From: Octopus vulgaris
Taxonomy: Eukaryota
Assembly: GCA_951406725.2 (NCBI GenBank)
Contig: OX597823.1
Coordinates: 92,504,001-92,568,000, forward strand
DNA length: 64,000 nt
Direction: 5' to 3'
Shown here: positions 1-64,000 of the stretch, in pieces
How the letters are laid out: each line of letters begins with the position of its first letter
How positions within the stretch are numbered: the first letter of the stretch is position 1
Program-made: the position numbers and the translations under genes
Notes under the pieces: model-generated
The model's database searches: none
Told to the model about the DNA's origin: nothing
What the model saw: the letters and a program-made list of their open reading frames with translations, nothing else

Positions 1-281
1 CATTCAATAATCTTCTCGTTGCTAAACTTCCACAGGAAAATTTAGATGCCTCATAAAAGTAGGCTGAAGAAAAGATGCAATTTAATGCAGCAAAATTCCA
101 AGTCCTCAATTCTCATCCTGCGTATGCTGGTACACCGTAGATAAGGTACTGTGGACCAAAAGGAACGGCATTCAAAGAGTCGAATGATACGTAACCTGAC
201 TATTAATTTACATACAGACAGACACACGAACATACATACATATATACGTACATACATATATACATACATACATACATACAT

Positions 282-322
<41 letters not shown>

Positions 323-384
323 TAGACACACAGGCACACGTACATACATACATATATACATACATACATACAAAGAAAACTACA

Positions 385-830
385 AAACATATCTATTCGT
401 CATTGAATCTGTTTCGGAGTAGACCCATCCTGAAACCATACACTTATCCAGTGTCATTTCTATCGATAGAAACATTCCTGGAACTTTTGTTGGTCAGCAG
501 CTGTCTCGTTAGTTTCTCAATGCCTTGAAATCTTGATCCTTTCAAGTGGGATTCATTTGTAGCCTTGGTTTTGGGGTTATAGCCCTATACACACAATTCG
601 TCACCTCTTATGGCCGCTTTCAAAAGTCATCGTCTTCCTCGACACAGCCTCGGAGATCTAGTACAGCTCGATTTTGATTTTCGTTTTGAGACGACCAAAC
701 TCTCGACAAATTGCAAACGCTGTTTTAAACAACAGATGCGAGTGCTAATGATACAACGTAATGTGCTTGCACGACAGAGCTCCAGAACAATCCCTGCCAA
801 GTAGCTTCACACTGGGTACTTTGACTGCGT
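385..830 (-). mobile_element. Decayed, internally deleted mariner-family transposase remnant
   Basis: Minus-strand translation gives DLRGCVEEDDDF..AIRGDELCV*GYNPKTK (cf. mariner ITGDETWVYGYDPETK) followed directly by a C-terminal-like QKFQECF..HW segment; stops and frameshifts. Confidence 0.6.
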
Positions 831-918
831 TACCATAGCAATAGTTCCGTTACTTTTTGATAAGACTTTGTATACATGCATATACACACACATATAAATA
901 TGAATGCATACATATATA

Positions 919-989
<71 letters not shown>

Positions 990-993
<4 letters not shown>

Positions 994-2860
994 GCGGTTC
1001 AACTTCTCCAGGCGCCAACGCCGCCTCAACATCTCCCCGGCCGAGCTCTTGGCTCTTCGTTCCCTCCAACGGCGCGCTGACATTATCATCAAACCGGCTG
1101 ACAAGGGTGGAGCTGTAGTGGTGTGGCGCGCGGACCTCTATAGGGCCGAGGCTTTCCGCCAACTCAATGACACCTCCTATTCCCCTCTGCCCTCTAACCC
1201 CACACGTAGCTACCAACAGACGGTATCCTCTACTGTCCGCGACCTCATCTCGTCCTCCCGTCTCCCCCGCACCGCATCCAACCTAATTGTGCGAACCCCA
1301 CGTACCCCCACCATTTACTTCCTCCCCAAAATCCACAAACCCAACAACCCTGGCCGCCCCATCGTCTCCGCCTGTAACTGCCCCACGGAGCTCATCTCTA
1401 AATACCTCGACCGTGTCCTTGACCCCCTAGTGGCATCTCTTCCCTCCCACATCCACGATACCAACCATGCTCTCCGGCTTTTCAACACTTTCTCCTTTCC
1501 TCCCGGCTCCTCCAAAATCCTTTTTACTATGGACATCGAAAGCCTCAATACTGTTATCCCTCACCACGAAGGACTGCAGGCCCTTCGATACTTTCTTGAC
1601 CTCCGCTCTAACCCTGTACCTGACACCTCCACACTCATTCGTCTGGCCGAACTTGTCCTTACTCTGAACTGCTTCTCGTTCGCGGGCGAGTTCTACCATT
1701 AGGTCTCGGGAGTTGCCATGGGAACGCGAATGGGCCCCAACTATGGGCCCTGTTCGTTGGCTATGTTGAGGCCCAAATATTCTCTAATTTCACTGGTCCC
1801 ACTCCTGAACTATATGGTCGTTACATTGACGACATTATCGGTGCCACCTCACTCTCCCGTGAACATCTAGATTCCTTCCTCTCTTTCGTCCAATCTTTCC
1901 ATCCAGCCCTCCACTTCACTTCCACTATCTCCAACACCTCTGTCTCCTTCCTCGACATTTCGGTTAGCATTCTTCACTCCACTCTTACCACCTCCATTCA
2001 CTACAAACACACAGACTCACACTCATACCTCAACTTCTCTTCCTCCCACCCAGAACACACCAAGCTTTCCATCCCCTATTCCCAATTCCTCCGTCTACGT
2101 AGGCTCTGTAGTGACGACCATGACTTTGAGACTCAGTCTCAACGTATGGCTCACCACTTCACCCTACGTGGATACCCCCTCACCACTATCCACACCGCCC
2201 TTGCCAGAGCACGGTCCGTGGACCGTGTATCTGCTCTCTCTCCCCGAACCCGCCCTGTAGTCTCCCGCCTCCTTTTTCCCCTCACTTACCACCCCACGAC
2301 CCTACGTCTCCAACGCACCATTCTTCGAGCTTTCCGTCATCTCCAGTCCGACCCGTCCACTTCACACCTCTTCCCTAACCGACCCCTCCCCTCATTCAAA
2401 CGAGCCCACAACCTTCGAGACCTTTTGGTCCATAGCTCCTTCCCTGACCCTACCTCCCAACCCGGCTCGTTCCCCTGCTCCCGCCCACGTTGCCGCACTT
2501 GCCCTTGACTCTCCAACACCACCCGCCTCACTAGCACCCACCATCGACCCTATCCCATCATCCACTCCTTCACCTGCACCTCCAGCAATATTATCTATTG
2601 CGTCTCTTGCTCTCTCTGCAATTCCTTGTACATCGGACAAACGGGACGCCGCTTGGCTGACCGGTTCGCGGAACACCTTCGTGACATCCACCTTGCGAAC
2701 GACACACCGGTCTCACGCTATTTCCGCTCCACCGGTCACTCCTTGCAACACCTATCTGTGTTCGGTTTGTCCTTACACAGAGGCCATCCGGAGTCCCGTT
2801 TGCGCCGTGAACAGGAATTAATCTTCTCTCTTCGCTCTTATACGCCATTTGGTCTCAACT
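990..2860 (+). pseudogene. PLE reverse transcriptase + GIY-YIG endonuclease, disrupted
   Basis: [55 protein letters not shown] (1819-1833), CSRPRCRTCP linker, FTCTSSNIIY..CSLC..YIGQTGRRLADRFAEH, terminal PFGLN. Stop at 1700-1702, frameshift ~1750, stop at 2506-2508. Confidence 0.92.
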
Positions 2861-3632
2861 CTCCCCCCTCCTCATCTAACCCCCCTCTCCCCCTCCTCAC
2901 CTATCCTTCCCCCCCGACCCCTACTTCTTCAGTCCTTCATCCTTTCACCCCTACTCCCCTTCCCTTCTTCCCTCTTTCTCCCTCCCTCCTTCCCTCTTCC
3001 CTCTGCTCCCTCACTCCCCTTCTCTCTCCCCCTCCCTTCTCCTTCCTCCCCCTCCTCCCTCTTCCATCCTCCCTCACTCCCCTTCTCTCTCCCCTCCCCT
3101 CTTTCCTCCTTCCTCCCCCTCCTCCGCCTCCTCTTCCCCCTCTCCTCCCTTTTCTTCCCCTCCCCTTCTCCCCCTCCCCCCCTCTTCTCCTCACTACACC
3201 ACACGACTTTACACATCACATCATATATGATGTGCCATACTAATACATACACCAATTAATACATACTAATACGTACTAATACATACTAATACATACTAAT
3301 ACATACACCAACCCTATACATACACACGTCCAGACCCCTCATACGCACTTATACTCTCTCATACACACACACACACACTTATACATACTAATACGTACTA
3401 ATACATACTAATACATACTAATACATACACCAACCCCATACATACGCCTGTCCAGACCTATCCTAGGGTCATTCAACCCTATTATCAACCCTATTATCTC
3501 CCCTTATTTCGCTCTCGCGTCTCATGTTTGATCTTTGACCTCTGGCCGATATCAGATCGCCATGTTGATTCTTTAGTTACTGCACGCATTTTTTTCTCTC
3601 CTTCTTTCTGTGTTTTTTTTTCTATCTGTGTA

Positions 3633-3670
3633 TCTTTCTGTTGAAGAGCGTAGGCTCGAAACGTTAAAGA
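3633..3670 (+). ncRNA. Minimal type I hammerhead-ribozyme-like motif in PLE pLTR
   Basis: TCTTT-CTGTTGA-A-GAGC-gtag-GCTC-GAAACGT-T-AAAGA: helix I TCTTT/AAAGA, helix II GAGC/GCTC, palindromic ACGT helix III; position 6 is U instead of A. Confidence 0.7.
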
Positions 3671-3788
3671 CTTGTTTTATTTATATTTCCTGAGCGCCAT
3701 ACTAATACAATTGTTTGTTTGTTTTCCACCTGCCTTCGTCTTTTGTCTATTTTCATAAAGCTTCCCGTTATATATATATATATATTAT

Positions 3789-4301
3789 TATATTTCGGAA
3801 CGGTCATATTGCCAGTTTAGCCAATAAAAACACACGCACTATATATTTGGTGTTATTTTGCTTCAGTGATATTTATTTTTTACATTAATCTTAATCTTAT
3901 TTCGGCCAGAGTTCTTTCGTCACACTCCTGTGACCACATCAGTGGTCCTTTGTTTTCTTCTCACTTATTTGTGTCTCTCCTTACTAACCGTCAGCCATTT
4001 TGTATTTCTATTGTATGTCTTCATTTGCGCATGCTTATATCTCTATGTGCGTCTATGTTTATTTAGTGTGTGTGGGGGGGATGCCTGTAATATTTGTATC
4101 TTCTGTTTATATACATTCATGTAATTTGTATTTTGTTTTTGTTGTTGTTGCTTTTGTTCTAATTTTGTTCATGTGTTTACATCCACCCATTATTATCATT
4201 ACATATGCTTGTATGTATGTATAACAACAATATTAGTAATAATAATAACAAATCTAATCGAAAAAAAAAATATATATATACATATACACACATATATACA
4301 C

Positions 4302-4351
<50 letters not shown>

Positions 4352-4851
4352 TTGTATATATACATACATATACATACATAGATATATATACATATATATA
4401 GTTATTCATTTCTATTTGTTTATTTATCTGTGTATTTATTATGTTTTCGGGATCCTCTATCGTCATATGTTGTGGTGTGTGCTATTGCTCCATTCTAGTT
4501 TTCTATTCAGGCTAGGTTTATTTTCTATTATATGTGTAGCTTCTGTAATTTGTCTAATTGTTGCATCTGTTCTATGTGTTGACAATATCTTAATCTCTAT
4601 GTTATTGATTGATCCCCCGTGTTCTTGTTCGGCGTGTTGGTACAGAATCGATGAGCTTTTACCTTCCTTGAGTTGTCTCCAATCTTCATTCACCCGCTCT
4701 CCTATGCTTCTTGCCGTTTCCCCTACGTATGTTACTGTCTTGTTACTGCATCGTCCCTCTATACATCTTATACTATAGACAAAATAACACCAAATATATA
4801 GTGCGTGTGTTTTTATTGGCTAAACTGGCAATATGACCATTCCGAAATATA
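3789..4851 (-). mobile_element. 5'-truncated PLE: GIY-YIG end, pLTR, and inverted pLTR fragment
   Basis: Minus-strand [31 protein letters not shown]...[19 protein letters not shown] (4463-4775); 3789-3861 is the reverse complement of 4779-4851. Confidence 0.85.
3904..3948 (-). ncRNA. Degenerate hammerhead motif in pLTR
   Basis: Reverse complement GGACCA-CTGATGT-G-GTCACA-ggag-TGTGAC-GAAAGAACTC-TGGCC; 6-bp helix II; A9 replaced by T. Confidence 0.6.
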
Positions 4852-4911
4852 ACAATATCTGTTTCAACACACGACTTCACATGAAAAATCTTGCACAACA
4901 AATATTTAAAC

Positions 4912-4968
<57 letters not shown>

Positions 4969-5019
4969 TAAGCTTCCGTGTAAGAATGTATGTACATTTG
5001 GATTTATATCTGTGTGTAG

Positions 5020-5052
<33 letters not shown>

Positions 5053-5161
5053 AATATATATATATCTATATATATATGTATGTATATATATATATACATA
5101 TATATATAAATATACATATATATATATATATAGATATATATACATATATATATAGACATAC

Positions 5162-5239
<78 letters not shown>

Positions 5240-5684
5240 TTGCGCGAGTACACATATATATTCATATTATATGTATACGTATATGTGCTCAGGATACATA
5301 GACATATGTATACATACCAGCATACATATGTGTGTATATATGTGCATATATAAGTATTTAAAATGTTTACAAATCCGTTTTTTTTTAACAACCGCAACAT
5401 ACAATTTTTCAAGTAGAAATGTTTTTCAGCAGGTATTTTTTTTTTAAATCAAAAAAGAATACTTTTGCAGTTTTCTTTCGTTTTTGATATACACACTTTT
5501 AGTCTTCGATTTTTTTTAATGCTGTTATTTTATTTATTTATTTGATGTATGGCTTTGCTTCCGATACCTTCAAGCGAATTATGATGTATTTGTAGCCGTC
5601 ATCCAATATTAGTTATTAAAAATAAAAATAAATTTATCTGTGCTATCCTCGGGATGCATTCTAGAATGTCCTCCTCCTCATAAT

Positions 5685-6601
5685 CATGATGATGATCATC
5701 ATCATCATCATTATCATCACATTCACGTTGTCGTCTTCACAGTCCTTGTAGCCGCCGTTATCGTCGTTACGATCTTTACTACTATAATCATCACGACAAC
5801 GACGACGACCACCACCACGAACACGACCAGCATCACCACCACCACCACCATTACCACCACCATCAACATCTCCACTACGAACACCATCTCCACTACCACC
5901 ACCACCAACAACAACACCAACACCATAACCGCCAACACACCACCATCACCAACACCACCACCCCTCCACCACCACAACCACCACCACCACTACAACCACC
6001 ACCACAACCAACACCACCACTACCACCACCACCACAACCACCACCACACTACAACCACCACCACAACTACCACCAGAACAACAACCACCACCACCACAAC
6101 CACCAATACCACCACCCCTCCACCACCACTGCAACCACCACACAACCACCACATCACCACTACAACCACCACCAGAACAACAACCACCACCACCACAACC
6201 ACCAACACCACCACCACTGCAACCACCATCACAACCAACCACCACCACAACCACCACCACCACAAACACCACCACCACCACCACAACAACCACCACCACC
6301 ACAACCACCAACACCACCACCACCACCATCAGCACCACCAACACAACCACCACGACGACCGCCATGACCCTCCCACCGCCACCACTATCGTCGTCATCAT
6401 CATTAGTAGCAGCAGCATCATTGTATCCGTCGCTGTCGTACTAAGCATCATCGTTATTTGCATAACCACCATAACCGCCATCATCTCCGCAACTACTTGT
6501 GCCACCTCCACCACCATCTCCACAACTGTCATCATCGTCGTCGTTGTACCCTCCACCTCTTCCTCCTCCTCCCCCATCATCATCATCGTCGTCGTCTTCA
6601 A

Positions 6602-6633
<32 letters not shown>

Positions 6634-6635
6634 CC
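5685..6635. repeat. Compound (ACC)n/(ATC)n low-complexity tract
   Basis: Direct reading: CAC/ACC/AAC and CAT repeats. Confidence 0.9.
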
Positions 6636-7147
6636 CCAGCAGTCTGATAACCGTAACCATCCTGTCTACTTTATGTTCTAAGTGATATTAGGTTTATTTA
6701 TTTACTTATTTATATATTTATTTATATATTTATTTATTTTATACTTACTATTTCGAACATTTCTTCCCCACTTCAAATATGGAAGATTAAAAGCAAAGAA
6801 GCAGGCGAGAATCGTATTTTCCAAATCTTATTTGAACTTACGTCGAGAAACGTAATAAAACATTTGAAGGAAATATGCTTGGCATTAGACTTAACGGAAA
6901 TGTTCAAATCATCGTTAGTACTGAGAGAGCTACACAGGTGAATGTGACAATCAGATTAATATATGTTTGATGTCATAGAGATAGATGCCCGGATAGCTTA
7001 AACAAAAGGTGATTTGTCTAGCAGATAAAGATACCGAGCGTGTGGTAAGCTTATTCAATATTCATATAGATATGTACTTTCGGGGAGGTAGGTGGAGATC
7101 AGGTTTCAGAAATGCTGATATGTGTATTTAAGAGAGATAAAATGAAG

Positions 7148-7190
<43 letters not shown>

Positions 7191-7366
7191 TTGTGTGTGT
7201 GTGAGTGTGCGGGTGTGCGTATACACAGATCCATAGAGGTATATCTGTATCTATGTATGCATATATAAACATACGTATATATATATATGTATGCATGTAT
7301 GCGTATGTACATATAATATATAGGTAGGTGTGTAAACACACACATACCAATATACACACCTATGCA

Positions 7367-7402
<36 letters not shown>

Positions 7403-7469
7403 CATAATATATATATACATACACATGTATATATATATATGTATATATATATGCATATATATATATTCA

Positions 7470-7513
<44 letters not shown>

Positions 7514-7564
7514 ATATATACACATACATATTTATAAATACCTACACATATGTATATATACATA

Positions 7565-7735
7565 TAGAGGGAGAATTCACAGAAAACAAAAGACGAAGAC
7601 AGGTGGTGGAGACAACAAATAGATTTATTAGTATAACACTCGTGAAGTGAAAAAGTCTTTAACGTTTCCAGCCTACGCTCTTCCACAGAAAGGAACACAG
7701 AAAAAAACCAAGGAGAGAAAATAAAGAATATACAT
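7565..7735 (-). mobile_element. Solo pLTR of the 990-3770 PLE family, with HHR motif at 7656-7693
   Basis: Reverse complement resembles 3600-3765, including CTTT-CTGTGGA-AGAGCGTAGGCTG-GAAACGTT-AAAGA; flanked by (TA)n. Confidence 0.8.
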
Positions 7736-7745
7736 ATACATATAC

Positions 7746-7791
<46 letters not shown>

Positions 7792-7799
7792 ACATATAT

Positions 7800-8260
7800 A
7801 AAAGGTTTCGAGAAGCTCAGAACATATAAAGACTTGCTCATTAAAATCGAAAATACTTGATATCTCAAGGCGATTACAAAGTCAATGATTCTAGGAGCCC
7901 CTGGAATGATCGATAAAAGAAACTGAAAATTATTTCAGAACGATCCCTGGCTCACCATCCATGCAAGGGCAAAATATTGTTTTAACTGGTACATCACACG
8001 TATTGAGAGGAACATATTCACTGTGAATTTTGTCTTACTTTTCACCATTTTTCTTTGTTTTTTCAGTTTTTTTCTCTTTTTATTTTTCCTCTTTTTCTAT
8101 CTAACTTGACTTCTTTCAAACTTAATTTTGTAAAAGAAAAACCTAGTGTATTTATTTTTTTGGCCTACCAATGTATACAGTAAGATTGTTTTCCCTAGGT
8201 GTCGGGAAGACACTCGGTAAGAAATGGAAACAACTTTGAATAAAGAAGGAAAATAATAAT
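7800..8260 (+). mobile_element. 3' fragment of R4/Dong-like (RLE) non-LTR retrotransposon
   Basis: [14 protein letters not shown]...MILGAPGMI...IPGSPS..QNIVLTGTSHVLR, typical of the RLE C-terminus; 3' UTR ends in AATAATAAT. Confidence 0.7.
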
Positions 8261-8395
8261 GACTTTTGCCTTATATATTTTCCGTTTCGATAAAATAGGT
8301 AAAAGTTGAGCAGTTGGGTCGGTGTAAACAACTGACGCTCTCTTCCGAAGTTGCTGGCCTTGAACCTGTTATTTCTATTATAATTACATAAGATA

Positions 8396-8580
8396 TGGCG
8401 ACCTGGCAGAAACGTTAGCAGGCCGAGCTACATGTTTTGTGTATTTCGTCCATTATTTTCTTCTGAGTTCAAATTCGGCCGACGTCAGCTTTCTCCTTCA
8501 TCCTTTCGAGCACTGGGGACGATGAAATCGACTTAACACCTACCCTGAAACTGCCGGCCTTGAGCCAAAATTTGATACAA
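8396..8580 (+). mobile_element. SINE-B copy (decayed)
   Basis: ctggcagaaacgttagca...ttctgagttcaaattc...ccttcatcctttcg, shared with copies at 28251 and 31021. Confidence 0.75.
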
Positions 8581-9213
8581 ATATTAAATCAATCTTCTCA
8601 TTATAGAACTTCATATTACAGTCCAATAAAATTAATAATAACTCTACTCCCTATCTAAATTTACCTAAATTGCTCTGCATAACACTAACTTTATCATACG
8701 ATCTAAACAATCTTAAACCGGAATGTAATCTCGATAATATACCCAACCATGTTATTAACTCGTAATCTCTAGCCGTAATCATCTATATATTAATGCAACA
8801 ATATTGAATTATGTGCTGCTGGAATTACCCAATCTTATCACCGTTAACTATTCTTACTATAGTTATCCATTCTTACAAATTTAGCCCGTCATACTCTAAT
8901 CTACCTGATATCATACATGAATCCAAATGATTGTTAATTCTCTATTAAATTTCTCAAATAATCATTAAAGGTATTCGTTGCTTTAACTCTCACAACATCC
9001 CATTCAACACGCTCTATTGAATTTTTCTTATGTATTTAATTTCCTCAATATAAATTATCGCAGTAACCGAAGATTTCCTTCCTCACATATATCCTCACAT
9101 TCAACAATACTAGCTAATCTTTAATATTGCCGAACAATATTGTCTTTTACTTTTCTCACATGCGCGTGCACACACACAAGTGTATATACATGCATACACA
9201 CACAACTGTACAT

Positions 9214-9259
<46 letters not shown>

Positions 9260-9357
9260 CAGAGCAAGCGCATAAATGTGAAACATGGTGCAAAAATAGT
9301 ACTCGAATACCGGAGGTAGACGAATATGCTTTATAAATGATTTCTTAATTAAGTATA

Positions 9358-9431
<74 letters not shown>

Positions 9432-9479
9432 GGCGCAGGAGTAGCTGTGTGGTAAGTAGCTTTGCTAACCAGACATGCG

Positions 9480-9520
9480 CAGTTAGTCGGTTGCTTCTTG
9501 TTGAGCTAGAGTGGACGTGA
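9480..9520 (+). promoter_or_regulatory. Possible internal Pol II promoter (Inr-like CAGTT/TTAGTC plus DPE-like GGACGTG)
   Basis: GGACGTG at 9513-9519, about 28 nt after the Inr-like A at 9485, at the element 5' end as in many invertebrate LINEs. Confidence 0.4.
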
Positions 9521-10155
9521 GTCCAACTAAAGAAAAAAGACCAAAAACGGAAAGTTGTCGAGGTAAGTGATTTTGTTTATTGTGAGTTGGGCATAATTTA
9601 TTGCGTGCCAATTATTATTTCAGTAGGTTGTGTCCAACTCTGAGACAATTTCGCCTGCGCTAGGCGGCTGCCGTTTTTGTGTTCATTGAAAAAAAAAAAA
9701 AAAAAGAAAAAACAGTGGAGGGGCGTATACTCAGGATTCAATACAGTTACTGTTAAAATCACCGTTGGCAGTAACCAGTGCTGTGTTTGAGTTTGCTGAA
9801 TTTATTCCCTTGTCAGAGTACTTCGCAAGAAAAGTATAAAAATAAGCCACTATTGGATTACCTTTCGGACCCATTTTTGTGGAGGTTGTGTTGCAGTTGC
9901 GGCGTTCCAGGTTCAACCCAGGCCGGGAGTACCGCAGAATATTTTTGCTGTGTTTTTTCTGTTTATTAACTTTCTTTTGAACTTCATTTACCCCCCCCCC
10001 TTTTGTTTTTTCTTTATTGCGACTTTCCGTTAATTTCTTCCCTTCTGTTGTGCTTTTTCCATTTTGTTTTTTCAAAAATCTATCAAATTTATTTAGACTT
10101 TTGAACTTTTTTCTTCCTGCTTTTGAGTCTAATTTGAATATATTTTTTAAAAAAC

Positions 10156-11328
10156 ATGGCAATGAAATATAACAAAGTTTTGGAGTGGGAAATCATACCA
10201 CCCAAAAAGTGGTTGAAGGACCGTGAAGATAGGACGGTGGTGTTGAGAACCTACTCCAAGGCACTTGACACCATCGCCCTATTCGAAAAGACGGCAATTG
10301 AGGAGGAGTTGGAGGAGTATTTGCCAACAATTAAATTCATTTCCAGGGGTGTCAAATATGGAACGGTGTGGTTGCTGTTTGACACCCCTGAAGAGGCTTG
10401 TACAAATTTGCTAGCGAACCCTTGGAGGGTAAGGAAATCTTATTCCTGCCCACTTACAAAAAAAAGAAATTAATGAAAGCTTGGATCTGCGGACTGCCAC
10501 CCGACATAGAACCCGAGTGGATAGAGGAGACTATCCGCCGGGGTCTGGGTGACAGCGAAACTAAGCTCCTCAATGTAAAAGTTCTTCCTGCGGCTGCTTG
10601 GGTTGGCTCGAAAGCAGTTTTGACCCTGTGGACCCAATCAGCCAATCTGGTTTTTCCAGATTTTTTGAAAATGGCCGGGTGCAGGTACCCGGTGATGCTT
10701 GAGGGTCGCCCCCCTAAGTGTCATCGGTGCTTGGAGTCCGGCCACATAAAGAAGAACTGTTCTCGGGAACAAAATAGGATCCCGGAACAGTTAAGTAAAA
10801 CCCCTCTAGAAGAGGGAACGATAACGGCCGAGAAAGCAGAGGACTCCTCAAGCAGAGGCCGAAAGAGGAAGGTGAGCAACAATGGGTGCTCACCAAAGGA
10901 TAATAGGGATGAGGAGAGTAGGGCGAATCTTCCAGCCACGGAGGAGACGCACCCTCCCTCAGTTGAAAAGGGAAAAAAAAGAAAAAGAGGAAGAAAAACG
11001 GGACGTTGCCGGCTGTCAGTGTGGCACCGGAATGTCGCGGAACTACGTCGGTTGGGGTTGTGCCACCGACAAGAGAAGGAATACCGTTGGCGGAAACTGT
11101 GCCGCCAACGAAAGAACTGAATGTATTGGTCCTCTTCTATAGAGGAGGAGAAATTGAAAAAGTGATGGAAGAGCACTACAAGGGAGCACCTTTAGCCTTC
11201 ACACAGGACCCCGAATGGCCTCCGCAGGTAGCTGTGGAGGCCGTGGCGTTCGACGTGACGTACCTTGAAGACTAACCAACCACATGGTTCGCGGGCACAA
11301 GCTATTTCGAGGACGATATGTATTATTA
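10156..11328 (+). pseudogene. ORF1-like protein with CCHC zinc knuckle (frameshifted)
   Basis: Overlapping ORFs 10156-10473, 10398-11120 and 11006-11275; YPVMLEGRPPK-CHRCLESGHIKKNC (CX2CX4HX4C) preceded by RRM-like segments; after TAA 11273-11275 the frame continues PTTWFAGTSYFEDDMYY*. Confidence 0.75.
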
Positions 11329-11754
11329 GTAATGGACTTAAGTCCAAAAATTGAAAAATTGTAAGAAGATTAATACCTCGTTTTGTATTAATAATGGACT
11401 GCTAAGCCCAAAATTGGAAAAATTGTAAGAGGTTTAATACCTCGTTTTGTGTTAATCTTTTTTAAAAAGAACAATGTTTTAGAGAAGCAAAAGTCGGCGG
11501 GCGCTTTCTGTCTTCTCTCATCCTTATCATCTTTCTTTCATTATCATTCACCTCATTAATGTCCTCGTCCAGCCCGCAAAGCTAACTTAATCTGTGTACT
11601 GCCTTTATGGCAAATGTTTTGAAATAAAGTAGCTTGCTAACCAACCACATGGTTGGCATCTTGGGCATGTGTCTTCTGTTATAGCCCCGGGCCGACAAAT
11701 GCCTTGTGAGTGGATTTGGTAGACGGAAACTGAAAGAAGCCTGTCGTATATATG

Positions 11755-11787
<33 letters not shown>

Positions 11788-12397
11788 TTGTGTGTCTGTT
11801 TGTGTGTCATTGCTTGACAACCGATGCTGGTGTGTTTACGTCCCCGTCACCTAGCGGTTCGGCAAAAACAGACCGATAGAATAAGTACTGGGCTTACAAA
11901 GAATAAGTCTCGGGGTCGATTTGCTCGACTGAAGGCGGTGCTCCAGCATGGCCGCAGTCAAATGACTGAAACAAGTAAAAGAGTAAAAGAGTATATATAT
12001 ATATATATAGTAGAGAGAGGGAGAGAGAGAAGACTGCATTCATCAATTGCTGACAAATCAGAATCAATTGCAGACCAGTATAAAAAAATACAGATTTACC
12101 TCCCTTTTACTATAAAATACTTTGGTTACCAATTATCCTCTCTCGCCAACAAAATATCTAATTCAGAAATCCATCCAAATTCATAACTTGAAAAGCGATA
12201 GTGAAACCAGTTATTATGTTGGAAGAAAGAAAGTTCATTCTGTACAATATTATATAATCCTTTTGTTATTATGATTCTAATATATTCTTTAGCCTTGTAA
12301 AACAAATTTTGTTTTTTTCATCTTATGTACCTGGAAACACAATTCCATATATATTAAACCATGTGCAATCACCCACCATTATTTATATATCATCAAG

Positions 12398-12447
<50 letters not shown>

Positions 12448-12450
<3 letters not shown>

Positions 12451-12850
12451 CACTCGGGAATCACACTAAGAGCCCACTCCGAGTTGTAACTGTCCCTGTC
12501 CACCTGATAAGGAGTGCTTGATTTGCTCAGTTGTAAATGAATTCGAAGTTACAGCAGTGCTTCCAGATAACGGAATCGAGAAGAAAAATTACGTCGTTTT
12601 TTGCAAAGACAATTTTAAAAGCGATTACGCAAACACTACGTTTTCTCTCGACACATTGATAATAATAAACGGACCATACTTAACTCAAGTGGAGAATTAT
12701 GGAAAAACCTACACCATATCTAATGGACGAAAGACATGCGAGATATGCGTAGCTGAAATAACGCACATTCACTTTAGCTACTTTATTCTAAGACAAAGAG
12801 GACGAAAGGGGCCTTCCTACTTCCCCCTTCTTTCATCTCCTACCTTTTAA
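12448..12850 (+). mobile_element. Decayed PLE GIY-YIG C-terminal fragment next to (TA)n
   Basis: KDNFKSDYAN...SNGRKTCEICVAEITHI resembles the endonuclease end of the 21560-22612 PLE. Confidence 0.45.
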
Positions 12851-13129
12851 CATAATACTTCACATTTTTCTTTCCGTGTTTTCCCATGTTTTCCCATAGA
12901 GCAACGTACTGGTTTTCGAATTGGTCTGACCACTTGCATTGAGCCTAAAATATTGCTTAGAGATACATGGCATATACTATAATACTGCCAAATTATTCTG
13001 TCGCTAAACTATGAAAGTATTAAATGATATTGGTGTATTTTAAATTGTGTATGCGAAATAACCTTTATCTCTCACTGGATGGAATATATTTTTGTTGATC
13101 TATATCGGAACAGTAAATTATATGTATCT

Positions 13130-13365
13130 TTTATCTTTTAACTGGTTTCATTAGACAGCAGACATGATCGGGTATCACCTTGAAGTTTTAGTCGAATGAA
13201 TTGTCCCCGTTGCTTATGTTTTAAGCCTGGTAAATATTCTATTGTAACACTTTTGTTGAAACGCTAAGTTACGGAGACAAAAATACACCTACACCGATTC
13301 TCAGGTGGTGGTGTTGGTGGTGGGAAACAAACAGAGACATAAATTCACACACATACACACAAATA
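13130..13365 (-). mobile_element. SINE-A 3' portion (decayed)
   Basis: Similar to 18070-18290. Confidence 0.65.
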
Positions 13366-13370
13366 TGTGT

Positions 13371-13515
13371 GACATTTCAAAACTCAGTAACAGATGGAAA
13401 GAATTTATAGAGAAGAATGGTGACTATATCAACGATTAAATAAATCAGATTCATATTTTTTACTGTTATATTGAACATTAAATAACGTATAGAGCTTTTG
13501 TTACAACCTGATGTA
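13371..13515 (+). mobile_element. mariner 3' end relic
   Basis: DISKLSNRWKEFIEKNGDYIND* followed by TIR-like ...cttttgttacaacctgat. Confidence 0.55.
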
Positions 13516-13817
13516 GATGTAAAAACTCATTCTTAAACAATATTAGCTTTTAGAACAACGTCTATAAGACAACAAAAACTAATTTTAGTGTAAATCTCAA
13601 TTCACGTTTATCTCCAAATTCATTATATACATTCATTATTTTCAAATCGCAGAGTGCCTGGAAACACAATTTTCTTTTTACCACTGTGTCCTGGACAATT
13701 TTGCAATGCATACATTCCTTGTCGTCCGATAATTCACATAGCTCAATTTTGTTTTATCGATTTTGGTGCAAGTTTAATTATATTATTTGCAATTTGTTAA
13801 TTTACATATACAGAAAA

Positions 13818-13861
<44 letters not shown>

Positions 13862-13890
13862 ATGGTGTATCTATATAAATATAAATAGAG

Positions 13891-13951
<61 letters not shown>

Positions 13952-13981
13952 ATGGTGTATCTATATAAATATAAATAGAGC

Positions 13982-14013
<32 letters not shown>

Positions 14014-14509
14014 AATATACGCACACACACACACACACATATATAAATGTGTATATATATAATGTATATGATAGACTCTCCCGTCGATTTCGACGTATTA
14101 GGATGTGACAACGTATACTTTCTTTAACATTTTTTATGCTTATGTCGAGTGAGACATTTCAGCCCTGCCAAAGATTTGCAAAAAAGCCCGCTGATGTGGT
14201 AATTACGAGGATTACGGGGGATGGTGTGGCAGGATATTTTCAGCCGCTTTTCTTCTTTGCATTGCACCCTTAAGCCTGCTGGCTTTAAGCAGTCTCTTGT
14301 GTCATTTTGATACGACGATCTCCATTTTGTACCCAGGTTGTTTGCTCAAAGGTTCTGTGAATTATATATAAAGAATGTGAAGGGTTTAATATTATCTTAT
14401 ATATACCCCCTTAAGCTAGGCATCTATTTTTAGCTATCCCTACTGACTACTGACCACACCTAACCTAGATTTCATCTGTTTAATTAACAGATATAAATAA
14501 TTTCCTCCT

Positions 14510-14845
14510 CAGGAATTTCAACCGTATTTCGTGGTCTGCTACCACAACAGCTCCTTTAGAGGATCCAATTAGCTGAAGACATCATCAGGAGGATCCACGT
14601 CCGGTTTCGGCCCCTACTCCTCTACCGTTTTGACGTAGCGGCCCCCATCCTTTCGGATGTGTCTTCAGCCCTGGTGTTGGGTGCATGTTTTCTTTCTTCC
14701 TTCTTCTGTTCCCTGTCTTCTTCGATGTATCGTCAGCGAATGTCACCCGGTGAATGACTGAATTGTCAATTTTTTACTTTTAGATACCAACCGCTAGGCT
14801 TCAGCAGGCAGCCCCAGCAAGTTGTCACGTGACACTGTCTCAACT
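14510..14845 (+). repeat. Unclassified interspersed repeat; second copy at 60910-61247
   Basis: aggaatttcaaccgt...ctgctaccacaacagctccttta...aagttgtcacgtgacactg shared by both copies; the first copy continues into CCAAT/TATA-containing sequence to ~15090. Confidence 0.75.
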
Positions 14846-15247
14846 TTAACTGACCAATGAAGGCGCGTAGTCTCAGCCCACGCATTCTCTACACGATACC
14901 GTCATCTAGCAATCAGAGAAGCTAATTCAGTGTCAGCTTGTTTCACCTAATGATGTTATTTCCCGCCGGCATGTTATGACTTTCAAGTCATTTGGGGGGA
15001 TCCCGCTTCAGCCATATATAGAGGCTGGCTTTTTGACCGCCTAACACATGACCTCTCACCCCGAACCGACACTTACGAACAATAATACTGGCATCTCATC
15101 TCAATCTTTATTATTTTTACTTCTTATTAATTTCCTTTTTTTTCTTTTTGATTTCGTTCTCATTCATTCTTTCCGCAACCTATCCCGTTCCTGTCTATGG
15201 TTCAAATATTAACCTATATACAACTCAATTAGTTGAGGTAGTGTGGG

Positions 15248-15900
<653 letters not shown>

Positions 15901-16736
15901 GAGCAAAGGAATAAGGAGAAGAGAGAGATGTCAAAATTTGACAGTTTACATGTGATCGTCAAGGTCTTGTTGCAAACTGGAATTGGGTCAGGTAAGTAGC
16001 TTTTAAGCAATTAATTTATAACGAAATCTAAAAATATATCCATTAATTTAATTATACTGAAACATATTCTACTCCAGACCTGGCAGCAAAGTTGTACCAG
16101 TAACCTGCCAGTATCCAGGCTGAATGCGGTGGCCTACAATTAATGAAAATAGAGGATCTTTTCATAATGACAATAAAACATGATAGAGCCTTAAAAACTT
16201 GAGACTGACATGAATTTCTCCGAAAATGTCTCTCACTCTGATCCTTGTATCTGATGAGATGAACCTCATACGCATCCATGAATATTACGTCATACACAGC
16301 TGAGTCAAACTATAGTTATATACACAAACACACACATACACTCACATGCATGTATACATTTAGGGGCCATTATTCACATAAATATTTATGTAAGCTAAAT
16401 TATATTTTGGGGTGGACTTAGGTGACAATTACCTAAACTGTGTTGATTTCAGCGATACAATGTGAAGCGAACGAATGTAAGACTTTTACATACCAATAGA
16501 GAGATATGCATTTATACATAAAGAAGGTGTAAAGACACGGAGGAGGAAAGAGAGACGCGAGAGACAGAGTTATACAGATAAGTATGTTCATAAATAGTTT
16601 TGTATATACGTTATTATGAGGATAAATAAATACAGAGGTAGAGACGGAGGAAGGTAGGAAAATCGAGGGGAGAACGTAGATAGAATATATATATATATAA
16701 AGATAGACAGATAGATAGAGGGAGAGAGAGAGAGAG

Positions 16737-16791
<55 letters not shown>

Positions 16792-17284
16792 GCAAGAAGG
16801 AGATTGATACGCACTAGATGAAAGCCATCCCTGAAATTCAAAACAGTATAATTTATGGCTGTTAAAATGTTGACTAAGTGTAGAATGGATATAATACGTT
16901 ACTTTGATGAGAAACTATGAAAAAAATATTATTATTCATAACCTAAATTTTATTAGATTGCTCTTCGGATAGTTTATATTAAGTGGTGTATGATGAGGAT
17001 ATTTAATTCGAATTATACGTATAAGCCACTCGATGTATTTTCCATCTATTTTGGTTTTAATATTTGCGATTAAATTTAAGTGGACAAATTTGATTGAAAT
17101 TGAAATTTTATTATAATCTTTTTAGAATATTACATAGTTTTGAGGTAATTTTATCAATTTGGTAAAATAATGTCAAAATGAACGTGCATATGTATATGTG
17201 CGCGGCGCGTGTTTGCATATTTCTATACATAAATACATACATACATACATACATATATATACTATATGTATATATATATGTATG

Positions 17285-17317
<33 letters not shown>

Positions 17318-18067
17318 TATATATTTATACAGGCACGCACAAACGTATTGATAGAAAGACGTAGCAGGGAAGAGGACAAGGTATGTCCATACACGTGCTT
17401 TCTCCCTCCCACATACAAATACACATACACATATACACATGTATTCTGATATATATATATATATACACACACATACATACATACGTTTGTGTCGCTTTGT
17501 AATGTTGCATAGGTATATCAAAAGCTTATAGAGGCTGACTAAGTTTCTACTTGAGTAAATGCGACATGCCGAGAATGATGTGTAGTAGTAAATTTTTAAT
17601 GGTGATATTATAATGGGGGGGGGCTGTACGATGATGGGTATCGAGTTGCAGTTGACTATAGTTAACGGTTGATATTAATATTACTACACTCGTATCTCAT
17701 AATTGTATGATATACTTCTTATACTGAAATATATCATTCCTTTATAGATCTATAGATATTACCCGTAATGTATTTCGAATCGTATTTTTAAAGAAAATCT
17801 CTTATTTTCCTCAAAAGAATACACATAAATGTCTGTGAGGGTGTTTATGCGGGTCTCTTGCTTAGTCCACATACACACACACGCACAAACGACGACACAA
17901 ACATACGCATACACACATATGCGCGCGCACACACACACGCAAATATGAGGCTGAGTAAACAGTAAACAACGTTATGAAACATGAAATATATTTCAACAAT
18001 GCAGAAATTTTTTTTCATCAAATTAAGTACCATTGCAATCAACAGGTTTTTGCCAACGGGTTACAAG

Positions 18068-18300
18068 TCTCTTTTACTCCTTTACTCTTTTACTTGTTTC
18101 AGTCATTTGACTGCGGCCATGCTGGAGCACCACCTTTAGTCGAGCAAATCGACCCCAGCACTTAATCTTTCGAAGACTAGTACTTATTCTATCGGTCTCT
18201 TTTGTCGAACCGCTAAGTTACGAGGAAGTAAGCACACAAGCATCAGTTGTCAAGCAATGTTGGGGGAAAAACACAGACACACAAACACACACACACACAC

Positions 18301-18336
<36 letters not shown>

Positions 18337-18514
18337 GTATATACATATATACGACGGGCTTCTTTCAGTTTCCGTCTACCAAATCCACTCACAAGGCTTT
18401 GGTCGGCCCGAGGCTATAGAAGAAGACACTTGCCTAAGGTGCCACGCACTAGGAATGAACCTGGAACCATGTGGTTGATAAGTAAGCTACTTACCACACA
18501 CCCACTCCTGTGCC
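18068..18514 (-). mobile_element. SINE-A, full length
   Basis: A-box/B-box-like head, internal (TA)/(CA) microsatellite, tail ...gaaacaagtaaaagag. Confidence 0.88.
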
Positions 18515-18829
18515 TATGTTTATTCCTGTAACATAAAAATATGGAGTTCTGGAGCTGATGAAATTTTTGAACGCCCTTCAAGCATTGGTTTAATTTTTGA
18601 ACTTCTTCCCTCGCAGGAAACCATCAAGGTGTTTGAAAAGGTGGTAGTCAGAATCAGAAAGTTCTGGGGAATAAGCTGGGTGGGAAGAACTTCGTAGCCA
18701 GCTTCCCTCAAATTCTGCTTTAGGTATGATACACGGATTGTTCTATTTCTTAATATATTCAAATGAATCTGACGTGTTTGTTTGTTAAAAAAAATCTATT
18801 TTCCTTATTGTACAGATTTACCAATCTTT

Positions 18830-19660
18830 TATCTTCTTTTGCTTGTTACAGACATTTAACTGCGGCCATGCTGCAGCACCGCCTTGAAGGGATTTAATCG
18901 AACAAATCGACTGCAGGAGTTATTTTTTTAAATACTTGTACTTATTCTTCTCGGTCTCATTTGCCGGACCGTTAAATTACGGGGACGTAAACTCATCAAC
19001 ACCGGTTGTCAAGCGGTGAAACAGGAACAAACACAAACGCAAAGACACATCGTCATCATCATTGTTCGACCGTGGTCGAGACAATGGAATTTACTATTTT
19101 ACACCAAATTCCACGGTCCATCATGGCATTACGGAGGTCCTGTGGCTGGATGCCTGTATCCCTGGAGATTACATCAGGATAGGAGAATGTGCGCCCACTG
19201 GCATCGCGAGTAAATGGCTTCCAGAGGAGAAGAGTAGATATTAACTCGTTTTCAGCTCTACAACGATGTCCAGCAAACTGGACTCTTCTACCTTTCACAA
19301 GAGATGATACAGGTGGTGGTTTCCCATATATTTGCATTTTGGTTGGATGACGCTTTCACGAGAGATTTTCAGCTCTCATGAGGTGAGTGTAAGTTCCATC
19401 CAACTGCCTCTCGAGCTTCTTTGATAACGTCCAGGTCTCTGGACATACACACACACACACACACACACAAACACACGCATATGAATATACATGCAGGGCG
19501 GGCTTCTTTTCAGTTTCCGTCTACCAAATGCACACGCAGAAAGCTTTGATTGGCCCGATGGTATAGTTGTAGACCTTTGACCAAGGTGCCACGAGTGAGA
19601 CTGAACTCCGAACTATGGGGCTGGAAAGCAAACGTCGTACCCCATAGCCACTCCTGTGCT
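18830..19660 (-). mobile_element. SINE-A (older) interrupted by an RTE fragment
   Basis: Tail at 18830-19048 and head at 19444-19660 are collinear with 18068-18514. Confidence 0.75.
19049..19443 (-). mobile_element. RTE-clade LINE 3' end
   Basis: ETWTLSKKLERQLDGTYT...RRVQFAGH...LLLWKP..GR...AMMDRGIW, then a (GAT)n tail. Confidence 0.8.
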
Positions 19661-20379
19661 TATGCTAGAATAAACCCGGGAAACATTTGTACATTCCAAT
19701 ATACTTATTAAATTGATTTTGATCTAACATGTCTTCCCTGAAAATTAGTGTTATGTTGAAGGTTTTGTTTACTTTTGTTAAAATTGTTATTGAACATTAG
19801 CTCCAAAACAGACCTGATCTAATGAGAAATATTATGAGAAGTATCTTAACCATGGCCGACCTACCCTTCTTCCCACGTAACATATCCAGGAAGAAACTAC
19901 CTGCTGTTTTCCATTACTCTTTATAATGGTAGATTAGATTTTCAGTGTGGTTCGATGCTCTTTCCATTAAAATAAAAACCGTTGATTCTCGTTAAGGTTG
20001 GGATAGAAGTATATAAACGATACAAGGATATAGGTGCATAAGTAATAAGAAGGGAGCACAGTGTCGTACGGCACAGTTTGACGTCTGGTCGACTTTCATG
20101 ATGAATCCATTCCTAACGGGAGCAATGGAGCGTTTTGTTTCCAAAATACGACGATACATCAGCGGCCATAAACTCATGAAACACAGAGTGGTGTTTAATA
20201 ATTAAATAGTTTATAAATTTACACACACATAAATACAGACTCATGCACACAAATACACAAGCACCTTCATAATCCCGTAGATATATATGTATTGGAATAT
20301 ACATCTAAAAGGCTTCAATAAATATTATGCGGTAAAACTATATTTTGAATCAAACATTATTAGTGAAAATATACTATAT

Positions 20380-21332
<953 letters not shown>

Positions 21333-21559
21333 TCGTTACAATATCATAAATCAAGAGAATAGCATACACTATAAAATATAGAACAGTAATTTGTGTAAGT
21401 GTAACGTGATTTTAGAAAAATGCCATTGGTTTCATATCTTGCGTGAACTAGACAGCTCTTCAGTTTCTTTAAACAGTAACCGTTCTCTGCAAAGAATGTT
21501 TGTTTTAAAATACAAGAACGACGGTCATAGTTCAAGAAATAGTTCTCTTTAAAAATATA

Positions 21560-22612
21560 ACAGGGCGAGTTGTCTTCCTTCGCGTGATAGCTAGGTTTTC
21601 CAATTTCGAAGTAAAAATTTTCGAAAATGTGAACAAATCCCCACGGCTTCAGTTCTGGAGTTAAGGTAGCTCATTTACACAGTCTTGTTCCATTACGATG
21701 GGGTCCACAAGTTTCCAGTAATTTCCACCTGATATTAAAAGGCATATGATCGACCTTTAGTCGCCATACATATGCCGTGAGTGTTGTGCTGCGTCTCTCC
21801 AGGACCCTGAAAAATCTGTGGTTGTTCAGGTGAATTTTAAATTGGAATTCACAAGATCCGACATAAACTTTAGTTTGTGTCCCTGTGATGGCATTGATGT
21901 TATTGATATTTGTGCTGCTTCCGTTTGAGGCTGCCTTTGTTTGGTACACTCTAGCCTCGGTGTTACATTGGCCGTCCACTGGGCATTCATTTCTAATCCT
22001 GCGTGGACAACCTACCTCTGTCCTTGCTTTAGGAGTGCCAAGTAATTTTTCTTAACGTTGGGTGCAAATCTGAAAGAGATTCTTAAATTATGCCTGTTAA
22101 AGACCTTTCTATATTTGTGTGATTGCTTGAAATGCTTATCAACCATCCTACGAAAAATATTACCTATGCATGTCCGGACGTTTAGAGAGAAGAGGGAAGC
22201 AAACCATAAATTCTTGCAGTGGCGTTTCCTTTTATAGTTACTTAATCCATGTACACATACTATATTCTCTTTGAACCCGCTAGCCGCTAACGCCTCATTG
22301 TTAGCGGGAGCCGCTACGTCGAAAATATCATTTTTTGAAGATAAGATCGAAATCCGTTTTCTGGTAAATTTTAATAGATTTTTGAACAGTATGGGTGGAT
22401 GGCAGGCGACTGTATTAATGTACGATAGCCTATCATTCGGTTTATAGTATGGTCTGTCGGTGCCACTATTTAGATCAAGAGTGACATCCAAGAAGTTCAC
22501 CACGTTGAGGTTAGTTTCAATGGTGATTTTAAGACCGAGGTCGTTTAGGGTGTGTATGATGTTTTTTCTAAGCCTATCTAAAGAATGGCCGTTAGTGCCT
22601 CTGGAGATGGCA
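21560..22612 (-). mobile_element. PLE fragment (RT thumb + GIY-YIG; possibly Nematis-like), disrupted
   Basis: VNFLDVTLDL..YYKPN...HPP; CPVDGQC..VYQ...YVGSCE.FK..NNH...LTAYVWRLK..IRWKLL. Confidence 0.82.
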
Positions 22613-23137
22613 AGCTGAGGAAGATATTAGCATGCCGAACAAAATGACTAACGGCATTTCATCACTCTTTACGTTCTGAGTTCAAATTCCACTGTAGTCA
22701 ACTTTAACTTCAATCCTTTTGGGGTCGATAGAATAAGTACCATTTGAGTATTGGGGGTCGGTGTAATCGACTTACGTTCTAGAATTTGAAACCAATGTTT
22801 AGTGGTGATTCATCCTCAAGTAATACAGGAAATCTGTTATAAAACTGGCAAGGGTTCCAGTTGATGTGATCAACGGAAAAGTTTGCTCGTGAAATAACAT
22901 GCAAGTGGCTGAGTACTCCACAGACAAGTGTATTCTTAACGCAGTTTTCAGGAAGATTCAGCGTGACACAAAATGAGAAAAGGCTGGTTCTTCGAAAAAC
23001 AGCTGCTACTCATTTTTGCCACAGGTGTAACGTAAAAATAAAGTGTCTTGTTCAAGGACACAACGCGTCGCTGGGAATTTAACTCGTGACCTTACAATCT
23101 TAAGCCGAATATTCTAACACTAAGCCACGCGCCTGCA
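22612..23137. mobile_element. SINE-B (+, 22612-22797) and a SINE-C-related copy (-, ~22830-23137)
   Basis: Similar to other SINE-B copies; 22890-22970 is reverse-complementary to 51555-51630. Confidence 0.65.
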
Positions 23138-23989
23138 CAAGGAAATTTGCAATGACATGTCAATATTTACCCGTTAAAATGCTCTAGTTTTAAACAGAGC
23201 ATACCGATTAATGGAAGGTTAATGTTTGTAGACCAATAATAGGCATGCTCCCCATTTCACTTGGGTTGAACAATATCTGAAGCCAGAGAAAATACCCAGG
23301 ATGCCACACAGCAGAATCAAATCGGAAACCTCGTTATTTCGAAAGATATTCTTACCATTATTCGGCCATATTACTCATACTGTTTTTTTTTCTATTATTT
23401 TTTTCTTACACAAGGCGAGTAATATTGAGGTGTGGAGTCAACTAAATCGACCGCAGTGCTCACCTGGTGTTCAATTGATCCATCTCCGTAATAATTCGGT
23501 CAACTCATCGTCTTAGTTCGTATTGCTAGTAAATCAGATCGTTCGAGAAACTATTCCAAAATATTGATTCTTATTCTTCTGTTTTGTAGATTCAAATGCC
23601 CCTGCGGCCGACGTTACATTCCATCTCTACACTACAGAGAAAATAAAACCGAAGAGCTAGCTTCCTATATTCAAATGCAGTAAAAACCTATTACTTGAGG
23701 CTTCTTGTTTATCATACAATTTTCTCAGATTCAAAGAGAATTATTTTAAAAGAATTTTTAATTCAGACATATATGTATATATGCGTGTGTGAGGCTGTGT
23801 ATGTGTGTGCGTTTGTGTGTATCCTCTGTGTGAATTTGTTTGCCGGTGACTGTGGAAATCCGTCATAGGCGCAGGCACAGCTGAGCGGTGAGAAATTAGC
23901 GGCCCAACCGCATGGCTCTGGGCTCAGTCCTAGTGCTTCGTGTCCAAGATACCAATATGGATGTAGATATTGGAGTAGAGGAATAACTA

Positions 23990-25010
23990 TGACAGGGTTA
24001 CTTTGTAGAAAACATTTTTGGGTTGCCCTGCAGGAACATGGATGAATAAGTTTTCTGGTTGGCTAAATGTGGATCAAACGATTTAGAACTGACCATGTGA
24101 AAAGCATGGCGTTCGAAGGTCTAATCCAACAACTTTCAACGGTTGGCCTTCTGCTTTGTTAATTGTCATGGCAAAGCGAATTTTGACAGGGAACTGTAGT
24201 CTCCGCATACGATAGGAGCAGTCTTTTGGGGTTAGCGGAATTTGCAGAATATAAACGATATCTATTTGTATTGTGTCCCGTTATAATTTGGGCTTCAATG
24301 ACATGGTCCATCATTTGCTTAACCACTAGGCATGTCCATTGCATAGTGTGGGTGCATTCACATACCGTTGGAAAATGACAGTGCAACCGAATTTAAGTGT
24401 AGTTCATGGGGGGAGCTGATATATTCTGATCGTGGTCGGTAACGGTGTCAACTGATCTGTAACAACGTTCTTGAGAAGGTAGCTTAATGCGTAAGTCGTA
24501 GATAAGAGTGGTGACAGTTGCAGATGTAGGTGCAGCAACAGCTTTGTACTAACGTGCAAACATCGGCGGTTTGCAGTGAATGGGCATTGTAAAAAACTGT
24601 ATAACTGTCAGAACTTTGTATGATTGAAAGCAGAGAAAATATATAATATGGATTGATTTCTGAATGCATTTAAAAAATAACTAAAAGTTGATTTAAATTG
24701 CATAGCTAACTCGAGGAAGTGCTAATGTGCAAATATCAGCTGTAGTAGAAGACGAAGTGAAAGTAGCGTCACCAAGAGTAACATCCCTTGAAACAACGAT
24801 CGTTGGTATCTATTATTTACCTATGAGAAGCTGTTTTAGTCCTTTGGGACAGCATTAATCATTATGTAGAAGCTTTGACGAGTCTATGACCATCTATGGA
24901 ACATGTGTGATGTATTTCCCCAACGTGAATAAAATCGATTGAAAAATATTGATTTTAAGGAGGATCAAGTGAAAGGACTGTAAACACACGTCTTCCGTTT
25001 TATTATATAC
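23990..25010 (-). mobile_element. Internally deleted Helitron with PIF1-like helicase C-terminus
   Basis: Minus strand RRLQFPVKIRFAMTINKAEGQPLKVVGLDLRTPCFSHGQ...KNVFYK (23995-24350); Helitron-like 5' end TATATAATAAAACGGAAGACGTGTGT near 25010. Confidence 0.78.
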
Positions 25011-25874
25011 ATATACGTGTATGTGTGTGTGTGTGTGAGTGTGTGTGTGTGCATGATAGTGTTTTTCTCACTGCCTCTTGAAATCAGCTGTCAGTTTCTT
25101 TAAAATATATCAGTTGTTCTTTCCAAGCCAACGGCTTATAAGGTCGGTTTCTTTTAGGATTCGGTCCCTTGCATGGTTATTCATTTAAAACATTTTTTAT
25201 AGCTGAATGGGATGCGGCAACCTGAAAGGAAGTGCTTAATTCACAAGGCATTATACACGAGTATAATACCCTCCTCACTAATCCATGCACCTCGTAACTA
25301 ACATTTCGACAAAAGAAACCGACAGAATAAGTACCAAACATTGACAATACAATATGTACAGGGATCCGGGTCGATATATTCGCCCAAATCATTTCATGGC
25401 AGTGCTGTAGCAGTCTTACTATTGACACAAATAAAACAATAAAAGTGCATATTATACATTGAAAAATCAAACAAAAATCGCTTTTATTCACAACTTGGTA
25501 TTTATAATTGAATAAACTCTGTTTTTATCTCCAATGTAAGTGAAAAATAGTGTACAACGTGTGTGTTTAACGTGAACAATCTGTTTCAACTGTCACCATT
25601 TTTTTAGTTTTGCATTAGTTTTTCTTGACAGCTTTGTACATTTTTTGAAAATAATATTCTAAGATACTATTTCACGTCCGAATGATACACTATTGATACA
25701 TGTGAAAGTATTTCAGATAAGAGACTGATAAAGTGTTTGTTTTTGTTGGTAGCATTTCATTACATTTCAAGTTAAATTCATTCAGGGAGGATTTTTGTTT
25801 TGTTTAATGAATACAAAAAACGTGCAAGCAACACCATTGCTCAAACAAGCAGAAATAACATGTCTTATTTATCT

Positions 25875-26325
25875 GTTATATTTTATTTGTTTCACACTGC
25901 GACCATGCTGGAGCACGCCTTGAAGAGGTACAGTTGAATCAGCCGACCCACGAATTATTATATTTTTATAAAGCCTGCTACATATTATAGCGGTGTCGTT
26001 TGCCGAGCAGTTAAGTTACGTGGACGTAACTGCACCAACACCGGTAGTTAAGCGTAGGTGGGGACATATACAAGCACACAGAAACGCACACAAACACTCA
26101 CTCACTCACAAACACATACACACACACACACACACTCACACACACACACATATATACAGACACACGACGGGTTCTCTTAGTTTCAGTTACCCAAATCCAC
26201 TCACAAATACTTTGTCACCCCGAAGATATAATAAAAGACATCTGCCCATAGTTCCATGCAGTGGAACTGAACTCGGGATTATGTGGTTTGGAAGTAAACT
26301 TCTCGCCACACAGCCATGCCTGTGC
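25875..26325 (-). mobile_element. SINE-A (decayed)
   Basis: Collinear with 18068-18514. Confidence 0.75.
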
Positions 26326-27408
26326 CAATGAATACGAAACAAAAAGAGCAACGAACACAATTGCCTAAACAAGCAGAAATAAAATAATATCGATAAAACA
26401 AAATTGTATTGAAAAGAAAAAGAAAACAGCGTGAGAATTGTTTCAAAAATAAACGAAATATATTGATTTTTATCATAAAGAGAATGTCTCAATTTTGGGT
26501 GGTGAAACCAGCAAATTACTTCCAGCCCGATACCTTCTTTTATCGACCCCTGCAATCTAAAACCTACCTCAGTAGAATATGATCTCAATGAGGAGCCGTG
26601 AGTACCTAATGAATAGTAGTTACTGCGCTGTATTGTAATACTGTCAATCAACTTCTCGTAAAACAAGTACATTAATATAATAAAAGAATTGTTAACTGAT
26701 TAAAATAGTAAAGAAAACAAGTAATGATGAGATATTTTGTAAGCATGAAAAGACGTAAGAAGTATTATAGGATTCGAGAAAATTATTTATATTACGCCAA
26801 ATTAGACGCGTTCGCAAGAAAAATTTTGACATATTTTTTACGCAACAACGACTTACAAACTGAAGCAGAATATTTACAATACATTAAACACAATGAGATA
26901 GGTGTATGTTACGTATAGGAACAATAATATTGGCTGATACGAACGCAGAGAACAACTTGGAAAAGAGGAAGTCAGAAAAGAAATATAAATATGAAATGGA
27001 GACTTTTAGTAATACAAAAGAAGGCGCGGAACAATCATAGGCGATAAGACAGGTCAAATACGATCTCTAATTTTACACGTATTTCTCTATCTGTCTCTTA
27101 ATATACACATACGTTATTAGCCACGGCGGCAGTATTAGGTCCTACACGCAGTCTACATACTTTACTTGACGTGAATATTTTGCAAGAAAGCCACGATATC
27201 GTGTATAGACGTACAGTGCTAAAAAGGACAGGCGTATCAGAAGCGGCGTTGTGAGGGTTAGTTCCCGGTATATCTAAGTATAGGCGCGTCATCGTGTCCG
27301 TCGGTATAGGATCAGTGGTGTCGCAGATACATATGAACACACCCCACCACACACACACGAAAATATACTTAATATACATATATATATGTAATATATATAT
27401 TATATGTA

Positions 27409-27440
<32 letters not shown>

Positions 27441-27489
27441 GCGTGTGTGTGTGTATGTGTGTGTGTGTGATAATTATTTGGTTTTCGTA

Positions 27490-27550
27490 TTGAAACTCAG
27501 AGTTTCGGAAGTCGGTGCTGAAGTCTGCTCTGGCATCTCATCAGTTATTA
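27490..27550 (-). ncRNA. Candidate hammerhead motif in a pLTR-like remnant
   Basis: Reverse complement CTGATGAG...CGAAACTCTGAGTT; helices I and II are poorly paired. Confidence 0.35.
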
Positions 27551-27973
27551 AGACAAACGCTATAGAAAAGAAAAACCTTGAATAAAAGGAAATTACTCCA
27601 ATAGGCATAGGGAAAGTAATACTTCATTCATAGAATCCGCTTGTGTATATGTACGCATGGGTGTGTATGTAAATATATGTGCATCTCCATGCCTATTAGA
27701 GTTATTTCCCTGTATTCAAAGGTAGTTAAATATCGAGGTTGTTACGTTCCAGACCACCACCACCACCACCACCACACCGCGATAGGTGAAAATCCGCGAA
27801 GTAGAAACAGTGTCGTGCTGTATATTTTAAAAATCATTTTAATAATATGCATATATTCATTTTGTTATAAATGCAAACAACACCACAGAGGAATCTACGT
27901 AAGCTTAAATAATAAACCGCGATATATGAAGGATTATTGTATACCCGTTCTCTCTCTCTATTTCTCTCTTGTT

Positions 27974-28025
<52 letters not shown>

Positions 28026-28027
28026 CA

Positions 28028-28074
<47 letters not shown>

Positions 28075-28250
28075 TGTATATATTGTCTCTATTTTTAATT
28101 TCGCAATCAATTACACTTCCTTTCTTGTCATTTCATTTCGACTCAGGCAATCTTTACTTAGTTATTTGAATGTTTATTATAGTACGTAGCGACGTTTGGT
28201 TGTTTTACTTTTTACAATATGTTCCCAGTTCATTATTACTCAAGTGTTTA

Positions 28251-28650
28251 AGGCGGCGAGCTGGCAGAAGCGTTAGCACGCCGGGCGAAATGCTTAACTG
28301 TATCTCATCTGATCCTACGTTCTGAGTTCAAATTCTGCCGAGGTCGACTTTGCCTTTCATCCTTTCGGGGTCGATAAATTAAGTACCAGTTACAAACTGG
28401 GGGTCGATGTAATCGACTTAATCCGTTTGTCTCTCCTTGTTTGTCCTCTCTGTGTTTAGCCCCTTGTGGGTAGTAAAGGAATAGGTATTTCGTCTGTTAC
28501 TACGTTCTGAGTTCAAATCCCTCCGAGGTTGACTTTGACTTTCATTCTTTACAGGTCGATAAATTAAGTACCAGTGAAACCCTGTGGTCGATCTAATCGA
28601 CATATCTCCTCCCCCATAGTGGCTGCCCTTGTGGCAAAATTTGAAACCAT
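28251..28650 (+). mobile_element. Composite SINE-B (monomer plus 5'-truncated second unit)
   Basis: aggcggcgagctggcaga... monomer to ~28482, then ggtatttcgtctg...aaatttgaaacc. Confidence 0.88.
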
Positions 28651-28974
28651 TATTATTCAACTGTTTATATTCATTATGACATTTGGATTGTGTGTTTGTC
28701 GTCTGTATCGTCTTTCGAATAATGCATTGTGTTCCTTGGTAACGAGTTCTTCCATTTATCATTTACTACTTTCGTCAAGAATTTTATACAGGTTGCCGGT
28801 GAAATTTACAAAGGTGTTACCAAAAAATAATTTGCACATCTTCGAGTCGTTTTCAAAAGAAACAAGAAAAAGAAAATACCTAAGGCCCACATACCATATA
28901 TATATATATATATATATATAGAAAGAGAGAGAGAGAGAGAAGACCAAAGTGTACATACGCCGCTATATTCTTTT

Positions 28975-29289
28975 ATATATAAAAAATACAAAAATAGGAC
29001 AAGAACGCAAAACATGCGGTCAGACGATACGAAGACAACAAGGACGGGTCATTTGGAGTCTTCTATCATCAGTCGAGTTCCAGAGTATCGTTGCAATATC
29101 GACTGGTTATACTCGAGGTTCTTCCAATCTGGCCAGCTCCAAGGAAAAACTAAGCTAAGAGTATTAGATTCCTTGGAAGAAAGCAGCGAATGTATACGAA
29201 AACAAGGACGAAAAAAAACGGAGAATGTTACACAAATACAAATGCAAATAACAGGACCTAACAACAGGTGTCTTTCGACTAAGGACGAG

Positions 29290-29292
<3 letters not shown>
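28975..29292 (-). mobile_element. pLTR family P2 copy
   Basis: Matches 15390-15700; (TA)n flanks. Confidence 0.7.
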
Positions 29293-29330
<38 letters not shown>

Positions 29331-29892
29331 CAAATAAGTAAAAAGGGTGTCAAGGTACTAATGCAATACAGCAATTTCAGGCGGCCCCATTTAATCGAAC
29401 AATGCAAGCATTTCATCAATTTGACATAGAGCGCCATCTTCAGTGTCAAAATTAAAACTATTCAACACTCAGGGTATTTTATTATAGTTTTTAGCAGATA
29501 TTTCATCAGAGCTAGAGATCGAAATAATCCCGTGCTGCTGCTAATATAGCAGAATATGTTTACAGAGAAACAACTACAATTTTGGAATGGCAGAAGTGGA
29601 GACAGAGTGGGCGGGGTATGAGATCGGGAATTTAGCTACAATATATTATCTATCCTCTTATCACCATCAGAGGATCTAATGCAGCTTGTATTGAGACACT
29701 ACTTGCTGGTCAGAAATTAATATTGGTGTATATTCTCGCAAACCCTAATTCTCTATGGCTATAGATTCACTTGACCACATAAAAAAAAAACAAATCTCAG
29801 AGGAAGTCATTTAGATAGTGGTATATTCCCAGTAAAATTGGTGGGGTGGGGGTGACATAAACTATTTTATTATTATCAGTAAAAGTCACCTA

Positions 29893-30170
29893 GTGGAGGC
29901 GCAATGGCCCAGTGGATAGACCGGGCGTTGTGTGTGGTTATTAAACGAAAACACCTAAAGCTCTACGAGGCTCCGGCAGGGGATGATGGTGACCCCTGTT
30001 GTACTATTTCGCCCCACTCTTTCTCTCACTCTTTTTTCCTGTTTCTTGAGTAACGCTGCGATGGACTGGCGTCCCGTCCAGTTGGAGTCGGAACACATAC
30101 GCCATAGAGACCGGGAAACCAGGCCCATGAGCCTGGCTAGGCTTGAAAAGGGTGCATAAATAAAAAAAAA
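29893..30170 (+). mobile_element. SINE-C with imperfect 15-bp TSD
   Basis: gtggaggcgcaatggcccagtgg head, A-tail; TSD agtaaaag(tc/cg)accta at 29878-29892 and 30171-30185. Confidence 0.82.
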
Positions 30171-30711
30171 AGTAAAAGCGACCTACAACAGAAAATATAG
30201 GACGCTACAATGAGATCTAGATGGGGCATTAGAATTACCGAGAAAAAACTTGGATATTATCAAAGTGTAGCAAAATCTATGTATTATTAAATTTAGTATC
30301 ATAAAAGTATTTTTGTTAAACTTTAGGAAGGGATATAAGGACCCGATAACATAATAAGGATAAATAGACTAATTTAAGCACTAAAAAAGATTACTTGTTT
30401 ATAAAAAAATAAAACTTCATTATAGTTCATCCTAGCAGAAAATAAATGTGGTCATGATGAAACAATTCAAACAATGAACCTAACTTACGTTCAAAATATA
30501 TCGGGGAAGGAGGGACACATTATGTAGTGATTGTAAACAAGCGATCAAAGGCAATGAAAATTATATATAGACATGCATACATACATACATACATACATAC
30601 ATACATACATACATACATACATACATACATACATACATACATACATGCATACATACATACATACATGCATACATACATACATACATACATACATACATAC
30701 ATACATACATG

Positions 30712-30754
<43 letters not shown>

Positions 30755-30939
30755 TTAATTCTCTCTCTCTCTCTCTCTCTCTCTCCCCATTTATACTACC
30801 AGACTTTAACTTTAGTGATTTAATGCTTCACTGCTCTACTCTCTAAAGTATGCTTCCTATTCAGATATATATACATATACATATATGTGTGTGTATGTGT
30901 ATATATACATACACGCACACACACACATACATATATAAT

Positions 30940-31337
30940 AGGCGAAGGAGTGGTTGTGTGGTAAGTAGTTTGCTTACCAACTACACGGTTCTGGGTCCAA
31001 TTGAAGACCCAGAGAATTGAAGGCGGCGAGCTGGCAGAAACGTTAGCACGCCGGGCGAAATGCGTAGCCGTATTTCTTCCGCTGCTGCGTTCTGAGTTCA
31101 AATTCCGCTGAGGTCGACTTTGCCTTTCATCCTTTCGGGGTTGATAAATCAAGTACCTGTTACGCACTGGAGTCGATATAATCGATTTAATCCGTTTGTC
31201 TGTCCTTGTTTGCCCTCTCTGTGTTTAGCCCCTTGTGGGTAGTAAAGAAATAGGTTCTGGGTCCAATCCCTTTTACAAGTGTCTTCTATTGCCACGAGAG
31301 TGGATTTGTTAGACAGAAACTAAGAGAATCCCGTCGT
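30940..31337 (+). mobile_element. SINE-A head with nested SINE-B monomer (31021-31252)
   Basis: TSD ggttctgggtccaat at 30987-31001 and 31253-31267. Confidence 0.85.
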
Positions 31338-31358
31338 AAATATATATATATATATATT

Positions 31359-31414
<56 letters not shown>

Positions 31415-32319
31415 GATACATTCAAATCTGGAATAGTTGATGACGGAATGAAAGTAGGTGACGATAGATACATTCCAAAAGTTGAAGTAAGTTCGGTTAA
31501 CATAAGATGGGCCAGAGACTCTGTGAGCTCTTCATAGGAACTAAGTGAATGGAAAACGATCTTGCATGTAGCAAAACAAGAATGGAGTGATTATATCAAG
31601 GAGTGATAGCGGAGGTTACGTTGAGAGAATCCAAAATTATCGTTCTGTATACATAGAAGAAATTCGGATCTAGCACTTTATTTATGTTGAGCGGCTTTTG
31701 CATGTTGCTGTTCCAGTATTTTTAAAACTATACGTCAATGAGAAATATTTCCTCCAGACAAATACTGCAGTTTGGAAAAGCTTTGGATAGTACACGCGCG
31801 CACACAGAGTCTATCTTAATGTACGGATGGATTAACAAATTCCCTTTTTTTATAAATACAAAGTATCTATTCAATCCGCTGTGTGAGCGTATGTGCACCA
31901 AGCCCATCTTGTACTTATACTTAAACCTTTGAGTAAGTTTGTACCAGAGAGGATACGTTCCACATACAACCTAAACGAGGGCGTTTATACATCCATATCA
32001 ACTAACGGTTATATATAACCCTTTTTCTGTGTAGTATGTATTTGTTTATTTTTGCATCCTATATTTATTATTATTCTTCTATAATAATGAAGCTCTACCC
32101 CGTAGTTCGCTGCATTTGTATACACATACCGAGAAGGAATCTTGCGGAGCAGGCATTATTTTAAAGAGACACATCTTGTAATCACATGAGAAGACACATC
32201 TACACCGAGAGATACTGCTAAATCAGTTGTTCAGTATCACACTTTTGGTGAATCGATGCTGGATGCGAAAATAAATAAAAATAAAGAATGTGTAGTCGCT
32301 AGCAATCTATCATGGCGAA

Positions 32320-32369
<50 letters not shown>

Positions 32370-32374
<5 letters not shown>

Positions 32375-32580
32375 ATCCAAACAAGAACAAGCAAGAAAAA
32401 GCACTAACGTGAGGATGTTGATCAAGTACTCTGCTATTGGACGCTCAGGAAAGCGGGAAAGGAAAGAAAAGAAAGAGGATTTCACGTTTCGAGAGGAGCT
32501 CTTCATCAGAAATATAGAAAAAGTCCAAAGAAGGGAAAACGGAGAAAGAAAATCGCCAACGATATACACGCGGTGACACA
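32370..32580 (-). mobile_element. pLTR remnant with HHR motif at 32479-32513
   Basis: Reverse complement ATTT-CTGATGA-A-GAG-ctcct-CTC-GAAACGT-G-AAAT; cleavage triplet GUG is probably inactive; (TA)n flanks. Confidence 0.65.
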
Positions 32581-32599
32581 CACACGCACACATATATAC

Positions 32600-32630
<31 letters not shown>

Positions 32631-32631
<1 letters not shown>

Positions 32632-32871
32632 CAATTGCAGCGTGGGAGGTGTTTATAAGCCATTTAAGAAACACACAAAAGCCGTTCGATTCACTCCAAC
32701 ATTTAAGTTTAATTTGTCAAAATATTTTCGTCGCTAAAATCCGCGACCTGAACAGGTCGCGGATTTTGTGTGTTTCTTAAATGGCTTATAAACACCTCCC
32801 ACGCTGCAATTGTTTTCGTTTCAGCACACGATCTCAGATCAAATTACTTGCTATGCGAGTACATCTCCGTA

Positions 32872-32872
<1 letters not shown>
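32631..32872. repeat. Fold-back of a pLTR (same family as 63108-63270)
   Basis: 32631-32680 is the reverse complement of 32764-32813; inner hairpin 32736-32750/32753-32767. Confidence 0.88.
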
Positions 32873-32965
<93 letters not shown>

Positions 32966-34439
32966 CGCGAAACACAATAGTCAGTAAATGTTGATATTAT
33001 TTAATACCAGAATTAACTCCATCTAAGCCTGATGATTGTGGGAATCTATGAATATATGTGTATATATATATATATATATGGATAGAAAGACAGATAGAAA
33101 GATGGATAGATACATATCTACATGCATGCATGCATACATACGAACTCACACAGCCATACACAAATATATGTATATGTTGACATAGAATTTCAGGAAAGTA
33201 TTGAGTAATATGCAGCTAACGGTTACGTCCCAATAGTCTTTGTGATTAAATAGTAAACATATTGCCATCAATCTCAAAGTCCTGAACTCAGCTCAAGGTA
33301 CATTGTTGTACGATAAGAACATAATTGATATACTAAAAGCCTTTGTAACACCAATAGAATTTTCATCACCTTCGTTAACATGAAATGAAAAATTAACTTT
33401 ACCGATTTTGAAATTGAAAACCTAATTGAAGAGAACTGGCAACGAATGGCCATTCGGTTCATTGACTTATTGTTTCTGCCAGCACGCAATCATATTTATA
33501 TATATATGAATTATTAATCTTTAAAAATATCAATTTACTCTACGGATCAATAATACTATGTTTTTTCATTGAATGCTGATTGCAGCATTACGCGTTACAT
33601 TATAATTTTCTGGTGTGTACTCGATTATTAGTGGTTTTTCGTTCGGTAATTGTCTGTTTTAATATGAAATGTTGAATATGGTTCACCAAGAACGTATTGC
33701 AGTAAGACGTAATTGTTTTCATTAGTCGGTACACTCCGCCTCATCGTATCTGAATGACCAGAAATACACACCAAATTTGCGAAGTTGAAATGAATTCGGA
33801 TTAAAAATCTAAATATAGTTACGATGTAGTTACCGTGAGTCATTGATCAAACGTTGTCATAGTAGTAGCTGTTGAACCATTCCAACTTCAACCATCATAC
33901 ATTCTTTTATGGCTAAGACATTACTGTCCAAGAAGCTGTGGTTTTTGAAAACAGCGCAGCGTGATTTCTAAGGATTTGTGCGTTATTTTATCATATCTAA
34001 CAAGCTGAACAACTTCATAGAACTGTCACCGCTGTTTCGCATTGTAAGAGTTCTGAATGATAAATTAAATGGGTAAAGCTTCTAACAATGCAGAGATGAA
34101 AGGGTTATCTTCAGAAGTGTGCAGTCGCTGGTTAAAAACTTTCCGTTTTTCACTTATTATTTTAATTCTGTGCTACATTTCTTCAAGTGAACTTCACTTC
34201 TCTTCTTTTAAAATGATTGTTGTTAGTTCTTTGCTAGGTTCAAGTAATAAAACCGGAAGCGACAAGTGGTCATTTGATTAGTTGCATTTGATGCAACTGG
34301 TAACTTAATACTCCACTAGCACTGAGATGGTATTCCACTTGGCTCTGTGGCGCCGTAAAGTATATCTGGATGTCTTAGAATATCCATATAATTGCACGAA
34401 GGCCATATTATATATATAAAGAAAATTAACGAAAAATAT

Positions 34440-34653
34440 TCTTTTCTACTCTAGGCAGAATGTCCGAAATTTTGGGGAATGGGATCAGTCGATTAGATCG
34501 ACTCCAGTACACAACTGGCGCTTAATTTATCGACGCCGAAAGGATGAAAGGCAGAGTCGACCTCGGCAGAATTTGAACCCAGAACGTAGCAATAGACGAA
34601 ATACCGCAACACATTTCGCCCGGTGTGCTAACGTTTCTGCCAACTCACCGCCT
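34440..34653 (-). mobile_element. SINE-B
   Basis: Reverse complement of the family sequence; further decayed copies at ~35440-35620, 38350-38565, 42721-42930, 43965-44046, 48224-48425 and 62895-63090. Confidence 0.8.
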
Positions 34654-36720
34654 CAAAAAAATTACATATTTCCTCACTGTCCAAAACTTTGAAGAATGTT
34701 CCTACAACGGAGTTGTGAGAGAAATTGTTAAATATGTCTTCCTAAAATAATACTTCCGTCTATGTCCACAGCCCGTAAAATTTGGCCCTTAACACTTACT
34801 AAGGGAAAAGCGTTCATATATGAAAATGGAATGGCTGTAGATATTAACATGCCTCTCAAAATAAATATTATTTAATGAATTTAATGGAGGTTGACTCTGG
34901 AAAGATGAAGGTAAAAAGGCGGAATGGTGGGGGGGTTTGCTAATGTATATGTGTGCATAGAGTGAATCGTTGACAATTTATAGATTATTTATTGTCTCTC
35001 TTACCGTTCTTAGTTGTTAATTATTCATTCACGACAGCAAATATTCTGTAAAATACATTCAATCGTCCTTGCTAAAATTTCCGCTGCTCGTATTGAATAT
35101 GTTTCAAGCAAAAATTTGAAATATAATGTGTAGCAAAATTTTTACCAGAATGTTTACATTTAAAGTAAAGTAGTAAGTATATTAAAACATAAATAAGGAT
35201 ATTATATAGTAGCTACTTTTGTAGATATACATTCAAATGCATTAATGTTGAATAAATTTTTAACTTCACTTTGCTTATGTAGCGATGCAGCGACTTGAAG
35301 GATATACCTGAAAGATATTTATGTTTGATAGGTGTGAAAATATCGATCCACTGACCGGTGCAATAACAAGACATGCATCGATGAATGTGCAATATCTGAT
35401 TACAACACGATTAGTCATCATATTGATTTTATTTGGTGCGGGGGAAGGGAGAGAAGATCAGCAATTTTGGGGGATAGGTTAAGTACATTACCTCGATCCC
35501 AGTACTCATCTGGTACTTATTTTATCGACCTTGAAAGAATGAAAGGCAGAGTCGGATCTGGCGGCCTTTGAATTCAGAACGTAAAGACGGGGAAAATGTC
35601 GCTAAGCAGCTCACCTGGCTGGTTATCATATTGACATCGGTGTATGTTTTGTTCTGCAGGTATCATCTTGACCTGTTAGAAATCTAAGCTGCATGTTTTT
35701 AAGACAATATATTACGTTTCATTTCACTGGTCATTATTTACAGCATTGGGTGATATCGTTATTTCTATAGTTTCTTTTATCTTTTACTATCAACACGACT
35801 GAAAACAATAATGTTATTAGCAAGAACAAATCTGCCAACAAGAAATTGAAACCCATCAACAGGAATAATTCACACAGCACCACAAAACAATAAATCACAA
35901 CAATATGAAATCGCCGTCGACAGTATCAATAACACAGCTAAAATAACTGTTGCTACCAAAGCAAATGTGTGCAACAACACCATAATGTAATACAACAAAA
36001 ACACTCCTGAGAAGAGAGGAAGAGGAAGAGAGGGAGAGGACGAAAGAGGTAGAGGGCATCTAACTAGTCGCAGAATGGCTATAAATATCAAACCACTTTA
36101 CAAGGTATTCTAAAAGAATACATCTGTTGCCAAATGTACACATAGGGAGAGAGGAACTGACTTTGATATACTTCGCTAGGTCTCATGTGAACAGAATAAC
36201 ATTTAAAATGACATTTACTGAAACATCGTGAAAAAACAATATATATAGAAGACACTGAATTTTAAAACATTTCCGCAAATGACATCAACAAATGCTTCCA
36301 AAGGATTTTCGGATGCTCTGTTGATAATAATTTACTTATCTCACAAAATGCGAAATAACCTTCATATTGGTATGATCGAAATTTTCCGATCTTGGGTGAA
36401 ATTGTGAAACGAATGCTGTTACACAAATGGATGACTTTTGCTCATAGTAGCTCGCAAAGAGAAAGTTACAGTATGTGTGGGTATGTGTGTGTGTGTGTGT
36501 ATCTAAGTATCTATGTATATATATGCTTATTTATATAGAAATGTGTGTGTGCATGCATATATACACATATTTATCTATTTATCCATAGCTATGTATTTCT
36601 CTCGCCATCTTTCTCTGTCTGACTGTCTGTCTCTGTCTGTCTCCCTCTCTGTATACACATACACACACACACATATATATATATATATATTATATGTATA
36701 TGTGTGTGTGTATATGTATA

Positions 36721-36781
<61 letters not shown>

Positions 36782-37459
36782 GTAAATATATATTATGTAT
36801 GCACATATACGCGCACACTCATACACACACATGTCTGCATATGTGTAGATATAATCTATGTTTGTATATATATATATATATGTGTGTGTGTATATATGTA
36901 TATATATATATATATGCATGCATGCAAACATACATAACCCTCTTATATACGTGTGAGTGTGTTTCTGTGTTTCTGTGCGCGCATGACTATCTGCACAGGC
37001 GCGTGTGTGGGCATATGTGCACGTTTTCGTGGAAGCGTAGCCGCAAGCATCGAACTTGTACTATAGGAGTTTAGTGGATTAGTTTTAGCTCTCAGAGCTA
37101 AGACACTGACTCATTACCCTTTGGACACAAGTAATATAATATAAAGTGACAGAATGTAATTTTCATATGTAATTTGAGGAGATAGAATTGTGCTGAGATC
37201 TCCAGTTTAATCGGTAAATCCGTTGCATATCTGTCGGTAAGAGATACACATGTGTTTGGAGTAGAACTGAATCACTTATCTCTCCTGAATGGGCCCTTAT
37301 GATGTCTATAATGTTGAGGTTAACATAGACTTTATATATTGAAATACAAAAGAAATGTTTAATGGGAAATGTAAATTCTGTATAAACGAGTTACCGTTAT
37401 TATTCGCGCTATTTAATGGTTTCAGTGTTAATACTTCTGTAACCATCTGCAAATATGTA

Positions 37460-38110
37460 CAGGGTGCGTTTAATACACTGTCGTTTAAATTATGCAAAAA
37501 CTAAAAGAACATTAAACATCTTATTTTAACAGATGTATTTACCAAACTTAAATAAAAATATTTTGAAATACTAAAGAGAAAATGTATTCAATAAAATCGC
37601 CATTGGCTTCAACCATAGTTTCCAAACGACTTCGGAACCTCCGTCAACTCTCCTGGATGGTCTCCTTGATGAATGCTGCAATAATTCTTGCTTACAGTTC
37701 ACCTTTGGCGTTACAAGGAGTTCTGTTGGTCTCCCGCACAAGTGTGCCCCGTACATAATAATCAAGGAGGCTGCAGTCTGGGAGGTTGGGTTGCCAGATG
37801 TTATAGGTGATGTGGTCACAGAAATGTTCTCACAGCCACGACTGAGTTCTTCTGCTTGTGTGGTATGGTGCAGAGTCCTGTTGCCAGACATAGGGTCTTC
37901 GAGAAGCCACCCTCTTGAGCCAGAGCAGCGCTACCTCTTCTAGGCACTTCATGAAGGACTCTGTGTTGAGTGTGAGGCCGTGTGGGAAGATGAATGGAGG
38001 CATAACTTTGCCATCACTGGTGATCACTCTAAACACCATGATATTGATTCTATGTTTGATTTTTATCACTCTTGGTACATGTCTTCAGATTGCACTGTCC
38101 TCCGATTGAC
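37460..38110 (-). mobile_element. DD37D (maT-like) Tc1/mariner 3' half, disrupted
   Basis: VITSDGKVMPPFIFPHGLTLN...YVWQQDSAPYHTSRRTQSWL..NIWQPNLPDCSLLDYYV; about 37 residues between the 2nd and 3rd D; terminus TA-CAGGGTG at 37458. Confidence 0.8.
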
Positions 38111-39743
38111 ACACAATCAATCTGAAATGTTCATATATGAGCTTCTGGTGCAAATGCCAAGTAGCACAGCATGTCGTTTCCAAATTTCTGGCAGAGTGAA
38201 TTGCATCGTGGTGCTGTTTTTCTTAGAGACGGTGCCCAACAGATCCTACTACATTGGGAAGTGGACAAATAAAAAAAACAATGTGCATGTGCGTAATTAA
38301 AAATATAATGTGGCGACAATTTACCCATCGCAAATTATATATTTGTTGTCATGTTTTGGCACAAGGCCATGGAATTGCTGGGGAGGAGATGAGTCGATTA
38401 ATCGACCCCAGAATTATTTTCGTTCTTTTCTGGTTCTTTTTCTATCGACCCCGGATGGGATGAAAGGAAAAGTTGACCTCGGCGTAATTTGAAATCAGAG
38501 CATAATGTCAGACGAAATGACCGGAAGCATTTTTCTCGGCGTGCCAACGATTCCGCCGGCTCACCATATTCTCAATGAAAAGCGGGCTGAATGTTCAGAA
38601 ACGTTAAACTTGGAGCAATGGTAGATTTAAGAGCCTGACTTATAATCTATTAAAGAATACTCTTCACTGATACATTGAGTCCTCTAAATCAACAGGATTC
38701 AATATGATTTATATGTACTTGTATTTGCACGCATGTGTGTGTGTGTGTGTATGTGTATATGTGTATATATGTGTGTGATCATGTGGTTGTGTATGTATTC
38801 GTATAATTGCAAGAGAAAATTTTAAATTCGCTCTCTAAATTTCATTATTTGAATTTAAAAAATCGTGGTTATGTAATCATGAACAGAAGGGTTTACACAG
38901 AAATATGGAACGGTAAACGAAACGGAAAAACATAGCACGTGGTTTGTTTTTTATTATATGAATAAATATTTCTAATATTTATTACTAACCTTTACATTTG
39001 CTTGCTTCAAAGAGTAGACTGCGGTCATGCTAGAGCAATGCCTTATTTAATTTTGTAGTCGAATGAATCGCCACCAGTATTTCTATTCTAAAGCCTGGAG
39101 CTTATACTTTTGCCGAGCAGCTGAGGGACATAACCAAACCAGCAATTGTTATGAAGTGTTGGTGGGAGACAATGTGTTTTGTGTAGTCTTAACACATATA
39201 TAGACACATAGGATTTAATTCAAGAACATCATATACAGTGGCAACATTTCAAAGAGTAAATAAATGAAAAGCAGCTTTAACAGTCAGAATATTTTCATTA
39301 ATATAGAAACTAACTGCGTATGGAAGAAGTTATTGATTTCGTTCTGCGTATATATTATTTCATTTGCGTTGAATCTGTAAACTTATAGAAAATTGCGCGA
39401 ACAAATGAACGAATAAAGTAGAAATATTTCATTTTATTTCTGTGTTCTTCAAATATATTTCTTATTTCAAATGTATAACTAATTTAGATAATTTATTGCT
39501 GCCGATTTGATAAGGAATCGACCAAAGAAATTGGTTTCAACAACACACAAGTTTTGAAGAATTTCTCAATGTAAAAATTCTTAATCCAGTTCTGTTTGGC
39601 AAAATGTCTACAGAATAAAGAATCGGAGAGATATTGTAATAAAAGGAATTCAACTACACAACTCGATAACTTGTTACTATGAAATCTCTCTCTTTCTGGT
39701 TCTCTTTCTTTCTCACCCTGTCCTTCTCTCTCTGTACACGTAC

Positions 39744-39839
<96 letters not shown>

Positions 39840-40038
39840 ATAGAAACATACACTCACATATACTCACACATAGAAAATCACACAATGCTATAAATAATAA
39901 CATCTAAATATTGGGTTGCAGACCCTTTAGGGATAGAATTAGGAAGCAATCTAGCAAAAACAAAAAGCCTTTTCTACATTACATTGAACAACAAAACTAT
40001 AGTTATTTAAAAAATATTAATATTAATATCAATAACTA

Positions 40039-40370
40039 AGGCGGTGAGCGGACAGAATCGTTAGCATGCCAGGTGAAATGCTTACTTGCAGTTCGGACGA
40101 GTACGAAAGCGAGGAGGAAGGCGAGGATCCATCGCCAACGTGCAGGTGAGGACGACGACCTTATTAACCGTCAACCACCGCCTTAGCTGCGTGCGTAACA
40201 CACGGACGCACACACTCACGGTCGATATCACCGAGATGACGGCATTTCGATCGCACCGGCAGTCTGAGAGTTCAAATTGCGCCGATATCGAGCTTGATTT
40301 AATTCCAACCGGAGTCGATAAAATAAGTACTAGCTGAACATTGAAATCGATGAAACACCCCCACTGCCGA
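40039..40370 (+). mobile_element. SINE-B interrupted by a 154-bp GC-rich insert (40085-40238)
   Basis: gaaatgctta | insert | acggcatttcg; removing the insert restores the SINE sequence. Confidence 0.75.
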
Positions 40371-40408
40371 ATAATCGTCATTGAAACACTGCTGTACTTT
40401 TATATATA

Positions 40409-40800
40409 CCGGATGCGATGAATAAACTGTCGTCTAAATTACAAAAATGGAAATAACACTGACACCTACCTCATTTTAATAGATATATTTACCAAAATTA
40501 CATGAAAATATCTTGAAATATTAAAGAGTTAATTTATTCAATAAAATCGCCATTGGCTTCAGCCACGACCCCCAAATGACTTCGGACTTTCCAGCGACTC
40601 TTCTGGACGGTCTCCTTGTTTAAGTTAGTGAATAATACCATAATCCTTGCCTTCAGTTTATCTTTGATGTTACGAGCAGTATTGCTGGTCTCACGCTCAA
40701 CTGCGCCCTACACATAATAATCAAGGGGGTTGCAATCTGGGGAGTTAGGTGACCAGATGTTAGAGGTAATGTGGTCGCGGAAATTGTCGGGCAGTCATAC
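40409..40800 (-). mobile_element. Second DD37D-family 3' fragment
   Basis: Collinear with 37460-37850. Confidence 0.78.
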
Positions 40801-40809
40801 TTGGGTTCT

Positions 40810-41520
40810 CCATGCTTGTTCCGGTAAGTTTTGGTAGGATCCTTGTGTGTGTCTGATCCAGTCCGCATTTTCATTGTAATTCTGTTTTTCATTACTCCAG
40901 ATATTTTCCCAGAAGTTTTCAGCTTCTTCCATGGCAGGGCGGGTCTTCAACGGTTATTTTCTCCTTCGCTATTTCTTTGTAGAATGCTTTCGCATTGGAT
41001 GTGAACAGCTTATTTTACTTGTAAAATTTATTTCTCTTCACAAACCTTCGTGTGCTTTGAGATTTTGCTTGGGCATATTGTTTCAGTGTTTCTGTTGCTG
41101 AAAGCAGATCTTCTCTTGGTGAGAATCTATGTTTTTTCTCTATCTTTCTTCCTTTTCTGGTTTTTACATTGTTTCCACAGATTAGTTCATTTAACATTGA
41201 TATTTCACCTATCGTTATTTTAATCACGTTTTCAATTTTACATTTCCAGTTTGGAATTCTTCTCAAGTTTGTATTTCTTTGTTTTTTCAGTAGCATACAA
41301 CTGGATTCAATTGCCTTGGCAGCTGCGTAAATAATTTCATTTAATTCAGTGAGATGTGGTTTTAGTTCTTGTATAATTTCCTTTGTTACATAGTTTCCAA
41401 TTCTAATTCTTTTCTACTATAGATTGTATTTGAGAGCTTATGAAGTGGTTCACTATCATGCATATTGGTGTGTCTTACAACTGCAAGCTTCAGGATTTTC
41501 TGAATAAATTTTGCTGTGGT
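40810..41520 (-). mobile_element. R4/Dong-like LINE, N-terminal ORF fragment
   Basis: PNWKCKIENVIK...ETLKQYAQAKSQSTRRFVKRNKFYK*NKLFTSNAKAFYKE, typical of the pre-RT region of this clade. Confidence 0.7.
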
Positions 41521-42137
41521 TTACAGTTTTTGTAATTGTGCAGTTTGTATATATTGGCAGGGGCTTCCTTATTTTCTTTTTATTTCGTATATTTAATTGT
41601 GATATTGCAATAAAAGGTGTGTTTATATATTCCGGTAGTCAGGGAGAAAACAAAGGTAAAATTTTCACACAAAATTGTAGCTATTAGAGGTTTTTAATTT
41701 TCTAGAGATGATCTTTTGTATGTCCGATCAGAGAAGACTGGAGTGATTTTGCAATTAAAAAGGATGTTTACATTATCGAATACTCAGGGAGCAATTGTAG
41801 TTATTAATATTTTAAAATTTACTAAAGATGGTGTTTTGTAGTATTCTTAGAAAAAAAAGGATGTTTACATTTTCGAACACGCAGGTAGAAAAGAAAGCTT
41901 AGGTATTCACGAAAGTTGTAGATAATAAAAGTTTTTAAAGCCGAGAGTTTGTATATTAGGAAATATGTAAGTTCCTCATTTTGAGGAAAATTCAAAGTAC
42001 AGGAAATTGTAGATATTCCAGTCTTTGAGAGTTATTTTTCAGTTATTCGGCTGGGTTGTATTAGTGTTGCTGTGTTTCCATTGCTGACTGGTCAGAGCAG
42101 TGTGAAGAACACGTCCAGCCGATGTCACGGCTGGCGC

Positions 42138-42215
<78 letters not shown>

Positions 42216-42592
42216 GTTAATCATTGTGTCAGAAAGCAGCTCATGTCATCAAATTGACAGTGGGGTACAAATATAAGAAGCTCAATATATGCATCGTGAC
42301 TACCCATATGATAAGAGTGCACCAGCGACATGCATCACATGTGCGCGACACGGTGACTTTACATCAGGATAAACAGCGTACGTCCTTGCAGATGGAACCC
42401 TATTTGAATTTTCTTCAGGTTGATTAAATCATTCCACTGAAAAGTTCCATGAATACGGTTTGTTTGAGGATGTTGTACGAAATACCCATGTTTCAGAGGC
42501 CATGAGAGTCAGTACTTGGTATCGCATCAGGGAATTAATCCCCTTCCTCCTCCTCATCGTCATCCTCCTACCCCTCCTCCTCCTCCTCCTCC

Positions 42593-42673
<81 letters not shown>

Positions 42674-45042
42674 CCATCACCATCATTTTCATCATGTTCA
42701 TATTATTACTAATATTATTAAGGCGGTGAGATAGCAAACCGTTGGCAGTCCGGGCAAAATGCTTAGCAGCATTTCCTGCCTTTGCGTTCCGATTTCATAT
42801 CCCATCGAGGTCGATTTTGCCCTTCATCACTTTCTTGGTCGTTAAATTAAAATCAAAAGGGCAGGAGTCAATGTAATGGACGTACTCGGTCTTACGGAAT
42901 TGTTGGCATTGTGCCAAAATTTGAAACCAGTATGTGGATGTCAATACTCCGTATTGAATTTATAGCTTAATGGCATAAGGCATTTTGTTTTTCACGTTTA
43001 TCTACCTGTTCTGTAATAAATCAAATTCTACGAATTATTTTTCTTTTCAGCGAGTTGAATATCCCTTAAAGCTACACCGAACGGAAATAAGGGAAGCTTC
43101 TTTTTAAAATGTATCACCATGAGACACGCAACAGTAGAGAGTGTCATGTTTGGAATAGTTTCGACAGCTGTAGGTAGAAGCAAATAAGTTTAGAAGTTAC
43201 ATTAGGGTCAAGTTACAACCTCAAGTACATCAATAACATTGGCAATAAGAGTGACAGAAGAGACAATTAATTACGCAGTCCTAATTAGTCTTGTCATCAG
43301 ACATATTTAGAATGAGCGAATGATAAAAAATACCATGTGTTCGCTTGTTACCCAGCTAGATATAGCAGCTAAATGTCTCTATGGTCATACTCTACTGACT
43401 TAGAAATGGCATGTTTAAAGTGCATAACGTTGTGCATGCCACGGAAACATGCCAGGCCTAATGCGTGACATGTAAAAGCGCATGGCCTTGTGGGTAGAGT
43501 GTTGCCCTCAGGCTAGATCAGGGTTTCAATCCCTGGAACTGGTAGTGTGTTGTGATCTTGAGCAAACACTTTATTTCCTGTTGCTTCACTCCACTCAGGT
43601 GTAAATCAATAAGACCCCGGATGGTGAGGGTCTGGTGTCTCGTTTAGGAAGAATGACTTGATTTTGGTCACTTATAATTCATGAAAACCTGGTAAATGGT
43701 TCTACGATTCCTAAAATTCAAGACACCGAATGTTCTTTACAGCAAAACAATCATGCAATACCTCTTCGTTCAACTTAATCTGCTGCCAAACAGTATTAAT
43801 CAGAAACACAGCACCACAATATACCCGGTAAGGAGCCCCTAAGCTCTTATTTGTCTTCTCAAGAGATAGCAGAATAATTTCAATTTACGTAGCATAACCG
43901 TCGGGATATAACAATGATGCCATTAGACAATGTCTTCTGGATATCAAATGAAGACTGGATAGTAAATTTGAACTCAGAACGTAGCGGCAGACGAAATACC
44001 GCTGAGCATTTTGCCCGTCGTGCTAACGTTTCTGCCAGCTCGCCGCTTTGTTTCATGTATCATTATTACCAAAGCGCAAGGATAATCTTATTATTTTTAC
44101 AAAATTCTCGTATAGAAGATGATGTTGAAGTGTCCTTTTGGGAAAGCTTACGATCGCTGTTTTCCAAGAGATCGTTTTACTAAGAAAATCTTAGAGTAAT
44201 ATATGTGTTAGTTATCAGTTTCATTCTCTTTGAATGCCGTATTACATCTGGATTATAAGCTCCGGCAATAGGACAAATATGAGAAACGGAAAAAGTATAT
44301 TATTCAATAATTTTTTTTTATGTTTTAAATTATAGAGCAAGGACAAAGGCATAATCAACGGCTTCGTCTCTATCCCCAAATAAATTATTATGCATCCGTA
44401 GCAGTGTTAGTATAATCTTCTTCAGAAATTCTTATTAAGCTGAGTCGGAAATCGAATTCGCTCTGCGTTTATAATAACCTACATACAATTTCAAAAGGAG
44501 GCCAACGTGTGGCACTGGTAAGCTCAGAGCGAAATACGTTTATTTGAAACACACTCCTCAAAAAGGAGTTAGAGATTGCTGAGAGAGGTAGAAATAGAGA
44601 AGGCCATAGTGTGTGTAGATTATGAAGATTTGTCTTGAATGATTTAAAGGGATTTTAAAGAAGATTAAATAAAATGAGAATCATTAGAAAAGAAAATGTT
44701 ATAAAAGACAAGTTAAAAAAGAAAACTGTTATAAGTACGGATGCTGCATGAAATATTTAATCATACGATAGAAATTACATTAGATTTTTGTTGTTAAGCT
44801 TACATGACTATAATCAATATAGTACGATGTCATTGATCTTATTAATATAGATTTCATTCCAGGTGTGGGAGTAACTTCCCTCCTATTCTTATATCTTCCA
44901 CTGGAAACTGGTTCATTTCAAAATACATTTCTATCGATCCTTCTCTCAATAAATGCAGTCTTTTGTTATAAATGTTAGTTTCTCCACTTCTCTTAAAAGA
45001 CTAGGTAATCGAGTATATCCAGCTAGCTTGTACAACGAAAGC

Positions 45043-45434
45043 CTTTCTAATATAGGCCTGAAATTTTGTGGGAGGGGGGTTAGTCGATTACAGTGACCTC
45101 AGTACGCAACTGGGACTTATTTCTATCGAGACTGAAAGGATGGAAAGCAAATTCGCCTTCGGTGGCATTAGATCTGAGAACGTAAAGACAGACGAAATAC
45201 CTATTTCTTTACTAACCAGAAGGGGCTAAACACAGAGAGGACAAACAAGGACAGACAAACGGATTAAATCGATTATACCGACCACAATGCGTAACTGGTA
45301 CTTATTTTAATCGACCCTGAAAGGTTGAAAGGCAAAGTCGACCTCGGCGGAATTTGAATTCAGAACGCAACTGCAGACGAAATACCGCTAAGCATTTCGC
45401 CCGACGTGCTAACGTTTCTGCCAGCTCGCCGCCT
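45043..45434 (-). mobile_element. Composite SINE-B
   Basis: Same monomer/second-unit junction as 28251-28650. Confidence 0.85.
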
Positions 45435-47479
45435 TGCTTATACCACGAGGCGGCCGATTGATTTAGGTAAATATGTACTCGCGAGCAGATATATTCACAC
45501 TTTCGGCTCTCTAAATTTTGATCCAGGGGAAAATCGATGATGCGACAGCTGGTAGGTGAGAGAGAAAGTTGTACCAGCAGTTGGTTACTACTAATTTTCT
45601 GGTAAGTAAACCGGAGACACATTTAACTAATAAACCTTGCCTAATGATCCTGCGCCGCCCAATCGAACTCCTGATCTAATAATCAATCATAACTAACAGG
45701 CTACGCCACGCGTGTGAACATATACTTGATACAGAGTAATTATATGATAAAACTAGTTGCAAACATTTCTGGTCCTGTACAACATCAAAAGCATTGGTCA
45801 ATGTTTACATAGTTATGGCTCGTTCTTCTGTCATGGCCATTAGATATTTTCGCACAAAATTTGGTTCACAAAATGCAAGCTTACGTTTTCGAATTACTTG
45901 CTTCCTTGTCTTAATTTGCTTTCAGTCTTGACCTATCTGATAAGATCGAATCATAACTTTCGCCTCACTGCGGTGTATGAAATGTGTTATTGCTCATTCA
46001 ACGATGTAGACGAAACTTACCATACTCTCACCCAAAATATATAATATATCACGTTTATATATGACACTACTATTTGGTGAGACACAACGAATATTTTATA
46101 AATCAGATATATCAAATTAGAGATTATATATATGTGTGTGTATATATACATACATACACACATACATACATATTTATATATATTCCAATTAAATATTTGT
46201 TCGTAGTTAATAGGTTGATATCGCAACAAACTCAACAAAAGCATTTTCCTATTTTAACTCACGACAAATGTCTTGTGTTAATTCATAGAAAACTCCAGTT
46301 AGTTTCTTTATTTCTTTACTTCTCTGGAACGTTAATATATGGAATAACAAAATATACTTACAGGAATGAATGAATGAATAAATAAATAAATAAATAAAGA
46401 TATAAATAAATATATAAATATATAAAACCTGGGAAAATAAACATGAAGTTAGAAATATCGGAAATGAAAACAAGACTTTTCCATTATCGTTAAATTCGTA
46501 AAGAATTCTAAGAAATATACAATCTCTTATCAAATTTAAATATAAATTAATCTTCTTGCAGTGCAGCACTATTATTCTTCGGTTCAAGAATGTTTCCTTC
46601 ATGTCTGAATATTCCGTATTTCCTTAGATATCCATTCCAAACAGAACCACTTGTTATCTATGCGCTTTCCTTCACTTCTAACAATATCTGATCTTGTTTT
46701 ATTTTTTGTCTATTTAACTTCCAAATCTGCCCGATGGTTTTATGTGAATTGTCTTGCTTGAGGAATTTTACGAGATTTCTTCTTTCTTTTGGGTTAGTGT
46801 CTTGCAGGCTATATATGTATTTATTTCTTTTTCTAATGCCACCAGACTCGGTAGTGTTCTGCATTGATAACCTTTTGTTCGTCTATGTATTTTTTCTATC
46901 TTCAGTTCGAACACCGTAAATGACTTTTGATGTCGATCCTTCTAAGGTCGATCAAAGAATATTAGAAATGAAATGGAGTAGATTCGATCATCTGGAAAGA
47001 AACTTTAACCTATAAATTTGCTGTATTGGGAATCGATTACAAAATACGAAAGAAAGGTGTTCCTTTACATTCGTGTGCAAATCCTGCCGGAGTCATATTT
47101 GCCATCTATCATTTCAGCATTGATAAATAAGAATCACATCTTTTGATCATGTCATCATATATACGTTTACTCTTATTAAAAGACACTCATGGCTATCACA
47201 CCATCAATCATAGGTGATGTTCATTAGATCATACTTTCTACTGACAGGCCGGATAAGGATTTTCGTAAGTTTTCTTGTATGATCGGTCATTACTCGGCCG
47301 TTGAATATTCTTCTTAAGACGAATTTCTGGTGTAACAATTGAATAGATGTAATGTTACAGGAAAGATGGAAAGACAATCGGATAAAGACGGCTAGAATTT
47401 AAACTGGGGAGAGATGGTGAATATGGCGGCTTGTTTGAGCGTGTATTTGTAATAAGTGTTGCATTATTTACATTGACCC

Positions 47480-47783
47480 GTGAAGGCGTGTTGCCTAGTG
47501 GCTAGATTGTTGCACTCAAGATCGCTATATCATGGGTTCGATTCCCGAACGATCAGCGCCTTGTGTTCCTGAATAAAACATTTCATTTCATACATTATTT
47601 ACATTTGATGAATATTTGTCCTCATCTTGTTTGTTGTTAATACAACGTTTCGGCTGATATACCCTCCAGCCTTCATCAAGTGTCTTGGGGACATTTCGAA
47701 CCTGAGTTCTCTTCTTATATATAGTATATATATATATATATATATTATAATGTTATAACAACGACAACAACAACAACAATAAC

Positions 47784-47848
<65 letters not shown>

Positions 47849-48190
47849 CATCGAAAAATACCTTAGGAATAAGAACCCAGGTTCGAAATTTCCCCAAGAC
47901 ACCTGTTGAAGACTAAACGTGTTGACAAAAAACAAGATGAGGACAAATATCCGTCAAATATAAATAGTGTAAATAATGTACATAATATTTCATCTCTTAA
48001 ACATGGAACTGTATTTCATTTCATGTTGCTCCAGTCCACCCAGCTGTAAAAGGGACACCCTGTGATGGAATATCTTCCCAATCAGAGAGGTAGCATCAGT
48101 CAAAAGCCAATGGAGCAGCATTATTTGAATGCTAAAAAGAACGCGGGGCGCATTGTGACCAGCGATGTATAATAGCATCCGTTAGTTTAG
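47480..48190 (+). mobile_element. tRNA-like SINE interrupted by an inverted-pLTR cassette
   Basis: Head with ggttcgattcc B box at ~47535; body resumes at 48013 after the TSD. Confidence 0.7.
47592..48012. mobile_element. Head-to-head pLTR mini-element with HHR motifs, 12-bp TSD
   Basis: Arms ~47592-47712 and ~47868-47980 are reverse complements around (TA)/(AAT)n; TSD atttcatttcat at 47580-47591 and 48013-48024. Confidence 0.82.
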
Positions 48191-48692
48191 TTGATACCGT
48201 GATACCATCTTATTTATCCTTACGCGGCGAGCTGGCAGGACCGCGAGTGCGTCGAACAAAATACATAACGGCATTTCACCTGGCTTTCTATCTTCTGAGT
48301 TAAAATCCCATCAAGATTAACTTTGCCTTTCATCCTTTCGGGGTCAATACCATTTAAGTAGAGGTGTTGGTGTAATCGACTTGTTCCCTTCCCCCTTCAA
48401 TCACTGGCCCTGTGCTAAAGTATGAAGTCTGTTATATATTCACCTTCCCTTTCAAACATTTAACATGTAGCACCAGTTCATGAGGCAACAAGACCTGCAG
48501 GAAACAATTAATAAATCACTCAAAAAAGAAAATCACTTCCTTCTTAATAAAATGTAGTGCGGATTATGTAGATTGTAGTTTTGTTTACTTGTGCCTGAAT
48601 AAATAAAAAGTAATCGTGGGGACCATAATTAAATGCACTTGGTAATGTGTATGGTGGCCTAAGACTGGGTTTTGTTAAATATTTCCATGTAA

Positions 48693-49073
48693 TCTCTCTA
48701 TATATATATAAACGGCAAAATGTCTGTCTGTCTGTGTGTGCGTGCGTGTCCTTTATACAAATCCACAATTTTTCTGTTAGAGGGCTCGCACTTTCTATGG
48801 TCATTCAAAACCATCCAACGGGGGTCGTGTACATCTTTATATTTCCCCAGTCACCCCGCAAAGCCATTAAAAAATCAAAAGAAGTGATTTTTGGCGAATT
48901 TTCTATCCCAAACCCAATCAAAATGCCCGAAACTTGATACACCAATTGAATGCCAGCTAGCTGTATATGATTGGTCGGAGATTTGGACAGTACTCGCGTG
49001 TATGTGCGCACGCACGCAGCTGTATATGCATGCACTAGCACTATGACCCGGCGTTGCCGGGTCATAGAGCTAA
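48693..49073 (+). mobile_element. Non-autonomous Helitron
   Basis: 5' TC after A; 3' hairpin CTATGACCCGGC-gtt-GCCGGGTCATAG (49041-49067); CTAA (CTRR) end followed by T; no TSD. Confidence 0.8.
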
Positions 49074-49740
49074 TAACTAGAAACAATAGAATAAATCTAA
49101 AATATATAAATAAATGGTTTGATTCAAGCTCCTGGAAAGACCTAGTTTACTTCTATTAATTCTGATATTGGCTACTCGGGGAATGGAGGCTAAACCCAAT
49201 TCAAGAGAATTCCAAATCAGAAATTAAAAAGGTGAATTATTTTCTATACATGTCAAAGTAACTCCAAAAGGTTCTCTCACTCAATTCTATGTTCCATTGC
49301 TTGCCTAGAGCAAAAATGGCCGATTCCTCAAGCATCAAAAATCCCCTGCCAATTTTTGAAACGTTTGTAGTTATTCACTTTGAATCTACTAATTAAATAC
49401 TCGAATGAACCCTGGAGGATAGAAAGTAAGACGAGACCGGGCAATATTAGAAAGCCATGAACGAAAGTGCAGCAGATCTTTAAATGCAGATCTTAATTTG
49501 TTCCACGTCCGCAAGCCTTTAGGCCATCAGAATTGCAAAGAGATGCAATTGAATTCTTGAGATTAATGTTCAATGTTGCTATTGGTAACATTCCACGTTT
49601 GACTGATTATTATTGCCCATTGATGGAATGAAGTTTTCCTTGCATCTACGGAAGAAAAATTGCAACTAACAGCTTATACTCTTTACACTATTTACATTAT
49701 TTACATTTGACGGATATTTGTCCACATCTTGTTTGTTGTT

Positions 49741-49786
49741 AACACAACGTTTCGGCTGATATAGCCTCCAGCCTTCATCAGATGTC
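49741..49786 (-). ncRNA. Minimal hammerhead ribozyme with canonical core
   Basis: Reverse complement GACAT-CTGATGA-A-GGCTG-gaggctatat-CAGCC-GAAACGT-T-GTGTT; sister copies at 47639-47684 (-), 50465-50509 (+) and a deleted one at ~47897-47925 (+). Confidence 0.78.
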
Positions 49787-49873
49787 TTGGGGAAATTTCG
49801 AACCTTGGTTCTCATTCCTAACGTATTTTAAAATGTTGTTGTTATCATCATCATCATCATCCTCATCATCATT

Positions 49874-49938
<65 letters not shown>

Positions 49939-49944
49939 TATTAT

Positions 49945-50002
<58 letters not shown>

Positions 50003-50053
50003 GCTACCACCACTACTACTACTTCTACTACTATCATTATTATTATTATTATT

Positions 50054-50325
50054 CAGATCATAGCCGGGAATCGAACTCGCGATGAAAACGTAGCAGTAGT
50101 ACCAATAATTGTCGGAGATCTGGTAACAATGAGCAAAAATCTTGAGAAGTATGTGGAACAAATAGGGGCTGCACTAAGGGTGGAGCACTTGCAGCAAACA
50201 GCACTGATTGGAGCCGCTCCAATACTCCGGAAGGTGCTCAAAAAATGTGAAGTTACCTTAGTTCACTAGTAGTGAACAGCTGACATTGTAGTACATCTCC
50301 AACTTTAGAAGCTGTGCAAAGGAAA
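50054..50325 (+). mobile_element. R4/Dong-like 3' fragment ending in (TAA)n
   Basis: VVPIIVGDLVTMSKNLEKYVEQIG...LQQTALIGAAPILRKVL, short 3' UTR, then (AAT)n. Confidence 0.78.
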
Positions 50326-50342
50326 TAATAATAATAATAAAA

Positions 50343-50388
<46 letters not shown>

Positions 50389-51330
50389 CAACAACAACAA
50401 AACAACAACAACAACATCGAAAAATACCTTAGGAATGAGAACCCACGTTTGAAAGTTCCCCCAAGACACTTGATGAAAGCTCGAGGGTATATCAGCGAAA
50501 CGTTGGGCTAACAACAATCAAGATGAGGACAAATATCTGTCAAATGTAAATAATGTAAATAATATAAATAATGTACATAATTCTCCGTCTTTTAAATACA
50601 GAACTGTATTAATAGCTTACAGTCAACCTTTTCACAAAACATATTAGTTGTTTTGGTGAGACACGTTGTGTGATGATGAATTATAATGCAGGAGCTCAAA
50701 AATACTAGCAGGGCATAATATGTTTATAAGTGGTCCTAATACCATGAAACGTGATTCTTAAGTATGCTTAAGTAGGGATTAATTAATTATGAGGTAAACC
50801 ATCTTGCGTAAATGATTAATTTAATTAGACTTTAAGCTCCACTAATGAATATTACTCCTTAGACACAAGTGATATTTAAATGAAAACTTAAGAAGAAAGA
50901 ACGGGTATGGAAAGACAAAATAAGAAATTTTAATTACACACGTAGTTAGGAATTAATTAGACTTTCTGCTCCAGCGTCAATTCCTTCGCAGAATTGTTCA
51001 CTAAACCCAACTGAATCTATTCATATCACATAAGAACCATTTTAGGTATGGATTTCTAATTTATGAAGCATTTTCTACTAATCACTATACACTAACAGGA
51101 AATAAACAGAAACAGAATGAAAAAGAATGAAAATGCAAAGTTGACCCCATTGAGATTTGAAATCGGAGCGTAAAGAACCGGAAGAGTAGAAAAGAATATT
51201 GAGTCACTTTTTTTAAGTACATTCTAGTGTCTCGTTATTTTCTCAGCGACCCCTCACTTTCAATCGCCAATTTAAAAAATGATTTTCTTAAGTGAATCTT
51301 ATAAATATTGTCCTAATTTATTTGTTGATT

Positions 51331-51830
51331 GTGGAGGCGCAATGGCCCAGTGGTTAGAGCAGCGGATTTGCGGTCGTAGGATTGCGGTTTCAATACCCAG
51401 ACCGGGCATTGTGAGTGTTTATTGAGCGAAAACTCCTAAAGCTCCACGGGGCTCCGGCAGGGGGTGGTGGTGAACCCTGCTGTACTCTTTCGCCACAACT
51501 TTCTCTCACTCTTTTTTCCTGCTTCTGTTGTACCTGTATTTCGAAGGGCCAGCCTTGTCACGTTCAATCTCCGCGAGAACTACGTTAAAGGTACGTGTCT
51601 GTGGAGTACTCAGCCACTTGAACGTTAATAGATGTGCTGCGTCATCACTGGTGCCAAGCTATATCGGCCTTTGCCTTTCCCGGAATAACATCGGTCGCGT
51701 GGAGAGGGGAGTCTGGTATGCGTGGGCAACTGCTTGTCTTCCATAAACAACCTTGCCAGACTTGTGCCTCGGAGTGTAACTTTCTAGGTGCAATGCCATG
51801 ATGACTCATGACTGAAGCGGGTCACAGCAA
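51331..51830 (+). mobile_element. SINE-C, full length, 12-bp TSD
   Basis: tRNA-like head TGGCCCAGTGGTTAGAGC; TSD tatttgttgatt at 51319-51330 and 51831-51842. Confidence 0.88.
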
Positions 51831-52448
51831 TATTTGTTGATTCATCAGTTGTTATACCTTTCTTCTTTCTATTTTTTCTGCTATCAAATTCCGATGATAA
51901 TATATTCTAAAATCCTAGTGATATTCATTAATATCCTCTTTATTTTGACTGGATTATTCACTAGATGCACTTTAAGACCTGTTAGCCACATCACCACGTC
52001 ATGTCTTGTGATGCAGGTCGTTTTCTTTATCCTTTACCAAACTCCTATTCCAAAATAAACTAATATATTTCTAACACTTTCATTGAATATTGCTGCTTGG
52101 TGTCCGTAAAGAATTCAGTCGACAAAACGAGGCAGCATTTTCTTAAACAACAAATCCTTTACTAACGGAAGAAGAAAGAGAAATCAGAAACGTAGGTTCG
52201 TTTAATAAAATCATATTAATTTCATTTGTAATATTCATTTATCCTAACATCGTTTGCGACGAAATATTGTTATATGGGACGTTGATTTTATTAGATTACA
52301 ATAACAGACGATGTAGAGTAACAACTTACTCCATCGAACACCACTTTGTTAAAACAAAAAGCCGTGTATATATATGGGTGTTTTTCGGTGTGTGCGTGTG
52401 TGTGTATGTGTGCTCTGCGAGCTGAAACTAGCTACTTTTCTTATACAG

Positions 52449-52511
<63 letters not shown>

Positions 52512-52516
<5 letters not shown>

Positions 52517-52705
52517 GAAATGAAGAAAATGCTGACAAATAATTGAAGTAATTTAAGTAATTTAATTAGGTGAAAGTTCTTTTTACCGGTTGCGCATTTG
52601 TTATGCTTAAGCATAACAAATGCGCAACCGGTAAAAAGAACTTTCACCTAATTAAATTACTTAAATTACTTCAATTATTTGTCAGCATTTTCTTCATTTC
52701 CTTTT
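52512..52705. repeat. Perfect spacerless 194-bp palindrome between (TA)n tracts
   Basis: Centre GCTT|AAGC at 52608/52609; ORFs 52441-52647(-) and 52570-52914(+) start with the same peptide. Confidence 0.92.
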
Positions 52706-52742
52706 TTATATATCACCACTCGTGTTCGACATATCCTTTTTT

Positions 52743-52886
<144 letters not shown>

Positions 52887-52929
52887 ATGTATATATATGT
52901 ATATATATATATAGGTATGTATATATATA

Positions 52930-53018
<89 letters not shown>

Positions 53019-53117
53019 GTGTATGTGTGTTCTTTTCTTGAAACGGGGCATCGTATTCTTCAAAAGAATAAATAGTTGCATCCTTCAGCATTCAATGGAA
53101 GGGAATAGCCCCAGCCT

Positions 53118-53510
53118 ATTCTTTTCTACTCTAAGCGTAAGGCCCGAAATTATCGGTAGGGGGCCAGTCGAATTGATCGAGCCCAGTACATAACTGGTAC
53201 TTAATTTATCGATCCCGAAAGGATGAAAAGTAAAGTCGACCTCGGCGGAATTTCAACTTAGAACGTAAAGACAGACGAAGTACCTATTTCTTTACTACCC
53301 GCAAGGGGCTAAACATAGAGAGGAAAAACAAGGACAGACAAACGGATTAAATCCATTATATCCAGCCCAGTGCGTAATTGGTACTTATCTAATCGACCCC
53401 GAGAGAATGAGAGGTGAAGTCGACCTCGGCGGAATTTTAACGGAGCGGCAGACAGAATACCGCTAAGCATTTCGCCCGGCGGGATAACGATTCTGCCAGC
53501 TCGCCACCTT
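53118..53510 (-). mobile_element. Composite SINE-B
   Basis: Same junction as the 28251 and 45043 copies. Confidence 0.85.
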
Positions 53511-54308
53511 ATAGCTCAAGATTATTACAAACAGGACTGAGAAACAAAAGATTACCCCCTCCCCACACACATACCCATTGAGAGGAATAACAAAACGATG
53601 CAAATAGCTTTGTATAGTAATATTTCCTAAAGTATTCTGTGGATAAACACCACATATATAATCAGCCGAAATTGCGAGGATGATCCGGTTCTTGACTGAA
53701 GACAGAAGGCTTCGAATGACCCGTCCATGTTTTTTTTTGTATCGTCTATATGGATGTTTTGTTGTCCCGTTCTACGTTCTTGTCCCACTTTGTATTTTAT
53801 TTTATATATATATATGTAATTCAAAAATGCTTACATTCAATACGAATTTATCAGGCACGTGCCGTCAGTAATTACTCATGGTAGGCAGTTGATAACATTT
53901 ATGTAGCAAAGCACACAGAAAATAAGCGAAACGCAGGCGTGTGAGTGAGATGAAACAGATCTATTTCTGCCTTTATAGCGCGTAAAGAAAACGTTATAGA
54001 AAAGTGCTCAGCACGTTTACTACAGCAGTTCTATGTGTAGCTTGAATACTGTGATTGAAAAGGAAGGGCGAATTATGCCTACCTAATCTACAAAAACTAA
54101 AACGTTTTGTATTTTATGCAGAGTAATCAGAGCAACCTCCATAATTTTATTGAATTTGGTGCATATTTTGCCGTGAGAGGAACATGTTGCTATCGAACTA
54201 TTTTATTCGAGGCAGGCACTGCCTACTTTGCGTACTTTGGCGGCACGTTTTTAGTAGATGTACATAAATAGATACAAACACATAGATACATACATACATT
54301 CACACACG

Positions 54309-54358
<50 letters not shown>

Positions 54359-54378
54359 CACACACACATATACATATA

Positions 54379-55936
54379 CAGTTGCGGCCAAAATGTTCAG
54401 AACGGCATTGTTTTCGTCAGAAAAGTAGATATAATTTTTTATCAAAGTTGTTTTATATTCTATAATTTTCACAGACAATAAATACAATATTATTTGTTAT
54501 TGCCTGAGATTTTGGTGTAATTTGAGAGGATAATTCAAAAGTTATGGATGATTTAGTGATTTACTGCAAAACCCATGGCGGCCAAAATGATTAGAACGGT
54601 TACTTTTACTCCGTGTTTTAGTATATTTAACCGGCGAACTCTAATGTTTTGAATTGCAGTGTACTTTGTTAATATAATGCCACTTACTCCGTTACCAATT
54701 CGTCAGCAGATTATTAAGCTTCGAAAGAAAGATAATTTAAGTATTGGATCTATTGCAAAGATTGTTAACAAGTCAAAAAGTGTTGTACACGGTATTCTTA
54801 AGGTCTACGATTATTGTGGTTCGTGTGAAGCAAGAAAGTTTACAGGTATGCCAAGAAAAACGACCAAGAGAGAAGATCGTGCTATGGTTAAATGGACAGA
54901 TTTAAAACTGCTGCTGCTGTTTCTCGGAAAATGAGCATTTTATTGAAAAAAACTTTATCTCGAAAAACTGTGTCTCGTCGTTTAGTTGAACATGACCTAC
55001 AAGCAAGAGCACCTGCAGTGAAGCCACTGATCAGCTCCAAGAATAAAAAGTGTCGACTTACCTTTGCAACCGAACATGTGTTGTGGTCTCAAGAAAAATG
55101 GCAATCGGTGTATTTCAGTGATGAATCTAAGTTTATGCTATTTGTCTCAGATGGGAAAAGTAGGTGAAACATTGTCGCCTAAATGCCTTAAGACTAGTGT
55201 TAAATTCGGTGGAGGAAGTGTCATGGTTTATGGAATGATATCTGGAGATGGTGTGGGCCCTTTGGTGCGATTACATGGAAAGGTAAATGCAGGAGTTTAT
55301 AAACAACCTGTAAAAGATCATGTCTTGCCTGTGCTGAGAAATTCAACTAAGTGACCACCCATATTCATGCAGGACAATGTTCCATGTCACAAGGCTAAGG
55401 TGGTCATGAACTTCCTCAAGGCTGAAAAGGTTATTGTTATGGACTGGCCAGCTCAAAGCCCAGATCTCAATTCTATTGAAAATGTGTGGAGTATTCTAGG
55501 AGAACGTTCGAAAACCAGAAATCCTAAAACAACTGAGCAATTATGGAATGCCCTTAAGGAAGAATTGGAATAAGATCACCCAGCAAGAAATTGAAAATTT
55601 AATTTCGTCATGCAGTCAAAGATGTCAGAGTGTGATTGAAGCTAAAGGGCTTCACACTAAATATTAAATAATTCCAGTATTCTCTGTCATTTTTGATCAT
55701 TTTGTTATTTTGTAAACCGTTCTGATCATTTTGGCCGCCATGGGTTTTGCAGTAAATCACTAAATCATCCATAACTTTTGTATTATCCTCTCAAATTACA
55801 CCAAAATCTCAGACAATACTGATTAATATTGTATTTATTGTCTGTGAAAATTATAGAATATAGAACAACTTTGATAAAAAGTTATATCTACTTTTCTGAT
55901 GAAAACAATGCCGTTCTGAACATTTGGCCGCAACTG
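54379..55936 (+). mobile_element. Full-length Tc1-family transposon with ~220-bp IR/DR TIRs and TA TSD
   Basis: TA|CAGTTGCGGCC...GGCCGCAACTG|TA; TIRs 54379-54601 and 55715-55936, each with two GCGGCCAAAATG-x3-AGAACGG repeats. Confidence 0.95.
54677..55667 (+). pseudogene. DD34E transposase, disrupted
   Basis: HTH region, GMPRKTT, FSDESKF, QDNVPCH..WPAQSPDLNSIENVW (34 residues between D and E); several frameshifts and stops. Confidence 0.93.
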
Positions 55937-56832
55937 TATGATGATTCTTCATCTTGAGAGATGATAGCCGTCCCATCAACACATACACCACACCCCATCA
56001 CACAGTACAATCCCGCCATTGATGAGACCTTATATAACTTTTGAGACCAGCTACTGACTGACAGGGTTTAAAACACAAGTGACAGATATTATTCAAGTTT
56101 CTTCTATATCTTTGCACGTTGGAATCTGATTCATGTGAACTAGCATATGTCTTTTAAGTCCAGATATATACACACATACTCACACATTAACATTTCGCTG
56201 AGGCTTTGCAAAAGCGATAATCTGATATAGAACTCAATACCTCGTATATATGTGTTTTGGAGCGGATTGCTCTCTGAGTATAGATCGATAGTAAGAAAGA
56301 GAGACGACGAAGGAATAAAGGTTTGCCTTATGAAAATAATTAGCTTACGGGTCTTTCTGCTATAAGACTCAGTGGACTCATACTTGAGATGTATATATAT
56401 TATGCGCATGCGTATGTGTATATACTCTAACTAAATTTGCAATTGTATAAAGTTTCAATGTGATTGGAGACAGATTTAATCTAATGTCTGACTTTTTAAA
56501 AGTTTCTAGTTTAGGTTTGGGATCCTTAAATATGCCTACCAGACCAGCTTCACATCTATTTATGCACTGGTTATTGAAATCGGGAAAAATCACATTTGGA
56601 GTTTTGTGGATGAAGTATTTACTAATTGTTCAGCACAGGATTGGGGGTTCGGTGTTACAAAGTGAATGGAAAATAACAGCGTAATTTATTTTGTATATCG
56701 TGTATTGTTACATGTAAACAAAATTCCTGTTTTTAACATCGCGATGAAGGAATACTCTTAGTATCTACTGCAGTTTAGAATTTATGGAAATTATAGAATT
56801 TTGGAAGAGGCCATTCTAAATCGTGTGCTTAT

Positions 56833-57374
56833 ATATATTAATACTTTACGTTTCACGTTATAAATTATTTTCATTTGTCATAGCAGGGGTGCGACAGGTC
56901 TGCAAGTTCAGACATTTAACAGATTTATTAAAGCTATAAATTCCTTCCGCCCCCTTAACTGCTGAGTTCAGTTGCCACCTTGATCAACTTTCCCTCACAG
57001 CGTTTAGGGTACGAGAAAACAAATGTCAGGTGAGCCCCGGAGTCGGTATCATCGACTTGTTCCACCCTCCACAAAAACTGCTGATGTTGTGCTAAAATTT
57101 GAAATCTTTGCATTTTGGGAGTAGATACAGTAGAAAGTTTTGTCGTAAATATGACATAAATTTTGTTTTTCATGCGTGATGGTGCAAAAATTTTATGAAT
57201 AATACCTTATAATCAACGCACCAAAGTTAACTCATCTACACGCAAATACATATACATTCCTGCACATATATTAATACTTTACGTTTCACGTTATAAATTA
57301 TTTTCATTTGTCATAGCAGGGGTGCGACAGGTCTGCAAGTTCAGACATTTAACAGATTTATTAAAGCTATAAAT
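56833..57374 (+). repeat. 109-bp direct repeat (56833-56941 = 57266-57374)
   Basis: Identical by eye; offset 433 bp. Confidence 0.9.
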
Positions 57375-58030
57375 ATTACTTTATTACTTTCTATAGTGTT
57401 AGATGTACACACTTCATTTTATAATACTGCTCACTCAGCCAAGAAATGTGAATAGCATCGATCTTTTTTTCTACTTCTTTACAGTTAGCAGCGACGGATT
57501 ACGTGAAAAAATAAAACAAAATAGAAGTTTATGAATATAAACATTTAATAACAATGCCATTGTCAGATATTCAACAATGGACGCTTAAGATCAATGATGC
57601 CAACATCTAAATACATAATTATTTACCAGATAAAGTTGCGGCCCCGTACGCAGCCACTTGCCTTGCTGAAAGAACCGATTAACCCTTCGTTCACTTCCCA
57701 TTGCTTAACAGAGGAAAGCAAATTGGAGTGTAACGTTGTGGGTCCTGGTTGCAGTATTTAAGTAAAATAGGAAAGAATGTGATTTGAAAGTGGTTATAGT
57801 TCAGTGAAGTAATGTTAACTAATGTGATAAACAACAAGTAATTGTTATCTACAACATTTGTTGAAATAAATACGGAGTAATGATACTTCCACCTGGATAA
57901 TGAAATGAAGTATGAGATGTTATAAAAGGGAAGATAACAAGAATTTCGAAATCATAATAAGTAATAATTTCTTACTCAAATTCAAAAAGTGAACTTTAAG
58001 GAGGAAAGTTGCAAAGAGTCGATTATATTT

Positions 58031-58258
58031 ATTTCTTTATTGCCCAGAAGGGGCTAAACATAGAGGGGACAAACAAGGACAGACAAAGGGATTAAGTCGA
58101 TTATCTCGACCCCAGTGCGTAGCTGGTACTTATTTAATCGACCCCGAAAGGCTAAAAGGCAAAGTCGACCTCGGTAGAATTTGAACTCAGAACGTAGCGG
58201 CAGACGAAACACCGCTAAGCATTTCGCCCGGCATGCTAACGTTTCTTGCTGTCTGCTC
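58031..58258 (-). mobile_element. SINE-B monomer
   Basis: Reverse complement of 31021-31252. Confidence 0.85.
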
Positions 58259-58365
58259 ATCTTACAACTCCTTCTCTCTCTCCCTCTCTCTCTTTCCCTT
58301 TCTCTCTCTCTCTATCTCTATCTATCTATCTAACTATCTATCTGTGTCCAACTATCTAAATACAT

Positions 58366-58413
<48 letters not shown>

Positions 58414-58421
58414 TTATTTAT

Positions 58422-58492
<71 letters not shown>

Positions 58493-58584
58493 CATATATG
58501 CATGTATGTGTGTGTGTTAATTAAAATGAGACTACGAAGACAAGGCTGTGTATAATTTTTAGGACATTTATGGAGAGAAAGTTA

Positions 58585-58633
58585 GTCTTAAAATCTGTTT
58601 CGAGGATATTAACGATATCCCTTCATCAGAGAC
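58585..58633 (-). ncRNA. Degenerate hammerhead motif in a pLTR-like remnant (58520-58945)
   Basis: Reverse complement GTCT-CTGATGA-A-GGGATAT-cgtta-ATATCCT-C-GAAACAG..TA-AGAC; helices I and II pair, helix III is decayed. Confidence 0.6.
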
Positions 58634-58961
58634 GATGTGAGATAGTTAAATAGAAGGAAATAGTAGTGGCTAATATAAGGAGGTAATTTTGAAAAGGATG
58701 GAAACAAGGAGTATAAAAGGAATTAAGGGAATAAAAGTAAAAAGAGAAACATATGTAGGACCTTATAGTTGCAGTGCCATTATTCAATGAAAGTGGTGTC
58801 TAGAAATGATTCTCGTACATGGTATGGAAATTCCAATGTGAGTTCATAGTTTGTCATTACACATGGAAAGTGTGGAGATGTAGATCCCATGCGCCGTTCA
58901 TTTAAAGGAGCCTGACACAGCCTTGGCTTTGTTGTCTCAATTTATTTAACATATATATATA

Positions 58962-59014
<53 letters not shown>

Positions 59015-59020
<6 letters not shown>

Positions 59021-59656
59021 GTATATATATAGAGAGAGAACAAAGTGTATGTACTCAGCAATATATATATATATAATAAAATACAAAATGGGACAAGAAT
59101 GCAAAACATCCGGACAACTAGGTAATACAAAAAGGGACAACAAAACATCCAGTTAGACGACACAAAAAAACACAGAACTGCTGAGTTCAGTTGCCACCTT
59201 GATCAACTTTCCCTCACAGCGTTTCGAGTACGAGAAAACAAATTCCAGGTGAGCCCCGGAGTCGGTATCATCGACTTGTTCCACCCTTCACAAAAACTGC
59301 TGGTGTTGTGCTAAAATTTGAAATCTTTACATTTTGGGAGTAGATACAGTAGAAAGTTTTGTGGTAAATATGACATAAATTTTGTTTTTCATGCGTGATG
59401 GTGCAAAAATTTTATGAATAATACTTTATAATCAACACACCAAAGTTAACTCATCTACACGCAAATACATATACACTCCTGCACATATATTAATACTTTA
59501 CATTTCACGTTATAAATTATTTTCATTTGTCATAGCATATAAGATCCACATTAGACTCCTCACTCGTATCATCATCGAACCGAGAGTTCAACTACGGTCC
59601 TTCCATAGCACTTACATAGCCTTACATGCCACCCTAGCTCTTCTGGATACCAATAA

Positions 59657-59687
<31 letters not shown>

Positions 59688-59878
59688 GTTCTCTCTCTGT
59701 CTTCTCCCCTTCCTTATTCCTTTTGTTCCTCTTTTTCTCTCTCTTCTCTTCTCACGTGACCGTTGGCCGACTGCTAGCCCTTTTTTGCGTCTGACCACGG
59801 TCACTGCCACATCGACATTCTTCCCTCTGCCGTAAGGCTTCATTTCTACCCCCTCCAGTCGAAATACGCCTGTTGTTG

Positions 59879-59940
<62 letters not shown>

Positions 59941-60340
59941 ATTATTATTATTATTATTATCATTATTATTATTGTTTTTCTTGGTTCTTTTATTGTATAT
60001 TTGTATTTATATTCTTGCAACATCGTCTGTTTTTCCGTCCTCGTTTCGTATATATTCGATGCTTTTTCCCCAGGAATCTAATGCTAATGCTTTTAGCTTA
60101 GTTTTTCCTTGGGGCTGGCCAGATTGGAGCTATCTCAACATTAATCAGCCGAAATTGCGAGGATTTTCCGGTTCTTGACTATGTTTTTTTTTTGTATCGT
60201 CTAACTGGATGTTTTGTTGTCCCTTTTTGTATTACCTAGTTGTCCGGATGTTTTGCGTTCTTGTCCCATTTTGTATTTTATTATATATAAATATATTGAG
60301 GCGTACATACACTATGTTCTCTCTCTATATATATACATAC
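59015..60340 (+). mobile_element. Family P2 PLE remnant with inverted pLTR arms and captured local DNA
   Basis: 59015-59172 is the reverse complement of 60182-60340; 59176-59537 duplicates 56957-57318. Confidence 0.82.
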
Positions 60341-60413
<73 letters not shown>

Positions 60414-60456
60414 ATATGTATGTATATATATGTGTATATATCTATATACGTATGAA

Positions 60457-60530
<74 letters not shown>

Positions 60531-61721
60531 CAATATTCATACGCCATAGTTTAACTTCCATCTTATTGTCTTCACTGTAAGTCTAAGGTTTTGAATCGCT
60601 ATTTACAAACATACAACGAAAAATTACTGGCAGAAAAGCTTCACACTACTGATGTAATTTCATAATCTACTGACAGAACTATCTCCATAAATATTCACTC
60701 CAGTTCGTATAGTCTTGTATTCTTCTCTTGTTTCTTTCTTCTTCCTCCGATACTGACTATTTGGTTCACTGAGTGACAACTTCCAACCCGTACAATACTT
60801 TATTTTCCGTTCAAAGTTATTTACTTTCCGCCCGTCAAATTAAGAAACATAATTTCCCTTACCAAGTTATTTTCATTGCTTACTATCTTCTGGACTCATG
60901 TATTTCTGTAGGAATTTCAACCGTGTTTCGTAGTCGTGGTCTGCTACCACAACAGCTCCTTTATAGGATCCAGTTAGCTCAAGACATCATCAGGAGGAAC
61001 CACGTCCGGTTTCGGCCCCTACACTTCTACCGTTTTGATATGGCGGGGCCCCACTTCCGAAGGTGTGTTCAGCTCTGGTGTTGGGATGTTTTCTTTCTTC
61101 CTTCTTCTGTTCCCTGGCCTCTTCGATGTAGCGTCAACGAGTGTCAGCGGGCAACTGACTGTCTAGTCAAAGTTTTCCCTTTAAATACCTGCTGCAAGAC
61201 TCCAGCAGGCATCTCCAATAAGTTGTCACGTGACACTGCCTCAACTTTATATATAACCCTACGTAGAAGGAAAATGTCAAATTTGTCATCATAACTACAG
61301 GTTTCTGCCCGATCCCACCAAGCTTCGATTGCCATAAATTTCAGAAAAAAATGGATATATTTCAATAAAATATTTTTCTACGAATATGCGTTATACCATG
61401 TCGATTTCGAATATATAACATTTTGGGGGTTACGTGCTTTAGGAGGGGATGAGGAATTTCTGAAAATTCACCGGAGTCTACTTCAATTCATCTCAACTTT
61501 CAAAAGGAATATGTTTTAATGAAATTCTCTACAAATATAAATTGGAATATTATTAGATTAGATTCACTTGTTTAAAAAGGTTTCTCAATATCAACTTCCT
61601 GTATGGGGAGAAAAGCGGCGAAGTCTGCCCCTGTCCAATTCAAATGTTTTCATTTCGAGTTTTGATTCGCTATTTGTATACAACTACGATACATTACTGA
61701 AAAAAAATACTAATTATTTTC

Positions 61722-61945
61722 TTTTATTCTTTTACTTGTTTCAGTCATTTGACTGTGGCCATGCTGGAGCACCACCTTTATAGACGAGCAAATCGACGCC
61801 AGGACTTATTCTTTGTAAACCTAGTACTTATTCTATCTGTGTCTTTTGCCGAACCGCTAAGTTACGGAGACGCAAAACACACCAGCATCGATTGTGAAGC
61901 GAAGTTGGGGGCACCAACACAAACACACAAACATATACACACACT

Positions 61946-61997
<52 letters not shown>

Positions 61998-62152
61998 CAC
62001 GACGGGCTTCTTTCAGTTTCCGTCTACCAAATCCATTCACAAGGTTTTGGTCGGCCTGAAGCTATAGTAGAAGACACTTGCCCAAGGTACCACGCAGTGG
62101 GAATGAACCCGGAACCATGTGGTTGGTAAGCAAGCTACTTACCACACAGCCA
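61722..62152 (-). mobile_element. SINE-A
   Basis: Collinear with 18068-18514. Confidence 0.88.
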
Positions 62153-62217
62153 TATTCGGTAACATAAAGAACATTCCCTTCATCAGTTGTCCCCTGTTTT
62201 ATCTACTCCGCGTTTCG

Positions 62218-62256
<39 letters not shown>

Positions 62257-63186
62257 AACTGAAATATGGTACAAGGATGTTACATCTGGAACCTGAGAAT
62301 TCGGTTATATTACGACGCTTAACGAACTTCCACATTTCTTCTACTGGAAACTCTTATTGCTTGAGATGCGCTTGGAGGAAACTTCGGTACCCTATTACGC
62401 TAGAATTTCCTCTCATATTTTGGATATTGGCCCAAGTATTATATATACCTCTAGTTTTGGAGTTAGTATATTGTAAATATCTTCCACACGACTGGACCTC
62501 ATATCTCCTTCCCTCTGCACAATCCTACTGTCTTTTCCCTTGAATTCTTTACAATTTTCAACTTTCTTTGTTATTTCTGAAGAAAATGTAAATCATGTTA
62601 ACGCATCGAAGTTTTGCCTTTCCTCTCGTATCATCATAATATTTTGGTTGCTGCACCTAACTGATGTCCACGTCTCTATCTCTCCTTTCGATTTCCCTTT
62701 CTGTCGGAATTAATCGAAGGTTCTTATATTAACACGCAGAGCAAATGCCAGTTTGCTCTTCACCCGTAATCTAATATTTTTTTGTCTTTCTACAGACACT
62801 ACAAAATATATCTCCAAGACAGATTCTATTCCTCTGAAGAACGTCAGCACAACCAAACAAAATAATTACTCACTCAGCTGTCTATATTTGTGTCTGTGAG
62901 TTGGTAGAACCGTTAAATTCTTAGCACCATTCTTCCGTTTGTTTTCAACGTTCTGGCGTCATATAACTCAGAAGACAACTTTTCTTTTCATCCATTCGGT
63001 GTCGTTAAAATAAAGTACCAGTCAAGTACAAAAGCTGAAATAGTCGACTACGTTCTCCTAACAATTGATGGACTCGTGCAAAAGCTTAAAACACTTATTT
63101 GTTTATGATTGCAGCGTGGAAGGTATTTATAAGCCATTTAAGAAACACACAAAAGCCGTTCGATTCACTTCAACATTTAAATTTAA

Positions 63187-63237
63187 TTTGTCAAAATATT
63201 TTCGTCGCTTTGAGACCACGACCTGTTCACTGACAAA
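63187..63237 (-). ncRNA. Hammerhead variant with G3-C8 core (GUGAACA)
   Basis: Reverse complement TTTGTCA-GTGAACA-G-GTCGT-ggtctcaaa-GCGAC-GAAAATATT-T-TGACAAA: 7-bp helix I, 5-bp helix II, palindromic AATATT helix III. Confidence 0.72.
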
Positions 63238-64000
63238 ACTTCGTGCTGCATCTGAGAAAGTAACAGTTAGTTCATGATAAATATGTACGTATATATATCT
63301 GTGTGTGTGTGTATGTATGTATGTATAAATGTGCGTGTATGTATGTATGTATGTTCGTATGTATGTATGTGTGTACGTGTATGTGCGCATGCATGTGTAC
63401 ATGCCCATGCGCATGTATGTACTTATGTGCTTACGTATGTATGTGAGTATGTATGTGAGTATTTAGGAGAGTGTGTAGACGTGTTTGTGTGTGTGTACAT
63501 GTGTATGTACATGTGGACGTATGTTTATGTACTGTTTATGACTATTGCCCTCAAACTCTCTGAGTTTGTCATAAATGTAACGACGGTCCCATGGTACAAC
63601 GTCATCGCCAATTGTCCTTGCTGAGCCCTTTTCCCATATGTTGTATCACTCCCCCTCCCAGGGGTGTGGTGCTTGTGCTGTTAATGCAATGACACAGCTT
63701 CGTTCTTCTACTACGACGTTGTTGTTCTGCTGGTGTTCTTGTTGCTGCTGCTGCTGTTGATGAAGAAAATGATGATGATGACGTTGAAGGTGATGAGGAT
63801 GTTGAGGTTGATGATGATAAGAGGTTGATGATGATAGTAATGATGATAATAACCATGATGTTGAGAAGGAGGGGTTCGAGAATGAAGAAAAGGATGATGA
63901 TGATGGGGATGGTGGTGGTAGTTTTAATGTTGCTGTCTATGGTGACGTCGGTGATAACGATGATGACGACAACGATGACAACGACGATGATGATTATATC

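Follow-up and report, generated by a model that had tools for sequence, protein, structure and literature searches.

Head-to-head pLTR units in Octopus vulgaris: two old stumps of a Penelope-like element family with a tRNA-like head

Insertions of Penelope-like elements (PLEs) in Adineta carry an inverted pLTR, a 31-bp tail on one side only, a TSD of 8-10 bp and 5′ palindromes (PMC3846280). Head-to-head pLTRs with an optional tail of 30-40 bp on one arm are described for Adineta Pen2a_Av and Pen2_Av (PMC3846280) and in the scheme of PMC8557442, and the octopus copies reported here are alike. They also share with these EN+ PLEs (PMC3846280, PMC8557442) a pLTR that includes the first ORF codons, a 5′ palindrome and solo pLTRs with TSDs. 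The head-to-head pLTR with a one-sided tail and a TSD is an already published PLE insertion layout; how PLEs come by their inverted repeats and tails on one side only is still called undefined (PMC8557442). In contrast to the Adineta PLEs, as far as the accessible text describes them, the octopus pLTR contains a tRNA-like segment and a triplet tract, and the ORF-less stumps of the family number in the tens of thousands.

Poseidon_Ac (PAc) of Anolis (PMC11167929) resembles the octopus family in a pLTR hammerhead that overlaps the reading frame, in ends that differ by the tail and in AT-rich targets. A purified PLE protein, predicted to form a dimer, nicks and extends both target strands, and RT begins at two internal positions, which mark the bounds of the tail (PMC11167929). 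A tRNA-like head is not mentioned in the accessible text on Poseidon_Ac, and the mechanism was followed in vitro there, whereas here it is deduced from genomic copies. Minimal type I hammerheads of metazoan PLEs, like those of the octopus, have CUGANGA, stem II, GAAA and a palindromic 15.2-16.2 stretch, and no helix III; they are predicted to work only as dimers, thought to be of the same sense (PMC4209133). In each octopus unit, by contrast, the two copies lie on opposite strands, and 3/4 are broken. Non-LTR retrozymes (10.64898/2026.07.22.740005) are likewise non-coding, with a type I hammerhead and an origin from PLE pLTRs, but they consist of head-to-tail tandem hammerhead units rather than inverted pairs. 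TRIMp3 elements, i.e. Cassandra, Helenus and Ajax (PMC10886601), similarly have, in the terminal repeat, a segment that derives from a small RNA and includes A and B boxes; they are non-autonomous LTR elements, whereas the octopus segment belongs to the pLTR of an ORF-bearing PLE. Dong-R4 and Penelope families have been listed in an octopus, in a source whose accessible text does not mention hammerheads (PMC13282606).

The window, i.e. the whole stretch of DNA that was analyzed, comprises 64,000 nucleotides of the O. vulgaris genome. Two units, unit 1 (47592-48012) and unit 2 (about 49677-50607), were distinguished within it, with the following features:

47480..47591, plus strand: 5′ part of a tRNA-type SINE of another family, interrupted by unit 1 (start approximate)
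47580..47591, plus strand: left TSD of unit 1, 12 bp, exact
47592..47717, minus strand: short arm of unit 1, pLTR core positions 19-145, without tail, hammerhead core with C3>U
47718..47845, plus strand: spacer of unit 1, (TA)n followed by (AAC/AAT)n, the latter being part of the forward pLTR
47846..48012, plus strand: tail arm of unit 1, pLTR core 1-187, with a deletion of ~20 nt through hammerhead stem II
48013..48024, plus strand: right TSD of unit 1, beyond which the SINE continues to about 48050
49665..49676, plus strand: left TSD of unit 2, 10/12 identical to the right TSD
49677..49838, minus strand: short arm of unit 2, pLTR core 1-155, without tail, intact minimal hammerhead core at about 49745-49790
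49839..50053, minus strand: reverse pLTR of unit 2, triplet tract (ATC, TAC, ATT), expanded
50054..50079, minus strand: B-box end of the tRNA-like head of the family, a remnant of 26 bp (22/26, E=0.011)
50080..50323, plus strand: 3′ end of an unrelated non-LTR retrotransposon, 244 bp, whose copies end in (AAT)n
50324..50411, plus strand: forward pLTR of unit 2, (AAT)n/(AAC)n tract
50412..50607, plus strand: tail arm of unit 2, pLTR core 1-187, hammerhead degenerate
50608..50619, plus strand: right TSD of unit 2

An earlier, sequence-only reading of this DNA had reported head-to-head units with TSDs, a common right end and no PLE coding sequence, and these points were confirmed. The TSD of unit 1, ATTTCATTTCAT, is identical at 12/12 positions in its two copies (47580-47591 and 48013-48024), that of unit 2 at 10/12, the forward arm of both units ends in GAACTGT, and PLE coding sequence is absent apart from the pLTR itself. 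The reported TSD lengths, 12 bp and ~10 bp, were right for unit 1 only, as the TSD of unit 2 also measures 12 bp, with two transitions between the copies. The proposed order of reverse pLTR, microsatellite and forward pLTR holds in outline, but the middle of unit 2 additionally contains the head remnant and the 244-bp non-LTR piece. The left ends, reported as slightly different, in fact differ from the right ends by the whole PLE tail: the left arm of each unit stops in a (AATGTAAAT)n stretch, 33-42 consensus positions before the end of the right arm. The repeats of both units face outwards with their 3′ ends, and the four arms are the only family copies within the 64-kb window. The 12-nt target site of unit 1 is present once in 17/17 other SINE copies among the loci listed, so it was the insertion that created the duplication, and unit 1 does split a SINE, as had been noted.

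The foreign fragment in unit 2 abuts the truncated head and has (AAT)n on its right side only. All 11 other copies of this non-LTR retrotransposon that were examined end in (AAT/AAC)n, and an RT and a zinc-knuckle-like stretch lie upstream in one of them; Pfam gave no match on the fragment itself. We take the sequence at 50080-50323 to be Dong-R4-like. The fragment either was inserted later, with a deletion, or entered with a tail arm copied from a chimeric RNA.

Genome searches with the two arms yielded ~3,000 candidates each, of which 40 were scored and 30 loci kept in each case. A further set of 20 loci was obtained with the ORF as a query (L061 repeats L059, and L071 nearly repeats L068). 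At 19 of these 20 loci, BLAST placed the ORF, its stop, 24 bp, a palindrome, the tRNA-like head, (AAT)n and the pLTR core in this order on the same strand, and at the remaining one the start of the head was seen by eye. ORF-bearing copies of the family matched Pfam RVT_1 (E=1.4e-10 and 4.3e-9). Downstream of the RT thumb, a VYSIPC..YKGET-like motif was recognized by eye, which may represent a GIY-YIG endonuclease; Pfam, run on one ORF fragment, gave no GIY-YIG match. Membership of the Penelope/Poseidon clade is putative, based on the domain order and on motifs. At one locus, L220, the reading frame is open from the hammerhead region through the tail into the beginning of the ORF. The position of the head after the ORF stop, the RT and the in-frame L220 together identify the arms as the pLTR of an RT-encoding, ORF-bearing Penelope-like element.

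The abundance of the family was estimated from a systematic sample of 1.0 Mb, made up of 100 10-kb stretches placed at round coordinates. A pLTR insertion was found in 14 stretches, comprising six head-to-head pairs and eight single arms, with an ORF in 0/14 and without head-to-tail HHR arrays. Scaled from this 1.0 Mb (6 pairs per Mb), the genome would contain about 21,000-66,000 insertions, of which 6,000-37,000 are pairs. The family is star-like, its copies radiating from one consensus at about 4% each; the best is 98.7% identical to the consensus, and every copy seen is old.

Pair anatomy was studied in 47 pairs from loci L001-L180, which include both units; two duplicate loci were dropped, and half of the first 60 loci had been chosen with a tail-bearing query. 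The tail, ~35-45 bp long, is present on exactly one arm in 45/47 pairs, on neither in 2/47 and on both in 0/47, and the short arm stops 25-45 bp before the end of the tail arm. The marker-selected set described below contained one pair with two tails (L272) and several without a tail. TSD scores of at least 7 were obtained for 29/45 pairs, as compared with 2% of 1,500 mismatched flank pairs, which bears out the view that TSDs are reproducible and that units 1 and 2 are two independent insertions. The mode of TSD length is 12-13 bp, against 8-10 bp in the Adineta PLEs (PMC3846280), although the local alignment may overextend. The idea of a reproducible product of PLE integration, also put forward earlier, agrees with the published layout (PMC3846280, PMC8557442). 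In 20 of 45 pairs it is the tail arm that extends further 5′, in 20 the short arm, and in five the two extend equally far; these calls were automatic, and at least one locus (L012) is affected by an internal deletion. Later deletions in the centre of a long palindrome could give such a 20:20 asymmetry. At four loci (L033, L062, L063 and L065) the ORF lies in the tail-less arm, an arrangement that a copy of one tail-bearing cDNA would yield only after a large later deletion.

The origin of the two arms was analyzed with a marker, A>T at core position 133. T was present in 31/144 unselected arms (about 22%) and in 2/18 of the systematic sample. An exact pattern for this allele had 579 matches in the genome, and 69 places among the matches listed were examined, 40 of them in pairs and 29 single. 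The partner could be scored in 37 pairs, and in the 36 that remained after removal of one apparent duplicate it carried T in 28 (one read by eye), A in seven and C in one; T partners numbered 12/13 in the first batch and 16/23 in the second. Unselected pairs comprised 32 AA, 6 AT, 4 TT and 1 other, i.e. 6/10 T-bearing pairs were discordant. Partner arms also have nine further non-CpG variants in common, compared with 2.1 expected from permutation (0 of 1,000; duplicate kept). These results indicate that both arms derive mostly from one source at insertion, with about a quarter of the pairs behaving as if drawn independently. Nested pairs (6 T, 3 A, 1 C) show no more concordance than non-nested pairs (14 T, 4 A). 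Gene conversion was considered as a cause of marker sharing and is unlikely, since the partner arms of marker-selected pairs still differ by 6.6%, against 7.4% at random, and since partner arms show no excess of shared CpG decay (p=0.125).

The sequence-only reading had proposed comparing arm likeness within and between loci. By plain identity, 40 pairs differed by 7.8% within and 8.2% between loci, which is not significant (p=0.08) and uninformative, because the family is star-like; it is the marker and the private variants that are shared above chance. Units 1 and 2 do not inform on the source, since both are A/A, the common allele, and have no derived site common to the partner arms.

Our preferred reading, to which we assign a probability of about 0.5, is that each unit represents one event, in which two 5′-truncated pLTR copies were made head to head, with both target nicks priming and with RNA mostly from one source. 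A staggered cut about 10-13 bp apart would provide two primers. RT would begin at the end of the tail on one primer and at an internal (AATGTAAAT)n site on the other, and the two cDNAs would stop or be trimmed at different points before being joined; the joint would often lie at the 12-bp palindrome, the likely start of the RNA. Short copies of about 300 nt might arise from RT start sites also present in the 5′ pLTR of the element RNA, or from short RNAs started at the head. Priming from both nicks accounts for the discordant pairs, the non-nested arms and the ORF in the tail-less arm, and it is in line with the purified PLE protein that nicks and extends both strands (PMC11167929). Against it, the 28/36 concordance requires both arms to come from one RNA or a single source locus, and at many junctions the palindrome is extended symmetrically, the trace expected of a hairpin primer. 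No description of twin priming in PLEs was found in the literature.

The main competing explanation, which we regard as possible yet somewhat less probable, is a fold-back step: a tail-primed cDNA would reach the 5′ end of the RNA, form a hairpin at the palindrome, copy itself back and be cut or joined 25-45 bp short of its start, the long palindrome later losing sequence from its middle. The 28/36 concordance and the excess of private variants are directly predicted by such a step, as are one tail per pair and the symmetric palindrome junctions; moreover, self-priming has been inferred from palindromes at inverted junctions (PMC3846280), and the tail has been ascribed to endonuclease resolution (PMC8557442). 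However, the 7/36 discordant pairs would need template switches, only 5/45 pairs are symmetric so that deletions are needed in 40/45, the short arm reaches further 5′ in 20/45, the ORF occurs only in the tail-less arm at four loci, and marker concordance does not rise when arms are nested. The fold-back suggested by the earlier reading is thus favoured by the above-chance marker sharing and disfavoured by the discordant pairs and the non-nested arms. Priming from both target nicks fits slightly better, and the two processes may both occur. Under fold-back the units would remain by-products of PLE insertion. With 6,000-37,000 pairs and a subfamily marker, a single genome allows the two mechanisms to be compared on a large scale, and the marker offers a practical approach to the mechanism of PLE integration.

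Upstream of the pLTR core and triplet tract, the family has a 74-nt segment with A- and B-box-like motifs, directly preceded by a 12-bp imperfect palindrome. Among 92 head-bearing arms outside the ORF-selected loci, 48 start at head positions 89-99, which correspond to the palindrome and tRNA-like position 1, 12 at 78-88, 26 further in and six upstream. Starts at 78-88 probably reflect alignment running across the palindrome, and the cluster at 89-99 points to a likely 5′ end of the RNA. Compared with 35 distinct host tRNA sequences, the head was most similar to tRNA-Arg (46/75), with a score of 59 against a shuffled maximum of 39; neither Rfam at E<=10 on five loci nor ARAGORN on 32 loci made a tRNA call on it. 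A Pol III promoter is a plausible, putative role for the head. The lack of T4 runs on the sense strand was rejected as a sign of Pol III transcription: there are 0 in 2,193 nt (p=0.11 against a dinucleotide model), and likewise 0 in 992 nt of a non-LTR element used as control. No tRNA-headed PLE or PLE-mobilized SINE was found in the literature, and the tRNA-like head in a PLE pLTR is a variant that we have not found in print; Repbase, Dfam, subscription journals and supplements lay outside this search and may hold the family.

It is conceivable, though we consider it rather doubtful, that an autonomous PLE captured a tRNA-derived Pol III promoter into its pLTR and that RNAs begun there were copied twice by a single enzyme complex, from each nick at two start sites, with the palindrome as the joint. 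If this is true, the stumps would be a natural record of PLE integration, and the family an example of amplification in the manner of SINEs, but with enzymes of a PLE in place of those of a LINE. Were the head a working promoter, the theme of small-RNA promoters known from SINEs and TRIMp3 would extend to PLEs.

An improbable alternative invokes a separate tRNA-headed SINE that borrows PLE enzymes, the pairs being two SINE RNAs inserted together. It would suit the resemblance of the head to host tRNAs, the presence of the ORF in 0/14 systematic insertions and the arm starts, 48/92 at 89-99 with only six upstream of 78. The same head, however, lies 24 bp after the ORF stop in ORF-bearing copies; it is therefore not absent from the autonomous partner, and no separate family is needed. 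As the tail is the start of the ORF, short copies of this kind would also result if RT began within the 5′ pLTR, with no need for a separate SINE, and the use of Pol III is only putative. The SINE idea is compatible with priming from both nicks, as short copies may also act as sources.

The sequence-only reading had also seen a hammerhead motif in each arm. An intact core was found in only one of the four, the left arm of unit 2, which keeps CUGAUGA, stem II and GAAA. The ~20-nt deletion takes out stem II in the right arm of unit 1, the left arm of unit 1 and the right arm of unit 2 have C3>U, and stem II of the latter is damaged too. The family consensus carries a minimal hammerhead in the pLTR, and the core pattern is intact in 6/13 arms of the systematic sample. 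Rfam at the gathering score gave 0 matches on the 64-kb window, hammerhead included, and single-arm folding energies were not above those of shuffles. The ~20-nt deletion was tried as a subfamily mark and discarded, as its breakpoints differ among the loci found with it.

With the two hammerheads of a unit on opposite strands, an inverted pair cannot give a same-sense dimer in cis, as minimal hammerheads are thought to need (PMC4209133), and 3/4 cores are broken. This weighs against a fixed hairpin element, retrozyme- or MITE-like, moving as one unit with ribozymes on both strands. Although the units share polarity, right end and TSD length, and pairs are common (6 per Mb), the inner ends vary widely in 45 pairs, either arm may be the longer or hold the ORF, single arms make up 8/14 systematic insertions, and head-to-tail HHR arrays are absent from that sample. 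The non-autonomous hairpin offered as one option by the earlier reading is thus very improbable. Least credible of all are two insertions at different times that met head to head by chance: the arms of units 1 and 2 have no derived site in common, and their identity of 82-86% does not exceed that between arms of different units, but one TSD surrounds the pair in 29/45 cases, one tail is present in 45/47, and the markers are concordant.

Predicted folds of read-through RNA have energies of -133 kcal/mol for unit 1 and -272 kcal/mol for unit 2 (without a shuffle control), with longest uninterrupted helices of 21 and 35 bp, respectively. Unit 1 has no head and unit 2 keeps only its end, so dsRNA, and with it the ADAR substrate suggested earlier, would need host read-through. 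With the head and 3/4 hammerheads lost, the units are likely no longer mobile, and they are mostly ordinary, i.e. old and damaged head-to-head PLE stumps. In contigs from four of 24 listed sequencing runs no empty site was seen for either unit; short contig overlaps lead from unique flank into an arm of unit 1 (13-24 nt) and of unit 2 (35 nt), a weak hint that related samples have both insertions too. The occurrence of two pairs only 2 kb apart exceeds the average density of the family, which needs no special cause.

At the inner junctions of the head-to-head pairs, the 2-nt centre of the palindrome preceding the tRNA-like head of the terminal repeat (pLTR) occurs in either orientation relative to the tailed arm, i.e. 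as flip or flop (junctions of family loci L019, L020, L021, L036, L056 and L060). This arrangement is compatible with the annealing of two cDNAs, or with fold-back from either arm. One symmetric junction is located within the ORF, at genome position G000:C18:68458095-68458915, where an ORF fragment and its own inverted copy join at an identical query position (83).

Within the pLTR core (60-100), many distinct small deletions among L002-L030 have taken out stem II of the hammerhead, and their breakpoints are unlike each other; these loci were chosen using a deletion-bearing query, so the losses give no deletion rate.

The pair middles at L017, L019, L020, L032 and L036 contain an additional repeat of several hundred bases, placed within the triplet tract with (ATT)n on either side. 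Other elements seem to use the microsatellite of the pLTR as an insertion target. Part of the middle of unit 2 (50080-50323 of the window) comes from the 3′ end of a non-LTR retrotransposon that is abundant, with about 1,500 candidates, and whose copies terminate in (AAT)n. On its left side this fragment lacks (AAT)n and directly adjoins a truncated pLTR head.

Between units 1 and 2 lies another high-copy repeat (48690-49075). Among the four sequencing runs compared, its contig depth was very high in X3 and X8, with little in X10 and X12, and it is possibly younger or lineage-restricted. A short repeat at 48269-48409, which looks like a SINE fragment, had a very high copy number in all four runs. 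At L100, a Lys-like tRNA match with anticodon CUU (7041-7112; 52.7 bits) and a head-to-head pair lie about 4 kb apart.
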